This document shows positions 1 to 50,406 of a DNA stretch of 50,406 nt, one piece after another. Each line of letters begins with the position of its first letter. The first letter of the stretch is position 1. The DNA comes from a virus (taxonomy: Duplodnaviria; Caudoviricetes): the IMG/VR virus record IMGVR_UViG_3300044477_000062, positions 1-50,406 of that record; one strand, 5' to 3'. The position numbers were made by a program, and so were the translations under genes. The notes under the pieces are model-generated. The model saw nothing but the letters and a program-made list of their open reading frames with translations, did no database searches and was not told the origin of the DNA.

Positions 1-242
1 CTTAACTCTTCCAATGCATTTCTGTATTGATCCCATTCATCACGCATGAAGTGCCTGCGCATTTCGAAAACCTGAGATTGCGCTTTTAGTCTATCAGGTA
101 GTTTTCCTAGTGTCATCTGGTAAACTAAGTTTCCAAGAACCTGATAATTCTTTTCGCACCAATGTTCAGCTTGATCTGCTGGAAGCCCTCCAATCGTGCG
201 GCTTCCGGTGTAGATTGCTTCAGAGTTTGTTGTTAGTGACAT
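1..242 (-). CDS. Hypothetical protein, truncated at window edge (MSLTTNSEAIYTG...)
   Basis: ATG at 242, 3 nt after the stop of the helicase-methylase; frame open to position 1. Confidence 0.6.
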   Translation of the reverse strand, partial: MSLTTNSEAIYTGSRTIGGLPADQAEHWCEKNYQVLGNLVYQMTLGKLPDRLKAQSQVFEMRRHFMRDEWDQYRNALEEL

Positions 243-245
243 AAT

Positions 246-2735
246 TTAAGCCGCACTAATGTTTTCAAAATCAAACAAACTTGGCATTGTTGCCTGTTCT
301 TCGGCAGATCTCAGATAAGAGAGAGAATCCGCGTAAGAAATTGGATTGAGTTCGCAACACATACCGCGACGACCTAATTTAATTGCCCTGTATGGAACCG
401 TTCCAAGCCCGCCAAAAGGATCATAAACAAGATCATTTTTATTGGAGTATCTTGTTATAATTCTGTCAACAATATCAAACTGTAAAGGGCAAATATGCTG
501 ATTCAGATTTCTTTGAGCCTGATCTGAATTAAGCGTAATCATTCTGCACACATCATGCCATACATCTTCCTGCCATGATCCAGGTGCAAGAGTCATAAAC
601 GAACTCGGTAGGCATCCTTTTAAGTCGAGTTCTTCACCAATCTTTACATGGTGCTCGTAGTTGTAAATATTATTCAAAGTATGCTCTGTAAATGCTCTGG
701 ATAATACTTCTGGTGGATACTTGGCCATTTCTTCAGCAGAAAGAAGCCTGTTTCCTGATGATCTCCAAAGCGCATGTGCGTCTACTTGCCAACGTGCCCG
801 GGTATAATCATCTTTTGATTTTTCAACCTTTTCGTCAGCATATGCTTTTGATCTATCTGTTGGCAATTTACGAAATAGTAGAATGTATTCAGGGCAACCC
901 ACACCCATTTTAGAGCCATCCTTGCACTGCTCAGACCATCCTAGTCGGTATGTTTGGTTGTTCTCCCTGACAACATCAGTAACAACCGTGATCATTCCAA
1001 AGTAAATAAAACCATGTCTTCTGTAGTGCTCAATGCAGGTGCAGTGGAAAGGATCCATACTTGGCATTCCATAACCAGTAACATTTCCAAACTGTACACG
1101 ATCTTTTACATGTATTGCAGCAACTCGACCAGGTTTTAACACTCTCAATAGTTGAGGTGAGAGAAAATCCATCTGCTCAAAAAACCTGTCATTATTCTGA
1201 TTGTGTCCAAAGTCTTCATAAGTCGGAGTGTATTCATAATGGTTGCTGAACGGTATTGATGTATGAATTAAATCAATAGAATCTGATTCGATTCTACTTG
1301 TTTCGTCAACACAATCATTATTAACCGCGGTAAACAATTGACTTTTTGATACAACGCGCTTTACACCGAGCGATCTTTTTAATTCTGAAGCCATCTCAGA
1401 GTGAGATAGCCCGTATTTTTTTATAATCTCTGTCATTTCTTCCACCATCTTTTTGTGTTGTGACCATTTACGCATGAGTGTTTTAAGCACTTCTATTTCC
1501 GTGTCTGTAAATATCAAATAAATGTGACATTCGAACGTCTGTAGAAATCTGTAAATTCTATGAACAGCCTGAATCCAATCATTAAATTTAAATCCAATTC
1601 CTACGAATATTGCATTGCAGCAGTGCTTTTGAAAGTTGCATCCTGATCCTGAAAGAATAGGTTTTGTTCCCAGATATTTTGTCAATCCATTTGAGAAGTC
1701 AATAATATTTTGCTCCCTAATTTCCAAATCCTGTGAACCGTAAACTTCGATTGTTTCAGGAAGAGCTTTCTTTATTGCGACTCGTTCAGATTCCTGATCA
1801 TGCCACAAAATGAAATGCTCATCAGGTTTTGAATTGACAATTTCAAGCATTTTAGCAACGCGCAAGTCTATTGAATCGCGTTTTTCTTTTGAAGCTTCTT
1901 TTAGTCCAAGCGCAGCATTTGGCATGCAATTTAGTTGTCCGTCGCGATCTTCGTACACTCTTGACTCTGTGGTAACAATACACTCATGAACATGCAATTT
2001 AGGCAGATCGTAACCTTCATCGGAGTAACCCAAATCAGAAGGCTTATTTATAAATATCGCCCAAGATGAAACCCATAACCAGAACTCTTTTTCCATATGT
2101 GGGTGCAACTGCAAATTTCCTGCCTGCGTTGAATCGCGTTTAAAAAACCTTGTTAAAGCCTGCCCTGTATCCATCACCCCAAGGAATCCAGCATAGTGAA
2201 TAAGCTCTTTGAATTCATTCGGCGCAGGCGTAGCAGTATTGACAAACTTGTACTTAATGCCATTGAATAAGCCTAAAAAAGTCTGGTATGTTTTAGAACC
2301 GAACGAACGCAAAACAGAAGCTTCATCAAGTGAGACTGTATTAAATAGATTTACGTCAAGTTTTCCATCTCTGACTGATTCGTAATTTGTAATGTAGGCA
2401 CCATCAGAATTGACGTGTTCAGATCTGTTTACAAATTGCAAGTTAAAACCAAGATTTGGAGCGTGTGAAATAAATTCATAGCGAACACCAAGCGGGCATA
2501 TTATCAATTGTCTACCAGCTTCTTTTTTCTGAATAATGCGAGCTATTTCAAGTTGCATATATGTTTTCCCAAGTCCAAAACTTGCGAAAATTGCACGCCT
2601 TCCACCTTCTAAGCCCCAGCGAACTATATCAGACTGGTGTGGTTTCAATAGTGTTGACATTTCGGACTGGTCAACACTAAAACCTGTTTTTCTTGACAGA
2701 CAGATTTTTGATTCAAGGAAATTCTGATAACTCAT
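246..2735 (-). CDS. SNF2-like helicase fused to an N4/N6 DNA methyltransferase
   Basis: Walker A-like FGLGKT, DEAS, TAT motifs in the N-terminal part; C-terminal TSIPF (motif IV variant) preceding DPFGGLGT (motif I), beta-class order. Confidence 0.88.
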   Translation of the reverse strand: MSYQNFLESKICLSRKTGFSVDQSEMSTLLKPHQSDIVRWGLEGGRRAIFASFGLGKTYMQLEIARIIQKKEAGRQLIICPLGVRYEFISHAPNLGFNLQFVNRSEHVNSDGAYITNYESVRDGKLDVNLFNTVSLDEASVLRSFGSKTYQTFLGLFNGIKYKFVNTATPAPNEFKELIHYAGFLGVMDTGQALTRFFKRDSTQAGNLQLHPHMEKEFWLWVSSWAIFINKPSDLGYSDEGYDLPKLHVHECIVTTESRVYEDRDGQLNCMPNAALGLKEASKEKRDSIDLRVAKMLEIVNSKPDEHFILWHDQESERVAIKKALPETIEVYGSQDLEIREQNIIDFSNGLTKYLGTKPILSGSGCNFQKHCCNAIFVGIGFKFNDWIQAVHRIYRFLQTFECHIYLIFTDTEIEVLKTLMRKWSQHKKMVEEMTEIIKKYGLSHSEMASELKRSLGVKRVVSKSQLFTAVNNDCVDETSRIESDSIDLIHTSIPFSNHYEYTPTYEDFGHNQNNDRFFEQMDFLSPQLLRVLKPGRVAAIHVKDRVQFGNVTGYGMPSMDPFHCTCIEHYRRHGFIYFGMITVVTDVVRENNQTYRLGWSEQCKDGSKMGVGCPEYILLFRKLPTDRSKAYADEKVEKSKDDYTRARWQVDAHALWRSSGNRLLSAEEMAKYPPEVLSRAFTEHTLNNIYNYEHHVKIGEELDLKGCLPSSFMTLAPGSWQEDVWHDVCRMITLNSDQAQRNLNQHICPLQFDIVDRIITRYSNKNDLVYDPFGGLGTVPYRAIKLGRRGMCCELNPISYADSLSYLRSAEEQATMPSLFDFENISAA

Positions 2736-2736
2736 T

Positions 2737-2913
2737 TTACACCAATCCTAATTCATTCATAAACATATCTTCAGTTCCAAGATATTTGTATGATTTGCCT
2801 GTTGTTGTTATGATGAAAACTACAGGGTTTTCATCATTTCTCGTCATATCAACAAAATTTTCAATAAGTGAAGTATTAAGCCACACACCACCTTCAACTT
2901 GTATAACTTTCAT
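2737..2913 (-). CDS. Small hypothetical protein (MKVIQVEGGVWLNTSLIE..., 58 aa), not in ORF track
   Basis: ATGA overlap with the upstream gene; fills the gap up to the start of the next gene. Confidence 0.6.
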   Translation of the reverse strand: MKVIQVEGGVWLNTSLIENFVDMTRNDENPVVFIITTTGKSYKYLGTEDMFMNELGLV

Positions 2914-3122
2914 AAGAAACTCCTAATCCCGTGCAAAATTTCAGCACCGCAAGATGAAACCAAAGCGATTATTGCCAACCCAGCAAACCAAATCCAGCAA
3001 TACCAACACATGTCAGAGCTGTGCTTAATTGACTTGCGACTATAGTATCTATCCCGAGATTCTTGTGTCATGTTTGCGAGCTCCTTTTTACTTCTGATGA
3101 TGATTGATTTATTCATTTTCAC
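2910..3122 (-). CDS. Small hypothetical membrane protein
   Basis: AAAAAGG RBS and promoter upstream; hydrophobic C-terminal segment. Confidence 0.6.
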   Translation of the reverse strand: MKMNKSIIIRSKKELANMTQESRDRYYSRKSIKHSSDMCWYCWIWFAGLAIIALVSSCGAEILHGIRSFL

Positions 3123-3123
3123 A

Positions 3124-3206
3124 CCTTTTTAATTGTTGTATCTAACTATAATTAAATATAATTAGCTATAGATTGATTGCGCAAGAAAAAAGTGCGCTAA
3201 AGCGAA
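3124..3206 (-). promoter_or_regulatory. Sigma70-type promoter with three putative operators (copy A)
   Basis: TTGCGC-N18-TATATT on minus strand; ~50 bp near-identical to 6711-6762; 14-bp boxes at 3142, 3162, 3193. Confidence 0.7.
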
Positions 3207-4543
3207 TAATTATTACTCACAATTTGACCATCCTCAATAAACAATCCGACTTTGCCAGATTCGTCCACAGCTTCAATCCAGACTTGATAGTCATTATCCT
3301 TTGCCATTTCTTCTATAATCGCCATGGATTTACTATCCAACAATGAACCATCATCGATCCGGATCACCCTAAGTTTCGGATTTAGAGCCATAGCAATCGC
3401 AACTGACGCCCGTAGTTTTGCAGCACTGGAAGCCTGATCGAATGGTAACCCGTCAAGTGTAACTCCAGCAGAAGAGAATCCAAGCCCTTTAATTGGAAAT
3501 TTCACCGAAGAAACAAGATCTTCTTTATATTTTTTAACCTGTTCCAGAACAGATGTAAAGTGATCAGATTTCACTGCGAGCTGCTTTTCCTGATTTTGCA
3601 ACTGGACTTTTCTTTCCCAGTTTTGAGCAATGCGGTTTATTTGGTCTGCAGCCTGTATTTTTCCGGTTACTTCAGACAAATCCAAATCGACCAACCCAGA
3701 AACCTTCTTGGCCTGTGCGTCAAGTTCAGACTGATTTTTGTCCCTAACTTTTTTAAATGATTCTAATCTATTTTTTGCGTCAATCATCTTTTTTTCGAGC
3801 ATCATAATTTCATCAATGGAAGATTTTATCTGCTCTTCGGAAGTTTTTACATACCCAGTATAAAGCGTAATCAACTCGCGTTCTTTGTTGTTGTCACTAT
3901 TTACATTTGCAATACGCTCTTTTTCTGCAACAAGCTCAACAATGTCAACCGGCTTAGTCTCAACTACTTCAGCAAGTGGCAACAACTGAGATTCAATATT
4001 TTTCAAATCTCTATTGACATCACGGCGTTTTTCCTCAACCGCCTTATATGCACCATTAATTGCACTAATCGGATTATCAACTTCCTGGAGCGTTTCGCCT
4101 GTGATCTGACATAACTTTGCATTGTCAACTTTCATCTGAGTAACCGACAAAAGAGTGTTCATTTGATCTTCAGGTTTTGACTTGGCAAATTTAAGTGGAT
4201 CAAATGACAATCGACCAACCAACGCATCAATGATAGCTTGAGGCGACTTGAAAACAGCACCTTCTTTATTCGCAACTTCAACAGTAGTGCCTGATGCAAG
4301 AAATTTTCTAGTGACAATCAAATCACCCAAATCAAGAGTAATTTTAGCCTTGTCCTGACCTTCCCGAATCGGCTTTTCCTGAATATCTTTAGTGCCGCCA
4401 AGTGCCCACCAAATACAATCAAGAATAGTTGTTTTTCCCTGTTCATTTGCACCGGTGATTTTTATCACTGATTGGTCAGCCAAGTTGATTGCGACAGCTT
4501 TGAGCTTCTTTACATTTTCTGCAATTAATTTAATGATTTTCAC
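3197..4543 (-). CDS. AAA ATPase with coiled coil (RecN/SbcC/Rad50-like)
   Basis: GANEQGKT Walker A, long coiled coil, signature-like ASSA, IRIDDGSLLD Walker B. Confidence 0.85.
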   Translation of the reverse strand: MKIIKLIAENVKKLKAVAINLADQSVIKITGANEQGKTTILDCIWWALGGTKDIQEKPIREGQDKAKITLDLGDLIVTRKFLASGTTVEVANKEGAVFKSPQAIIDALVGRLSFDPLKFAKSKPEDQMNTLLSVTQMKVDNAKLCQITGETLQEVDNPISAINGAYKAVEEKRRDVNRDLKNIESQLLPLAEVVETKPVDIVELVAEKERIANVNSDNNKERELITLYTGYVKTSEEQIKSSIDEIMMLEKKMIDAKNRLESFKKVRDKNQSELDAQAKKVSGLVDLDLSEVTGKIQAADQINRIAQNWERKVQLQNQEKQLAVKSDHFTSVLEQVKKYKEDLVSSVKFPIKGLGFSSAGVTLDGLPFDQASSAAKLRASVAIAMALNPKLRVIRIDDGSLLDSKSMAIIEEMAKDNDYQVWIEAVDESGKVGLFIEDGQIVSNNYSL

Positions 4544-4656
4544 TTTGATTTTCCTTTTGTTTTATTCAACTCACATTTATTACAACCGAAATTCTGGCGC
4601 CATGTTTTATTAACACAGCGAGAAGATTTGCATGGTAGTTTTTCCTTTATTTTCAT
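4540..4656 (-). CDS. 38-aa Cys-containing microprotein (MKIKEKLPCKSSRCVNKTWRQNFGCNKCELNKTKGKSK), not in ORF track
   Basis: AAAGG RBS upstream; GTGA overlap with the ATPase start; C-x4-C...C-x2-C. Confidence 0.55.
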   Translation of the reverse strand: MKIKEKLPCKSSRCVNKTWRQNFGCNKCELNKTKGKSK

Positions 4657-4753
4657 TCTATCAACCTTTATTAAATTGGCGATTGGCCGGCGTTCTTTTC
4701 CACTGTACTTATTTTAGTTCACCGGCCAATATCCACCCGGACGGCGCCAAATA

Positions 4754-5362
4754 TTAAAATGAATGTTTTTCGAGTAGTTCGTTTAGTTCGGTTTGCATCT
4801 TTCTAACTCCGCGCAAACCTTTTTCAATTTCGTTAGTAAACATGTAGCGGTACAACTTTACAATGTGTAGTGGCCGCTCTGGTCTGAATCCACAATACGA
4901 AATGAAATGAACCTCTTTAATTGTGGGCTCGACTGCAAAGTAATTAATACACTGAGCTATATATTTCTGGTCCACACCTTCATAGATTCGTTCCAGATGA
5001 ATGTAACCGTTCTGAGTACACTTTACTTCTTGCACAATAGTTTCATCCATTGAAAGGCCGTCAGATGAAGCCATGTGAATTTCGTCAACGTCAGATTGAA
5101 GTGTGATTCCTTCAGTTAATTCAATCCCGGTTCTTTCTTCGTATAGTTCGAGAGCGAGTGATTGATTGTCGATTCCATATTGCATATCATCAGTTATAAT
5201 TCCATCATTCGCCATAACACCGTTTAGTTTTTCATCCATAAGCTCATAGATTAAACGATTCTTTTTTCCAGAAAGAATTGCACCAAACCGAGTGCCTGAT
5301 ATTTTACCTGCATGAAACCTAAGCCATTGAAGGCTAAGTTGTGGATATTCAAATTTCTTCAA
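4754..5362 (-). CDS. YqaJ/lambda-exonuclease-like recombination nuclease
   Basis: W...GKISGT, YG...E, ASSDGL, EVKC motifs. Confidence 0.85.
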   Translation of the reverse strand: MKKFEYPQLSLQWLRFHAGKISGTRFGAILSGKKNRLIYELMDEKLNGVMANDGIITDDMQYGIDNQSLALELYEERTGIELTEGITLQSDVDEIHMASSDGLSMDETIVQEVKCTQNGYIHLERIYEGVDQKYIAQCINYFAVEPTIKEVHFISYCGFRPERPLHIVKLYRYMFTNEIEKGLRGVRKMQTELNELLEKHSF

Positions 5363-5555
5363 CTTGAGCCCCCATTTCTACCAACTCTATTTCATCTTTG
5401 TGATACCACCCAAAACTCCAACATGTTTGTATACAGTGTGAAAGACATTTATTATGTTGATCTATTTGACAAACAAATCCAAGTGAGCCATTTTTTATAT
5501 AATCATGTCTGGAGCTTTTTATTTTTACTAGTGATTCAAGTTTTATCTCTGCCAT
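5349..5555 (-). CDS. Hypothetical protein
   Basis: ORF overlapping both neighbours in the operon. Confidence 0.55.
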   Translation of the reverse strand: MAEIKLESLVKIKSSRHDYIKNGSLGFVCQIDQHNKCLSHCIQTCWSFGWYHKDEIELVEMGAQVEEI

Positions 5556-6097
5556 TATTTTACTGCCTGTTCTGAGGTTAATTTGTTTTTCATTTCGTCT
5601 TTTACTGCAACTACAACAGCCTGTTCTTGTGGAGTCAATGAAGTAAAAGTTGTTTTGAGTTCGTCAAGCGTAGTGCAAGCCCTTATTTTAAGTGCAAGCA
5701 GCTCAGAATTAATTTTTATTTCCGGGCTTGGAAGAGATTTTTTTACTCTCAACGCGTCAACTTCGTCACCAAATGCACTTACTTTTTTTGACATAATGAC
5801 AATACGCTTACCTGCCCACTCCTCAATAAATGGCCCATACAACTTTTCAATTGTTTTGCAGTTGGTCTTATTTAGCACCATTGGTTTGCTGTGTTCGCGA
5901 AAATACGCAACTAAACAAACCTGTTCGTCACCGCGAGTATCCTTGACCTTTTCACTTGCAGTGCGTGCAATAGTGAGCGTTCTTTCTTCACCAGGTTCAA
6001 GTTCGTAGGCTCCAGTGTACTTGTAATCAAAATTTTGCTTCCAATGGGTCTTATTTACTCCACTCATAGCAACTCCTTTTAAAAGTTTAGAAAACAA
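5555..6097 (-). CDS. Conserved phage protein near the exonuclease, possible ssDNA-binding/annealing partner (likely start 6067, MSGVNK)
   Basis: KPMVLNKTN...WAGKRI...AFG...ALRV pattern recurrent in phage recombination modules; AAAGGAG RBS before 6067. Confidence 0.6.
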   Translation of the reverse strand: MFSKLLKGVAMSGVNKTHWKQNFDYKYTGAYELEPGEERTLTIARTASEKVKDTRGDEQVCLVAYFREHSKPMVLNKTNCKTIEKLYGPFIEEWAGKRIVIMSKKVSAFGDEVDALRVKKSLPSPEIKINSELLALKIRACTTLDELKTTFTSLTPQEQAVVVAVKDEMKNKLTSEQAVK

Positions 6098-6123
6098 TGC
6101 ACATATTTCTATGCGCTTTAAAT

Positions 6124-6402
6124 TTACGCGTGCAAACTCTGAATAAATTCAGGACTGTCGAAATCAATCAAAGTGTAAAGTGCATCAACCATCTCATATT
6201 TGAGCTTGTTTGTGAAAATCTGAGAATCCCAGGGCATCTCACATTCAACTTCGAACTGACAATTGCAGAACGAAACAGGTTCATTCACGTTGTAAAGTTT
6301 AACGTCGAGAAAATTAATCCCTTCAACTTCGAATGGTTTTGTTGATTCTACGTTAGTCAACATACAGACAAATTCACCGTTTTTACTGATTGAGATTTTC
6401 AT
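6124..6402 (-). CDS. Hypothetical protein
   Basis: AGGAG RBS; operon position. Confidence 0.6.
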   Translation of the reverse strand: MKISISKNGEFVCMLTNVESTKPFEVEGINFLDVKLYNVNEPVSFCNCQFEVECEMPWDSQIFTNKLKYEMVDALYTLIDFDSPEFIQSLHA

Positions 6403-6404
6403 AA

Positions 6405-6491
6405 TTAACTCCTGTTTATGATGACGTATTTAAGGAAAAAACAAACGATACAACCAAGAATAATCAAACCAACGAAATCTGCAACTGTCAT
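6405..6491 (-). CDS. 28-aa single-pass membrane microprotein (MTVADFVGLIILGCIVCFFLKYVIINRS), not in ORF track
   Basis: GGGGTGA RBS-like sequence upstream; fills the gap exactly; hydrophobic core. Confidence 0.5.
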   Translation of the reverse strand: MTVADFVGLIILGCIVCFFLKYVIINRS

Positions 6492-6494
6492 AGA

Positions 6495-6701
6495 TCACCC
6501 CACAAAAGAATAGAAATTTTTATAAGCAATTGAACATTCAATAGTTTGTTTGCAACCATCACAACCAGATATTATTCCCCAGTCTGCACCGAACTCAGCA
6601 AAATTATTACACTCTTGAATTTCTTCAGGTGTGCCGTACAACTTCTCAAAGAGCCTTTCTCTTTCCATCTCGACTTCTTCTTGCCAGCTATATTCGTTCA
6701 T
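6495..6701 (-). CDS. Small acidic Cys-containing hypothetical protein
   Basis: AAAAGGA RBS directly downstream of promoter copy B. Confidence 0.6.
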   Translation of the reverse strand: MNEYSWQEEVEMERERLFEKLYGTPEEIQECNNFAEFGADWGIISGCDGCKQTIECSIAYKNFYSFVG

Positions 6702-6710
6702 TTTGCGATT

Positions 6711-6792
6711 CCTTTTAATTGTTGTTGCTAACTATAATTAAATATACTTCGCTATAGATTGAAGTGAAAGAAAAAAATGTAACTAAAGCGAA
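6711..6792 (-). promoter_or_regulatory. Sigma70-type promoter with three putative operators (copy B)
   Basis: TTTCAC-N17-TATATT on minus strand; boxes at 6728, 6748, 6779. Confidence 0.7.
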
Positions 6793-7353
6793 TTATTTTT
6801 TAACACTTTTTCCTCTAAAACTTGAACCAGTCAAAACAACCATTCCACCAGTCTCTAAAACACGATCACAGATTGAGGGTCCAAGCTGCTTATTAAGCTG
6901 CTCAGGAGTATCATTCGAAATAATTATTGTGGATTTCATTGAATCGTAACGCTTATCGATAATGTGATCCATCATCCTATTTTCGAATTGACTGTCAGAT
7001 CTTACTTCAAAAGCGTCAATCACAAGGAAGAATGGTTTTGTATACTCAGTGATTGCAGACCGCTCAGAATCACCATCAGTGCGCATAGATTCGCGGATTC
7101 TTAGGAAAATGTCAGTTGATTTAGAATACAAACATGTTTTTTCTAAATTGTGGGCACAGTGTCCGATCAGGCACGATGCAAGCTGAGTTTTTCCAGCTCC
7201 ACGAACTCCAACAATGGGGATTATTACACCACCATCTAATTTCTGCTTCAGAGCCTCATACAGCCTAGACCACTCTGAGCCTGTGCTCTGGTCGGGTCGA
7301 AACGTTCTGTGGCGTTCTGGTACGCCTGCTGCATTGTATAAATTTAAATTCAT
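6793..7353 (-). CDS. DnaC/IstB-like helicase loader ATPase
   Basis: GVRGAGKT Walker A, IIDKRY...TIIISN, ICDRV; follows the initiator gene. Confidence 0.85.
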   Translation of the reverse strand: MNLNLYNAAGVPERHRTFRPDQSTGSEWSRLYEALKQKLDGGVIIPIVGVRGAGKTQLASCLIGHCAHNLEKTCLYSKSTDIFLRIRESMRTDGDSERSAITEYTKPFFLVIDAFEVRSDSQFENRMMDHIIDKRYDSMKSTIIISNDTPEQLNKQLGPSICDRVLETGGMVVLTGSSFRGKSVKK

Positions 7354-8135
7354 AACTCCAACATCGGAATGGGTTTGTAATGTTCGTTAAATTCCTTTTT
7401 TTTCTGTTCTTCCCGGTAATCTGGTTTTTCTCGCGGCTTATAAACTTTGTTCATCTGCTGCGAAATGGAATTAATCAAAGTTGCAACCATATCGATTTCT
7501 TTTGTGCGTGATTTCTTTTTATGCTTCCACCCTGCTTCGGTACCCCAAAAAGTCACGACAGCTTTTTCAACAGTGAGAAGAATGTCTACATTTGGATTTA
7601 GCCGCTCATGCTTTGAAACTAGATCTGGATCTTTTTTAAATTTGTCGTGAGCAGCTTTAACCAAATCAAAATAAATATCGATATCGTCACGCCAGATTTT
7701 TGTTTCTCCTTTGGAATCCTCTTCTTTTAATACAGAAGAATTAGTAAGAATAGAATTGAATAGAATAGAACCGTGTTTGGGGGGTGATGTATGGCGTGCA
7801 CACACTGCACTCATAGTCTGCTCTGAGTCAACACATACCCAATGAAGTGTATTTGAAAGATATGTTATTGAATTTAATAGTGTTGTGTGATTAATCATCG
7901 TCTCTAAAGAAAGATCTTCTATTGACATTTCGATAATTCCGCGCGGATTTTGACGAGAAGCGCACTCAACCATCGCAATCCAGCAACCGAAGATCTCAGC
8001 GCCGTTTTTTTGCTGCATAATCTTCTTATATCCCAAACCTTGCTTGTTCGGAATTGGAACCCATCGCAAATTTTCCCACCTTTTCGACTGTGAATTTTCA
8101 AAGTATTTATCCCAGTCATTTATAATTATTGCCAT
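7350..8135 (-). CDS. Replication initiator / replisome organizer
   Basis: Position between Cro-like and DnaC-like genes; N-terminal helical domain and low-complexity SILFNSIL linker. Confidence 0.7.
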   Translation of the reverse strand: MAIIINDWDKYFENSQSKRWENLRWVPIPNKQGLGYKKIMQQKNGAEIFGCWIAMVECASRQNPRGIIEMSIEDLSLETMINHTTLLNSITYLSNTLHWVCVDSEQTMSAVCARHTSPPKHGSILFNSILTNSSVLKEEDSKGETKIWRDDIDIYFDLVKAAHDKFKKDPDLVSKHERLNPNVDILLTVEKAVVTFWGTEAGWKHKKKSRTKEIDMVATLINSISQQMNKVYKPREKPDYREEQKKKEFNEHYKPIPMLEL

Positions 8136-8150
8136 AAATTCACCTGGGAG

Positions 8151-8420
8151 TTACATGTTTTTGATTACGCTTTTTTCAAATTTTGATATAGCCTTTTCAA
8201 TAGCGACAATTTCGCTTTCATGTAATCCAATTTCTTTTCTCAGTTTAATATTCAAACTATTGTATGAAAAAATCTGAGGACTTATTTCTCTCCGGAACTC
8301 AGCAACTGTGATTCTGAAGTTTTTCATTTTCTTATTCACAGCATCAATTCGCTCATCATAACGCTGTAGCGGCTTGGCTCCACGCTTTTTAATTTCTACT
8401 TTAACAGCTTTTTTTTGCAT
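8151..8420 (-). CDS. Cro-like small basic DNA-binding protein
   Basis: Divergent from the CI-like gene; basic, HTH-sized; first gene of the early operon. Confidence 0.6.
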   Translation of the reverse strand: MQKKAVKVEIKKRGAKPLQRYDERIDAVNKKMKNFRITVAEFRREISPQIFSYNSLNIKLRKEIGLHESEIVAIEKAISKFEKSVIKNM

Positions 8421-8455
8421 TGTGACTCACTCCTTATTATTTTTGATGAAATTTG

Positions 8456-8537
8456 TTGATATTTTAGTTATGACTAATCATAATTAAATATAGTTATCTA
8501 AAGTTAGAATGTCAAACATTTTCCTAACTATAGCGGA
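8456..8537. promoter_or_regulatory. Genetic switch: overlapping opposed promoters and three operators (copy C)
   Basis: Minus strand TTGACA-N17-TATATT (8515-8487); plus strand TTGATA-N17-CATAAT (8456-8484); boxes at 8474, 8494, 8524. Confidence 0.75.
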
Positions 8538-8546
8538 AAGGAATCC

Positions 8547-9062
8547 ATGAGTAATATTTCTGAACGGCTCGAACAGGTGCGGGCCAAAGCTGGATTGAAT
8601 AAATCACAATTAGCCTTAAAGTGTGGTATTTCAACAGCTTATATGTCTGATATATTTAATAAAGGCAAGCAGCCAGGAACTGAAGTTTTTCAAACACTTA
8701 AAACAAGTCTGCCTGAAATAAATCTAAATTGGCTCATTACCGGTGAAGGACAAATGTACACCGCTTTTGAAAAATCAGAAGAGAGCTTACCGAATCATCC
8801 ACCTCCGGATAATCCTGGTAATAAAAACGATTTGATAGAACTTGCATCAAGAATGTATTCAGATCAAAATTCAAAACTTGACAAAGTTCTATCATTGGCA
8901 GAATCACAGCAGAGAGTAATTGAAACACTAAGTATAACTTTGCGTAGCGTCGCAGGTCCCTCATCAAACACACACCATGATAATAAAAAGCAGCAAGAGG
9001 AGAACCAAGAGCGCGTTAAATTCAGGCCAAGATCAAAGCAACCTGATGACGCGCTCCATTAA
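8547..9062 (+). CDS. CI-like XRE-family HTH repressor
   Basis: ISERL...GLNKSQLA...GIS...INLNWLITGEGQM HTH signature; AAAGGA RBS. Confidence 0.85.
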   Translation: MSNISERLEQVRAKAGLNKSQLALKCGISTAYMSDIFNKGKQPGTEVFQTLKTSLPEINLNWLITGEGQMYTAFEKSEESLPNHPPPDNPGNKNDLIELASRMYSDQNSKLDKVLSLAESQQRVIETLSITLRSVAGPSSNTHHDNKKQQEENQERVKFRPRSKQPDDALH

Positions 9063-9218
9063 ATAAGCCACTGAATTGTATTGTAATGACCAAAGAGGAT
9101 ATTTTGAAAAACATGTGGGACCAGTATATTAAGGGGATGTTATCGGGGTGCATCATATATAATTGTCAAAATTTCCACAATGTAAAAGCTTTAATTTCTA
9201 TGAGCGGGTGAGGTTGCT

Positions 9219-9830
9219 ATGAGATTCTTCATTGTATCAATAATTCTATTATTTGCAAATTGTGTTTTCAAAATATCTTACGAAACCACATTTCAAATGA
9301 ATTTGCCAAGCTGTGAAAAAATAATTGACGGTGAATATATTAATGACAATATTGCAAATAAAAACTTTGATTACGTTGATAATATTATATGCTTAAAAAC
9401 AAAAATCGATGGTAGTGGATTTCGAATCGAGATTGTAAATAACTCAAAAGAAAATCTAAAAATTCAATGGGATGATGCTGTTTATATTGATTATAATAAT
9501 AGGTCCCACACTGTGGCAAAAGGAGGATTAAAAGAAATAACTAAAGATCTTTATCACGCACCGTCAATTATTGCCAGAGGATCAAGGATAAGTGAATTAA
9601 TTGTTCAAACTGATTATGTTATTCCTTTAATGAACAAATGCCCTGATGAAAAATTTGACGAAGCATATAATTGTGCCAAATTACAAATAGGTCAATCGTG
9701 TTCTCTTGTAATCCCTGTTGTTTTTGGTGAAACTAAAGTAGAATATAAGGTTATTTACAGATTGACAGGGGCATACATAACAAAGTTTTTCGAGACCAAG
9801 GCAATTGAAAGAACTCAGGTAACACCATGA
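9219..9830 (+). CDS. Putative lipoprotein (lysogeny-expressed moron candidate)
   Basis: Hydrophobic N-terminus ending LFANC; AT-rich; co-oriented with the repressor. Confidence 0.65.
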   Translation: MRFFIVSIILLFANCVFKISYETTFQMNLPSCEKIIDGEYINDNIANKNFDYVDNIICLKTKIDGSGFRIEIVNNSKENLKIQWDDAVYIDYNNRSHTVAKGGLKEITKDLYHAPSIIARGSRISELIVQTDYVIPLMNKCPDEKFDEAYNCAKLQIGQSCSLVIPVVFGETKVEYKVIYRLTGAYITKFFETKAIERTQVTP

Positions 9831-10315
9831 AACACTACTTCATGAACTCGCACTTAGTATACATCGACATTGACATTGCCGAAAATTTCAAAATCGATGT
9901 AAACCTACTCTGGAAATATACTGTCGAGCACCGATCTGTATTTCTCCCTGATACAGTTTACACACTAAGTAATTTAGATGTAGGTTCAATCCAAATCGTA
10001 CAAAGCCGGGAATTTTACATCAAACCGATGTATACCTATACCATGAGCGCAATAATACTGCTCGCTGCTTATTGCGGTACCGAAGACAGTATAAAGCATA
10101 TCCACAAAGTTTTGAGTGTTTTAGAGGATACCGAAGCAGTATCAATGGCGCAAGTTTTAAAACAAATGGGGCAGGGCATTCAATCAAATAGTTGCAGTGA
10201 TCTGGTCCGGGATGTGATTCGTTATTATATGGTTGAGTTACTTAACGATATGGGTATTAAAAATAGAAGGAAGAAAATAAACCCGCCTCAAAATGAAACG
10301 GGTTTGACATTATAG
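9827..10315 (+). CDS. Divergent ORF6N-like DNA-binding domain protein
   Basis: VYIDIDIAE...F.PD..YTL...YTYT..I.LLA pattern parallels the ORF6N consensus. Confidence 0.55.
   Translation: MKHYFMNSHLVYIDIDIAENFKIDVNLLWKYTVEHRSVFLPDTVYTLSNLDVGSIQIVQSREFYIKPMYTYTMSAIILLAAYCGTEDSIKHIHKVLSVLEDTEAVSMAQVLKQMGQGIQSNSCSDLVRDVIRYYMVELLNDMGIKNRRKKINPPQNETGLTL
10279..10305. terminator. Hairpin at convergent gene ends
   Basis: AAACCCG...CGGGTTT inverted repeat at the junction of plus and minus operons. Confidence 0.5.
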
Positions 10316-10669
10316 CAAATTTCGAAGTGTCTCAGCCTGTTTTTTCATTCCGACTTTTTCGATAATATCAGCAATGGAATCAAATGCTTCGTGACCCTCG
10401 GTTTTTACAACTTTCAAATCAGCCGACTCGGCTTGCTTACTGATGTATTTTTTAAGTTCAATAGCGAACTCAGATATCTCTTTAATGGCATTCCTAAATT
10501 TAAGGATATACCCAATACTTCCAAGTAGCCCAGTACCAGTTATGCCAAGTACCCACTTCATGATATTTGGCTGATTTAAAACCTCATTTGTTCCAGCAAA
10601 AACAAGTGTCGGAACAAGCATGAGTCCAAGTGAAAACACAAATAAAACTCTCAATACAATTCGTTTCAT
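10310..10669 (-). CDS. Holin-like membrane protein
   Basis: Two hydrophobic segments and a charged C-terminus; end of the tail operon. Confidence 0.5.
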   Translation of the reverse strand: MKRIVLRVLFVFSLGLMLVPTLVFAGTNEVLNQPNIMKWVLGITGTGLLGSIGYILKFRNAIKEISEFAIELKKYISKQAESADLKVVKTEGHEAFDSIADIIEKVGMKKQAETLRNLL

Positions 10670-10971
10670 GATGCATTCCTTTTTGAAATTTTACCCTCAA
10701 TTGTGGCAACTTTTATGTTAACGGAATCAATTTTTTCATGTAGCTTTACATCTTCCAATTCTCTTTTATTAGATTCGGTTAGTACCTTTTCGATTACAAG
10801 ATCAACCTCCTTTTTAATTTCATCTTGTATAGACTCGTGAAGCTCTTTACAATCAGATATTTTTACATAACACGATTTACCTTTACCTATTTGGTAAGCA
10901 GTGTAAGCTACTCCAAGTACTCCACCTATCGCACAGGCAAGGTTAATTGTATCTGTAAAAATATCAGTCAT
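10666..10971 (-). CDS. Single-TM coiled-coil protein (holin/antiholin-like)
   Basis: N-terminal TM followed by coiled coil; lysis-cassette position. Confidence 0.5.
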   Translation of the reverse strand: MTDIFTDTINLACAIGGVLGVAYTAYQIGKGKSCYVKISDCKELHESIQDEIKKEVDLVIEKVLTESNKRELEDVKLHEKIDSVNIKVATIEGKISKRNAS

Positions 10972-10973
10972 TT

Positions 10974-11183
10974 TTATTTGCCTTGTTTAGCTGTTTCTAT
11001 TTTTGATTTGAGCTTTTCAACTTCCTGCTTTATCGATTCAATATCTTTACGCAATGCGATATTTTCACGTAGCAAATTAGAGATTAAATCATCTTTTCGA
11101 CCAAGAATTTTAACAATGTTCCCAGTGTCGGCAGAGTGCATTGATTCTATCTGTTCGATTGTGACCTGATTCTGATTAACCAT
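10974..11183 (-). CDS. Small coiled-coil hypothetical protein
   Basis: AAGGAG RBS; heptad pattern. Confidence 0.55.
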   Translation of the reverse strand: MVNQNQVTIEQIESMHSADTGNIVKILGRKDDLISNLLRENIALRKDIESIKQEVEKLKSKIETAKQGK

Positions 11184-11220
11184 TTTGACTACTCCTTGTG
11201 TAAATTAAAAATAAAGTGAA

Positions 11221-11481
11221 TTATCTTCTGAGCAATTTAACAATGTCTGGTTTAATATTCTCTCCAAACATTTTAATTACAGGTGCAACATCCAGCCTTG
11301 TCATTTCCTCATCTGTCATCAAATCCATTAGGCGTTTACAAGAGTTTTTAATTCTTGTTCTGACAAGATCAACTTCAGTTAAAACATCGGAACGGGAAAC
11401 AACAGTACCCATTGTTTGAGTGGTCTCCATCGCTCTTACAATTGAGTTCATTGTGTTGATGTCTTCATAAATTCTTTGCAT
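11221..11481 (-). CDS. Hypothetical protein after the tail fibre (possible fibre chaperone)
   Basis: AAAAGGAG RBS; position. Confidence 0.55.
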   Translation of the reverse strand: MQRIYEDINTMNSIVRAMETTQTMGTVVSRSDVLTEVDLVRTRIKNSCKRLMDLMTDEEMTRLDVAPVIKMFGENIKPDIVKLLRR

Positions 11482-11502
11482 ATACGCTCCTTTTATTAGT
11501 TT

Positions 11503-14500
11503 TCATACTAACCTCGTAGCTATTACCGAAACTCCAGATAAATAAACTGTAGTAACGAATTGAGAACCTGATCCTGATTTAGAAGTAACCAATTGTACTT
11601 GACTACCAATGTCTAGATCCATTACACACTCACATGACAAATGTTTTGAGTTATCCTGAGTTAAACCTGCATAACAAGATGTCTCCGCATAAACCTGCCA
11701 CGCTTGCCCAGAATCCTGACGCATTTGTAAATTAACATAAATCAACTGAGGGTAAGCATAATCAGTAGCAACATTTGTATTAAACCTAACAGAGTACTTA
11801 CCAGCTCTGGTACACGTCATAACTCCATTAGAAATAGTAAAAGCAGTATTACCATAATCACTATCAGGTACAGCTGTATAAGATACCCCTATACTTGGCA
11901 CACTAACTCCTAAAGTGTAATCAAACATGGACCCGTAGGAAGGGGAAGAGGTCTTAAACCCATCGGAACCTACAGTTGCAGTATTACTACCACAAACAAG
12001 TTGTAACGGTATAGAGGCCAGCCCAGTTATTCTATTCGACCCAGAACCATAATCAAATCTGACTCCGCTTGATCCGTCTGGAGTAATTACAGTTGCACCC
12101 GATGAACCGATTACAAACCTATCAACATTAGTAGAGGGAGCCTGATGATTGATTACAAAACGATAACCACTAGAAGCAGTATCAGAGTAAATTGTCCATT
12201 GGCCATTTTGGGTACCATTATAGCTATTAGCACAACCCAAAGCAACTAAACTGTATCCTGCTGTTGACCTACCAATTCGTAAACCATCACTATAATTTGA
12301 TGATGAAACCGCTGAGGGGTCAATAAATGTTGTCCCATTATAATTATAGATGGATGAGTTTACAAGTGATGATCCACCATTAGAGACAGGGATATATTGA
12401 GCATTTAATGATAATATTGGTTGAAAACTTGATGAATGGTATCCATCAAGAGTATCTGCATTATCTGCAACTCTTGCTGAATCAACCCTAACACCATAAG
12501 TACTTGCACCATTCCATCCCATTAAAGTCGGAAATGTGGCAGACCATGCATATTGAGAATTGGTATTGTTTATTACAACCCCATTTGGGCTAATCCCATT
12601 TGATGCATCAAAAATTGTATGATTATTACCATAGTTTTTCCATGCAAGATTTCCTACCACTGCACCTATTGAATTTAAAGAATTCCAATTTGTTATATTT
12701 CCTAAATGAAATCCATCTACTGTATCAGCAGTTCCCGCAGTTGTTGCGTAATCTGCATGACCAACAGATACTTCTGGATCACTATAATTACATGTTAATC
12801 TCCATTTGTAATCACCATTGATAGGTGTCCAATTGGCTCGAATATAATAAGTGCCCTCATATCCTTCAGCTTCAAGTCTATTATGATTATGTGCACTCTG
12901 TGTACCTACAAGGTTTCCTTGATGCCATATTGCATATTCAGTTGCAGAAGTAATAGATCTAATATTTAATACTGGTATGTAAGAAGCATTGAGACCTCTA
13001 AATATCAACGTCATTGCATCAATACCTGAACGATGAAAACCTATCGATGGATATCTTGTTGGGTATGTTATCGCATCAGACATTATTTCAAGGTTGGAAG
13101 TATTGTATTGAGTATCTGATGGCGACCATAATATTATATTACGATTCCAGTGCGTGGTATTTCCATCAGCAGCAATCCGCATTTTGTCAACATTTTGTAT
13201 ATAAAATCTATGTGAACCGTTAACAGATCCCCAAGTATGATATTGAACATCCGCATCATTACCAATGCCAAATCCATAATACTCAGAACCACTATTATAT
13301 AATATCACTTTACATGATGACGCTAATTTGTTAGGTGAATAAGTTAATCCTAAATTTAAATTAAACGGTGTTGCGGTCCCTGTTGGAGTTGATACTCCAC
13401 CATCAAGTAAAAGTGTTGAGCCAGTCAAAGACATTTTCTGTCTAAATGCTAAAATTGATCCTGCTGTTACGCTTGGAGCTATATACCACCGTATGGAATC
13501 GTAACCCATTTCTTGATGAATTGAACCACCAGTAAATCTTGCAATGTATTGATCTGATGCATTCAAAAAACAATTAGTTTGTAAATAACCGTATCCGCTT
13601 GCAGTTGGACTAAAAAGAGATAACCCATTACCAACCTGTAAAACCTTATAATATGTATTCCACGCTTCATCTGTTGTAAAGCCGATACGTAACCCAGATG
13701 CATTTAACCTCATTCGTTCAGTAGGAGTAAATACAGTACCCGCAGTTAAGCCAGTGTTCGAATACCAAACATGGCCACTGCCATCCTGTTCGTAGCTGCT
13801 ACTAGACCCAGAGACCATCGGATAGTTACCAGCTCCACTGTGGTACCTATTATTTGATAAAAAAACCCCATAACCATCAACTGTACTGTAGTTCGCCCAC
13901 AAAGACATATTCCCTATCTCAAATGCTGAGAAGTTTGTGCCCCAGACATTGGGAGCTTTTCTGATACCTATCGAGTTGCTACCATATTGTAAAACAGTGT
14001 CAACAAGGTTAGTACCATTAAAATAAGGAACACGACTAGTAGTTAAGCCACTCCAAATAGCTGCCCGAACCGCATCGTTAAATAAAAACCACTGTCTATC
14101 ACCTCGTAAAGCGTAAGAGCTCGAACTTGAGCCCAGAACGGGCTCATAGACTCCGCTGTGGTTGTGGGTCGTTGCAGACTTGCCGTCGAGAGCTGTTTGT
14201 AAACCAGTAACAGTACTAATTGCTTGAGAGCCTGTGTGGTTACCCCTGCTTCTATCTGATGCATGGTAGTGTAATGCTGTGTCTCCAGTATCAGTTAAAT
14301 CAGTTGCGTGTGTAGCTGATAGGTGTGTATAATTTGCACTATTTAAATTTGACAGTACAGCATGATCATGGTTATGTGAACTATCACTTTTACTATCTAA
14401 TGCGGTTTGCAGACCGGTAATAGTGCTAATGGCCTGAGAGTGAGCTACTGGTGTTCTTGCATCAGATAACCTACTATCATTGCCTTGACAAACTGTATTC

Positions 14501-16266
14501 GCAGCTGCACCAAATCCATATTTTGTAAATGTGTCTGTTCCGGTTTGGTAAACAAATCCAGCTGATGTGTTTAATCCGGCCAGAGCTGTGAGCGTAGCAT
14601 CAAGACCTTGTTTGTTGTCAAGTGTAGTTTGAAGATTCGTAATAGTGCTAATTGCTTGGCTGTGCGAAATATTTGCATACAAATCAGATAGTACAACTGC
14701 ACCAGTTCGACCATCAACCGAAACAACTGAGGCCGTCGGGGTAAGTAGCTCTTGCCAATCTCCAAGCGTCGCAGGATTTGTCCCGCGCAAAATAAATGAC
14801 TTACTTAAATCAGTCCGAACTGCAACATCTCCAGTTTGAGCAGTTAAGGCAAGCATCGCACTTTGTGAAGCAACAACAAAAGTATCAGTGATCGCTATTG
14901 CTGGCAAATCACTACTTTGTAAAGTTCGAGCTGTCCAAGTTGATCCATTGTAAAAAATAGCCTGTCCGGATGATGGTGTAAGTGCTGCGATCGAGGTCAA
15001 ATCAGAATCGACAGGCTGCTTTCCATCAATTGCAGTCTGAAGCCCTGTAATAGTGCTTATTGCCTGTGATCCGGTGTGATTAGCCCTATCTCTATCGGAA
15101 CTGTGATAGTGTAAAGACGTATCACCCAAATCAGTCAAGTCGAGTGTTTGTGTTTGAGTTAAGTGATAATAACTTGCACTGTTTAAATTTGTGAGTAGTG
15201 TGTGATCTGATGCAACCGTTGAAGATCCTAATGATGAATCAACTCTGTGATCAATCGCCGCCTCGTATGGTGTTGCATCATTTCTCATTATAACAGTGTA
15301 AAGGTGTCGAAATTCTTTGTACGGCAAACTTCCAAGTGAGAGGCTACTAAAAGAACTATTTGCCAAAGCGTCTGCATAAGTCGTGTCTGTACGCTGACCC
15401 ATAATAGATATTATCGGGCTGCCGATGTCGTTTGTGGCAAGGATGTAATATGCTGCGTACTGGTTTGCAGGAACAGGAGTAACAGTGCCCGCGTTATCAT
15501 AGTAAATATTTCCACCACTACTATAGAAATATGCGTTTTGTAAATCAGTCCAGAAGAATGAGCTTCCACTTCTGTAAAATACTGCGCATTGTGTTTTTTG
15601 GGTGATTGAATGCTTTATATCTTCGTCATAAAAAATACCGTCGGTAATTGTAAATGTGGAATTTCCAAACGTCCCAGTAAAACCAGATCCGTATTTTGCG
15701 CCAACTGAATTGTGGAGATAGTCGTGTGTTGCTGCATCCATAACACAACCATGTCGTTCATCCATTACGCGCCAGCTTGTGCCATTATAATACAGCATGG
15801 CTACCGGAGCAATTCCGGAAAGAATATCCCACATTGAAGTGCTTTCCTGAAGCTCTCCAGATGAATTATAATAAACAACGTGCAGTCCGGCTGCATTGCT
15901 AAGAGTTACTGCGCTTGACTCAATATTAAATTGTGTGCCTGAAAGATACAGTTTAAAAGTACCAGAAACAGCGCTTATTGTAAATAGTCTTGTTGACGAA
16001 TTAAACGAAATCGAACTACTTGATCTGTCAACAAATCCAGTATATTCAAATGTGGCTATATTGTAATCAGAAACAACATCTCTAAGTCGCGCATTTCCAT
16101 CAAAATTGATATAATAATCATTTCCAGAAATAGGGATTCGTCTTGCACTGGTTAAGCCAAGACTCGATCCTGGAATAGAAATATTTTTACTTCGATCAGT
16201 ATTCAATCTTGACTCTATATCAATGAGTCGCCGCTTTACATCAAGAAGAACGTCTTCAAGCTTCAT
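11503..16266 (-). CDS. Long tail fibre / receptor-binding protein
   Basis: Follows Dit and Tal; SQAISTITGLQTALDGK-type fibre repeats; ERMRL/DKMRI beta repeats; C1q/TNF-like GVMTCTRAGKY at the C-terminus. Confidence 0.85.
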   Translation of the reverse strand: MKLEDVLLDVKRRLIDIESRLNTDRSKNISIPGSSLGLTSARRIPISGNDYYINFDGNARLRDVVSDYNIATFEYTGFVDRSSSSISFNSSTRLFTISAVSGTFKLYLSGTQFNIESSAVTLSNAAGLHVVYYNSSGELQESTSMWDILSGIAPVAMLYYNGTSWRVMDERHGCVMDAATHDYLHNSVGAKYGSGFTGTFGNSTFTITDGIFYDEDIKHSITQKTQCAVFYRSGSSFFWTDLQNAYFYSSGGNIYYDNAGTVTPVPANQYAAYYILATNDIGSPIISIMGQRTDTTYADALANSSFSSLSLGSLPYKEFRHLYTVIMRNDATPYEAAIDHRVDSSLGSSTVASDHTLLTNLNSASYYHLTQTQTLDLTDLGDTSLHYHSSDRDRANHTGSQAISTITGLQTAIDGKQPVDSDLTSIAALTPSSGQAIFYNGSTWTARTLQSSDLPAIAITDTFVVASQSAMLALTAQTGDVAVRTDLSKSFILRGTNPATLGDWQELLTPTASVVSVDGRTGAVVLSDLYANISHSQAISTITNLQTTLDNKQGLDATLTALAGLNTSAGFVYQTGTDTFTKYGFGAAANTVCQGNDSRLSDARTPVAHSQAISTITGLQTALDSKSDSSHNHDHAVLSNLNSANYTHLSATHATDLTDTGDTALHYHASDRSRGNHTGSQAISTVTGLQTALDGKSATTHNHSGVYEPVLGSSSSSYALRGDRQWFLFNDAVRAAIWSGLTTSRVPYFNGTNLVDTVLQYGSNSIGIRKAPNVWGTNFSAFEIGNMSLWANYSTVDGYGVFLSNNRYHSGAGNYPMVSGSSSSYEQDGSGHVWYSNTGLTAGTVFTPTERMRLNASGLRIGFTTDEAWNTYYKVLQVGNGLSLFSPTASGYGYLQTNCFLNASDQYIARFTGGSIHQEMGYDSIRWYIAPSVTAGSILAFRQKMSLTGSTLLLDGGVSTPTGTATPFNLNLGLTYSPNKLASSCKVILYNSGSEYYGFGIGNDADVQYHTWGSVNGSHRFYIQNVDKMRIAADGNTTHWNRNIILWSPSDTQYNTSNLEIMSDAITYPTRYPSIGFHRSGIDAMTLIFRGLNASYIPVLNIRSITSATEYAIWHQGNLVGTQSAHNHNRLEAEGYEGTYYIRANWTPINGDYKWRLTCNYSDPEVSVGHADYATTAGTADTVDGFHLGNITNWNSLNSIGAVVGNLAWKNYGNNHTIFDASNGISPNGVVINNTNSQYAWSATFPTLMGWNGASTYGVRVDSARVADNADTLDGYHSSSFQPILSLNAQYIPVSNGGSSLVNSSIYNYNGTTFIDPSAVSSSNYSDGLRIGRSTAGYSLVALGCANSYNGTQNGQWTIYSDTASSGYRFVINHQAPSTNVDRFVIGSSGATVITPDGSSGVRFDYGSGSNRITGLASIPLQLVCGSNTATVGSDGFKTSSPSYGSMFDYTLGVSVPSIGVSYTAVPDSDYGNTAFTISNGVMTCTRAGKYSVRFNTNVATDYAYPQLIYVNLQMRQDSGQAWQVYAETSCYAGLTQDNSKHLSCECVMDLDIGSQVQLVTSKSGSGSQFVTTVYLSGVSVIATRLV

Positions 16267-18050
16267 GTTGCACTCGTTGTTATAGCGTGTTCTGTCAATT
16301 CAGGTTTGAATATGTTGTAATTTAACTGAGTAATTCGAGCCGGTACCTCATTGGCTCCAATATTTTCGTCTGTTATTAAAACAGTGTCGCCAAGATCGAT
16401 TTTTTCAAACGGGTAATCACTCGGCGAGATCCGATTTAAATCAACGAAATTTGCCGTGTATTCGACTCTGGGAAGTTTGGTAGTCATTAGTCTGTCGTAA
16501 GTTTCAAACCACAAATCAAGCTGCTCTGAGCCCTTTACAAACTTGCGATCCTCATATCCTGCACCATCAGTAGTTGGAATGGTGGGAGAGACTTGCATTG
16601 CATCCAGATAAAATTCTGTTGCCGTTGCTCCGTTTTGCAGAATTGAGATTGTGATTGATGTAGTCGATGCGAGAAAGTTGATTGATAACATTTGCCATCC
16701 AGTACCGCTACTTACAATTGCACTTTCCCACGTACTCGAACCCATAGCAAACCTGACCCGAACTGAGCCGGATGCAACGTAGCAAAAAATCTTTACAATA
16801 TAGTACTGGTTGAGCACTAACGATGTAGCTTGATAAATTCCTTGTCCGTCAACAGTACATTGAACTCGCTGTGAAGCAGACCCGTATTTTATATAGTCGT
16901 TGTTAGTATTGCGCGATACGGTAGGGCTTCCGGACAATGTAAAATCCTGACATAAACCAGCAGAATAAACGCCATCTAACGTAGATGTTTTTACTAAGTT
17001 AATCGTATCAGAATATTTGGAATTTTTATACACGTCCGTCAGCATCCCGTAGGACGAAACAGAGCTTGGGGCTTCTATATAATTTACATACGAATTATCA
17101 CTTTTGCAAATAGAAATTGTGTCACCTGCAGAAAGGCTTGAAATTGTCCCGGAAACCGTTACAGAATCATAACTGATACCTTTTGAGCAATCGGTAATCG
17201 TAAAGAATGATCCTGCAAGTACTCCGGATTCGATTTTGATTCTAAGCGCGTTTAGAGCGTCGTTTTCCGATAGTAATTTATTGTGATCCACTGATACCAC
17301 TTGACCCAATACGGATTGAATGCGATGCCTTGCGCCTGCAATGGAAACAGGGTGATCACCCCCACCTATACCATAGATTTTGTTGATCACATTATCATTG
17401 TACGAAACCATTTTGATTGATTTCAGGTTTTTTCCTTCCCGGATGTGAATGTATTTCGTAGTTGATCCCAGTGCGGAATAGAAATTAATCGTATTGGTTG
17501 ATTCGTCGATGTCATATTCGAGTTTGGTTGCGTCAATCACTTTCTGGAATCCGCTTAGAACAGTTTCCCAAGATAGTTTTAGTGACACCGGAGCTGTAGT
17601 AGGGCAGGTACCCAAAGTATAAACAGATGAAAATGAAAAAATCCGGGCCAAAATAACACTGGCCTGTTCTCCTGAAAAATCATGAACGCCCGTAATTACT
17701 TCGGTTTTCATCTGCATTTGTGAATAATGCACCCCGTCAACAGTGAGGACAATTGAACCGTTTCCGGATTTTTGCAGCTGTGGTTTACTCAATAAAAATG
17801 TTTGATACACGATTGATTCAGCATCAACCACTCGCGCCCGGACCCGACGCAAATTAAAATATTGCATTTTGTCGTTTTGTGGATTGACTGGATACATGAT
17901 ATTGATTGACCATTCACCATTAATCACACGACGAATATTGGCATTGCATTCCTCTTGCGATAACCTGGCAACGCGGACATTTGAGCTGTTTAAAAGATCG
18001 ATGTAGACCATTATAAAAACCTCGCTCTGTAAGATATCCAGCATGCACAA
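16263..18050 (-). CDS. Tail hub/spike protein (Tal, prophage tail endopeptidase-like) with CBM-like insert; likely start 18011
   Basis: INGEWS, IREGKNLKSI, IDLGDTV...D motifs; position after Dit. Confidence 0.75.
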   Translation of the reverse strand: MCMLDILQSEVFIMVYIDLLNSSNVRVARLSQEECNANIRRVINGEWSINIMYPVNPQNDKMQYFNLRRVRARVVDAESIVYQTFLLSKPQLQKSGNGSIVLTVDGVHYSQMQMKTEVITGVHDFSGEQASVILARIFSFSSVYTLGTCPTTAPVSLKLSWETVLSGFQKVIDATKLEYDIDESTNTINFYSALGSTTKYIHIREGKNLKSIKMVSYNDNVINKIYGIGGGDHPVSIAGARHRIQSVLGQVVSVDHNKLLSENDALNALRIKIESGVLAGSFFTITDCSKGISYDSVTVSGTISSLSAGDTISICKSDNSYVNYIEAPSSVSSYGMLTDVYKNSKYSDTINLVKTSTLDGVYSAGLCQDFTLSGSPTVSRNTNNDYIKYGSASQRVQCTVDGQGIYQATSLVLNQYYIVKIFCYVASGSVRVRFAMGSSTWESAIVSSGTGWQMLSINFLASTTSITISILQNGATATEFYLDAMQVSPTIPTTDGAGYEDRKFVKGSEQLDLWFETYDRLMTTKLPRVEYTANFVDLNRISPSDYPFEKIDLGDTVLITDENIGANEVPARITQLNYNIFKPELTEHAITTSAT

Positions 18051-19810
18051 GTGCCGGTTGATGCAGATTCTGGATTTGCTGCACCAGTTCGAGCGTCGCG
18101 CAAGCGCAAATAGTTTATCCCTGGCGATAATTCGAGCCTGTCTCCAGAAAATCCACTCATGCCATTTGCGACTGATTCGGTACCGAGGTTTGACGCATCA
18201 ACAGTCAAATTTTCATTGTTGATCGTCAATTCGCTTCCTTCATAAAACGATCCTGTATAGGCCTGCTTGCGTTTATTTGGTGGAATGTATTCTGTTAAGA
18301 ACGATTCTGAGGGTGAAGATTCTTCGTAGATCATTATGTTTTTAAAGAAAAGTTTACACTCTGATCTGACGCACCTTAATTCAAAGAACATTCTTGTTTT
18401 AGATTGAGGTGCTTGAATTCTAAACCAAACCGGCTGCCACACCATAGTTTCTGTTGATATATCGGTTGAATCTTCAACTGATTCACCCAGCTCATTCTCA
18501 AAGTTGACATAACAACTCAATCCTGATGGGCTTCCAATAGAAACATATCTGCGTGTGATAGCTTCGAAAGAGACCCTGTAATATTTCCCGGGAATGACAT
18601 CGACTTTTGCAGAGTTATATACCTTTGTTGTATTGTCAGCGCTTTGCAAAATAAATACTTTTGAACTGCCTATAGGATCATTTATTGCAGCAACAAATTC
18701 ATTTGCATTCGGTTCTTCTGTGTTATTATAAGGATAAATATTTCTTCCATTGTAAAGTTCTATTTGTGGATTTACAAAAAGAGTGGAATTTATTTTGTAA
18801 GGAGGTGCAACAAAATCGGTTAAATCTCCATCAGTATCACACGCTTGTAATTCGTAGCAAAAAGCTCCGTCTATAGAAAAGCTTGTTTGTGATCCGTCAT
18901 TCCAAAGCTGCATTCTAATACTTGTTACACCACTAAGCATTGCGCTAGTGACAACTAGTTCTGTTCTACCTGTATTTCCTTCAAGTGTTGGTTCAGCCTG
19001 GTAAAACAAATCGTCCAAAAATATATTCAAAATGCCAAGACCATTAATACAGTACGATGAAAACACGTAATTTTTACTTGTGTCAATAAGTGATGTTACG
19101 TCAATCTCGGCATAGTATTCACCGGCTGAACTTCTTGACACTTGCACAGAGTTTGTTCCGTATAGCCTATCTGTGCTATTGTTTGATCCTGTGGCATTGT
19201 AATATGTCCAAGCTAAATAATTTTCAGATGAAATTAAGCCCGTTACAATATCAAGTAAATTAACTTCCTCAGTCGGTGATATATTCAGGTTGATCGGTGT
19301 TTTAATTGATCCGGGATAGTCAATTCTTAAGCTAGTGTTATTTGACAACCTTTTGTATGTTCGAGTCAATTGAGTTGCTTCAGCATAAGGCTTTGCAAGT
19401 TTGAACGATAGTGTAAAATTAGCAGTGCGTCCATAGTTTTTCAACGTTTTTAATTTAGGTGAAAAACCATCAAATCGACAAGTCCAGTATCGATCAGATT
19501 GATCTGAAAAAATAACTTTAAACGTTTCGCCGCGCTCTCTCAATCTAAAAAGCGCATTGAGCGAATCAATATAACCCATAAGTAAACTATGCGAATCCGC
19601 AGTAATATCACCCTGGATCGTCATAGTTCTGGCTCCATAGTTTTTTGTAAAGTCAAGCACTCCATCCCGGCCAAGAATGCTCACCGATGATTCAATTGCA
19701 GGTGGAAGCGGATTGTCTACACTGGTGATAGTTACGCCGTATGTATGTAAATCAACTCCGTCAACAGTAATTGTTGTCGGAGCGCCGTTTAATGCCCTTG
19801 GTGCCGCCAT
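18011..19810 (-). CDS. Distal tail protein (evolved Dit with carbohydrate-binding-like insertions)
   Basis: GRDG...YGARTMTI, FSDQSDRYW, PYAE N-terminal and LSPGINYL C-terminal Dit motifs; directly after TMP. Confidence 0.8.
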   Translation of the reverse strand: MAAPRALNGAPTTITVDGVDLHTYGVTITSVDNPLPPAIESSVSILGRDGVLDFTKNYGARTMTIQGDITADSHSLLMGYIDSLNALFRLRERGETFKVIFSDQSDRYWTCRFDGFSPKLKTLKNYGRTANFTLSFKLAKPYAEATQLTRTYKRLSNNTSLRIDYPGSIKTPINLNISPTEEVNLLDIVTGLISSENYLAWTYYNATGSNNSTDRLYGTNSVQVSRSSAGEYYAEIDVTSLIDTSKNYVFSSYCINGLGILNIFLDDLFYQAEPTLEGNTGRTELVVTSAMLSGVTSIRMQLWNDGSQTSFSIDGAFCYELQACDTDGDLTDFVAPPYKINSTLFVNPQIELYNGRNIYPYNNTEEPNANEFVAAINDPIGSSKVFILQSADNTTKVYNSAKVDVIPGKYYRVSFEAITRRYVSIGSPSGLSCYVNFENELGESVEDSTDISTETMVWQPVWFRIQAPQSKTRMFFELRCVRSECKLFFKNIMIYEESSPSESFLTEYIPPNKRKQAYTGSFYEGSELTINNENLTVDASNLGTESVANGMSGFSGDRLELSPGINYLRLRDARTGAANPESASTGTCACWISYRARFL

Positions 19811-22800
19811 TAGTACGCCCCCTTTGCAATTAATACACGTGATAGACTCGATGCAATTTGCTCAGAATAAACCAGAGCGGTATCTTGATTAATAGGGATA
19901 TTTGGATCGATATAATTATTCACATTGATATTGATATTCATATCGTTTTGTGGCGCCATAGCTGATGCAATTGCATCTTGACCAACAATGCTGACTGGTG
20001 CAGACTGAACCGATGGAAGAGAGTTTAATAAACTGGATCCTGATGAGGACTGGCTAGAATCAACATTTGTCAAATTAAACTCGGCTTTGGCTTTTTCTTC
20101 TGCAGAGAACCAGTCAGAAGTGGCCATTCCACCCCATTTGCGCCCTTTAAAATTCCCGGTACCTGATACAGCTTGATAATAAAGATCGTTATATTGTTGC
20201 TCAGTAATTTTCTTTGTATCAAGCTGTGTTTGTAGATCAGAAAGAAAATCGTCTTTTGACTGAGAGGAAATTGGATCTATTCCGTTGAAATTATTGTTTA
20301 GTGCAGATTGAATATTGAACATTGCGCTACTGCTTGAAGATTTTGTTTTTGAAATTGCACTAGAAAACCCAGAGTAGGTGTCCATTGTGCTAATTCCATT
20401 CGAAGCCTTCAAGCCCCTTACGTATTGCAGTGTGTCATATTGTCCTTGTGTTAAATTGCCATTTTTTAAACCAGCATCCAAAACACTTTGATCTGCGCTG
20501 ATGTATCTATCGCTTGGTAAAGTGGTTAAATTCATCCAATCTTGTCCGGTTATCTGAACACCGGTTGACGAACTTACCATTTCGGCCATTTTGTTTGAGA
20601 TTGATGATTGCTCGTTTTTTAAATCTGCTTTTGACATATTAGAATAGTCTTTTTCCTGAACCAGTCCAAGCCATTCAGATGTTTTTCGTATTGACAAATC
20701 AAGACTTTGATTAATTTTATCAAACGCATCAATTGATTTTTTTGCAGCTTCTTCAGCTTTGTTTCCCCAAATGTCATACTCTTCGTCAAGCATTGCCAGA
20801 ACATCGGCAGCCGTTCCAACCACTTCGCCAATTACAGCAACCCAAACATTCCCAGCTGATTCGCCAGCTGCACCGACTGCGTGACCGATGTCGCCAACCA
20901 GACTTTCAATGCCCACCGACAAATCAGACTTCATATTTTTAATTGCACTTGTTACAATTCCGGATGTTTGGGAAAATAGACTAGTAAATTGTAATGCAAT
21001 ATTATTTTTCATTTGCTTAATTGACTTTTCGGCAGCCTCTTTTGTCTCATATCCCCAATCAGCAAGAAGCTTTCCGTCGTCGCTTTTAATCGCTTCTTTT
21101 AAATTGCTATAATCACTGAGTAAACCACTGAAAATATTATCAGATCCGGTCATCATTCCATCAGAATTAATTTTTAACGAAGCTTCAACACTCGCCTTAA
21201 ATTCCTTACCCACTTTTACATTGAACTCTTTTCCAATATTGTCAGCAGCCTGTTTCCCTTTTGTCTCAATTGAACTGTATGTAGATTCATTGGCTTTAAC
21301 TATCCCGCGCAACGATGAAACATTTGCATCGTATTCCTGTTTTAAATCAGTGAGTTTCTGATTCTTATTTGCAACAGAAGATTTTTTAATGTCAAGTTCA
21401 TTTTGTTTGTAAGCAACTTCTAATTTATCAAGTTCACCTTCAGCAGCTTTGACCCGTTCCCATGCAGCTGCTTTTTCTGCTTCGGTTTTTAATTTTAAAC
21501 TGTCAAGCTCATTTTGCCGGTCTGATTCAATGAGTTTTTTCTTTGCATTAAAAAGGTCCTTATTAATGGAGAGTCGTTCGGTTGCACTCAATGCTTCATT
21601 ATCAAACTTGCTCTGTAATGATTCGATATTTTGTTGCATTTCAATTTTATTGTAATCGTGTAAAGATTCTCTGCGTTTGTCAGATTGCTCAATTTCCTGT
21701 AAATAGGATTGAGTTTGAAGCCTACTAATTTGTTCGGTTGTTTGTAGTCGCTCATTGTCAATTCGTTTGATTAAATCGGAGTTCTCTTTCTCTTTTTCGG
21801 CAACTGACTTTTGCGTTTCGAGTCGCTTTGCAGCCGCATCGGCTTCAGCTTCGGCAAGTTTTTTTGCTGAATCAATTTGATCTTGACGTAATTTTCGAGC
21901 TGCTTCGGCATTGTCGTTTACAATTTTTTGTGCAGCTGCTTCGTCCTGTTTCTTTTTGATCAGTTCGTCAATGGCATCAGCTTCTTTCCACAAACCTTCA
22001 AGCCATCGCCCGGGTTGATTGCCGCGGCTTGCAGACGAATCTTCCTCTTTATTTATAAAATCAGCAAGCTCTTTTCGTCTTTTTAGAAGCAATTCAAGGT
22101 TCGATCCCTCGTCAAGGTTTGCCGTTTTATCGCGAAGCTCATTGCTTTTGGCTACAATGATATTGAACTTATCCAGTGCACTCTTAAGTGGCTTTTCCAG
22201 ATAATCACCAATCCCGGAACCGAGATTTTTCATGTTGGTTACAGCTGTATCCCACTTATACGAAAGAGCTTCTTTCATTTTGTCAGCTGCTTCGGTTGTT
22301 GCACCAGCTTTCTTTCCCATTTCGTCCATTGTATCATTGAACCTGAGGAAGCCATCTCCAGTCAATTGAATTGCACCATTCAGCCCGCGAACTTCCGGGA
22401 ATAGCATTGAAAGCGCTTTGGTTGATCCACCGGTTTTCATCATAAGATCTTCGAGCCACTTTGCAAAACCTTTGGACTTAACCGCGGTGATATCAAATTC
22501 AATTCCGAGCTCTTTAGCCATCTTCTTGGCTTCGTCTGATGGTTGTATGATGGCGTTCAACATTCCTCGCATTGCGGTACCGGCTTCGGATGTGGACAAC
22601 CCGGATAGGGTAAGTGTGGCTATAGATGATCCGAGCTCGTCAAAACTCATCCCAGTAGCTTTGGCAAGGGGTGCAACTTGTCCCATAGTGCCGGACAATT
22701 CTTCGATTGTAGTTTTTCCGACTTTAACAGTAGTAAACATACTATCGCTAAACTCTTCAGCCTTGGCAGTATCTTCGCCGTAAGCAGCAATTGCCGATGT

Positions 22801-23253
22801 CAAACCGTCAACAACTGTTTTTGCATCAGTAACACCGCCAATTGCAGCCTTGACAGAAGTTTCCAAAAACTGCATTGATTTGCCAGCCTCGACACCGGCA
22901 GAAAGAGTCTCGTACAGTGCTGATGCCAGCCCTTTTTTATCCCAGCCATACTTATTTGACAGTTCAACAACCTGATCGGATAGTTCGGCCATGTTTACTT
23001 TTTGCGTATCGACCAGAGTGGATACAGCAAGCATAGCCTTTTCGTATTCAGCCCAGTCTTTCACCGAAGCTACTACGGCCTGACGCGTTTTGTCAATAAC
23101 AGTCATCAGGCCCATTCCCCCGGTAAATCCCAGTGCAGTACTTGCCACTTGCCCAGAAAATCCAAGTAGTGACCTTTGAGCCTGCAGTATTCCGGAATTG
23201 AACCCGGACCCGTCGAGAGTTAATTTTGCGGTTGCCGATGCTATTGAATCCAT
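19810..23253 (-). CDS. Tape measure protein (TP901 family)
   Basis: ALYETLSAG, TVKVGKTTIEEL, SEAGTAMRG core; long helical region. Confidence 0.93.
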   Translation of the reverse strand: MDSIASATAKLTLDGSGFNSGILQAQRSLLGFSGQVASTALGFTGGMGLMTVIDKTRQAVVASVKDWAEYEKAMLAVSTLVDTQKVNMAELSDQVVELSNKYGWDKKGLASALYETLSAGVEAGKSMQFLETSVKAAIGGVTDAKTVVDGLTSAIAAYGEDTAKAEEFSDSMFTTVKVGKTTIEELSGTMGQVAPLAKATGMSFDELGSSIATLTLSGLSTSEAGTAMRGMLNAIIQPSDEAKKMAKELGIEFDITAVKSKGFAKWLEDLMMKTGGSTKALSMLFPEVRGLNGAIQLTGDGFLRFNDTMDEMGKKAGATTEAADKMKEALSYKWDTAVTNMKNLGSGIGDYLEKPLKSALDKFNIIVAKSNELRDKTANLDEGSNLELLLKRRKELADFINKEEDSSASRGNQPGRWLEGLWKEADAIDELIKKKQDEAAAQKIVNDNAEAARKLRQDQIDSAKKLAEAEADAAAKRLETQKSVAEKEKENSDLIKRIDNERLQTTEQISRLQTQSYLQEIEQSDKRRESLHDYNKIEMQQNIESLQSKFDNEALSATERLSINKDLFNAKKKLIESDRQNELDSLKLKTEAEKAAAWERVKAAEGELDKLEVAYKQNELDIKKSSVANKNQKLTDLKQEYDANVSSLRGIVKANESTYSSIETKGKQAADNIGKEFNVKVGKEFKASVEASLKINSDGMMTGSDNIFSGLLSDYSNLKEAIKSDDGKLLADWGYETKEAAEKSIKQMKNNIALQFTSLFSQTSGIVTSAIKNMKSDLSVGIESLVGDIGHAVGAAGESAGNVWVAVIGEVVGTAADVLAMLDEEYDIWGNKAEEAAKKSIDAFDKINQSLDLSIRKTSEWLGLVQEKDYSNMSKADLKNEQSSISNKMAEMVSSSTGVQITGQDWMNLTTLPSDRYISADQSVLDAGLKNGNLTQGQYDTLQYVRGLKASNGISTMDTYSGFSSAISKTKSSSSSAMFNIQSALNNNFNGIDPISSQSKDDFLSDLQTQLDTKKITEQQYNDLYYQAVSGTGNFKGRKWGGMATSDWFSAEEKAKAEFNLTNVDSSQSSSGSSLLNSLPSVQSAPVSIVGQDAIASAMAPQNDMNININVNNYIDPNIPINQDTALVYSEQIASSLSRVLIAKGAY

Positions 23254-23933
23254 TTATTCCCCAAACTTGCTCATAAAATTTGTATCTGCAGCTGGTGCGC
23301 TCATGTGTTTGTGCAATTCCTCAAACTGTTTATTAATCGATCTGGCTTTTTTCGAGTAGAGTATCATGTAAACATCGTTACAGCTCATTTTATCAACCTC
23401 CGATGGTGTCAAATGGTACTCACTCAAAAGACTTTCATAGAAAAAAGCCTCATTGTATCCTATTTCTGTTCGTTCTGGCTCTTCTGATTCAGGATAGTAT
23501 TCAATGAGGCCTCGAAATTTTTTTCGGCCCGTAAATTCTTTTCAATCAGCCATTGCAAGAGCTGAAAAAATTCATCTGTTTCAATGTCGTCAACAATTTC
23601 TTTTTCTGTTAACTGCTCACCGGTTAAAAGGGTGAGTAATTTAACCCGTTCATTGTTCGGCATATCAAGTAAATTTTTATTAATTTGTGCCGCAATCGAA
23701 TTTGCTGCATCAATTGGCTGCTCACCTTTTCTGATTCGGTCAACAATGAGCGAGTCAGCTACTTCCTCAAATTTTAAAGTGGCTCGAATCCGCAACTGAA
23801 TCCCGGTAATAAGCGCCATAAATTCTTGATGTTTACCGTATGACAAATCTTTTATTTCAATTTCGCGCTGACTGGATCCGACTTTGATTTTTACAGGTTG
23901 AGATCTGAATGATTTTGGTACAATGTAGTCCAT
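23254..23933 (-). CDS. Frameshift-extended tail assembly chaperone (gpGT-like)
   Basis: A AAT TTC slippery heptamer at 23520-23514; -1 frame open to TAA 23256-23254 abutting the TMP ATG. Confidence 0.8.
23460..23933 (-). CDS. Tail assembly chaperone (gpG-like); start MDYIVPK
   Basis: AAAGGA RBS; position before TMP; slippery site near the 3' end. Confidence 0.8.
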   Translation of the reverse strand: MDYIVPKSFRSQPVKIKVGSSQREIEIKDLSYGKHQEFMALITGIQLRIRATLKFEEVADSLIVDRIRKGEQPIDAANSIAAQINKNLLDMPNNERVKLLTLLTGEQLTEKEIVDDIETDEFFQLLQWLIEKNLRAEKNFEASLNTILNQKSQNEQK

Positions 23934-23934
23934 T

Positions 23935-24480
23935 TTATTTTGATCCTTTCTTGTGAAAAACAGCGGCACCATTTAATTTTTCGGTGAACAAATCGACCAC
24001 ATCAACTGTATCGCTGTGCAGTCCAGTAAACCGCATGCAAACGTCATAGATGTACTTGTGTGCCGGGTGGATCAAATCATCGACAATCATACACCCGCCC
24101 GGATTAAGCTTGTCCCATGCGTTTTCCATGTCGATTGTGCAGCCTTGCTCGGAATGATCGCCATCAACAAGGATTAAATCGAATGTTGATTCCAGATCAT
24201 AGATAAGAATCTTGCTATCTCCATCCAGGAAGCGAACCTCTCCGGCAAACTTCTCTTGTGTCAAAACTCCATGAATATGAAGATGGCTATTCCGACTTGT
24301 CCCGCCGAATTCACCGCCCCAGGTATCACACAAAACCAGTGAGGTGATATTTCTATTTGCATCCGCACGCAAAACAGTGCGAAGTGAATTTCCCTCCTGT
24401 ACACCTATTTCCAGATATGATTTAGGCTGCTTTTTCTCGACGACACGTCTGAGTACATCGTATAAATTCAGGTCCATCAT
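23935..24480 (-). CDS. Class I SAM-dependent methyltransferase (Methyltransf_24-like)
   Basis: YLEIGVQEGNS, FDLILVDGDHS, LNPGGCMIVDD. Confidence 0.88.
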   Translation of the reverse strand: MMDLNLYDVLRRVVEKKQPKSYLEIGVQEGNSLRTVLRADANRNITSLVLCDTWGGEFGGTSRNSHLHIHGVLTQEKFAGEVRFLDGDSKILIYDLESTFDLILVDGDHSEQGCTIDMENAWDKLNPGGCMIVDDLIHPAHKYIYDVCMRFTGLHSDTVDVVDLFTEKLNGAAVFHKKGSK

Positions 24481-25742
24481 ATAACACCCTCCTGTTTAAA
24501 CTCACCAATCGCCCTTGTAAATTCATTTCTAACCCGGTTAAAATCCCAGTTATTACGAGCATAATACGAAATGCGATCACCGCGATCTCTCCACCAGTCT
24601 ATTGTTTTATAAACATATAGCATTTTTTGCATCAGATGATCTACGGAACAAGATGCATCATACCCGGTCGATTCAAGATTAAATCCATACCGAAAATCTT
24701 TGCCTATGTTTCTGTAAAGTCCGGACTTTTCATGAAGATCAGCAATAAAATTGTGGATTGTTCCGCGTAAAGTTTTAGGCACATCAGTCCAACCATTCAC
24801 ACCAAACTCTTTGCAGCCATTCGAAACCCGTTCGATTCGCTTCGGCCAGTGGTGAACCTTTAAACCTTTTCCGAAATTGTATTCAATCCCAATCGGAGTA
24901 ATTGCGAAGTGCTTATAGCACCAATTAGTTGGTGATTTAGTCAATTCGTAATTTATCGGAACGCACCAGTTCGGATCCAGATATGGAAAGCTCCAATTTG
25001 TCAAAATTACCGGTTTACCCATTGCCATTTGTTCAAGCGGGATATATCCAAAACCTTCACCTCGGGATGGATTGACACAGCAGTCCATTTTAGAAAGAAG
25101 ATTGTGCATTTCCTCTTTTGAAAGCGTTTCTGATATGTGAAAAATTCCCGGTTCAGCTTCAATGTTGTCCAGTTTAATATCAAAGTTCTCATGTGGCCGA
25201 TATTTTAAATAGAGCCTGACCGAATTGTCAAAAGCCCCAATTGATTTCAGATTTCTAAAAGCCTGTTCAACTACCCCTGCACCTTTTCGACCATTTGGAT
25301 CATAGTGATGGCCTTGCCAGTAGAAATTAAAACCATCGTGCTCGACAGGCGGCATATAATTAAATTCGTTTTTATCGATTCCGAGTGTGGCAATTTTAAT
25401 AGGCTTTGTCACACCAGAAAGCCTGAATACATCAAAGCAAAATTGAGTCGGTACGATTATTCCGTCAACGTGATTATTGAGGAAATTAACCCAAGCCTTA
25501 GGCATTTGAGTTGATTCAAACATCGTGTATGCGATTAAAGGCAATCCGGTTTTTTTTAATTCTTTTGGATTGTGATGGAGTGGGATATTGCAGTATAGTC
25601 TACATTCGGACTGATCGGTAACATTGTCGGTTGCAGCATCGCCAATACATCTGTAAATCTGCTTTACTGCCCGATTATATCCTACAAAGTCAGCTGATTT
25701 TCCGAACGCTTCAGGCCAGTATATCGAATGAGTATTTAACAT
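24477..25742 (-). CDS. GT-B glycosyltransferase (GT4-like)
   Basis: YTMFES, RKG, PSRGEGFGYIPLEQMAMGKPVI (E-x7-E motif). Confidence 0.9.
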   Translation of the reverse strand: MLNTHSIYWPEAFGKSADFVGYNRAVKQIYRCIGDAATDNVTDQSECRLYCNIPLHHNPKELKKTGLPLIAYTMFESTQMPKAWVNFLNNHVDGIIVPTQFCFDVFRLSGVTKPIKIATLGIDKNEFNYMPPVEHDGFNFYWQGHHYDPNGRKGAGVVEQAFRNLKSIGAFDNSVRLYLKYRPHENFDIKLDNIEAEPGIFHISETLSKEEMHNLLSKMDCCVNPSRGEGFGYIPLEQMAMGKPVILTNWSFPYLDPNWCVPINYELTKSPTNWCYKHFAITPIGIEYNFGKGLKVHHWPKRIERVSNGCKEFGVNGWTDVPKTLRGTIHNFIADLHEKSGLYRNIGKDFRYGFNLESTGYDASCSVDHLMQKMLYVYKTIDWWRDRGDRISYYARNNWDFNRVRNEFTRAIGEFKQEGVI

Positions 25743-25763
25743 TTTTCTCCTTTTTACCCGATT

Positions 25764-25784
25764 AAGAAAAGGGGATTTCTCCCC
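25764..25784 (-). terminator. Intrinsic terminator after the major tail protein
   Basis: GGGGA-GAAA-TCCCC followed by TTTTCTT on the minus strand. Confidence 0.7.
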
Positions 25785-25789
25785 GATTC

Positions 25790-26323
25790 TTATAAAGAAG
25801 CAAGTGGAATTGGCTCTTCCAAACGAAAGTACTTTCCGTTTGTGTTAAGCAGGACTTTAAACGTTACAGGAAGTAGCGTTTCGGTACCACGCTTAAACGT
25901 CTGCGCAGTCTGGCCAATACGAATAGTGCGCGCAAATGTTACCCTGCGGCCCATTGTTTTGTCCATTGCACTCATACCGGTAATTACAAGAGTTTTTGGA
26001 GTCACTCCCATTTCCGGGCCAAAATCAAACAGAATTGAACTGGACGAACTGGAAGAGCTTGACGTGTTGGCACCAAGAGCAATACACAGATTAGTCGCAG
26101 TGTTCTGTTCGAGAATGGTATTGACCGACATTTCGGCACTCATCACCTCGCCGTCAATTTCACCAAGAGCGTAATCAGACCGGGTAAATGAATGAGTCTC
26201 GTTGTATGTTAGCGTCACACCGTCGCGGAATGATCCAAGGTTGATTCCGTCAAGAGTGATCTTTCCGGCTCCCTGAATAATCTGCGACGTGTTAGGCGTA
26301 ACGGTTCCGTTTACATTGGGCAT
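25790..26323 (-). CDS. Major tail (tube) protein with a 9-Ser insertion
   Basis: IIQGAG...LG...DGVTLTY pattern, LLPVTFKVL; strong RBS and downstream terminator; upstream of chaperone/TMP. Confidence 0.8.
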   Translation of the reverse strand: MPNVNGTVTPNTSQIIQGAGKITLDGINLGSFRDGVTLTYNETHSFTRSDYALGEIDGEVMSAEMSVNTILEQNTATNLCIALGANTSSSSSSSSSILFDFGPEMGVTPKTLVITGMSAMDKTMGRRVTFARTIRIGQTAQTFKRGTETLLPVTFKVLLNTNGKYFRLEEPIPLASL

Positions 26324-26334
26324 GTAAACCCCCT

Positions 26335-29300
26335 TTAGTTAATTATGTTATTATACCAGATAGAGATTTCGACGGATACGGCAGCAAACGGCGAACCTTG
26401 AACTGGTAAATAAAAGTCTGAATCTGTCAATATTACATCATTTGCATAGCCCCCACACATAGGATCTGATGCAATTAAATTTTCTATATCTTTTAAAGCG
26501 AACAAAAGAGCGCTTCGAACTGATACACTTTCATGTTTTGAAACCCATAGCTCAATATGCAAAGTCATATCGCAACGATAATTTGAACTGCTCCCCTGTA
26601 AATCGTACGGGATTCTTCCAGGCGCATATACCAGAGCTGGAAAAGTTGTAATTGTTTGCGGTACTAATTCAGCTTCGTATACTTTTCTGACATTTGTAAA
26701 ATACGAGTGCTGACAATTTACAGTCCATGAGTCACCAACTGCAAAATTGACTATTCCGACGCCGCTAAATTTTATTTTGGCACCTCTGCGACCAAGCTCT
26801 ATTGCGACGCCATCATTGATAACAACCGGCGTTAAAACAGAATCGGTATTGTTTGAATCGGATATGATACACCTTGCAACACCCAAAACACCTGCTGTTG
26901 ATATTGTTACAGTGTAAGACCTGTCAATTGTCGATTCGTAAAGTCCGCTTGTAACAACACTTAATCCTTCATTGAACGTATTTCCTGAACCTGGTACCGG
27001 ACTGGATATATTATAAATTGAATTAAATCTGGTTCCGAAATAGCTTAGAATGCTGTCGGCAATGTGTGGTATGAATGAACTATCTTCCCCAGATGGACTT
27101 GCACTTGCTGAATTACTTGCACTTACTGAGGGACTATTGCTTGTTGAGCTCGATGGTGAAGCTGATACACTTGACGACATTGAAGTGCTTGGTGAATTAC
27201 TAATGCTTGATGACGGGCTATTGCTTGGTGAAGCAGATGTTGACAAGCTACTGCTATTTGATATGCTCGAACTTGGCGAAGTTGAAGGGCTTGAACTAAT
27301 AGAACTTGACTGGCTCGTGCTCAGTGATGCGCTCAGACTTGAGCTTTGTGAACTTGACACACTCGTACTAGGTGAATTACTCGCTGATGACGAAGTTGAT
27401 GCGCTCTGAGATGATGACATGCTTGCAGAGGGAGAATTTGAAAGGCTACTGCTCGGTGAAGCTGACGAACTCGCACTTGTTGAAGATGACGGTGACGGGC
27501 TCGAACTAGGACTATTTGACAGGCTTGCGCTAGTTGACGGCGAACTACTCGGAGAGTTAGAAAGTGATGCACTAGGAGAACTTGACTGACTTGCGCTCAG
27601 AGAACTGCTTGTGCTACTGCTTGACGATGCACTTGGACTTGCTGATGGGCTGCTTGACGGTGAGCTGCTAACTGAAGCGCTCTGGCTACTCGAAATAGAA
27701 GCTGATGGAGATGTTGACGAGCTTGCACTCGGACTACTCGAAGGAGAGGTTGATGGGCTGTTAGAGGGGCTGTGTGACGACGATGAACTTGGAGAACTCG
27801 AAGCTGAAGCACTCGGGCTACTTGACACACTGCTCGATGGCGAGCCGCTTGCAGATGTTGATGGGCTACTTGAACTTGACGCGCTAGTACTAGACGAGGT
27901 ACTTCCTGAAGAACTCGCACTTGTACTTGATGAAGGAGACGATTCTAATGAAGGTCCGTCTAGTCCATAGTCAACCAATGTATTGTATACAGCTCCAGCC
28001 AGCTCATCTGAACCTGCGCCAGGATGCAATCCGTCGTAAGAATATGCAGGGTTTGATGTTGACCACATAACACCGTTTTGACCAAGATCAATAGCGTATG
28101 TGTTCGCATCGTTTGCAGCAGATACCCCTGAAGCTATGTCGGAAGCCAGGTCTTGATTGAATGGTGTAACTATGACAATTGCCGTGTCTTGACTTGTTGC
28201 AGCCCTCCATAAATCAATCATACTGTGCACGACTGTAGCTACAGAAGACGAATCGTTTGTTCCCTGGTTTACTATTATTACATCAGGAACTGGATTAAGC
28301 AGTCCGTTTACAAGGCGAGATACTCCACTATAGTAATCATCCCAGTGACTTTGAATGTTTGGAACACCGCCATTTCCCGCAGCTATCCAACCAGTTCCAC
28401 CATACCCCAATATACCAAATTCATACCCACATAATTCACCAGTCAAAAATGCCCAACAGTTTACCGCATTATTGCCAGCAATATACCCTGCAGCGCTATC
28501 AACATAAACTCCTTCGGTAATTGAATCACCATAAAATACAGCTAACTTGCTTAGTATGGTTGGCGCAGATATTGTTGCGCCACTGTCAACTGCCATTCCC
28601 AATATGCAAATAGCTGATTCTGGAATATTCCATCTGTCATAAGTCTCAACATTGGTTTTTATAGCAACCTTGATCGTATGACTTCCAGCAGACAAAGAAG
28701 ATGCAACAGTTAAAATACTGCTGTTAATTTGTAAATAAGTCCAATTTGTGGCATTGTCAATTTTTATAGCAAGTATAGGCCAGTTTGATGTTGCTCCAAG
28801 TACAGCAGAAAGCCTATTTGTGTCAATAAGTATTTTAAATGTCGTTCCGGTAAAATTAGCTTTAAAATACGCACCTGGATTTGCTGTTTGAATTCTGTTG
28901 TTGCCAATAATTTTCCAGTTGTATGGAGAAAAGTACGCAGGAGTATTGTCAATGCTGTAAACAGCATCTGTTGAATCGTTGCTGACATAATCAATAGATG
29001 AAACGTATATGTTTCCAATGTTTGCCTTGTAAAAACCAATATATCCTGCGCCAGAATGCGTACTATCTGTAAATGTGTATGTCCACGATACTGGTTCATT
29101 TGATCCAACTGCCCACACTTTAAATTCAAGTGTTGAGCCGTTTGCGCGTAGTCTAAAATTTACCTCTGAGTTTGCTGCGCCATTAAGTTCAGATATGGTC
29201 ATGGAGTTTTGCGAACCCAAAGCCCAAGATCCGCCGTTTCTTCGGAAAAGGTACAAAACCCCACCAGAATATATAATGGTGTACCCAGCTGTCATATCAG

Positions 29301-29535
29301 CACTAGCTCTAAAGAGAGGGAATGCCCATGTTGTTCCATTGGAAGATCTGCAAGTGTATTTAAAATCAACATATGCAGATTGAGGGCATCCCCTAATTTG
29401 ACAAGATGGTCCGTCAGCTGTTGAGTTTGTTATTAAATTTCCGTTTGAATCTACGCTCCACAATCCCCCTAAGTCTTGCAGTCCACGCAACGATCCAACA
29501 GGCTCCCCTGCAAAATCATTTTTATATAACAGCAT
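26335..29535 (-). CDS. Fusion: lectin-like domain + CE2-like SGNH esterase + ~290-aa Ser-rich stalk + tail terminator-like domain
   Basis: GDSITEG, GTND, DGLHP SGNH blocks; S/P/T/A tract; C-terminal FPAL...DIENLIASDPMCGG directly before the MTP gene. Confidence 0.75.
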   Translation of the reverse strand: MLLYKNDFAGEPVGSLRGLQDLGGLWSVDSNGNLITNSTADGPSCQIRGCPQSAYVDFKYTCRSSNGTTWAFPLFRASADMTAGYTIIYSGGVLYLFRRNGGSWALGSQNSMTISELNGAANSEVNFRLRANGSTLEFKVWAVGSNEPVSWTYTFTDSTHSGAGYIGFYKANIGNIYVSSIDYVSNDSTDAVYSIDNTPAYFSPYNWKIIGNNRIQTANPGAYFKANFTGTTFKILIDTNRLSAVLGATSNWPILAIKIDNATNWTYLQINSSILTVASSLSAGSHTIKVAIKTNVETYDRWNIPESAICILGMAVDSGATISAPTILSKLAVFYGDSITEGVYVDSAAGYIAGNNAVNCWAFLTGELCGYEFGILGYGGTGWIAAGNGGVPNIQSHWDDYYSGVSRLVNGLLNPVPDVIIVNQGTNDSSSVATVVHSMIDLWRAATSQDTAIVIVTPFNQDLASDIASGVSAANDANTYAIDLGQNGVMWSTSNPAYSYDGLHPGAGSDELAGAVYNTLVDYGLDGPSLESSPSSSTSASSSGSTSSSTSASSSSSPSTSASGSPSSSVSSSPSASASSSPSSSSSHSPSNSPSTSPSSSPSASSSTSPSASISSSQSASVSSSPSSSPSASPSASSSSSTSSSLSASQSSSPSASLSNSPSSSPSTSASLSNSPSSSPSPSSSTSASSSASPSSSLSNSPSASMSSSQSASTSSSASNSPSTSVSSSQSSSLSASLSTSQSSSISSSPSTSPSSSISNSSSLSTSASPSNSPSSSISNSPSTSMSSSVSASPSSSTSNSPSVSASNSASASPSGEDSSFIPHIADSILSYFGTRFNSIYNISSPVPGSGNTFNEGLSVVTSGLYESTIDRSYTVTISTAGVLGVARCIISDSNNTDSVLTPVVINDGVAIELGRRGAKIKFSGVGIVNFAVGDSWTVNCQHSYFTNVRKVYEAELVPQTITTFPALVYAPGRIPYDLQGSSSNYRCDMTLHIELWVSKHESVSVRSALLFALKDIENLIASDPMCGGYANDVILTDSDFYLPVQGSPFAAVSVEISIWYNNIIN
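27090..27952 (-). repeat. Low-complexity Ser-rich repeat coding region (SPS/SAS/STS units)
   Basis: Direct translation; mixed Ser codons. Confidence 0.95.
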
Positions 29536-30444
29536 CTATTCGCCCCATCCCGGAACTGGTCCGAATTTGTCAATCATCCATTGTAATGGTCTAACCGCTT
29601 TATCCCATGCATTTTCAAGCCATAACTTTTTTGAATACTCTCTGGCTCTATTTACCTGCTTGTCAGATAGTGGATAAGGAAAACCAAAATCACCGCCCTG
29701 AGTTCTGAACATGTGGGCGTACCAGGTTGTTTTGTTCACAACCTGCCGGCCTCCGGAGAGCCATGATTTACAAGATATTTCTGTGCCCATTTGTCCCCAA
29801 GAACCATGCGATTCATCAAGTCCGCCAATATCGAAATATCTCTCTCTATTCATCAAGAAACACGCCCCAAGATTTCCCATCACGTCGCAGATGTCTCCGT
29901 TTGCTTCTGGTCTGCGATCGTATTCTTTCCAATATTGGAAATGCAAATCTGAGTCAAATCGCATAAAATCAGAGCGTCTATTCAATCGCGGCTTCCAAAC
30001 AATGTCACGCTCAAATTCAATCGACTCGCATTTTGTACATTTGTCTGGAGTTCTGCCCTGATAAGTTCTGTTTCCGCACGATTTACAAACCCAATCAAAA
30101 ACGTGCAAGTTGTAAAGTCTTGGAACCACAGTCCAGTTGTATTCGATATTACTGAGTAGTTTTACATCAAAACCTTCATCGAATGAACAGTGTGCGTCGC
30201 ATTTCATTATGTACTTTGCAGTTGACAGTCTAGCAGCTTCGTTGGTAGCTGCTCGTTGTCCTACAGATTCGGCATGATGCACTATGTGAACGTCTTTATG
30301 GTCTGGAATTGGAGTAATAGGCCAATATCCATCAAGAACAACAATAATTTCAGTGTTGCCACGTTTGTTTTTTAGAATATCGTCAATCGTATTCTGTAAA
30401 AACATTTCGTTGCGGGCAGGGATTAAAATTGATAAGTCTCTCAT
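29536..30444 (-). CDS. GT-A glycosyltransferase (GT2/GT27-like) with CxxC-CxxC insert; start MRDLSIL
   Basis: LSILIPARNE, KCDAHC, WG..GTEISCKSWLSGG...AHMFR. Confidence 0.88.
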   Translation of the reverse strand: MRDLSILIPARNEMFLQNTIDDILKNKRGNTEIIVVLDGYWPITPIPDHKDVHIVHHAESVGQRAATNEAARLSTAKYIMKCDAHCSFDEGFDVKLLSNIEYNWTVVPRLYNLHVFDWVCKSCGNRTYQGRTPDKCTKCESIEFERDIVWKPRLNRRSDFMRFDSDLHFQYWKEYDRRPEANGDICDVMGNLGACFLMNRERYFDIGGLDESHGSWGQMGTEISCKSWLSGGRQVVNKTTWYAHMFRTQGGDFGFPYPLSDKQVNRAREYSKKLWLENAWDKAVRPLQWMIDKFGPVPGWGE

Positions 30445-31166
30445 ACCGAAAACCTTCCCCATGGTGCAAGGTCGTAAGTAGCAAGGGATTCTTTTGCCCT
30501 GCGAAAACCGGTAAAGTTTTGACCGTTACGTATGTCAATATTTGGCAGATCTGTTTTAAATGTCATACAAGTCTGCTCATATTCACAAACGTATTTCAAA
30601 CCTCTAACATTTCCTTTATCATCAACAAAGCATGCCCAATCTATAACACCTGGCTCAAATGTCCCAGCTATTTTTCTGCGAATATCTAACCCACTCTTCA
30701 AGGCCTCTACTCTCTCTTTTAAGTTATCAATTAGAGGCTGTCTGTTACTAACAAGTTGACTGAGTGCAAATCTTGATTTTGATGGAGGGAAGTACATCCC
30801 TTTTCTTTTGCTTTTATCTGACCAGTCGAGAAACCAGTGGTTTGTATTGTAATAAAAAAAATCTCCACCGCTTGGCACTAATTCAAAATGCTCCTTTGTG
30901 TAAAGAACATCGTGCTCGCAAAGGTAAACAATATCTGCATCAGTTGATTCGAGTCCAGCAAGAATCTGTAAATAGATATTTATATATGAACGTCCAAGCC
31001 GACCCATACAAATGTTTTTTCCAAAACCTGCAGGATGCACAACTGGTTTTTGACTAACTGAAATGATCGGTATTCCGTTTGAATTCTGCAATAATACCTT
31101 GCGACACTTGAGTGCAAGAGGCCATTGCAGGTTATTGTCGGTATAGTAAATTATGGCTTTTTTCAT
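30441..31166 (-). CDS. Putative GT-A fold glycosyltransferase
   Basis: ADIVYLCEHDVLY (DxD-like), GT-A-like N-terminus, adjacency to the GT2-like gene. Confidence 0.65.
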   Translation of the reverse strand: MKKAIIYYTDNNLQWPLALKCRKVLLQNSNGIPIISVSQKPVVHPAGFGKNICMGRLGRSYINIYLQILAGLESTDADIVYLCEHDVLYTKEHFELVPSGGDFFYYNTNHWFLDWSDKSKRKGMYFPPSKSRFALSQLVSNRQPLIDNLKERVEALKSGLDIRRKIAGTFEPGVIDWACFVDDKGNVRGLKYVCEYEQTCMTFKTDLPNIDIRNGQNFTGFRRAKESLATYDLAPWGRFSV

Positions 31167-31687
31167 TTCTTTACCCCGTAGAATCTCAAATCAAATTCCG
31201 TCATATCAATATCGAATTTGTACTCGCTGAAATATTCATCAACATTCACAAGGCCTCTAAAGTACTCAACCGAAATATTCTTATAATAATCATTCGTAAA
31301 TGGTGATGACTCAGGATGTTTTGTTGTGCCGTGCTCTTCTCTGCCTATTGTTGCACATGTAAACATGAATAGACCGCCACTTTTCAACATTCTTATAATG
31401 TTAAATAGAGTTGACGGTAAATATTTATCATGCTCAAAAGCTTCGCACGAAACAATACAATCAAAAAAGCCATCTGAAAAAGTCAATTTGTGAGCATGTG
31501 AAACCAGATCAACACCGCGGCCCTTTCCGATATCGCACCCAATATAAAATTGAGAAGAAAAGAACCTTCTACAACTTCCATTGATGTCAAGAGAACCTAT
31601 TTCGAGCACCTTAGATTCTTTTGAGAAAAAAGATGGAAATAGTTTTCTTACCGATCGAATGTATTCTCTTTGTGCTTTATGACTCAT
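31163..31687 (-). CDS. Class I SAM-dependent methyltransferase (Methyltransf_11-like)
   Basis: VLEIGSLDING, FDCIVSCEAFEH, MLKSGG. Confidence 0.88.
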   Translation of the reverse strand: MSHKAQREYIRSVRKLFPSFFSKESKVLEIGSLDINGSCRRFFSSQFYIGCDIGKGRGVDLVSHAHKLTFSDGFFDCIVSCEAFEHDKYLPSTLFNIIRMLKSGGLFMFTCATIGREEHGTTKHPESSPFTNDYYKNISVEYFRGLVNVDEYFSEYKFDIDMTEFDLRFYGVKK

Positions 31688-31992
31688 GATAACCTAACAT
31701 AAATTCCAAGTGAAGAATCGGTACCTTCAGCTAAAAGCGTATTGACCCAAACCTGATGAAACCCAGAGCTTGCCAGAGTGGTAACAATCGCATCGCCAGA
31801 AACTGTTTTATGTCTTACCGCTCCATCTGCACCGTTGAATAATCCTATAAATGGCACATTGACAGGCTGATTTGATTCATTTACAAATTGGACATCATTA
31901 CCAGCGTCAAGAATTGAAGAAACTTCTTTTTGAAAACTCTCGCGCAATTCACGAGATCCGTTTATGGGTACTGTAATTTGAATTGTTGCCAT
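31684..31992 (-). CDS. Possible capsid spike-base protein (RcGTA Rcc01079-like)
   Basis: GLFNGADGAV...G.....V..LL.EGT....IYV pattern and ~100 aa size. Confidence 0.45.
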   Translation of the reverse strand: MATIQITVPINGSRELRESFQKEVSSILDAGNDVQFVNESNQPVNVPFIGLFNGADGAVRHKTVSGDAIVTTLASSGFHQVWVNTLLAEGTDSSLGIYVRLS

Positions 31993-31998
31993 TTTGTA

Positions 31999-34077
31999 TT
32001 ACATCCTTTTAAAAAAGTAGAATAGTCGTGAAGACAATTGCGGTCCCGTAGTAATCCAAAAATTAGAATTGTCATTGAGTAAATTATTGCGAGTCGATCT
32101 ATAGTTTGCATCACGCGGCGAAGAGTGTACAGCAACATAAGATATAATTCCCTTATAGTAAGCTGCTGATTGTCTTCCTGTATTTGTAAACAGAGTGTAA
32201 TAAGCGTTACCTGTAAAGGAAATTGTTCTGTTTGCAAGCCTTCCGGGTTCAGACCTGTTGTCAACATAAGGGTAGACCCCATCACTATTCCAAGTTACCA
32301 TAGTATAGTGCCAAGAGCTATCAAAAGTACTCGAATCATACGTTGACAAGTAGGTTGTAGAACTTGATTGAGTAATATAAGTATATTGAGTCGCTTTATT
32401 AGATACGTTAGCTTGATAAATTCCAATACGGTTTGCATCACCTGATTGAGCTATGTTGAATAAATACCCGGCATTTGCACTTGACGAATCGCCATAATAC
32501 ATCACTTCCATTGTTCCAGATGTCAAGTTGCTTAAAGAGTGTGTCGCTGAAACGTTGTATGCGCAAGAGTTGTAAGACTTTATTCCATACCCAAGAGGTG
32601 CTGTATCAATAACAGTCATGTATTCACCATTTACGACAGACAGATTAGAATTTCCAGCCATATCATTTATTGTCATGACTCGGCTACTGAAATCATAACA
32701 TGCCACAACACCAGCATTTGTAAAAGAAAGGGCTGAATTTACTGTAGTATGGGTCCTGTCACCATATCTTATTTTAATTAATCTATTTCCTACAGTATCA
32801 ACTCTATTTACAAAATGAAGTAGGCCTAATTTTCTAGTTTTGCTGAATCCTGATAGGTAGGAGTTTTTAACATTTCCAGAACTATCAGTAACATATATAT
32901 CTGATCCGTCATCTTTGCATGCAGCCCAGAAAGAATTTCCTGCATTTCTTAAATCGTATACTAAAGGAAACGAGTCAACAACAGATGCAACCGCACGTTG
33001 ATTTACTCTGATATTTATTGTGTTTTTTTCTTTTGTACCTGTCACCGAATTTGTCAGAGCTGCAAGTACTGCATAGTAAAAAGGTTTCTTTACAAAAGAA
33101 GTGCCGTTCCATTTTTTGCACATTGTAGGTGCGCCGTATGTAGCAGTATTGCTGGCGCTTGTACTATCATCGAATCCCCAGAATGTAATGTCCTTGACAC
33201 CACACTTCAGAACTTGTTCAATGTATCCAGCAACACGCTTGCGCTGCGATTCGTATGTCGCTGCAGTGTCGGTGATAGGCGTCGGCATTCTCCAGTCAAG
33301 CTCGGTTATTGCCACATTGTAACCAAGTGATTTTATTCTGTTAATTTGTTTAATTACGCCAGACATTCGCACTACTGAACCAGTATCGGCTGCAAAGTGA
33401 GATTGTAATCCTATCATGTCAATTGGTGTATTCAGAGCCCTTAAATCAGCGAGTGACTTATAAAATCGATTTGCTTTATTTAAACGATCTCCAGTTGTTT
33501 CCATTGCGTATTCATTATAATAAAGAATTGCAAGAGGGTCAGCTGTTCGTGCTGCTCTAAAGCAATGATCCATATAATTAGTAGCGTTGGTTTTCCACCA
33601 GTTGGTAGGGTTTAAATCTTCGTTTACGACATCGTACTCAACTGTATATGTTGGACCTACACTAGTACGTATGTGCTGCATTGTTGCGGCAATGTATTCG
33701 TTTAAAAGCACTTTTACAGTGTCAGATGAGAAACCACCTCCTGAAATCCAAGTAGGTACATAGTTTGACCAAACAAGAGTATTGACATGTATTTTTTTCT
33801 TGTTTGTCATTTCCATAATACGTGCAATAGAACTATCTGTCCAGTTCCAGTTATACGTATTTCTAGCAGTCCATGTATTGACCATGTTTAAACCAACGGA
33901 AACGCGATCAAAAGTAGTGTCGATAAAGTCAATGTATTTCTGATCTATTGCAGCTGAAACTTGGCGCGATATTAAAGAACCGAGTGTTATTCCAGACGCT
34001 GAAGATGCTTTTTGCAGCGTGTCATTAGCGCTCGCAGCACAGCAAAGCAACGTGGTTATTAAAATTATTTTTTTCAT
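31999..34077 (-). CDS. GH10 glycoside hydrolase + DUF2341-like + LamG/ConA-like domains, with signal-peptide-like N-terminus
   Basis: TLVW, YDVVNE (acid/base), YYNEY, GLQSH, ITELD (nucleophile), TFWGF; DGSDIYVTD..G and IRYG motifs. Confidence 0.85.
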   Translation of the reverse strand: MKKIILITTLLCCAASANDTLQKASSASGITLGSLISRQVSAAIDQKYIDFIDTTFDRVSVGLNMVNTWTARNTYNWNWTDSSIARIMEMTNKKKIHVNTLVWSNYVPTWISGGGFSSDTVKVLLNEYIAATMQHIRTSVGPTYTVEYDVVNEDLNPTNWWKTNATNYMDHCFRAARTADPLAILYYNEYAMETTGDRLNKANRFYKSLADLRALNTPIDMIGLQSHFAADTGSVVRMSGVIKQINRIKSLGYNVAITELDWRMPTPITDTAATYESQRKRVAGYIEQVLKCGVKDITFWGFDDSTSASNTATYGAPTMCKKWNGTSFVKKPFYYAVLAALTNSVTGTKEKNTINIRVNQRAVASVVDSFPLVYDLRNAGNSFWAACKDDGSDIYVTDSSGNVKNSYLSGFSKTRKLGLLHFVNRVDTVGNRLIKIRYGDRTHTTVNSALSFTNAGVVACYDFSSRVMTINDMAGNSNLSVVNGEYMTVIDTAPLGYGIKSYNSCAYNVSATHSLSNLTSGTMEVMYYGDSSSANAGYLFNIAQSGDANRIGIYQANVSNKATQYTYITQSSSTTYLSTYDSSTFDSSWHYTMVTWNSDGVYPYVDNRSEPGRLANRTISFTGNAYYTLFTNTGRQSAAYYKGIISYVAVHSSPRDANYRSTRNNLLNDNSNFWITTGPQLSSRLFYFFKRM

Positions 34078-34298
34078 TTATTTATTACTTTCAAATTATC
34101 AACCCATAATTCAAGTGAGTCGATGGTTATTACATAGAATTTATTATCAACTTTATGAAAATGAAGTGCCATGACCGTGTCTTTTTCAGGCAACATCTGA
34201 TGCTCGATAGTAGTTTCAATTAAATAGTTTTTCTGTCTCCACTGAGCAAAAACAAACAAAAATGATATTGATAAAATAAGAGCAATTTTTACTTTCAA
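34074..34298 (-). CDS. Small protein with hydrophobic N-terminus
   Basis: TTGA and ATGA overlaps with both neighbours. Confidence 0.55.
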   Translation of the reverse strand: MKVKIALILSISFLFVFAQWRQKNYLIETTIEHQMLPEKDTVMALHFHKVDNKFYVITIDSLELWVDNLKVINK

Positions 34299-34918
34299 CG
34301 CGACACCTCTTTCAATTTTGCTCTTATCTCACTGTCAAACATCGAAACAGCATCAGGCAACCCTTCTTTCCATTTTGCTCTAAATCCGAGTCTGGGCTTA
34401 ACCTTAACAGACTTAACCAAATAGAAATAACAAACCAATTTATTGCCTTCTATCCTACATAATTTTGGTGTCTTATTAAATCTTTTCACCAAAAACAAAC
34501 CTGGAACTTCTCGCGGACTTCCAAACTTTGGCACACCAGCCCTGGTTTTCGCAGCATCAGCGGGAATTGCAAGCATCTTACCGTTTTTAGCCCGGATTGT
34601 TCCGCCGTATTCCTGAGTAGCCCAATAATCTTTTACTGTGCTGTCAATCCATACAAAAAGCGTTGTTGTATTGCCGATTGTTGCAACTGAATGGTTGAAT
34701 GATCGTGCAAGTGCTCCGGTTCTCCTGTGCAAAACATCTGAATTGTCAACAGAGCCACCGATTGATTTGACCATTTTAGCAACAAACAAGCGGCCATATT
34801 TTGACAAGGCCGACTTTGCAGCACTCTTGACAACACTATCAGACATAAGCCCAATAATAGCGCTCATTTCGCGTAATTGCCGAGTTAAATCAGTGGTGTT
34901 TAAAATCGCTTCAGACAT
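34295..34918 (-). CDS. Neck/tail completion protein (HK97 gp10-like)
   Basis: RTGALARS, YWATQEYGG, KPR motifs; follows the adaptor. Confidence 0.7.
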   Translation of the reverse strand: MSEAILNTTDLTRQLREMSAIIGLMSDSVVKSAAKSALSKYGRLFVAKMVKSIGGSVDNSDVLHRRTGALARSFNHSVATIGNTTTLFVWIDSTVKDYWATQEYGGTIRAKNGKMLAIPADAAKTRAGVPKFGSPREVPGLFLVKRFNKTPKLCRIEGNKLVCYFYLVKSVKVKPRLGFRAKWKEGLPDAVSMFDSEIRAKLKEVSR

Positions 34919-35483
34919 AACTTGTATTTCTATATCCATCAAGAATAAGTTTTACAGATTCGTCAAGTCCTAGTTTTTTATACTGAACCGAACCGCCACC
35001 TTGTGTTAATTCACTTGAAACATTAATCCTGTCTTTTGATTTAAACCAGAGCACAGCCTGCAACCGAGCTGCCATTTCCAAATCTGGGAAATTTAATTGT
35101 AATGCAGCTTGATTTAATGCAAGTCCGCCAGTATAAACAACCTTCAACGCATCCCGGCCCGAAGTGAGTTCGTATTGGTCTACAACGATGCGCCCTTGAT
35201 CACCCAATACTGAGTAGTCAACTGCGCTTAAAGCACTTGTGAATTCGCGGTTTGCATCGTTGTAGATTAAAATAGACGAAATAGGAAACGCTTTGACAAA
35301 AAAGATTTCTTGGCCATTGTCAACATCGAAATGCTCGGTCCTTGATTTAATTTCAAGTTCCCGCATTAGATATTTTTCAATGGCTGCACTGACTGAATAC
35401 GCAAGAGAAGTGAGAAAAACATCATCTGTATTCTCGGTCATATTCAGAGCGCTTTTAATATTATCTTTTGTTGTCAATAGCAT
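34911..35483 (-). CDS. Head-tail adaptor/connector
   Basis: LTT...K..L, DD..L, IEKYL.R, VYTGG, P.DL..A, IL..YR. Confidence 0.8.
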   Translation of the reverse strand: MLLTTKDNIKSALNMTENTDDVFLTSLAYSVSAAIEKYLMRELEIKSRTEHFDVDNGQEIFFVKAFPISSILIYNDANREFTSALSAVDYSVLGDQGRIVVDQYELTSGRDALKVVYTGGLALNQAALQLNFPDLEMAARLQAVLWFKSKDRINVSSELTQGGGSVQYKKLGLDESVKLILDGYRNTSYV

Positions 35484-35485
35484 TT

Positions 35486-35896
35486 TTATTTATCACCTGC
35501 TGGCTGTTCTGGATCTTGTTTTGAATAGGTTGCCGGTACTCCACTGGGTGTAGATTGCACTGGCTGCACTGACTTTGGTTGCTGCACTTTGGCAGTATTG
35601 CCCTGTTTTGCGCCTGCTGTATCATGATTAACCTCCTCATTTTTAGGCTCCTCAACCTTGTCAGTATTTACAGAACCAGACTGATCACCTGCTGGCTGTT
35701 CTGGAGGTACAACTTTTGGAGCTTTCTGAATATCCTTGACAAGTTCAAGTTTATGCTCCTGACCTTCGACAGGATTTTCTTTGTCATCGATGATTACAGT
35801 CTTTTTAACAGACTTGTCAGGGCCAAGATCGTTCTGAACTGGATTTCCCTTTTTGTCATAAAAGGTGTAATCGCCGCGGATTTTCCATTTTGCCAT
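35486..35896 (-). CDS. Hypothetical head-region protein with Pro/Gln/Lys-rich tail
   Basis: ORF between the decoration-like gene and the adaptor. Confidence 0.6.
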   Translation of the reverse strand: MAKWKIRGDYTFYDKKGNPVQNDLGPDKSVKKTVIIDDKENPVEGQEHKLELVKDIQKAPKVVPPEQPAGDQSGSVNTDKVEEPKNEEVNHDTAGAKQGNTAKVQQPKSVQPVQSTPSGVPATYSKQDPEQPAGDK

Positions 35897-35899
35897 AGA

Positions 35900-36838
35900 T
35901 TACTCCAATACTGGACGACTGAGGGCCTCGCCTAGAATAAGTGTTCCTGATGATACAAATGACCCGGATGTGCCAACGCTTACAAATTTCCCCCGGATAT
36001 ATCGCTTGACCGATCGCAAATCAACGTCCTTTACAGAAAAAATACCAGCTGAATGGGTTGCACTTGAAAATGACCCTCCAGAAATATTTTGAAAGTTGTA
36101 GTGCTTGGAAAATCCAAAGAAGTTATAAGTTACACTATCAGCCCATGTCGACGTGGCCATTGCTTCAAAATTTCCACCCGAAGTAACTGCGTCGGCTGCG
36201 ATTCTAATGTAGTTTGATGAGCTTGCCGTATAATCGCCTGAGATTACAACGTGCAAAACAGTACCAGCTGCAATATCAATTGGCCTGGCAAATGTAAATT
36301 TACGCCATAAGAAAGACGTCGAAACCGAATCAACTGAAAGTGTACAAGCTGCATCGGCATGGGCCAAAGTTCCAGATGGTGCGCCTGAATTGTTTGTTTC
36401 AATTCTACACCAAATTTTCTGAGCACTGGCGATAGTTCCAATTTTTCGAGCCAAAACAGAAATTGAGCTGAGCTGTCGCGCACTGTCCTGCGTAAACTGC
36501 GCCCCGAGTGCGTTTCTGGCTGCATTATCACGTAAGGCAATGGAAGCAGTGTCAGAAAGCGTCTTGTTGTTTAAGTGGCCTATTGTGTCATAATCTGCAT
36601 GCTGTAAAGTAACATAAGTAGTACAAGCAGAACCGGCTGAACTGGCAGCACTCTGAAACACTCCAACACAAGAGAGAAAACCGGATCGATCGTAAACAGG
36701 TGAGCCATAGGTCCCGACCGCAGTAGTTCTAGCTGCTGGAGAAAACAAATAGTAACATCCAATGTCGTTTCCGATTACGTCAGCAATAGCCATTACTGAC
36801 AGAATCAGAATCGAAAAAATTGTGAGTATCTTTTTCAT
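35900..36838 (-). CDS. Putative capsid decoration/cement protein with inserted beta domain; start MKKILT
   Basis: Immediately after MCP; D.SGF.S, V.LQHAD and KRYIR motifs; AAAGGAG RBS. Confidence 0.55.
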   Translation of the reverse strand: MKKILTIFSILILSVMAIADVIGNDIGCYYLFSPAARTTAVGTYGSPVYDRSGFLSCVGVFQSAASSAGSACTTYVTLQHADYDTIGHLNNKTLSDTASIALRDNAARNALGAQFTQDSARQLSSISVLARKIGTIASAQKIWCRIETNNSGAPSGTLAHADAACTLSVDSVSTSFLWRKFTFARPIDIAAGTVLHVVISGDYTASSSNYIRIAADAVTSGGNFEAMATSTWADSVTYNFFGFSKHYNFQNISGGSFSSATHSAGIFSVKDVDLRSVKRYIRGKFVSVGTSGSFVSSGTLILGEALSRPVLE

Positions 36839-36854
36839 AATTTTATCTCCTTTA

Positions 36855-36879
36855 AAGAAAGCGGGTTTTTTACGCCCGC
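36855..36879 (-). terminator. Intrinsic terminator after the major capsid gene
   Basis: GCGGG-loop-CCCGC followed by TTTCTTT on the minus strand. Confidence 0.7.
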
Positions 36880-36907
36880 AATCCCAGGTAAGGTAAGAAA
36901 GAAGCAA

Positions 36908-38170
36908 TTAAACTGTTTTGGCGTCGTTGCAGAGACAGAAAGATTTTTCATGTCTTGGCTTAACGTCAACCATCTGAATCATTCTGATCTTCGAACGGTT
37001 TTCCTCGAATGCTGTTCCTGCACTATCGCTTTTTGCAATGTCAAGACCACCCCACTGACCAATAATTAAATCGTCCCAGTTGCCGAAGTACACTTCAGAG
37101 CAGATTGCACCGGACGAACCTTTTTCTAAGTTTGTCGGAATCTGTGAAGTTGTAAGCATTTGATGTCCGAGTTCTGCTGTCAAGTCAGGGTCAGAAAGGC
37201 TCTTGACGACATAAGCACCGGCAGTGTCACCGCTGAACTGAGCAACCTTTGTCTTTCTCAAACGACGCTTGATTTTTCCGTGGGTAATAAAAGCCGTCTT
37301 GCCTTTGAGAGCGTTCTCATCGTCAAGCTTTCCTTCCATGTCAATAACATCGTCGAAATCGAAATAGTCTCCATTGTCACCGAGTGCGAGAGTACTGATT
37401 CCGGAAACGTTTGCAATACCCTGGGGCTCATTGGCTCCACCTGCACCGCGCAATGCTGCATAGTCAACTGCAAGCTGGATCTGCATTTCCATGTCGCCAA
37501 GGATAAGAGATTCAATTGATGGGTTTGAAGCTGCAAGGGCAAGCAGCTTGTTGTTGATAGTAACAAGTGCAGCACATTCTTTCGGTGTCATTGTGATCTG
37601 CTGATCTGTGATCTTTGAATTGCTGATTGTTGAACCTTCACCAATCCAGGATGCTGTTACAGAACCGCTCTGACGCGGAATGTAAACAGTTCCACCTGTC
37701 AAGCCTGTCATCAAACGAGCGCCGGCCCTTTTTACAACAAGATTTGCATACAACTTTTCAATAAAGGTCATGATAGCCTGAGGAGGAACAGAATAACCAC
37801 CTGAACCGCCAGTGGTTGTATGCTCGTTTGCCTTGCCGATAATCTCGGTGTATTCCTTCACAATATTGTATTCGGCAGAGTCTTCTGCTTTACTGAAAAC
37901 ACCATTTTTATTCGCCCATTTTCCAAGCATGAGACCGCAGATGAGTTTGCCCATAGAGAAGTTTTTACCTTCTTTTGAGTTCTCAAGCCCGTTCATTGCA
38001 TTGGCCCGAAGCTTAATTATTTCGTCAAGCTGCTTCATCTGAGCTTCCATCTGAATGAATTTTGCATTCAGCTCTTTCATTGCGTTGTCGTACGACTCTT
38101 TTGAAATAAAGCCGCCTGCAAGAGACGCTTTAATTGCTGCCATTTCGGCAAGCAGTTTTTCCATGTCCAT
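36908..38170 (-). CDS. Major capsid protein (HK97 fold, with N-terminal delta domain)
   Basis: GGYSVP, ASWIGEG, EPQGI, YFGNW...IGQWGG. Confidence 0.93.
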   Translation of the reverse strand: MDMEKLLAEMAAIKASLAGGFISKESYDNAMKELNAKFIQMEAQMKQLDEIIKLRANAMNGLENSKEGKNFSMGKLICGLMLGKWANKNGVFSKAEDSAEYNIVKEYTEIIGKANEHTTTGGSGGYSVPPQAIMTFIEKLYANLVVKRAGARLMTGLTGGTVYIPRQSGSVTASWIGEGSTISNSKITDQQITMTPKECAALVTINNKLLALAASNPSIESLILGDMEMQIQLAVDYAALRGAGGANEPQGIANVSGISTLALGDNGDYFDFDDVIDMEGKLDDENALKGKTAFITHGKIKRRLRKTKVAQFSGDTAGAYVVKSLSDPDLTAELGHQMLTTSQIPTNLEKGSSGAICSEVYFGNWDDLIIGQWGGLDIAKSDSAGTAFEENRSKIRMIQMVDVKPRHEKSFCLCNDAKTV

Positions 38171-38172
38171 AT

Positions 38173-39270
38173 TTATTCAACCTTTTGTTGATTGTTTACT
38201 GTTTTGTTAATCGACTTTAATTCACTCAGAACAAGGTCGAAATACCCTTTGTCTGTGTCGGTTTCTGATTCAAGGCTATTGCCATCATTACCCACAGATT
38301 TTTGCTTTTCGCGCATATTTGCCGTATCCGCTTTAATTTCAATTATTTGTTTGTCAATATTGTCGAATCTTTCAGAGATCTTTGAAAACAGTGAATCCAT
38401 TACATCTGTGTCAATTTTAAATTCTGATGTAGATTCTGTTTTAATTTCAGAAATACTGATAATAGCCGATTTTCCCGCAATCACCTTGGCCCGGTCAATC
38501 TGAATTTTGAGAGAATCAGGCGCTTTAAATCCAGTATCATCTTTTAATATTCTGTCAAGATCATCAGTTGACACAATACCCTTCTGAATTGCCTTGGATA
38601 TTTCTTCCTGAACCAGAGCAGCCGGATTACAACCGATTGCACAAGCGCTATCTTCAAGTAGTAAAGATTTTTCAAAAACAACACCGTATTTACCGAGGCC
38701 GAGCTTTGTTCTCTCTGCTTCATCTTCAACGCGCAATACTTTTTTCGGGATGAATCCGACCGAGTTTCCATTAAGCATTTTCTGGTTGACCATATTCAAG
38801 CACATTTCAGCCCAAGGATTACCCTCTTTTGTCGCAAACATATTCCATATGTAAAGGGCACCATCTTTAACCTGCCATTTTAAAGCAGTTCCAATTGGCA
38901 AGGCATGGTAATCATGGCAATAAGCAAACACTGGGTTTGTCTTATATCTAGTAAAATCCCAACCGCCTTGACGTATAATGTCGCCGGCGCTATCAACGGA
39001 CTCGTCTGATGCTTTGTAGATTTTAACGCGGTCTTCATAGCCATCTTCCATTTTAATTCCGCGATCTTCACACATTGCAGCAATTGCCATTTTGTCGACA
39101 ACCTGATCAACAACGGAAAGAGAAAGCGATTGCTGGCACAGATAGACTTCATTGTTTGCAGCTGATCCAGATGCACCCATAATGTCATATCTCTTGTACA
39201 GGCCCTGCATATCGTTTGTATTTAACTCTTTTGCAGACTTTACACCTTGCATCAACTGTTCGAAATCCAT
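38173..39270 (-). CDS. HK97-type prohead protease; likely start MDFEQL
   Basis: ASDESVD..GDII, NPV...HD...PIG, SVGF, LLE.S....NP.A. Confidence 0.85.
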   Translation of the reverse strand: MDFEQLMQGVKSAKELNTNDMQGLYKRYDIMGASGSAANNEVYLCQQSLSLSVVDQVVDKMAIAAMCEDRGIKMEDGYEDRVKIYKASDESVDSAGDIIRQGGWDFTRYKTNPVFAYCHDYHALPIGTALKWQVKDGALYIWNMFATKEGNPWAEMCLNMVNQKMLNGNSVGFIPKKVLRVEDEAERTKLGLGKYGVVFEKSLLLEDSACAIGCNPAALVQEEISKAIQKGIVSTDDLDRILKDDTGFKAPDSLKIQIDRAKVIAGKSAIISISEIKTESTSEFKIDTDVMDSLFSKISERFDNIDKQIIEIKADTANMREKQKSVGNDGNSLESETDTDKGYFDLVLSELKSINKTVNNQQKVE

Positions 39271-39357
39271 TTTCAACCTCGCTTTGTATAGTCCAGATTC
39301 ATTCCGGCTCAACCTATCATTTCAGTCTCAACACCGGGACAATCAAAGAATCTGGCG

Positions 39358-41502
39358 TTAATAAGCCGGAATCTCAACGCACCGGCAGTTTATAGTCTGT
39401 TCAGCAGGCCCGCGCATATCCGATGGATATTGCAGTGTTCCCATTTTCCCAACATCATCCATAAAATTATGTCCGATTTTGACAACGCCAACTTCACCGA
39501 AAACTGTATGGTCATCACGTACATTTTCATCACTCGCAGTTGTCCATTCTATTTTTGTCACACCTTCACCAGATAAAACAGAGTGACGAACAGGAGAAGC
39601 AACCTGAGCAAGTTCAGTGCGTGCTATTGTTAATGTTCGAGCTGGTGACGAAACAAAATTGAATTGCTGCCGGATACGTCCGGAAAGCTCCTGAACAGTT
39701 TCGCCGGCTCTAATTCCATCGGTTAAGTTTGATTTTAATGTATTCCAGAACCGATCTGTTATGCCTGAAATCTTACTTTCCTTTGTGTTTAATATTGTCA
39801 ATACGCGCGGATCGTAAGTAGTCCAGGGCTTAACGCCAAGTAAATTAGAAGCCTCAACAATTGACAGCTCGGCAGCATTATACAGGAATGGTTTTGAAAT
39901 CTTCCTAAGCTTCTCCTGCCACTCCTGATTGTCAAAAAGGATCTGATCAAGTTCAGCTGATGATGGAACCGCTTTTGTAGCAGCTTCAAATGTTTTAAGC
40001 TGCTCTACCCTGAGTTCAAACCAGTACTTTTTAATTTTGGATTGAAACACTGATTCTTCTTTGAAAACATTCTTGATCCAAGATGAAAGTATTTTTTCTT
40101 TCCGATTCTCATTTGACATTCTGATAATTGTCTTTTTGTCACTCTCCTTATCAGAATCAGTTTCCTCTGGATCTTCTTTTGAATCGCTCATATCATCAGA
40201 CAAAGGAACGAGCCCGGCCGGTAGATATCCAACATCGCCCCACGCTACTGTTTCGAATCCTAGACCGAGCCGTTCGTTTATCTGATTGATTCCATAACCC
40301 ATATCAAAGTACCGTTTTGCAATTTCGCTCTTTACACCTGCATTAGTCTGGAGTGCTTCAACTTGCGAAAAGTCAAACATGCAATACATGCCCTGAGCCT
40401 CTTTAATTGATCCATCGAAAATCTTTGCATTGATCACTTCCTCAATATAACGAGCTTCAGGAATAATCTGGTCTTGCCAAAATGCCTTATCAGCCTGCAA
40501 AGCTGTTGCAAGTTGTAAATCTTCGTAAATCGAAGCTTTCATTTTCGGGACGCCATGGCCTGCAAAGGTTTCATCCCGGTTCCACTTACGACCTTCGATA
40601 AATTGCATATCAGAATTGGTATTGGGATTGGGAAGGTAATCTGCGTCATTCTGCAGGATGCCGATCTTACCCGCATTGGTTGGACCTTTGTGCCTGTCTT
40701 CGAAACCAGAACGAAGCTGCTTTACTTTTTCCGGATCGAGAAATTCTTTTATCTTAATAAACCCACCCGGTAAAGCACCATTATCAAACAAAGCCTCGCT
40801 GAACACCTGCGATTTTAAATCCTGTGAGCCAGATTTGTGTGTAACTGTTTCAGGTGCAAGACCGCGATTGGAATAAGGGTTGTAATAATAAAAACGAATG
40901 ATCTGATTGAATTGGTAAAGCTGCTCTTCTAAGCCAACCGATTTATTGCGCTTCCAGCCGATCGCATTTTTGTTATTGTCAAGCTCAAGATTAAAAGCTG
41001 ATGCACCATATGGAATAATCGAATCAGGCAACTTTCCCATTTCGATCGGCTTGTTATTGTTGTCAAGTGCCCAGAATACTTCCCCAGTCAAGCTCACCAG
41101 AATCATGTACGATTCCCAAAGTTGCGACTTGCTCATAAACGGATTTGGCTTATTAAACAAATTGTAAACCGCACCATTTTCCACTATGTCAAAGCCTTCT
41201 GACTTGATATAGACCTGATCTTTTTTGTACAACTTCTCGACTGGAGTAGACCTGATTTTGTCAATTAGTGTTTTGGCATTGCTTTTATCTGACTTGACAA
41301 AAATAAATGGAACTGATTTTAACGCTGTTGATTTTGCCTTGATGCAAGAATAAGTCCAAACATGCTGCTCATATGGTCTTTGTAAATCTGCTTTCTCGTT
41401 GATCAAAAGAAGTGGCTTCATGAATACCCGGGAAGGTAAATTCGGAATGCCATTAAAGAATTTTTCCTCAGTGATTGCACCGTATTTATTAACCATTACC
41501 AT
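39358..41502 (-). CDS. Portal protein fused to a MuF (SPP1 gp7-like) minor head domain
   Basis: HK97 portal motifs (F.NGALPGG, NAGK, DMQFIE.RK, HGVP) plus TIARTE, W.T..D..VR..H, INCRC. Confidence 0.9.
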   Translation of the reverse strand: MVMVNKYGAITEEKFFNGIPNLPSRVFMKPLLLINEKADLQRPYEQHVWTYSCIKAKSTALKSVPFIFVKSDKSNAKTLIDKIRSTPVEKLYKKDQVYIKSEGFDIVENGAVYNLFNKPNPFMSKSQLWESYMILVSLTGEVFWALDNNNKPIEMGKLPDSIIPYGASAFNLELDNNKNAIGWKRNKSVGLEEQLYQFNQIIRFYYYNPYSNRGLAPETVTHKSGSQDLKSQVFSEALFDNGALPGGFIKIKEFLDPEKVKQLRSGFEDRHKGPTNAGKIGILQNDADYLPNPNTNSDMQFIEGRKWNRDETFAGHGVPKMKASIYEDLQLATALQADKAFWQDQIIPEARYIEEVINAKIFDGSIKEAQGMYCMFDFSQVEALQTNAGVKSEIAKRYFDMGYGINQINERLGLGFETVAWGDVGYLPAGLVPLSDDMSDSKEDPEETDSDKESDKKTIIRMSNENRKEKILSSWIKNVFKEESVFQSKIKKYWFELRVEQLKTFEAATKAVPSSAELDQILFDNQEWQEKLRKISKPFLYNAAELSIVEASNLLGVKPWTTYDPRVLTILNTKESKISGITDRFWNTLKSNLTDGIRAGETVQELSGRIRQQFNFVSSPARTLTIARTELAQVASPVRHSVLSGEGVTKIEWTTASDENVRDDHTVFGEVGVVKIGHNFMDDVGKMGTLQYPSDMRGPAEQTINCRCVEIPAY

Positions 41503-42962
41503 ACTATGTAATCTCCTGTAGGCGGCGGAACTTCAAAAGTTAAACAAAGTGCATCAGCACAGTCTGGACTTGACAATCCGCGCTTTTTCATATCTTCTTT
41601 TTTCTCAAGTAAAATCTGTTGTTTGCTGGTGAATCCGTATTCAACAGCAGTCAATTCATCGGTGAGTTCATTGTCTTCGGGTAGTTCAAGACCGGCTTTA
41701 ATTGCGTCCCGAGTCAATCCCCATATTTCAGCACGTTTATTTGCATACTTTTCCTGATCTGATGCGGACGATCCGAAGTTTACTTCTACAACGACACCCA
41801 TTTCAGGGATAAGCTCTTTTAATCTGTCAATAACTCCACCGCCAACACCACCACCGTCTACAAATACATGAGATGGCTTAAATTCTTTATACGCTTCAAA
41901 CACTCTGCCTGCAGTCTGCATTGTATCAAGTCCACGCCACTTTTTAAACGGGTGAACCTTTCTACCTTGACGCATACAAAGAGCATTCTGATCGTCACCA
42001 AAGCGGGCAACATCCACACCGAAAACTGGTTTTATTTTATCCCAGTTTCGAGCAATGAAGTTTTTACAGTTTGCAACGCTGCTGCTTGAAATAAATTGAC
42101 AACTGCCAGCACTTGGAAAAACACCACGGACACGAACGCGGACAAAATCAGAATCCTCACCGAAATCGTCAACCCACTCTTGAATCTGCTCTTTGTTTGT
42201 ACCTTCAACAGTTCTACTATCAATCTGAACAGTATTCCAGCGATGTTTAAACTTTCCGAAACACTCCCGGAATCTGCCTGTTGACCTGGTTGGGTTACCA
42301 AATGCAATCCAAATTATTTCGGTTTCTTTATCAGTCAAAGCACCTTCAGCAACTTCCCAAACGGCATCGGCTATACTTGAGGCTTCGTCGAAAACTAGGA
42401 TGATCCTTTTCTTTGCATTATGCAAACCTGCAAATGCTTCAGTATTGTTCTCGCTCCATGGCACTGCATCGGCCCGCCACTGTTTTTCATGATCGGATTG
42501 ACTTGACACTATCGCGGTAGCAGTAGGTTTAAACCAATGAGAATTTATTGATCGATTAAACCATTTTGTAATTTCAGGCCACGTTTTTGTACGAAGCTGA
42601 TTTTCAGTATTTGCAGTAACAACAATTTTGCAGTCTTCACATGTTGACATTCCCCAGTCAATTATCCACGATATGCATGCAGACTTTCCGATTCCGTGCC
42701 CGGACGAAACGGCTATTTTTAATGGGGTATGAACAGTTTCTGGATTGGATAGGTGAGAACCTATTTTATTGAGGATTTCTTTTTGCCATTGTCGCGGACC
42801 ATCTGAGCCTTCACCGACGAGATCACCTTCGCCCCAGGAATATGTATAATTGACAAATCCAAGTGGGTTGTGTGTGAACTTCCCCATATCCTTGACAAGT
42901 TCTTTATCAAGTGCGGATAAGTTCACAATCAGTGCTCCGATAATTAAAAATAAAATCCTCAT
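41496..42962 (-). CDS. terL: Terminase large subunit
   Basis: SGHGIGKS Walker A, VFDEAS Walker B, GNP, GVDVARFGDD and SPD.ADA nuclease motifs. Confidence 0.93.
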   Translation of the reverse strand: MRILFLIIGALIVNLSALDKELVKDMGKFTHNPLGFVNYTYSWGEGDLVGEGSDGPRQWQKEILNKIGSHLSNPETVHTPLKIAVSSGHGIGKSACISWIIDWGMSTCEDCKIVVTANTENQLRTKTWPEITKWFNRSINSHWFKPTATAIVSSQSDHEKQWRADAVPWSENNTEAFAGLHNAKKRIILVFDEASSIADAVWEVAEGALTDKETEIIWIAFGNPTRSTGRFRECFGKFKHRWNTVQIDSRTVEGTNKEQIQEWVDDFGEDSDFVRVRVRGVFPSAGSCQFISSSSVANCKNFIARNWDKIKPVFGVDVARFGDDQNALCMRQGRKVHPFKKWRGLDTMQTAGRVFEAYKEFKPSHVFVDGGGVGGGVIDRLKELIPEMGVVVEVNFGSSASDQEKYANKRAEIWGLTRDAIKAGLELPEDNELTDELTAVEYGFTSKQQILLEKKEDMKKRGLSSPDCADALCLTFEVPPPTGDYIVW

Positions 42963-43384
42963 TCAACGTGCGCCCTTTTCCTTGCATTAGCCAGAGCATC
43001 GGCAACATCAATTTCGCCTGAATGTTTTACATCCTGCTTATCAACAAGCCCGTCAATTCTTGCAACGAGTGAAGCATTATAAGCGCCAGTCATTCCACCC
43101 GATATTCTTTGAGATGACATTTCATCCTTTATGCGTGAGTAGATGTAGGAAAACTCGTCGCGACTACAGTATTCTCTTAACCCATCTCGCGACATCCCAC
43201 AATGAACAGCGAACTCAACTTCGGTCAAAGGTCGTTCGGTTGGTAGATCGATAATTTGTCCAGCATCAGGACCAGAGCGGATAAAATCTTTTTTGATCCA
43301 AGGGTTATTATGTGCCCAAGTCTTGTATTCTTCAAAAAGCCTAGAGAGTTCTTCAGGAGATTCAATTTTGAGTGGTCGACCCAT
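42959..43384 (-). CDS. terS: Terminase small subunit (P22 gp3-like DNA packaging protein)
   Basis: GRP....PEEL, RPLT, G...G.YNA..V.R..GL.DK; upstream of terL. Confidence 0.85.
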   Translation of the reverse strand: MGRPLKIESPEELSRLFEEYKTWAHNNPWIKKDFIRSGPDAGQIIDLPTERPLTEVEFAVHCGMSRDGLREYCSRDEFSYIYSRIKDEMSSQRISGGMTGAYNASLVARIDGLVDKQDVKHSGEIDVADALANARKRAHVE

Positions 43385-43402
43385 GCTTACCCCTTTTTAT
43401 AC

Positions 43403-43431
43403 AAAGTAAGCACTTCAAATGTAAATAGCAA
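43403..43431 (-). promoter_or_regulatory. Candidate promoter for the packaging/structural operon
   Basis: TTGCTA-N17-TACTTT upstream of the terS RBS. Confidence 0.4.
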
Positions 43432-43549
43432 CCTTGACTACATCGTAAGTGTACAAGCTGTTTTAATTTGTCAATTTACAAATTATATTAAAATTGATTT
43501 GATATTGTTCAGGTTGACAATTAACAGAAAGTTGTGATTAGTTCAATTT

Positions 43550-43798
43550 TTGGTGACGAAATCGGTTTCGTTGCCAGCGTACACAAAAACAGTCAGAAAG
43601 ATGGAAACTATACAAAAACTAAAAATCGAAAAAGACAATTTAGATGCAGAACTACAGAGGATCAGCATCAAATCAACAGAGAAGACCAAATTCGAGGCGA
43701 TCTGTGCAGAGCGCAATACATCGGTAGATGAGGCGATCAGGTCGTTTGTGACGGCTGTGAATGAGGGTGAAATAGAACTGGTTATTGATCAGGATTAA
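43550..43798 (+). CDS. Small ribbon-helix-helix-like DNA-binding protein (likely start 43600)
   Basis: RISIK....K..F..IC.ER..SV..AIR.FV pattern; TTGACA upstream; terminator downstream. Confidence 0.6.
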   Translation: MVTKSVSLPAYTKTVRKMETIQKLKIEKDNLDAELQRISIKSTEKTKFEAICAERNTSVDEAIRSFVTAVNEGEIELVIDQD

Positions 43799-43801
43799 AA
43801 G

Positions 43802-43822
43802 AACCGGTCGAAATGGCCGGTT
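43802..43822. terminator. Bidirectional terminator hairpin
   Basis: AACCGGTC-GAAAT-GGCCGGTT between convergent genes. Confidence 0.65.
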
Positions 43823-43837
43823 TAAAACGATCGCAAA

Positions 43838-44599
43838 TTATTTAACTGTAACAACTTTTTTAAATCCGTTTTCACTCAAAACATAATTATCAAATTTCCC
43901 GAGAAGCCATTTATACATGCTTGGTTTCCAGTGAGTTTTAACTGGTCTGTAACAAAATTCAGGCCTGAGCAAATCAAGCGACTTTCTTGTTTTTATATCA
44001 ACATCTTTCGCGCCAGGTCCAGTCTGCATTCCGACAACAACCAATTCAAACTTATCATAGTCAACATATGGAGATAACGGATAAAGCAATGGCTCAATTG
44101 ACAAAAACGGCCTTGGATTGTTCTCTGCAAAATCATTAACGGTATCATACAAATAACGCGGGATCTCTTCCGGATTAAAACCTTCCACAGTCAAACCCTG
44201 CATGCAGTTTTCAGGAAATTTAATCCCAGCATAAGCCCAAGCGCTCTTGCTCAAAAACATATAAGTGTGCTGAGCGTGACTCCGCGCAACATCGACAATC
44301 TTATTAAATTGCTCCGAACTCCAATAAACACAGTCAGACATTGACCCGACGAAAATAACTTTGGGCTTTTTGCTTGCCAAATCTTTATCATTATACCGTT
44401 CCGGATGTTCAACAATTTGATCAAATGGTGTTTTATTAAACCTGTTGTGAACTTTTCGAGCGTAACAGTAATAACATCCGCGCTTGCAGCCGGTTATGGG
44501 GTTCCAGGTATGTGTGCACCAAGAAATATCAGTTTTATTCATTCTCACCTTCCTTTTCAAACCAATGTTCAAAATTTGTTGCAGATATTCCATGCTCAA
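43838..44599 (-). CDS. DUF5131 / Gp37-Gp68 family radical-SAM-like protein (likely start 44542)
   Basis: T.I.W...TWNPITGC..GCYYCYA, FVGSMSD, FLSIEPLL. Confidence 0.85.
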   Translation of the reverse strand: MSMEYLQQILNIGLKRKVRMNKTDISWCTHTWNPITGCKRGCYYCYARKVHNRFNKTPFDQIVEHPERYNDKDLASKKPKVIFVGSMSDCVYWSSEQFNKIVDVARSHAQHTYMFLSKSAWAYAGIKFPENCMQGLTVEGFNPEEIPRYLYDTVNDFAENNPRPFLSIEPLLYPLSPYVDYDKFELVVVGMQTGPGAKDVDIKTRKSLDLLRPEFCYRPVKTHWKPSMYKWLLGKFDNYVLSENGFKKVVTVK

Positions 44600-44933
44600 A
44601 AGATAAAAACTCTAATTCGCTGTCCGTTGTATCACTAACTTCTTCCCATTCACTAAGTTCTGATTCGTTCATGTATTTGCTTCTTGCACCAAATCGGACT
44701 TTACCAGTAAATGTTGGCTCAATATTTGGCCTTTCCGGAAATGGCATCCAGTGAGAAACGTCTTCAATAGAACATTCGTAATCGTCGCCTGATTCATCAT
44801 CCCAAACCATATGTTCATGATTAAAAACCAATATTTTTACTTCTCCTTTGTACCATACAAGGCAAGGCACTTGTGAGTATTTTTGATTTTTATCGCGTTC
44901 TGGTAATTTATCTGTTGTTTTTGTCCAGTTCAT
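44535..44933 (-). CDS. DUF551-like phage protein
   Basis: MNW....DKLP...VSHWMPFPE.P. Confidence 0.75.
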   Translation of the reverse strand: MNWTKTTDKLPERDKNQKYSQVPCLVWYKGEVKILVFNHEHMVWDDESGDDYECSIEDVSHWMPFPERPNIEPTFTGKVRFGARSKYMNESELSEWEEVSDTTDSELEFLSFEHGISATNFEHWFEKEGENE

Positions 44934-45076
44934 TTTGTAATCTCGCTAAAAAAGTGCTTACAGTATTTACAACATTTATCGATGCAATCAAAAAAGTCAT
45001 AATGAGTGCACTTGCCAAGTCTCATTTCGCGTTTTCGCTTTCTGATCAGCTTGCTTATTTGATATCTCGTTTTCAT
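44930..45076 (-). CDS. 48-aa basic Cys-rich microprotein (MKTRYQISKLIRKRKREM...), not in ORF track
   Basis: ATGA overlaps at both ends. Confidence 0.6.
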   Translation of the reverse strand: MKTRYQISKLIRKRKREMRLGKCTHYDFFDCIDKCCKYCKHFFSEITK

Positions 45077-45417
45077 TCTGTAAAATCCTCAACAGGTGAA
45101 ACAATCCACTTCATAGTATCATTAAAATAAACCTCAACGTAACTTTCAATAGTAAGCGCAACACCCCCACCGCTATTACTCATAAACCCAAGTTCATCCC
45201 CAGACGCAACTTTAATTGTTCTGGATTCCCCAGGGCTCAAAGATGCAATGAGATTTTCAATAGTTACTCTCGATCCAGAATAAACACTACCCCCAATCGC
45301 TCCACCGTCAACATAAACACTTATAGTATCATCCTCAACAAACACAACCTCTTTGCCACATCCGATTGAAACCATACTGATACACACTGCAACTACTAAC
45401 AACAATACCTTTTTCAT
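45073..45417 (-). CDS. Putative lipoprotein with its own promoter
   Basis: MKK + hydrophobic stretch + SIGC lipobox. Confidence 0.65.
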   Translation of the reverse strand: MKKVLLLVVAVCISMVSIGCGKEVVFVEDDTISVYVDGGAIGGSVYSGSRVTIENLIASLSPGESRTIKVASGDELGFMSNSGGGVALTIESYVEVYFNDTMKWIVSPVEDFTE

Positions 45418-45456
45418 ACCTTACCCCTTTTAAAAAGTTAAACTCTATTTACATAA

Positions 45457-45486
45457 AGTATACCACAGTGGAGTACTATAATGCAA
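45457..45486 (-). promoter_or_regulatory. Promoter for the lipoprotein gene
   Basis: TTGCAT-N18-TATACT with TG extended -10. Confidence 0.5.
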
Positions 45487-45493
45487 GATTTAA

Positions 45494-45751
45494 TTAAATA
45501 TTTTCAATATTAGGTACATTTTTCAATTGAGCAAACAATTCATCAAGTTCCAATTTAAGTTTATTCAGTCTTTTGCCATCAAATTTACTTTCAACAATAC
45601 TTTTCATAACAATAGAAATTTTTTCCTGAATGATCTGTTTGCGCTTTTTTAAACATCCACTTCCAAGTCCAGGGTGTTTTATCCTGCGCCCGCACCAGTG
45701 ACAATAATGATGCTTTTCTGATTCAAATAGTGTCTGCTGTATCCCGATCAT
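45494..45751 (-). CDS. Small Zn-finger-like hypothetical protein
   Basis: CHWCGRRI...GLGSGC. Confidence 0.6.
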   Translation of the reverse strand: MIGIQQTLFESEKHHYCHWCGRRIKHPGLGSGCLKKRKQIIQEKISIVMKSIVESKFDGKRLNKLKLELDELFAQLKNVPNIENI

Positions 45752-46197
45752 GGTTTAAAAATGATGAAAGCATCACCTTTCTTTCGATTCTGTGCAGAAA
45801 AACAATCAACATGTACCCATCCTACTGTACCAGATTCAATTCGAGTCAGAAAAGTAAATTCTTTACAATTTGCAATGATTATCTTCCTGATCTCTTCGTC
45901 TGATTTTAGCTGTCCGTCAACACATACATTAAAATCAATCGCATTTCCTTTTTTGTGCTGAGAGAATTTCGCACCGATCGGACACGAATCTGGCCGGTAA
46001 CCTCTGAATTGCAATTTGCCGTCTTTATGCCAATTGTTGATCACTATTTCTACTGGTGAATTATAGTGATTTGAAAGCACGCTGTTGAGCTCCATGTAGG
46101 TTGTCAACAAAAACGGTGTAATCAAATTAATTGACGAATCGCCAATTGCAGCATAGACTTCTTTCGGAACGAAATCGCGAATGTCTATTTCTATCAT
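45748..46197 (-). CDS. Peptidase M15 family endolysin
   Basis: RGYR, SQH..GNAIDF, WVHVD Zn-binding motifs. Confidence 0.85.
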   Translation of the reverse strand: MIEIDIRDFVPKEVYAAIGDSSINLITPFLLTTYMELNSVLSNHYNSPVEIVINNWHKDGKLQFRGYRPDSCPIGAKFSQHKKGNAIDFNVCVDGQLKSDEEIRKIIIANCKEFTFLTRIESGTVGWVHVDCFSAQNRKKGDAFIIFKP

Positions 46198-46406
46198 TTA
46201 TCCCTCTCAATAGTTAATTCAGTTACAATAACATACCCATCTTCTTTTGTGCTGGTCACAGATTTACCATTCACAAGAAGCGACTTATAATCAACCCGGC
46301 CTTTCAACTTCGGAGTATTTTGATACTGAGCTATGCATTTATCAACATCAGCCTCAGATAGTCCGGTTCGAGTTGTTTTGACTGTTAGGGAATAGGTTTT
46401 AGTCAT
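46194..46406 (-). CDS. Hypothetical protein
   Basis: GAGGTGA RBS; coupled to the next gene. Confidence 0.55.
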   Translation of the reverse strand: MTKTYSLTVKTTRTGLSEADVDKCIAQYQNTPKLKGRVDYKSLLVNGKSVTSTKEDGYVIVTELTIERDK

Positions 46407-46409
46407 GAC

Positions 46410-46721
46410 TCACCTCGCAATCTCAACAGTGTCACCAATTTCACACGAATAAAACAAATCAATACTCCTTCGATAACCAAAAGAGTTTTCTGACTTAAAA
46501 ACAACAATCCAGTGCGAATAATTATTGCTCACACCGTGCATTTTATCAACTACGATGCACTTGGCAGGAACAGATTTTGATTCGGCAGACGATTTAAATT
46601 TATTCTTAATCTGAATGTCTTTGTAAATCACCGCTCCAATGCAAAACAGGATGGCACATAGCAGAATAGAAACGAGTGTTATTTTAGTAATTCTGTCAAT
46701 CACAAATACCCCCTTATACAA
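46410..46721 (-). CDS. Hypothetical membrane-anchored protein
   Basis: N-terminal TM, OB-like C-terminus (IGDTV). Confidence 0.55.
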   Translation of the reverse strand: MYKGVFVIDRITKITLVSILLCAILFCIGAVIYKDIQIKNKFKSSAESKSVPAKCIVVDKMHGVSNNYSHWIVVFKSENSFGYRRSIDLFYSCEIGDTVEIAR

Positions 46722-46987
46722 AACAAGAATTTCAACCGGTTCCAGAATGATTTTTTTAAGGATTTGAACGAATCAATCAGGCGTTCATTTTTTCGAAGTG
46801 AAGTGATTAGATTGCAATCCAGTTCGGCAATGGTGTTTTTTAAATCACGAATAACAACCCTTGCCGAAGCTACCATAAAAGCAAGTTCTTCTTTTGACTT
46901 TAAAAGGTCGCTGGAAGAAACATTTTCAACAATATGGACTGTCTTTATATTTTTCATTTTGTAGCACCCTCCAACATCCTCAACCAT
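46700..46987 (-). CDS. Hypothetical coiled-coil protein
   Basis: Operon position. Confidence 0.5.
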   Translation of the reverse strand: MVEDVGGCYKMKNIKTVHIVENVSSSDLLKSKEELAFMVASARVVIRDLKNTIAELDCNLITSLRKNERLIDSFKSLKKSFWNRLKFLFCIRGYL

Positions 46988-47565
46988 TCCCCAAGCTCAC
47001 TACACCACTCAACCCTTACACTGTGATTATTCGCCCGTGCAATAGCTTCACACAGTTCAGTAACTCGATGTTCTATGTAGATATATTTTAGTCTTGCTCC
47101 GAGTGTGGGCTTGTCAAGTGTTTCGACTGGCTCTAACAATTGAATTTTACCAGCTGGCATATTTTTTGCAGAATCTAAAAACTTCTGCTTTTCCTGTTCT
47201 GCCAATTTACTTGCATATATTACGCGGTTTCCACAAGACGCATAATTTTGTTCTGTACAAGTTTTAGAAGCTGGACAGATAGTATTGTAGTTGAATTTGC
47301 ACCGACCTTCATTAATGCACATAGATTCGTAACTTGAACAACAACTTGACGACTCACCAGTGCCACCCATCGGAGCAGCTAGAGGTATGTTGTGTGGATA
47401 ATAAACACATCTTTTATTACAACTATCAACATTGCATATTTTTTCATCATAATGCTTGCAAGTGATCATATATGTTGGCCTGTGTTTGCATATTTCGCAT
47501 TGATCGCTATGATGACATGCAATACTATTCGAATATTTGCACTTTCCAATTTCACTCACACGCAC
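46954..47565 (-). CDS. Cys-rich hypothetical protein
   Basis: Numerous Cys in repeated CK(Y/H/F) units. Confidence 0.55.
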   Translation of the reverse strand: MRVSEIGKCKYSNSIACHHSDQCEICKHRPTYMITCKHYDEKICNVDSCNKRCVYYPHNIPLAAPMGGTGESSSCCSSYESMCINEGRCKFNYNTICPASKTCTEQNYASCGNRVIYASKLAEQEKQKFLDSAKNMPAGKIQLLEPVETLDKPTLGARLKYIYIEHRVTELCEAIARANNHSVRVEWCSELGEWLRMLEGATK

Positions 47566-47864
47566 CCCCGATTCCGAATTATTCTCAATCCATCATCCAT
47601 ATATATTCTCCATTTGTCACCAATTTTGAACGCTTTAACCTTACCAGATTTGCACCAATCCCGAACGGTTATATCAGACAGTCCCAAGATCGATGCAATT
47701 TCGTAAGGTGTCATTACTCCAAGCTTAGTAGGGGGATTGTTTGCGCTCCACCCGCTTTGTCTAAATCCGACTAAGTAAACTGCACCCCAATTGCCTTTTT
47801 TTAATTCCTTTACAATTGAACGTCTGCCGATTTTGTAAAGTTTTGCGAGCTGGGAAGGTTTCAT
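47556..47864 (-). CDS. Excisionase-like/MerR-type HTH DNA-binding protein
   Basis: MTPYEIASILGLS..TVR.W...GKVKAFKIG..WRI. Confidence 0.75.
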   Translation of the reverse strand: MKPSQLAKLYKIGRRSIVKELKKGNWGAVYLVGFRQSGWSANNPPTKLGVMTPYEIASILGLSDITVRDWCKSGKVKAFKIGDKWRIYMDDGLRIIRNRGCV

Positions 47865-48025
47865 TTTTTAAACCCTATGCTACCCCTAAGAAACCTTCTC
47901 AGATTAGCAATATTTTGCTTACCATATTCTTTTCCAATACCTTGAACCCTTCCAGTTAAAACAATTAGTCCATACATCCATTTTCTTGCAGGTTTAAGTC
48001 CAATTTTACAAAGTGACTTTTTCAC
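47861..48025 (-). CDS. 54-aa basic hypothetical protein (GTG start), not in ORF track
   Basis: GTGA and ATGA overlaps with neighbours; GGAGG upstream. Confidence 0.5.
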   Translation of the reverse strand: MKKSLCKIGLKPARKWMYGLIVLTGRVQGIGKEYGKQNIANLRRFLRGSIGFKK

Positions 48026-48450
48026 AATCCAAGCCCCTCCTTAGTAATTTTAAATATTCCCAATTGCCCCTTGTACGGAACTGGAATAAATGATCTTGGC
48101 TCACTTAAAACAAATCCGTACCTACCAAAAAACCACTTGCTACTACTATGTTCAACGCAATTTGTAATTGTAACACTTCCAACAATTGCACCTAACGGCT
48201 GATCTGTTATAAATTTATACCAGTTGTGAATGGCAAGTGGATTGTCGCAATTTTGTTTAACAAAAGGAAAATCGTCTAACTCTGGCTTTTTTCCTGCATG
48301 AATTAATATTCTACCTCTGAACTTTGTTGACCAGTCTCGATTCTCAATGTCCTTGCTTGCGTTAAGTATAGCCCATGCCCAAGGTTGCTTTATGCTAATA
48401 CATGGCGCACCGATCAAGCTTTCTTTATTGATCAAAACAAGATTGCTCAC
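48022..48450 (-). CDS. ASCH domain protein
   Basis: SIKQPWA.AI....KDIENR.W....RG.ILIHA, KGQLG. Confidence 0.9.
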   Translation of the reverse strand: MSNLVLINKESLIGAPCISIKQPWAWAILNASKDIENRDWSTKFRGRILIHAGKKPELDDFPFVKQNCDNPLAIHNWYKFITDQPLGAIVGSVTITNCVEHSSSKWFFGRYGFVLSEPRSFIPVPYKGQLGIFKITKEGLGL

Positions 48451-48659
48451 TTTCCAACCTTCTTTCTACAATCCAAACACAGATCGTGCTGATAAATTGG
48501 CTTATGCGATGGAACACGACTGATATGATACCATTTGCCATTGATCTGTTTTGCTCCACACTTAACACATTCTTTAACTGACTCAACCTTTTCAGGTTCG
48601 TTTTTAATTTGTTCGGTCATTGTTGCTCTTTCTATTTTACCAAAGGGAAATCTATGCAC
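48447..48659 (-). CDS. Small CxxC-CxxC protein
   Basis: CVKC...CLDC. Confidence 0.5.
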   Translation of the reverse strand: MHRFPFGKIERATMTEQIKNEPEKVESVKECVKCGAKQINGKWYHISRVPSHKPIYQHDLCLDCRKKVGK

Positions 48660-49105
48660 TTTATCAATGCAATATCTTCAAAATTAACACAAACTAAATT
48701 ATTAGAAGTATAGCATATTTTTAAAGTGATTGAATCGCCTGATACTGAGTCAACAACCCCGCAATATCGTAAACCGTTGCTTGACAGAGCTACTATTGAG
48801 CCTTTTTTAATAGCATTCTTATCAATTGTTGCAGGCTCTATATCTCTGTAGCACACTTCAGGCATATCAATAGGAACTCTTTTCCCTATGTTTACATCGC
48901 TGCTGTGCAGGCCAAATCCATCAAATTCAATATATTTTGCACCTTGAACAAAATCAGAAGGGCTCTTTAATATCCCAGTTCTTTGTTGAATTAGTGTAGT
49001 TTTATTTGCATCTTTTACATTGATGTTTTTATCTCTCAGTGCATTAACTATTTGCAAAGAAGTCTCGTTGCCATCAATAATCACTTCAAAAACATTCATA
49101 CTCAC
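48632..49105 (-). CDS. Hypothetical protein
   Basis: ORF in operon. Confidence 0.55.
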   Translation of the reverse strand: MSMNVFEVIIDGNETSLQIVNALRDKNINVKDANKTTLIQQRTGILKSPSDFVQGAKYIEFDGFGLHSSDVNIGKRVPIDMPEVCYRDIEPATIDKNAIKKGSIVALSSNGLRYCGVVDSVSGDSITLKICYTSNNLVCVNFEDIALIKCIDFPLVK

Positions 49106-49515
49106 CTCTCTATTATCTTAATACCAAACATAGCCTCAACAAGCTTCTTTTTCAAATTGTAAACAGGTGTTTTCATTCCCTTGTAATCAATCACCTCCTG
49201 TCTACCATCTGCATAAACAGCAACAAAATCAGCGTAATACTTACAAATCTTTTTCCCGTTTAATCCAATCTGAAATGGAACTTGTAATTTTAATTCCTTA
49301 ATTATTCCAACTGTTTTAAGTGCTTTTAATTGCCTGTACCCTTGTCCCTCCCGCTTCGAATCAAATGTGATTCCGTCAATTATAACTTTCTTGTTTCTAA
49401 ACTTTGAAGGCTTGGTAATTTTGTCTGAACGAACCTCGAAATGAGCCCGGATCTGATTTTTTAAATCTGGATTCATTGGAAATATTTCAAGCTGCTGTGG
49501 GTTTTTAATGTGCAT
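49102..49515 (-). CDS. DUF1064 family PD-(D/E)xK endonuclease
   Basis: DGITFDSKRE, LQVPF, Y.ADF, DYKGMKT..Y.LK.KL. Confidence 0.88.
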   Translation of the reverse strand: MHIKNPQQLEIFPMNPDLKNQIRAHFEVRSDKITKPSKFRNKKVIIDGITFDSKREGQGYRQLKALKTVGIIKELKLQVPFQIGLNGKKICKYYADFVAVYADGRQEVIDYKGMKTPVYNLKKKLVEAMFGIKIIER

Positions 49516-49790
49516 TATAATTTTATTCCAAACAAGTCAGAAGTAGCCATGTTTATTCTGTCGCATATATCATCAATATTTTCTTGTGTCAATGCAATTA
49601 ATTTTTGATCAGTGCAAACAATTGCAACTACATCAACAGGTTCAACCCTTGTACTTTTTGGAAAGACTTTTCCTTGACCGCCAAAACCGTCTCTTTCCAG
49701 TATGCGACAAACTGATTCGGCCTGATCTTGCGTATCATGCGTATCTTCAGTTGTAAAATCGCCCCATTCTGCTATTGATTTGTATTTCAT
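49515..49790 (-). CDS. Hypothetical protein
   Basis: ORF in operon. Confidence 0.55.
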   Translation of the reverse strand: MKYKSIAEWGDFTTEDTHDTQDQAESVCRILERDGFGGQGKVFPKSTRVEPVDVVAIVCTDQKLIALTQENIDDICDRINMATSDLFGIKL

Positions 49791-49805
49791 TTCCCATTAA
49801 TCCAG

Positions 49806-49988
49806 TCAATAACAAACCATTTCAGGCAAGTCAACTTCCACACAATCCAGTTCTTTAAATTCTTCAATCTGAACAGCACTTGTCATTTCCTTCCCGCAAC
49901 AACCACAAAGAACATTACCTTTTTCAGAAGTTATCCATTCAAATCCGCATTGACATTTGTATAAAATGCGATTGTCATTTTTCTTCAT
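49806..49988 (-). CDS. Small zinc-ribbon protein
   Basis: YKCQCG...CGCCG. Confidence 0.55.
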   Translation of the reverse strand: MKKNDNRILYKCQCGFEWITSEKGNVLCGCCGKEMTSAVQIEEFKELDCVEVDLPEMVCY

Positions 49989-50092
49989 GCGAAATTATCT
50001 CGTTCAACGTTTTGAAGAACTTGAACACAATAAAAGCAGTTATTGACAAAAACGCGATAACACATAATAGAATGACAATCCACATTTTAATT

Positions 50093-50406
50093 TTAAACCC
50101 TTTCATCCCAAACCCGCATAGCTCCACCAAACTGTATCTCGCAAGGTGCAACTCCGGATGGTTGATCATTTCTTGATCTCAATGGAAATTTTGACCAGCT
50201 CAAACTAACCGAATTTAAAACAATCTCGCAAAATTCAGAACAGTACATTTTCGATGGAACGTTGACATGGCCGGGAAGGTTTAAACCTTCATAAATAAAG
50301 TTAAATAGCTCTGGAACCGAATATTTCAACGTGCCAGTATAATGAACAGTCTTGATAAATTCATTCAGCTTGTCAATATTGCGATCTGTCAAGCACTGGT
50401 GTCTCC
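50093..50406 (-). CDS. C-terminal part of a permuted papain-like (YiiX/YaeF-type) protein, truncated at window edge
   Basis: RH..LT..., KY, KMYCSEF and ..P..I motifs; frame open to the edge. Confidence 0.55.
   Translation of the reverse strand, partial: RHQCLTDRNIDKLNEFIKTVHYTGTLKYSVPELFNFIYEGLNLPGHVNVPSKMYCSEFCEIVLNSVSLSWSKFPLRSRNDQPSGVAPCEIQFGGAMRVWDERV

Follow-up and report, generated by a model that had tools for sequence, protein, structure and literature searches.

The analysed contig encodes a glycosyltransferase (enzyme A) whose fold is closest to that of the polypeptide GalNAc-transferases of family GT27. Its gene directly abuts that of a tail terminator fused to 142 uninterrupted Ser-X repeats, and enzymes of this family are linked to such tracts in phage and cellular loci alike. 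Given the likeness to the enzymes of animal mucin synthesis and the adjoining 142-repeat tail-connector protein, it is therefore likely that the phage carries sugar-coated stalks on its own particles. With moderate confidence, we assign to enzyme A the role of initiating protein O-glycosyltransferase for virion stalks, with a donor that is probably not GalNAc; that the tract is glycosylated by this cassette is, in our judgement, highly probable. The module is real, widespread and undescribed in the literature searched: full-text searches, with subscription journals outside their coverage, returned no published description of this system.

Genomic setting and fold of enzyme A

The window is a contig of its own, 50,406 bases long, from an uncultured phage; a single run, labelled sediment metagenome, was listed as containing it. 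Of its 83 listed ORFs, 41 were scanned against Pfam and PHROGs. By these scans the phage looks like a siphophage and, with its CI-like repressor, temperate. Genes on the minus strand run from terminase, portal, protease, capsid, head-tail adaptor and neck through GH10, methyltransferase, ORF241, enzyme A, Ser-rich protein and tail tube to GT4, second methyltransferase, tape measure, Dit, Tal and fibre. The enzyme A gene (302 aa, 29536–30444) is hence inside the neck-tail morphogenesis operon, a setting evident from its Pfam and PHROG neighbours that the original prediction had missed. Overlaps of the form ATGA chain the genes of a SAM methyltransferase (31163–31687, Pfam/PHROG), ORF241 (30441–31166) and enzyme A, and the TAG stop of enzyme A and the ATG of the 1066-aa Ser-rich ORF (26335–29535) are immediately adjacent, just as had been read from the letters. 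The ORF caller puts the start of enzyme A upstream, at an ATG at 30462; we take the ATG at 30444 to be correct because of a Shine-Dalgarno-like run (GGGGAAGG), the ATGA overlap with the stop of ORF241 and homologues that begin there. Further along the same strand are the tail tube gene (25790–26323, identified from its Atlas model), a GT4-like glycosyltransferase whose cassette membership is not conserved (24477–25742, Pfam) and a Methyltransf_24 methyltransferase (23935–24480, Pfam). A promoter/terminator scan of the window stood at chance (39 versus 32 ± 7; 8 versus 9 ± 3), and there was no RNA dataset among those listed as containing window sequence.

Enzyme A is soluble, with a maximal 19-residue hydropathy of 0.67 and no membrane segment or type II membrane anchor. 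Its sole Pfam match above cut-offs is PF00535 (GT2), spanning residues 5–110. A search among 4247 candidates gave 3998 relatives of similar length, and one among 3369 gave 2900 longer relatives, both totals including paralogues; no match for enzyme A (tblastn), its paralogue B or ORF241 was found among 50,697 GenBank phage records. A profile built from 52 sequences matched GalNAc-T1 in the PDB at E 4.5e-12, against 2.3e-6 for the best protein other than a GalNAc-T (GalT1). The structure model (pLDDT 94.4) retrieved GalNAc-Ts only among the Foldseek PDB matches listed to rank 50, and a fold comparison with 48,161 chains gave GalNAc-T1 at Z 26.9 (rmsd 2.6, 262 aligned) and TgGalNAc-T3 at Z 25.0, versus 18.6 for the next entry, with GT2 folds 8 Z units lower. 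Given these margins in profile and fold, the likeness is not due to chance. The proposal that the closest solved relatives are GT27 ppGalNAc-Ts, and not GT2 polysaccharide or lipid enzymes, is thus borne out, including by the structural superposition that it called for. No GT60 structure stood in the fold lists, an absence that does not speak against GT60. Among the relatives, P0121–P0145 are multi-domain fusions of 786–1203 aa, many with GT-A and Methyltransf_24 in one chain.

All motifs quoted in the original prediction are present: CDAHC at residue 82, CKSC at 120, CTKC at 136, GACF at 193, DESHGSWGQMGTE at 210 and AHMFR at 243. Residue equivalences were read from a HMMER alignment to full-length GalNAc-T2. 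The DxH motif D83-A84-H85 (30190–30198) aligns with D224-S225-H226, and with H244, equivalent to H359, it makes up the Asp-His-His metal triad at sequence level; all three residues are practically invariant (about 100%) across roughly 600 aligned sequences of A and B. A passage in PMC7185993 gives GT27 and GT60, both families of polypeptide Ser/Thr enzymes, as the only ones in which DxH replaces DxD. G193 corresponds to G308, and the segment WGQMGTE (29779–29799; WGGENLE in T2) keeps W331, G332 and E337 as W216, G217 and E222. On the peptide side, F169-Q-Y171 (29932–29940) corresponds to F280-K-W282, in a register for W282 taken from the T1 alignment, as the T2 alignment has a two-residue gap there. 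H244-M-F246-R247 and the following FGFPY (29674–29715) supply the third metal ligand and the equivalents of F361, R362 and the YTFP catalytic flexible loop. F280, W282 and F361 are described in part of bioRxiv 2020.06.25.171371 as the aromatics of the +1 (proline) pocket.

The donor side differs: E334, R208 and N335 are replaced by Met219, Thr67 and Gly220, respectively. Excerpts of PMC13071866 name E334 and R208 as donor-specificity residues, and a section of PMC6789641 places the WGGE Glu at the GalNAc and calls it critical for GalNAc-T activity. The loss of this Glu, flagged at the outset, is real; a Glu was found at the position in two of 418 HxFR sequences with the zinc insert. At the level of aligned residues, enzyme A therefore keeps its peptide side (pocket and loop) and has changed its donor side. 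Retention of the peptide-binding residues holds across the family and supports the original prediction; GalNAc as donor finds no support, since other residues stand at the positions of Glu334, Arg208 and Asn335, and the donor is probably another sugar. A 6-deoxy or pentose sugar is our guess, and a doubtful one.

A CxxC...CxxC insert (C120, C123, C136 and C139; 30028–30087), predicted to form a zinc ribbon and with weak rubredoxin/Zn-ribbon Pfam matches, falls between GalNAc-T2 residues 264 and 274 and may lie at the rim of the peptide groove. As expected, enzyme A is without a ricin lectin domain: the model accounts for its 302 residues end to end, and no ricin Pfam was found in it or in the listed longer homologues. 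With Glu334 and Arg208 replaced, the lectin missing and a four-Cys insert added, enzyme A is best classed as GT27-like and not as GT27.

The candidate acceptor on the tail terminator

The 1066-aa protein encoded directly downstream is the predicted acceptor, composed of an N-terminal domain, a CE2-like SGNH esterase, a Ser-X tract and a tail terminator. The tract (residues 533–815; 27091–27939, minus strand) is an unbroken (Ser-X)142 register written in mixed TCN and AGY codons, with S (35), P (30), A (24), T (16), N (10) and others at X. Because five Ser codons are used and the longest Ser-X run in 2000 shuffles was 24, against 142 found, the tract is selected as protein; the same codon usage rules out an origin as a DNA microsatellite. 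The original label of a mucin-like protein stands as far as a Ser-X acceptor candidate is concerned, but the protein is a tail-terminator fusion, and its repeat resembles that of SRRP adhesins and is nearly Thr-free, not Thr-rich.

The C-terminal 247 residues (26338–27078) are a tail terminator with an inserted beta domain. They have 46 relatives, among them stand-alone proteins of 233–282 aa and others, about 150 aa long, with the size of a plain terminator, and 14 of 21 aligned members match the tail terminator phrog_4204 (E 2.4e-5 for this protein, 6.7e-13 at best). The two best PDB matches of the domain profile are tail terminators (E 0.002), the gene directly precedes that of the tail tube, and an Atlas feature search for a terminator gave a lead (scores 0.79–0.80). 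We rejected the idea that a stand-alone terminator has a start of its own, as there is no ATG, GTG or TTG between residues 790 and 883. One relative (P0242) has a (Ser-X)80 tract of its own on the same terminator domain and another, 50% identical to it (P0243), has none; tract gain or loss therefore took place inside this terminator lineage. Contigs of the likely source run, which are not independent, cover terminator, tract and esterase (25500–28776) without differences. The inserted beta domain also occurs in tandem in other proteins of 331–1766 aa.

The esterase-like region (CE2_N plus SGNH/GDSL, 27976–28914, minus strand) scores below the Pfam cut-offs. The neck operon also encodes a GH10 glycoside hydrolase (31999–34077, E 1.2e-46), whose N-terminus looks like a signal peptide and whose C-terminal region is long; together the two domain matches hint at a xylan-like target. 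The tail tube protein contains a run of nine serines (residues 88–96; 26036–26062), a possible second, small acceptor that would be repeated along the entire tail.

Linkage of the enzyme family to Ser-X tracts

Family loci were gathered from viral sequences (n = 94: 14 plus the best 80 of 442) and from genomes (best 80 of 126). With the viral loci merged at 90% identity, runs of (S-x) of at least 20 were present in 64 of 78, and in 43 of the 46 that are at least 15 kb long. Loci centred on a terminase served as control and contained no such tract: none of 80 overall, none of the 21 long ones and none of the 32 that include 9 kb downstream had one, the longest run being 7 (Fisher P 1.6e-14; neither P nor the counts are corrected for phylogeny). 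This control, centred on the terminase only, reaches 10 kb, and the tract of the present contig lies 13.5 kb from its terminase. One of the three long viral loci without a (S-x)20 run (L094) has SSTP repeats instead, and variant tracts of this kind also accompany the same enzyme in L072, L299 and L301.

The reciprocal search started from tracts, with a pattern modelled on the family's own repeats, and used 79 distinct listed loci of 128, minus four second loci of one contig and seven contigs already found. Enzyme A was present in 25 of 47 tract loci and in 18 of the 23 long ones, near-identical phages not being merged, versus none of 21 pattern matches without a tract. A generic repeat pattern (80 of 122 loci) retrieved mostly loci without long Ser-X runs (72/80); all three of its contigs with runs of at least 20 carry cassette genes, in one case B and ORF241 with no A in range, against 0/72 with runs below 15. 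The linkage between enzyme and Ser-X proteins is therefore strong in both directions. Exceptions are one tract contig (L104/L105) with B and ORF241 and no A within 10 kb and, among 28 long tract loci, two that show ORF241 only and five with none of the three.

Tract ORFs lie on the strand of the enzyme in 177 of 177 cases, and in 43 of 114 clusters no more than 700 bases separate the stop of the A-bearing ORF from the start of the tract gene. Family tracts are 52% Ser, 16% Pro and 1.8% Thr, with Ser at ±2 in 90%. Of the 105 carrier segments scanned (from 153), 81 match no PHROG; among the 24 that do, 16 include tail, connector or virion labels and eight are of unknown function. The virion-labelled carriers include head closure, Dit, the central fibre J and another terminator family. 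More specifically, the tract is inserted into a Dit protein in L052 (3533–4483), appended to a head-closure protein in L022 (2–1897) and fused to a different terminator family in L083 (17776–18480), which are independent graftings onto core virion parts.

The titles of 42 genome loci name groups that we take to belong to the Patescibacteria lineage. Long loci in cellular genomes carry the tract in 34 of 42 cases, and several of 12 genome loci inspected sit among cellular genes and do not look like phage. In 13 of 80 genome loci (L316, L315, L359 and 10 others), the cassette has a TatC-like gene no more than 10 kb away; Pfam confirms it in three loci, and the tract proteins there are without an obvious signal peptide.

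Two paralogues recur in these loci. Enzyme A has the Cys4 insert, WGQxG and HxFR, versus a kept Glu, an HxHK end and no insert in B. HxFR is found in 52/52 A versus 0/39 B sequences, and the [FYM]x[FW]PY loop in 51/52 versus 0/39, one B row being without the anchor motif. B is present in 74 of 94 viral and 54 of 80 genome loci. The present contig has A and ORF241 and no B, although most relatives have it; 12 long loci with A and tract are likewise without B, which could there sit beyond 10 kb. ORF241, characterized by a hydrophobic strand followed by an invariant E-H-D, is as constant as A (86/94 viral and 73/80 genome loci) and was matched as a fusion with A in 110 of 240 listed homologues. 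It found no useful match in PDB, Pfam or profile searches and has no likeness to A; it is likely a second glycosyltransferase. The GT4 of this phage has a relative in one of 174 family loci. Therefore, with B absent from this contig, neither B nor GT4 is the general initiator.

Proposed pathway, alternatives and known systems

We propose that enzyme A puts the first sugar onto serines of the terminator-fused Ser-X tract, so that the virion neck would carry sugar-coated stalks. In the host cytoplasm, D83, H85 and H244 would bind Mn2+ and a host nucleotide-sugar, and a GalNAc-T-like groove (F169, Y171, F246, R247 and the FGFPY loop), with the Cys4 insert at its rim, would hold the extended Ser-X peptide. 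Transfer would proceed with retention and without a protein base, as in GT27 and GT60, from a donor that is probably not GalNAc because Met219 and Thr67 stand for Glu334 and Arg208. ORF241 and GT4 would lengthen the glycan, and the two methyltransferases would cap it. The tail terminator ring is hexameric in lambda and T5. Here the ring may display about six stiff, protease-resistant stalks, by our own estimate roughly 70–100 nm long if extended, whose esterase-like head would form the tip and meet host or biofilm polysaccharide.

The main rival initiator is ORF241, or B where present, with enzyme A extending or branching the glycan on the same stalk. The division of residues between the paralogues cuts both ways here, as B keeps the WGGE Glu that A has lost, but the peptide-pocket aromatics and flexible loop are found in A and not in B. 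The constancy of ORF241, its frequent fusion to A, and tract loci showing ORF241, or B plus ORF241, without A in range would all suit this order of action; B, however, is absent here and from the 12 long loci mentioned, and by sequence ORF241 resembles neither A nor any solved structure. We consider this order unlikely, though a serious contender. That enzyme A instead modifies a host surface polysaccharide or lipid, in serotype conversion or superinfection exclusion, with the tract gene a mere neighbour, is improbable: no membrane segment, zero-gap coupling within the neck-tail operon, the lower scores of GT2 folds and a two-way tract linkage that extends to cellular genomes outweigh the GT2 Pfam match, the temperate look of the phage and the non-phage-looking Patescibacteria loci.

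GtfB serves GtfA as a chaperone or scaffold. By analogy, a catalytically dead enzyme A might bind the tract for ORF241, as its lost Glu334, Arg208 and Asn335 equivalents and the frequent fusion with ORF241 could suggest; the near-complete conservation of the metal triad makes this very improbable, and retaining GT-As, according to part of PMC7185993, need no protein base or xED acid, the xED position varying among them. Phage glycosyltransferases that modify DNA are known from passages of PMC12619734, but for enzyme A a role in DNA hypermodification is hardly credible, given that its operon is a late structural one, that the 41 annotated ORFs include no base-hydroxylating partner, that the peptide site is conserved and that the family is linked to tracts. 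Initiation on the tract by enzyme A remains our preferred reading.

Among known systems, the GT27 GalNAc-Ts (GalNAc-T1, 1XHB/8V9Q; T2, 2FFU/4D0T; Toxoplasma T3, 8UHV) share the catalytic fold (Z 25–27), the DxH...H triad, W331/G332/E337/G308, F280/W282/F361, R362 with its loop, and a Ser/Pro-rich acceptor. Unlike them, enzyme A has no anchor or ricin lectin, carries the Cys4 insert, has E334, R208 and N335 replaced, is about 20% identical, cytoplasmic and phage-encoded, and faces an acceptor that is nearly Thr-free. Inverting GT2 GT-As differ more plainly, with DxD and the xED Asp where enzyme A has DxH and QMG. PF11397 (Pfam GlcNAc), which we take to represent the GT60 polypeptide alpha-GlcNAc-transferases, gave no match to enzyme A at E ≤ 1 and matched five of 52 relatives weakly (best E 0.013). 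Phage proteins named 'Glycosyltransferase, GlcNAc' held ranks 3–7 of the viral fold search, at 11–14% identity. Excerpts of PMC8724618 and PMC7185993 present GT60 as a lectin-less sister of GT27 with DxH, in prokaryotes and protists; enzyme A likewise has DxH and no lectin domain.

On the acceptor side, the nearest parallel is the SRRP adhesins (Fap1, GspB, PsrP), whose Ser dipeptide repeats, as a section of PMC3068309 describes, are glycosylated in the bacterial cytoplasm to give an extended stalk with a binding head. The (Ser-X)142 tract is such a repeat acceptor. Unlike SRRP systems, with their accessory Sec export and wall anchor, the phage would use a GT27-like GT-A, a virion protein as anchor and Pro-rich X positions. 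In SRRP systems GtfA and GtfB are a GT4 pair; among the 41 ORFs scanned there is no GtfA/GtfB pair, accessory Sec or wall anchor, and one unconserved GT4. In its proposed mode of action the cassette resembles GT27/GT60 and, as regards the acceptor, SRRP systems. It belongs to neither, because enzyme A lacks the WGGE Glu, the lectin and the anchor and is not matched by PF11397. Mycobacteriophage virion glycosylation was reportedly treated by Freeman et al. in 2023. Parts of PMC11256854, PMC12363180 and PMC12619734 describe glycosylation of own capsid and tail proteins by the glycosyltransferases of such phages (Che8 gp108-110, Corndog, Myrna). Comparison with Che8 gp108, gp109 and gp110 showed no family-level likeness (hhalign probability 26.7, 0.5 and 0.4), at a sensitivity that is low because the targets are single sequences; unlike the subunit C-termini of the Che8 type, the acceptor here is a long dedicated tract.

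GT27-type mucin initiation has been reported from animals and apicomplexans, GT60 being the sister family in protists and prokaryotes. The large phage and Patescibacteria family has a fold closer to GT27 than to any other solved GT-A and, if our reading is true, would bear on the origin of mucin-type glycosylation. Many environmental phages would then build a self-made glycocalyx of bottle-brush-like Ser-X tracts on virion proteins, and a small soluble enzyme would be at hand for O-glycoprotein production in bacterial cytoplasm. Tentatively, A and ORF241 may form a portable, lectin-free prokaryotic sister of animal mucin-type O-glycosylation that is cytoplasmic, uses a new donor sugar and recognizes Ser-X in strict register. 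The tract would be grafted onto a chosen virion protein (terminator, head closure, Dit or fibres) by thousands of uncultured phages and used on giant surface proteins by Patescibacteria, the present phage having a minimal version, a glycosylated, esterase-tipped collar on its terminator. This contig adds a tract carried by a core terminator, a register without breaks, the division of residues between A and B, and the absence of B; since there is no paralogue B and the acceptor is fused to an essential tail part, the question can be tested here with few genes.

Several further genes of the contig are unusual. Hydrophobic, signal-like N-termini, possibly from wrong starts, are predicted for the 335-aa ORF after the capsid gene (35900–36907, hydropathy 2.6) and for the large terminase (41496–42962, hydropathy 1.9). 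The portal is joined to a Mu gpF-like head morphogenesis domain (39358–41502), and a helicase is fused to a DNA methyltransferase (246–2735).
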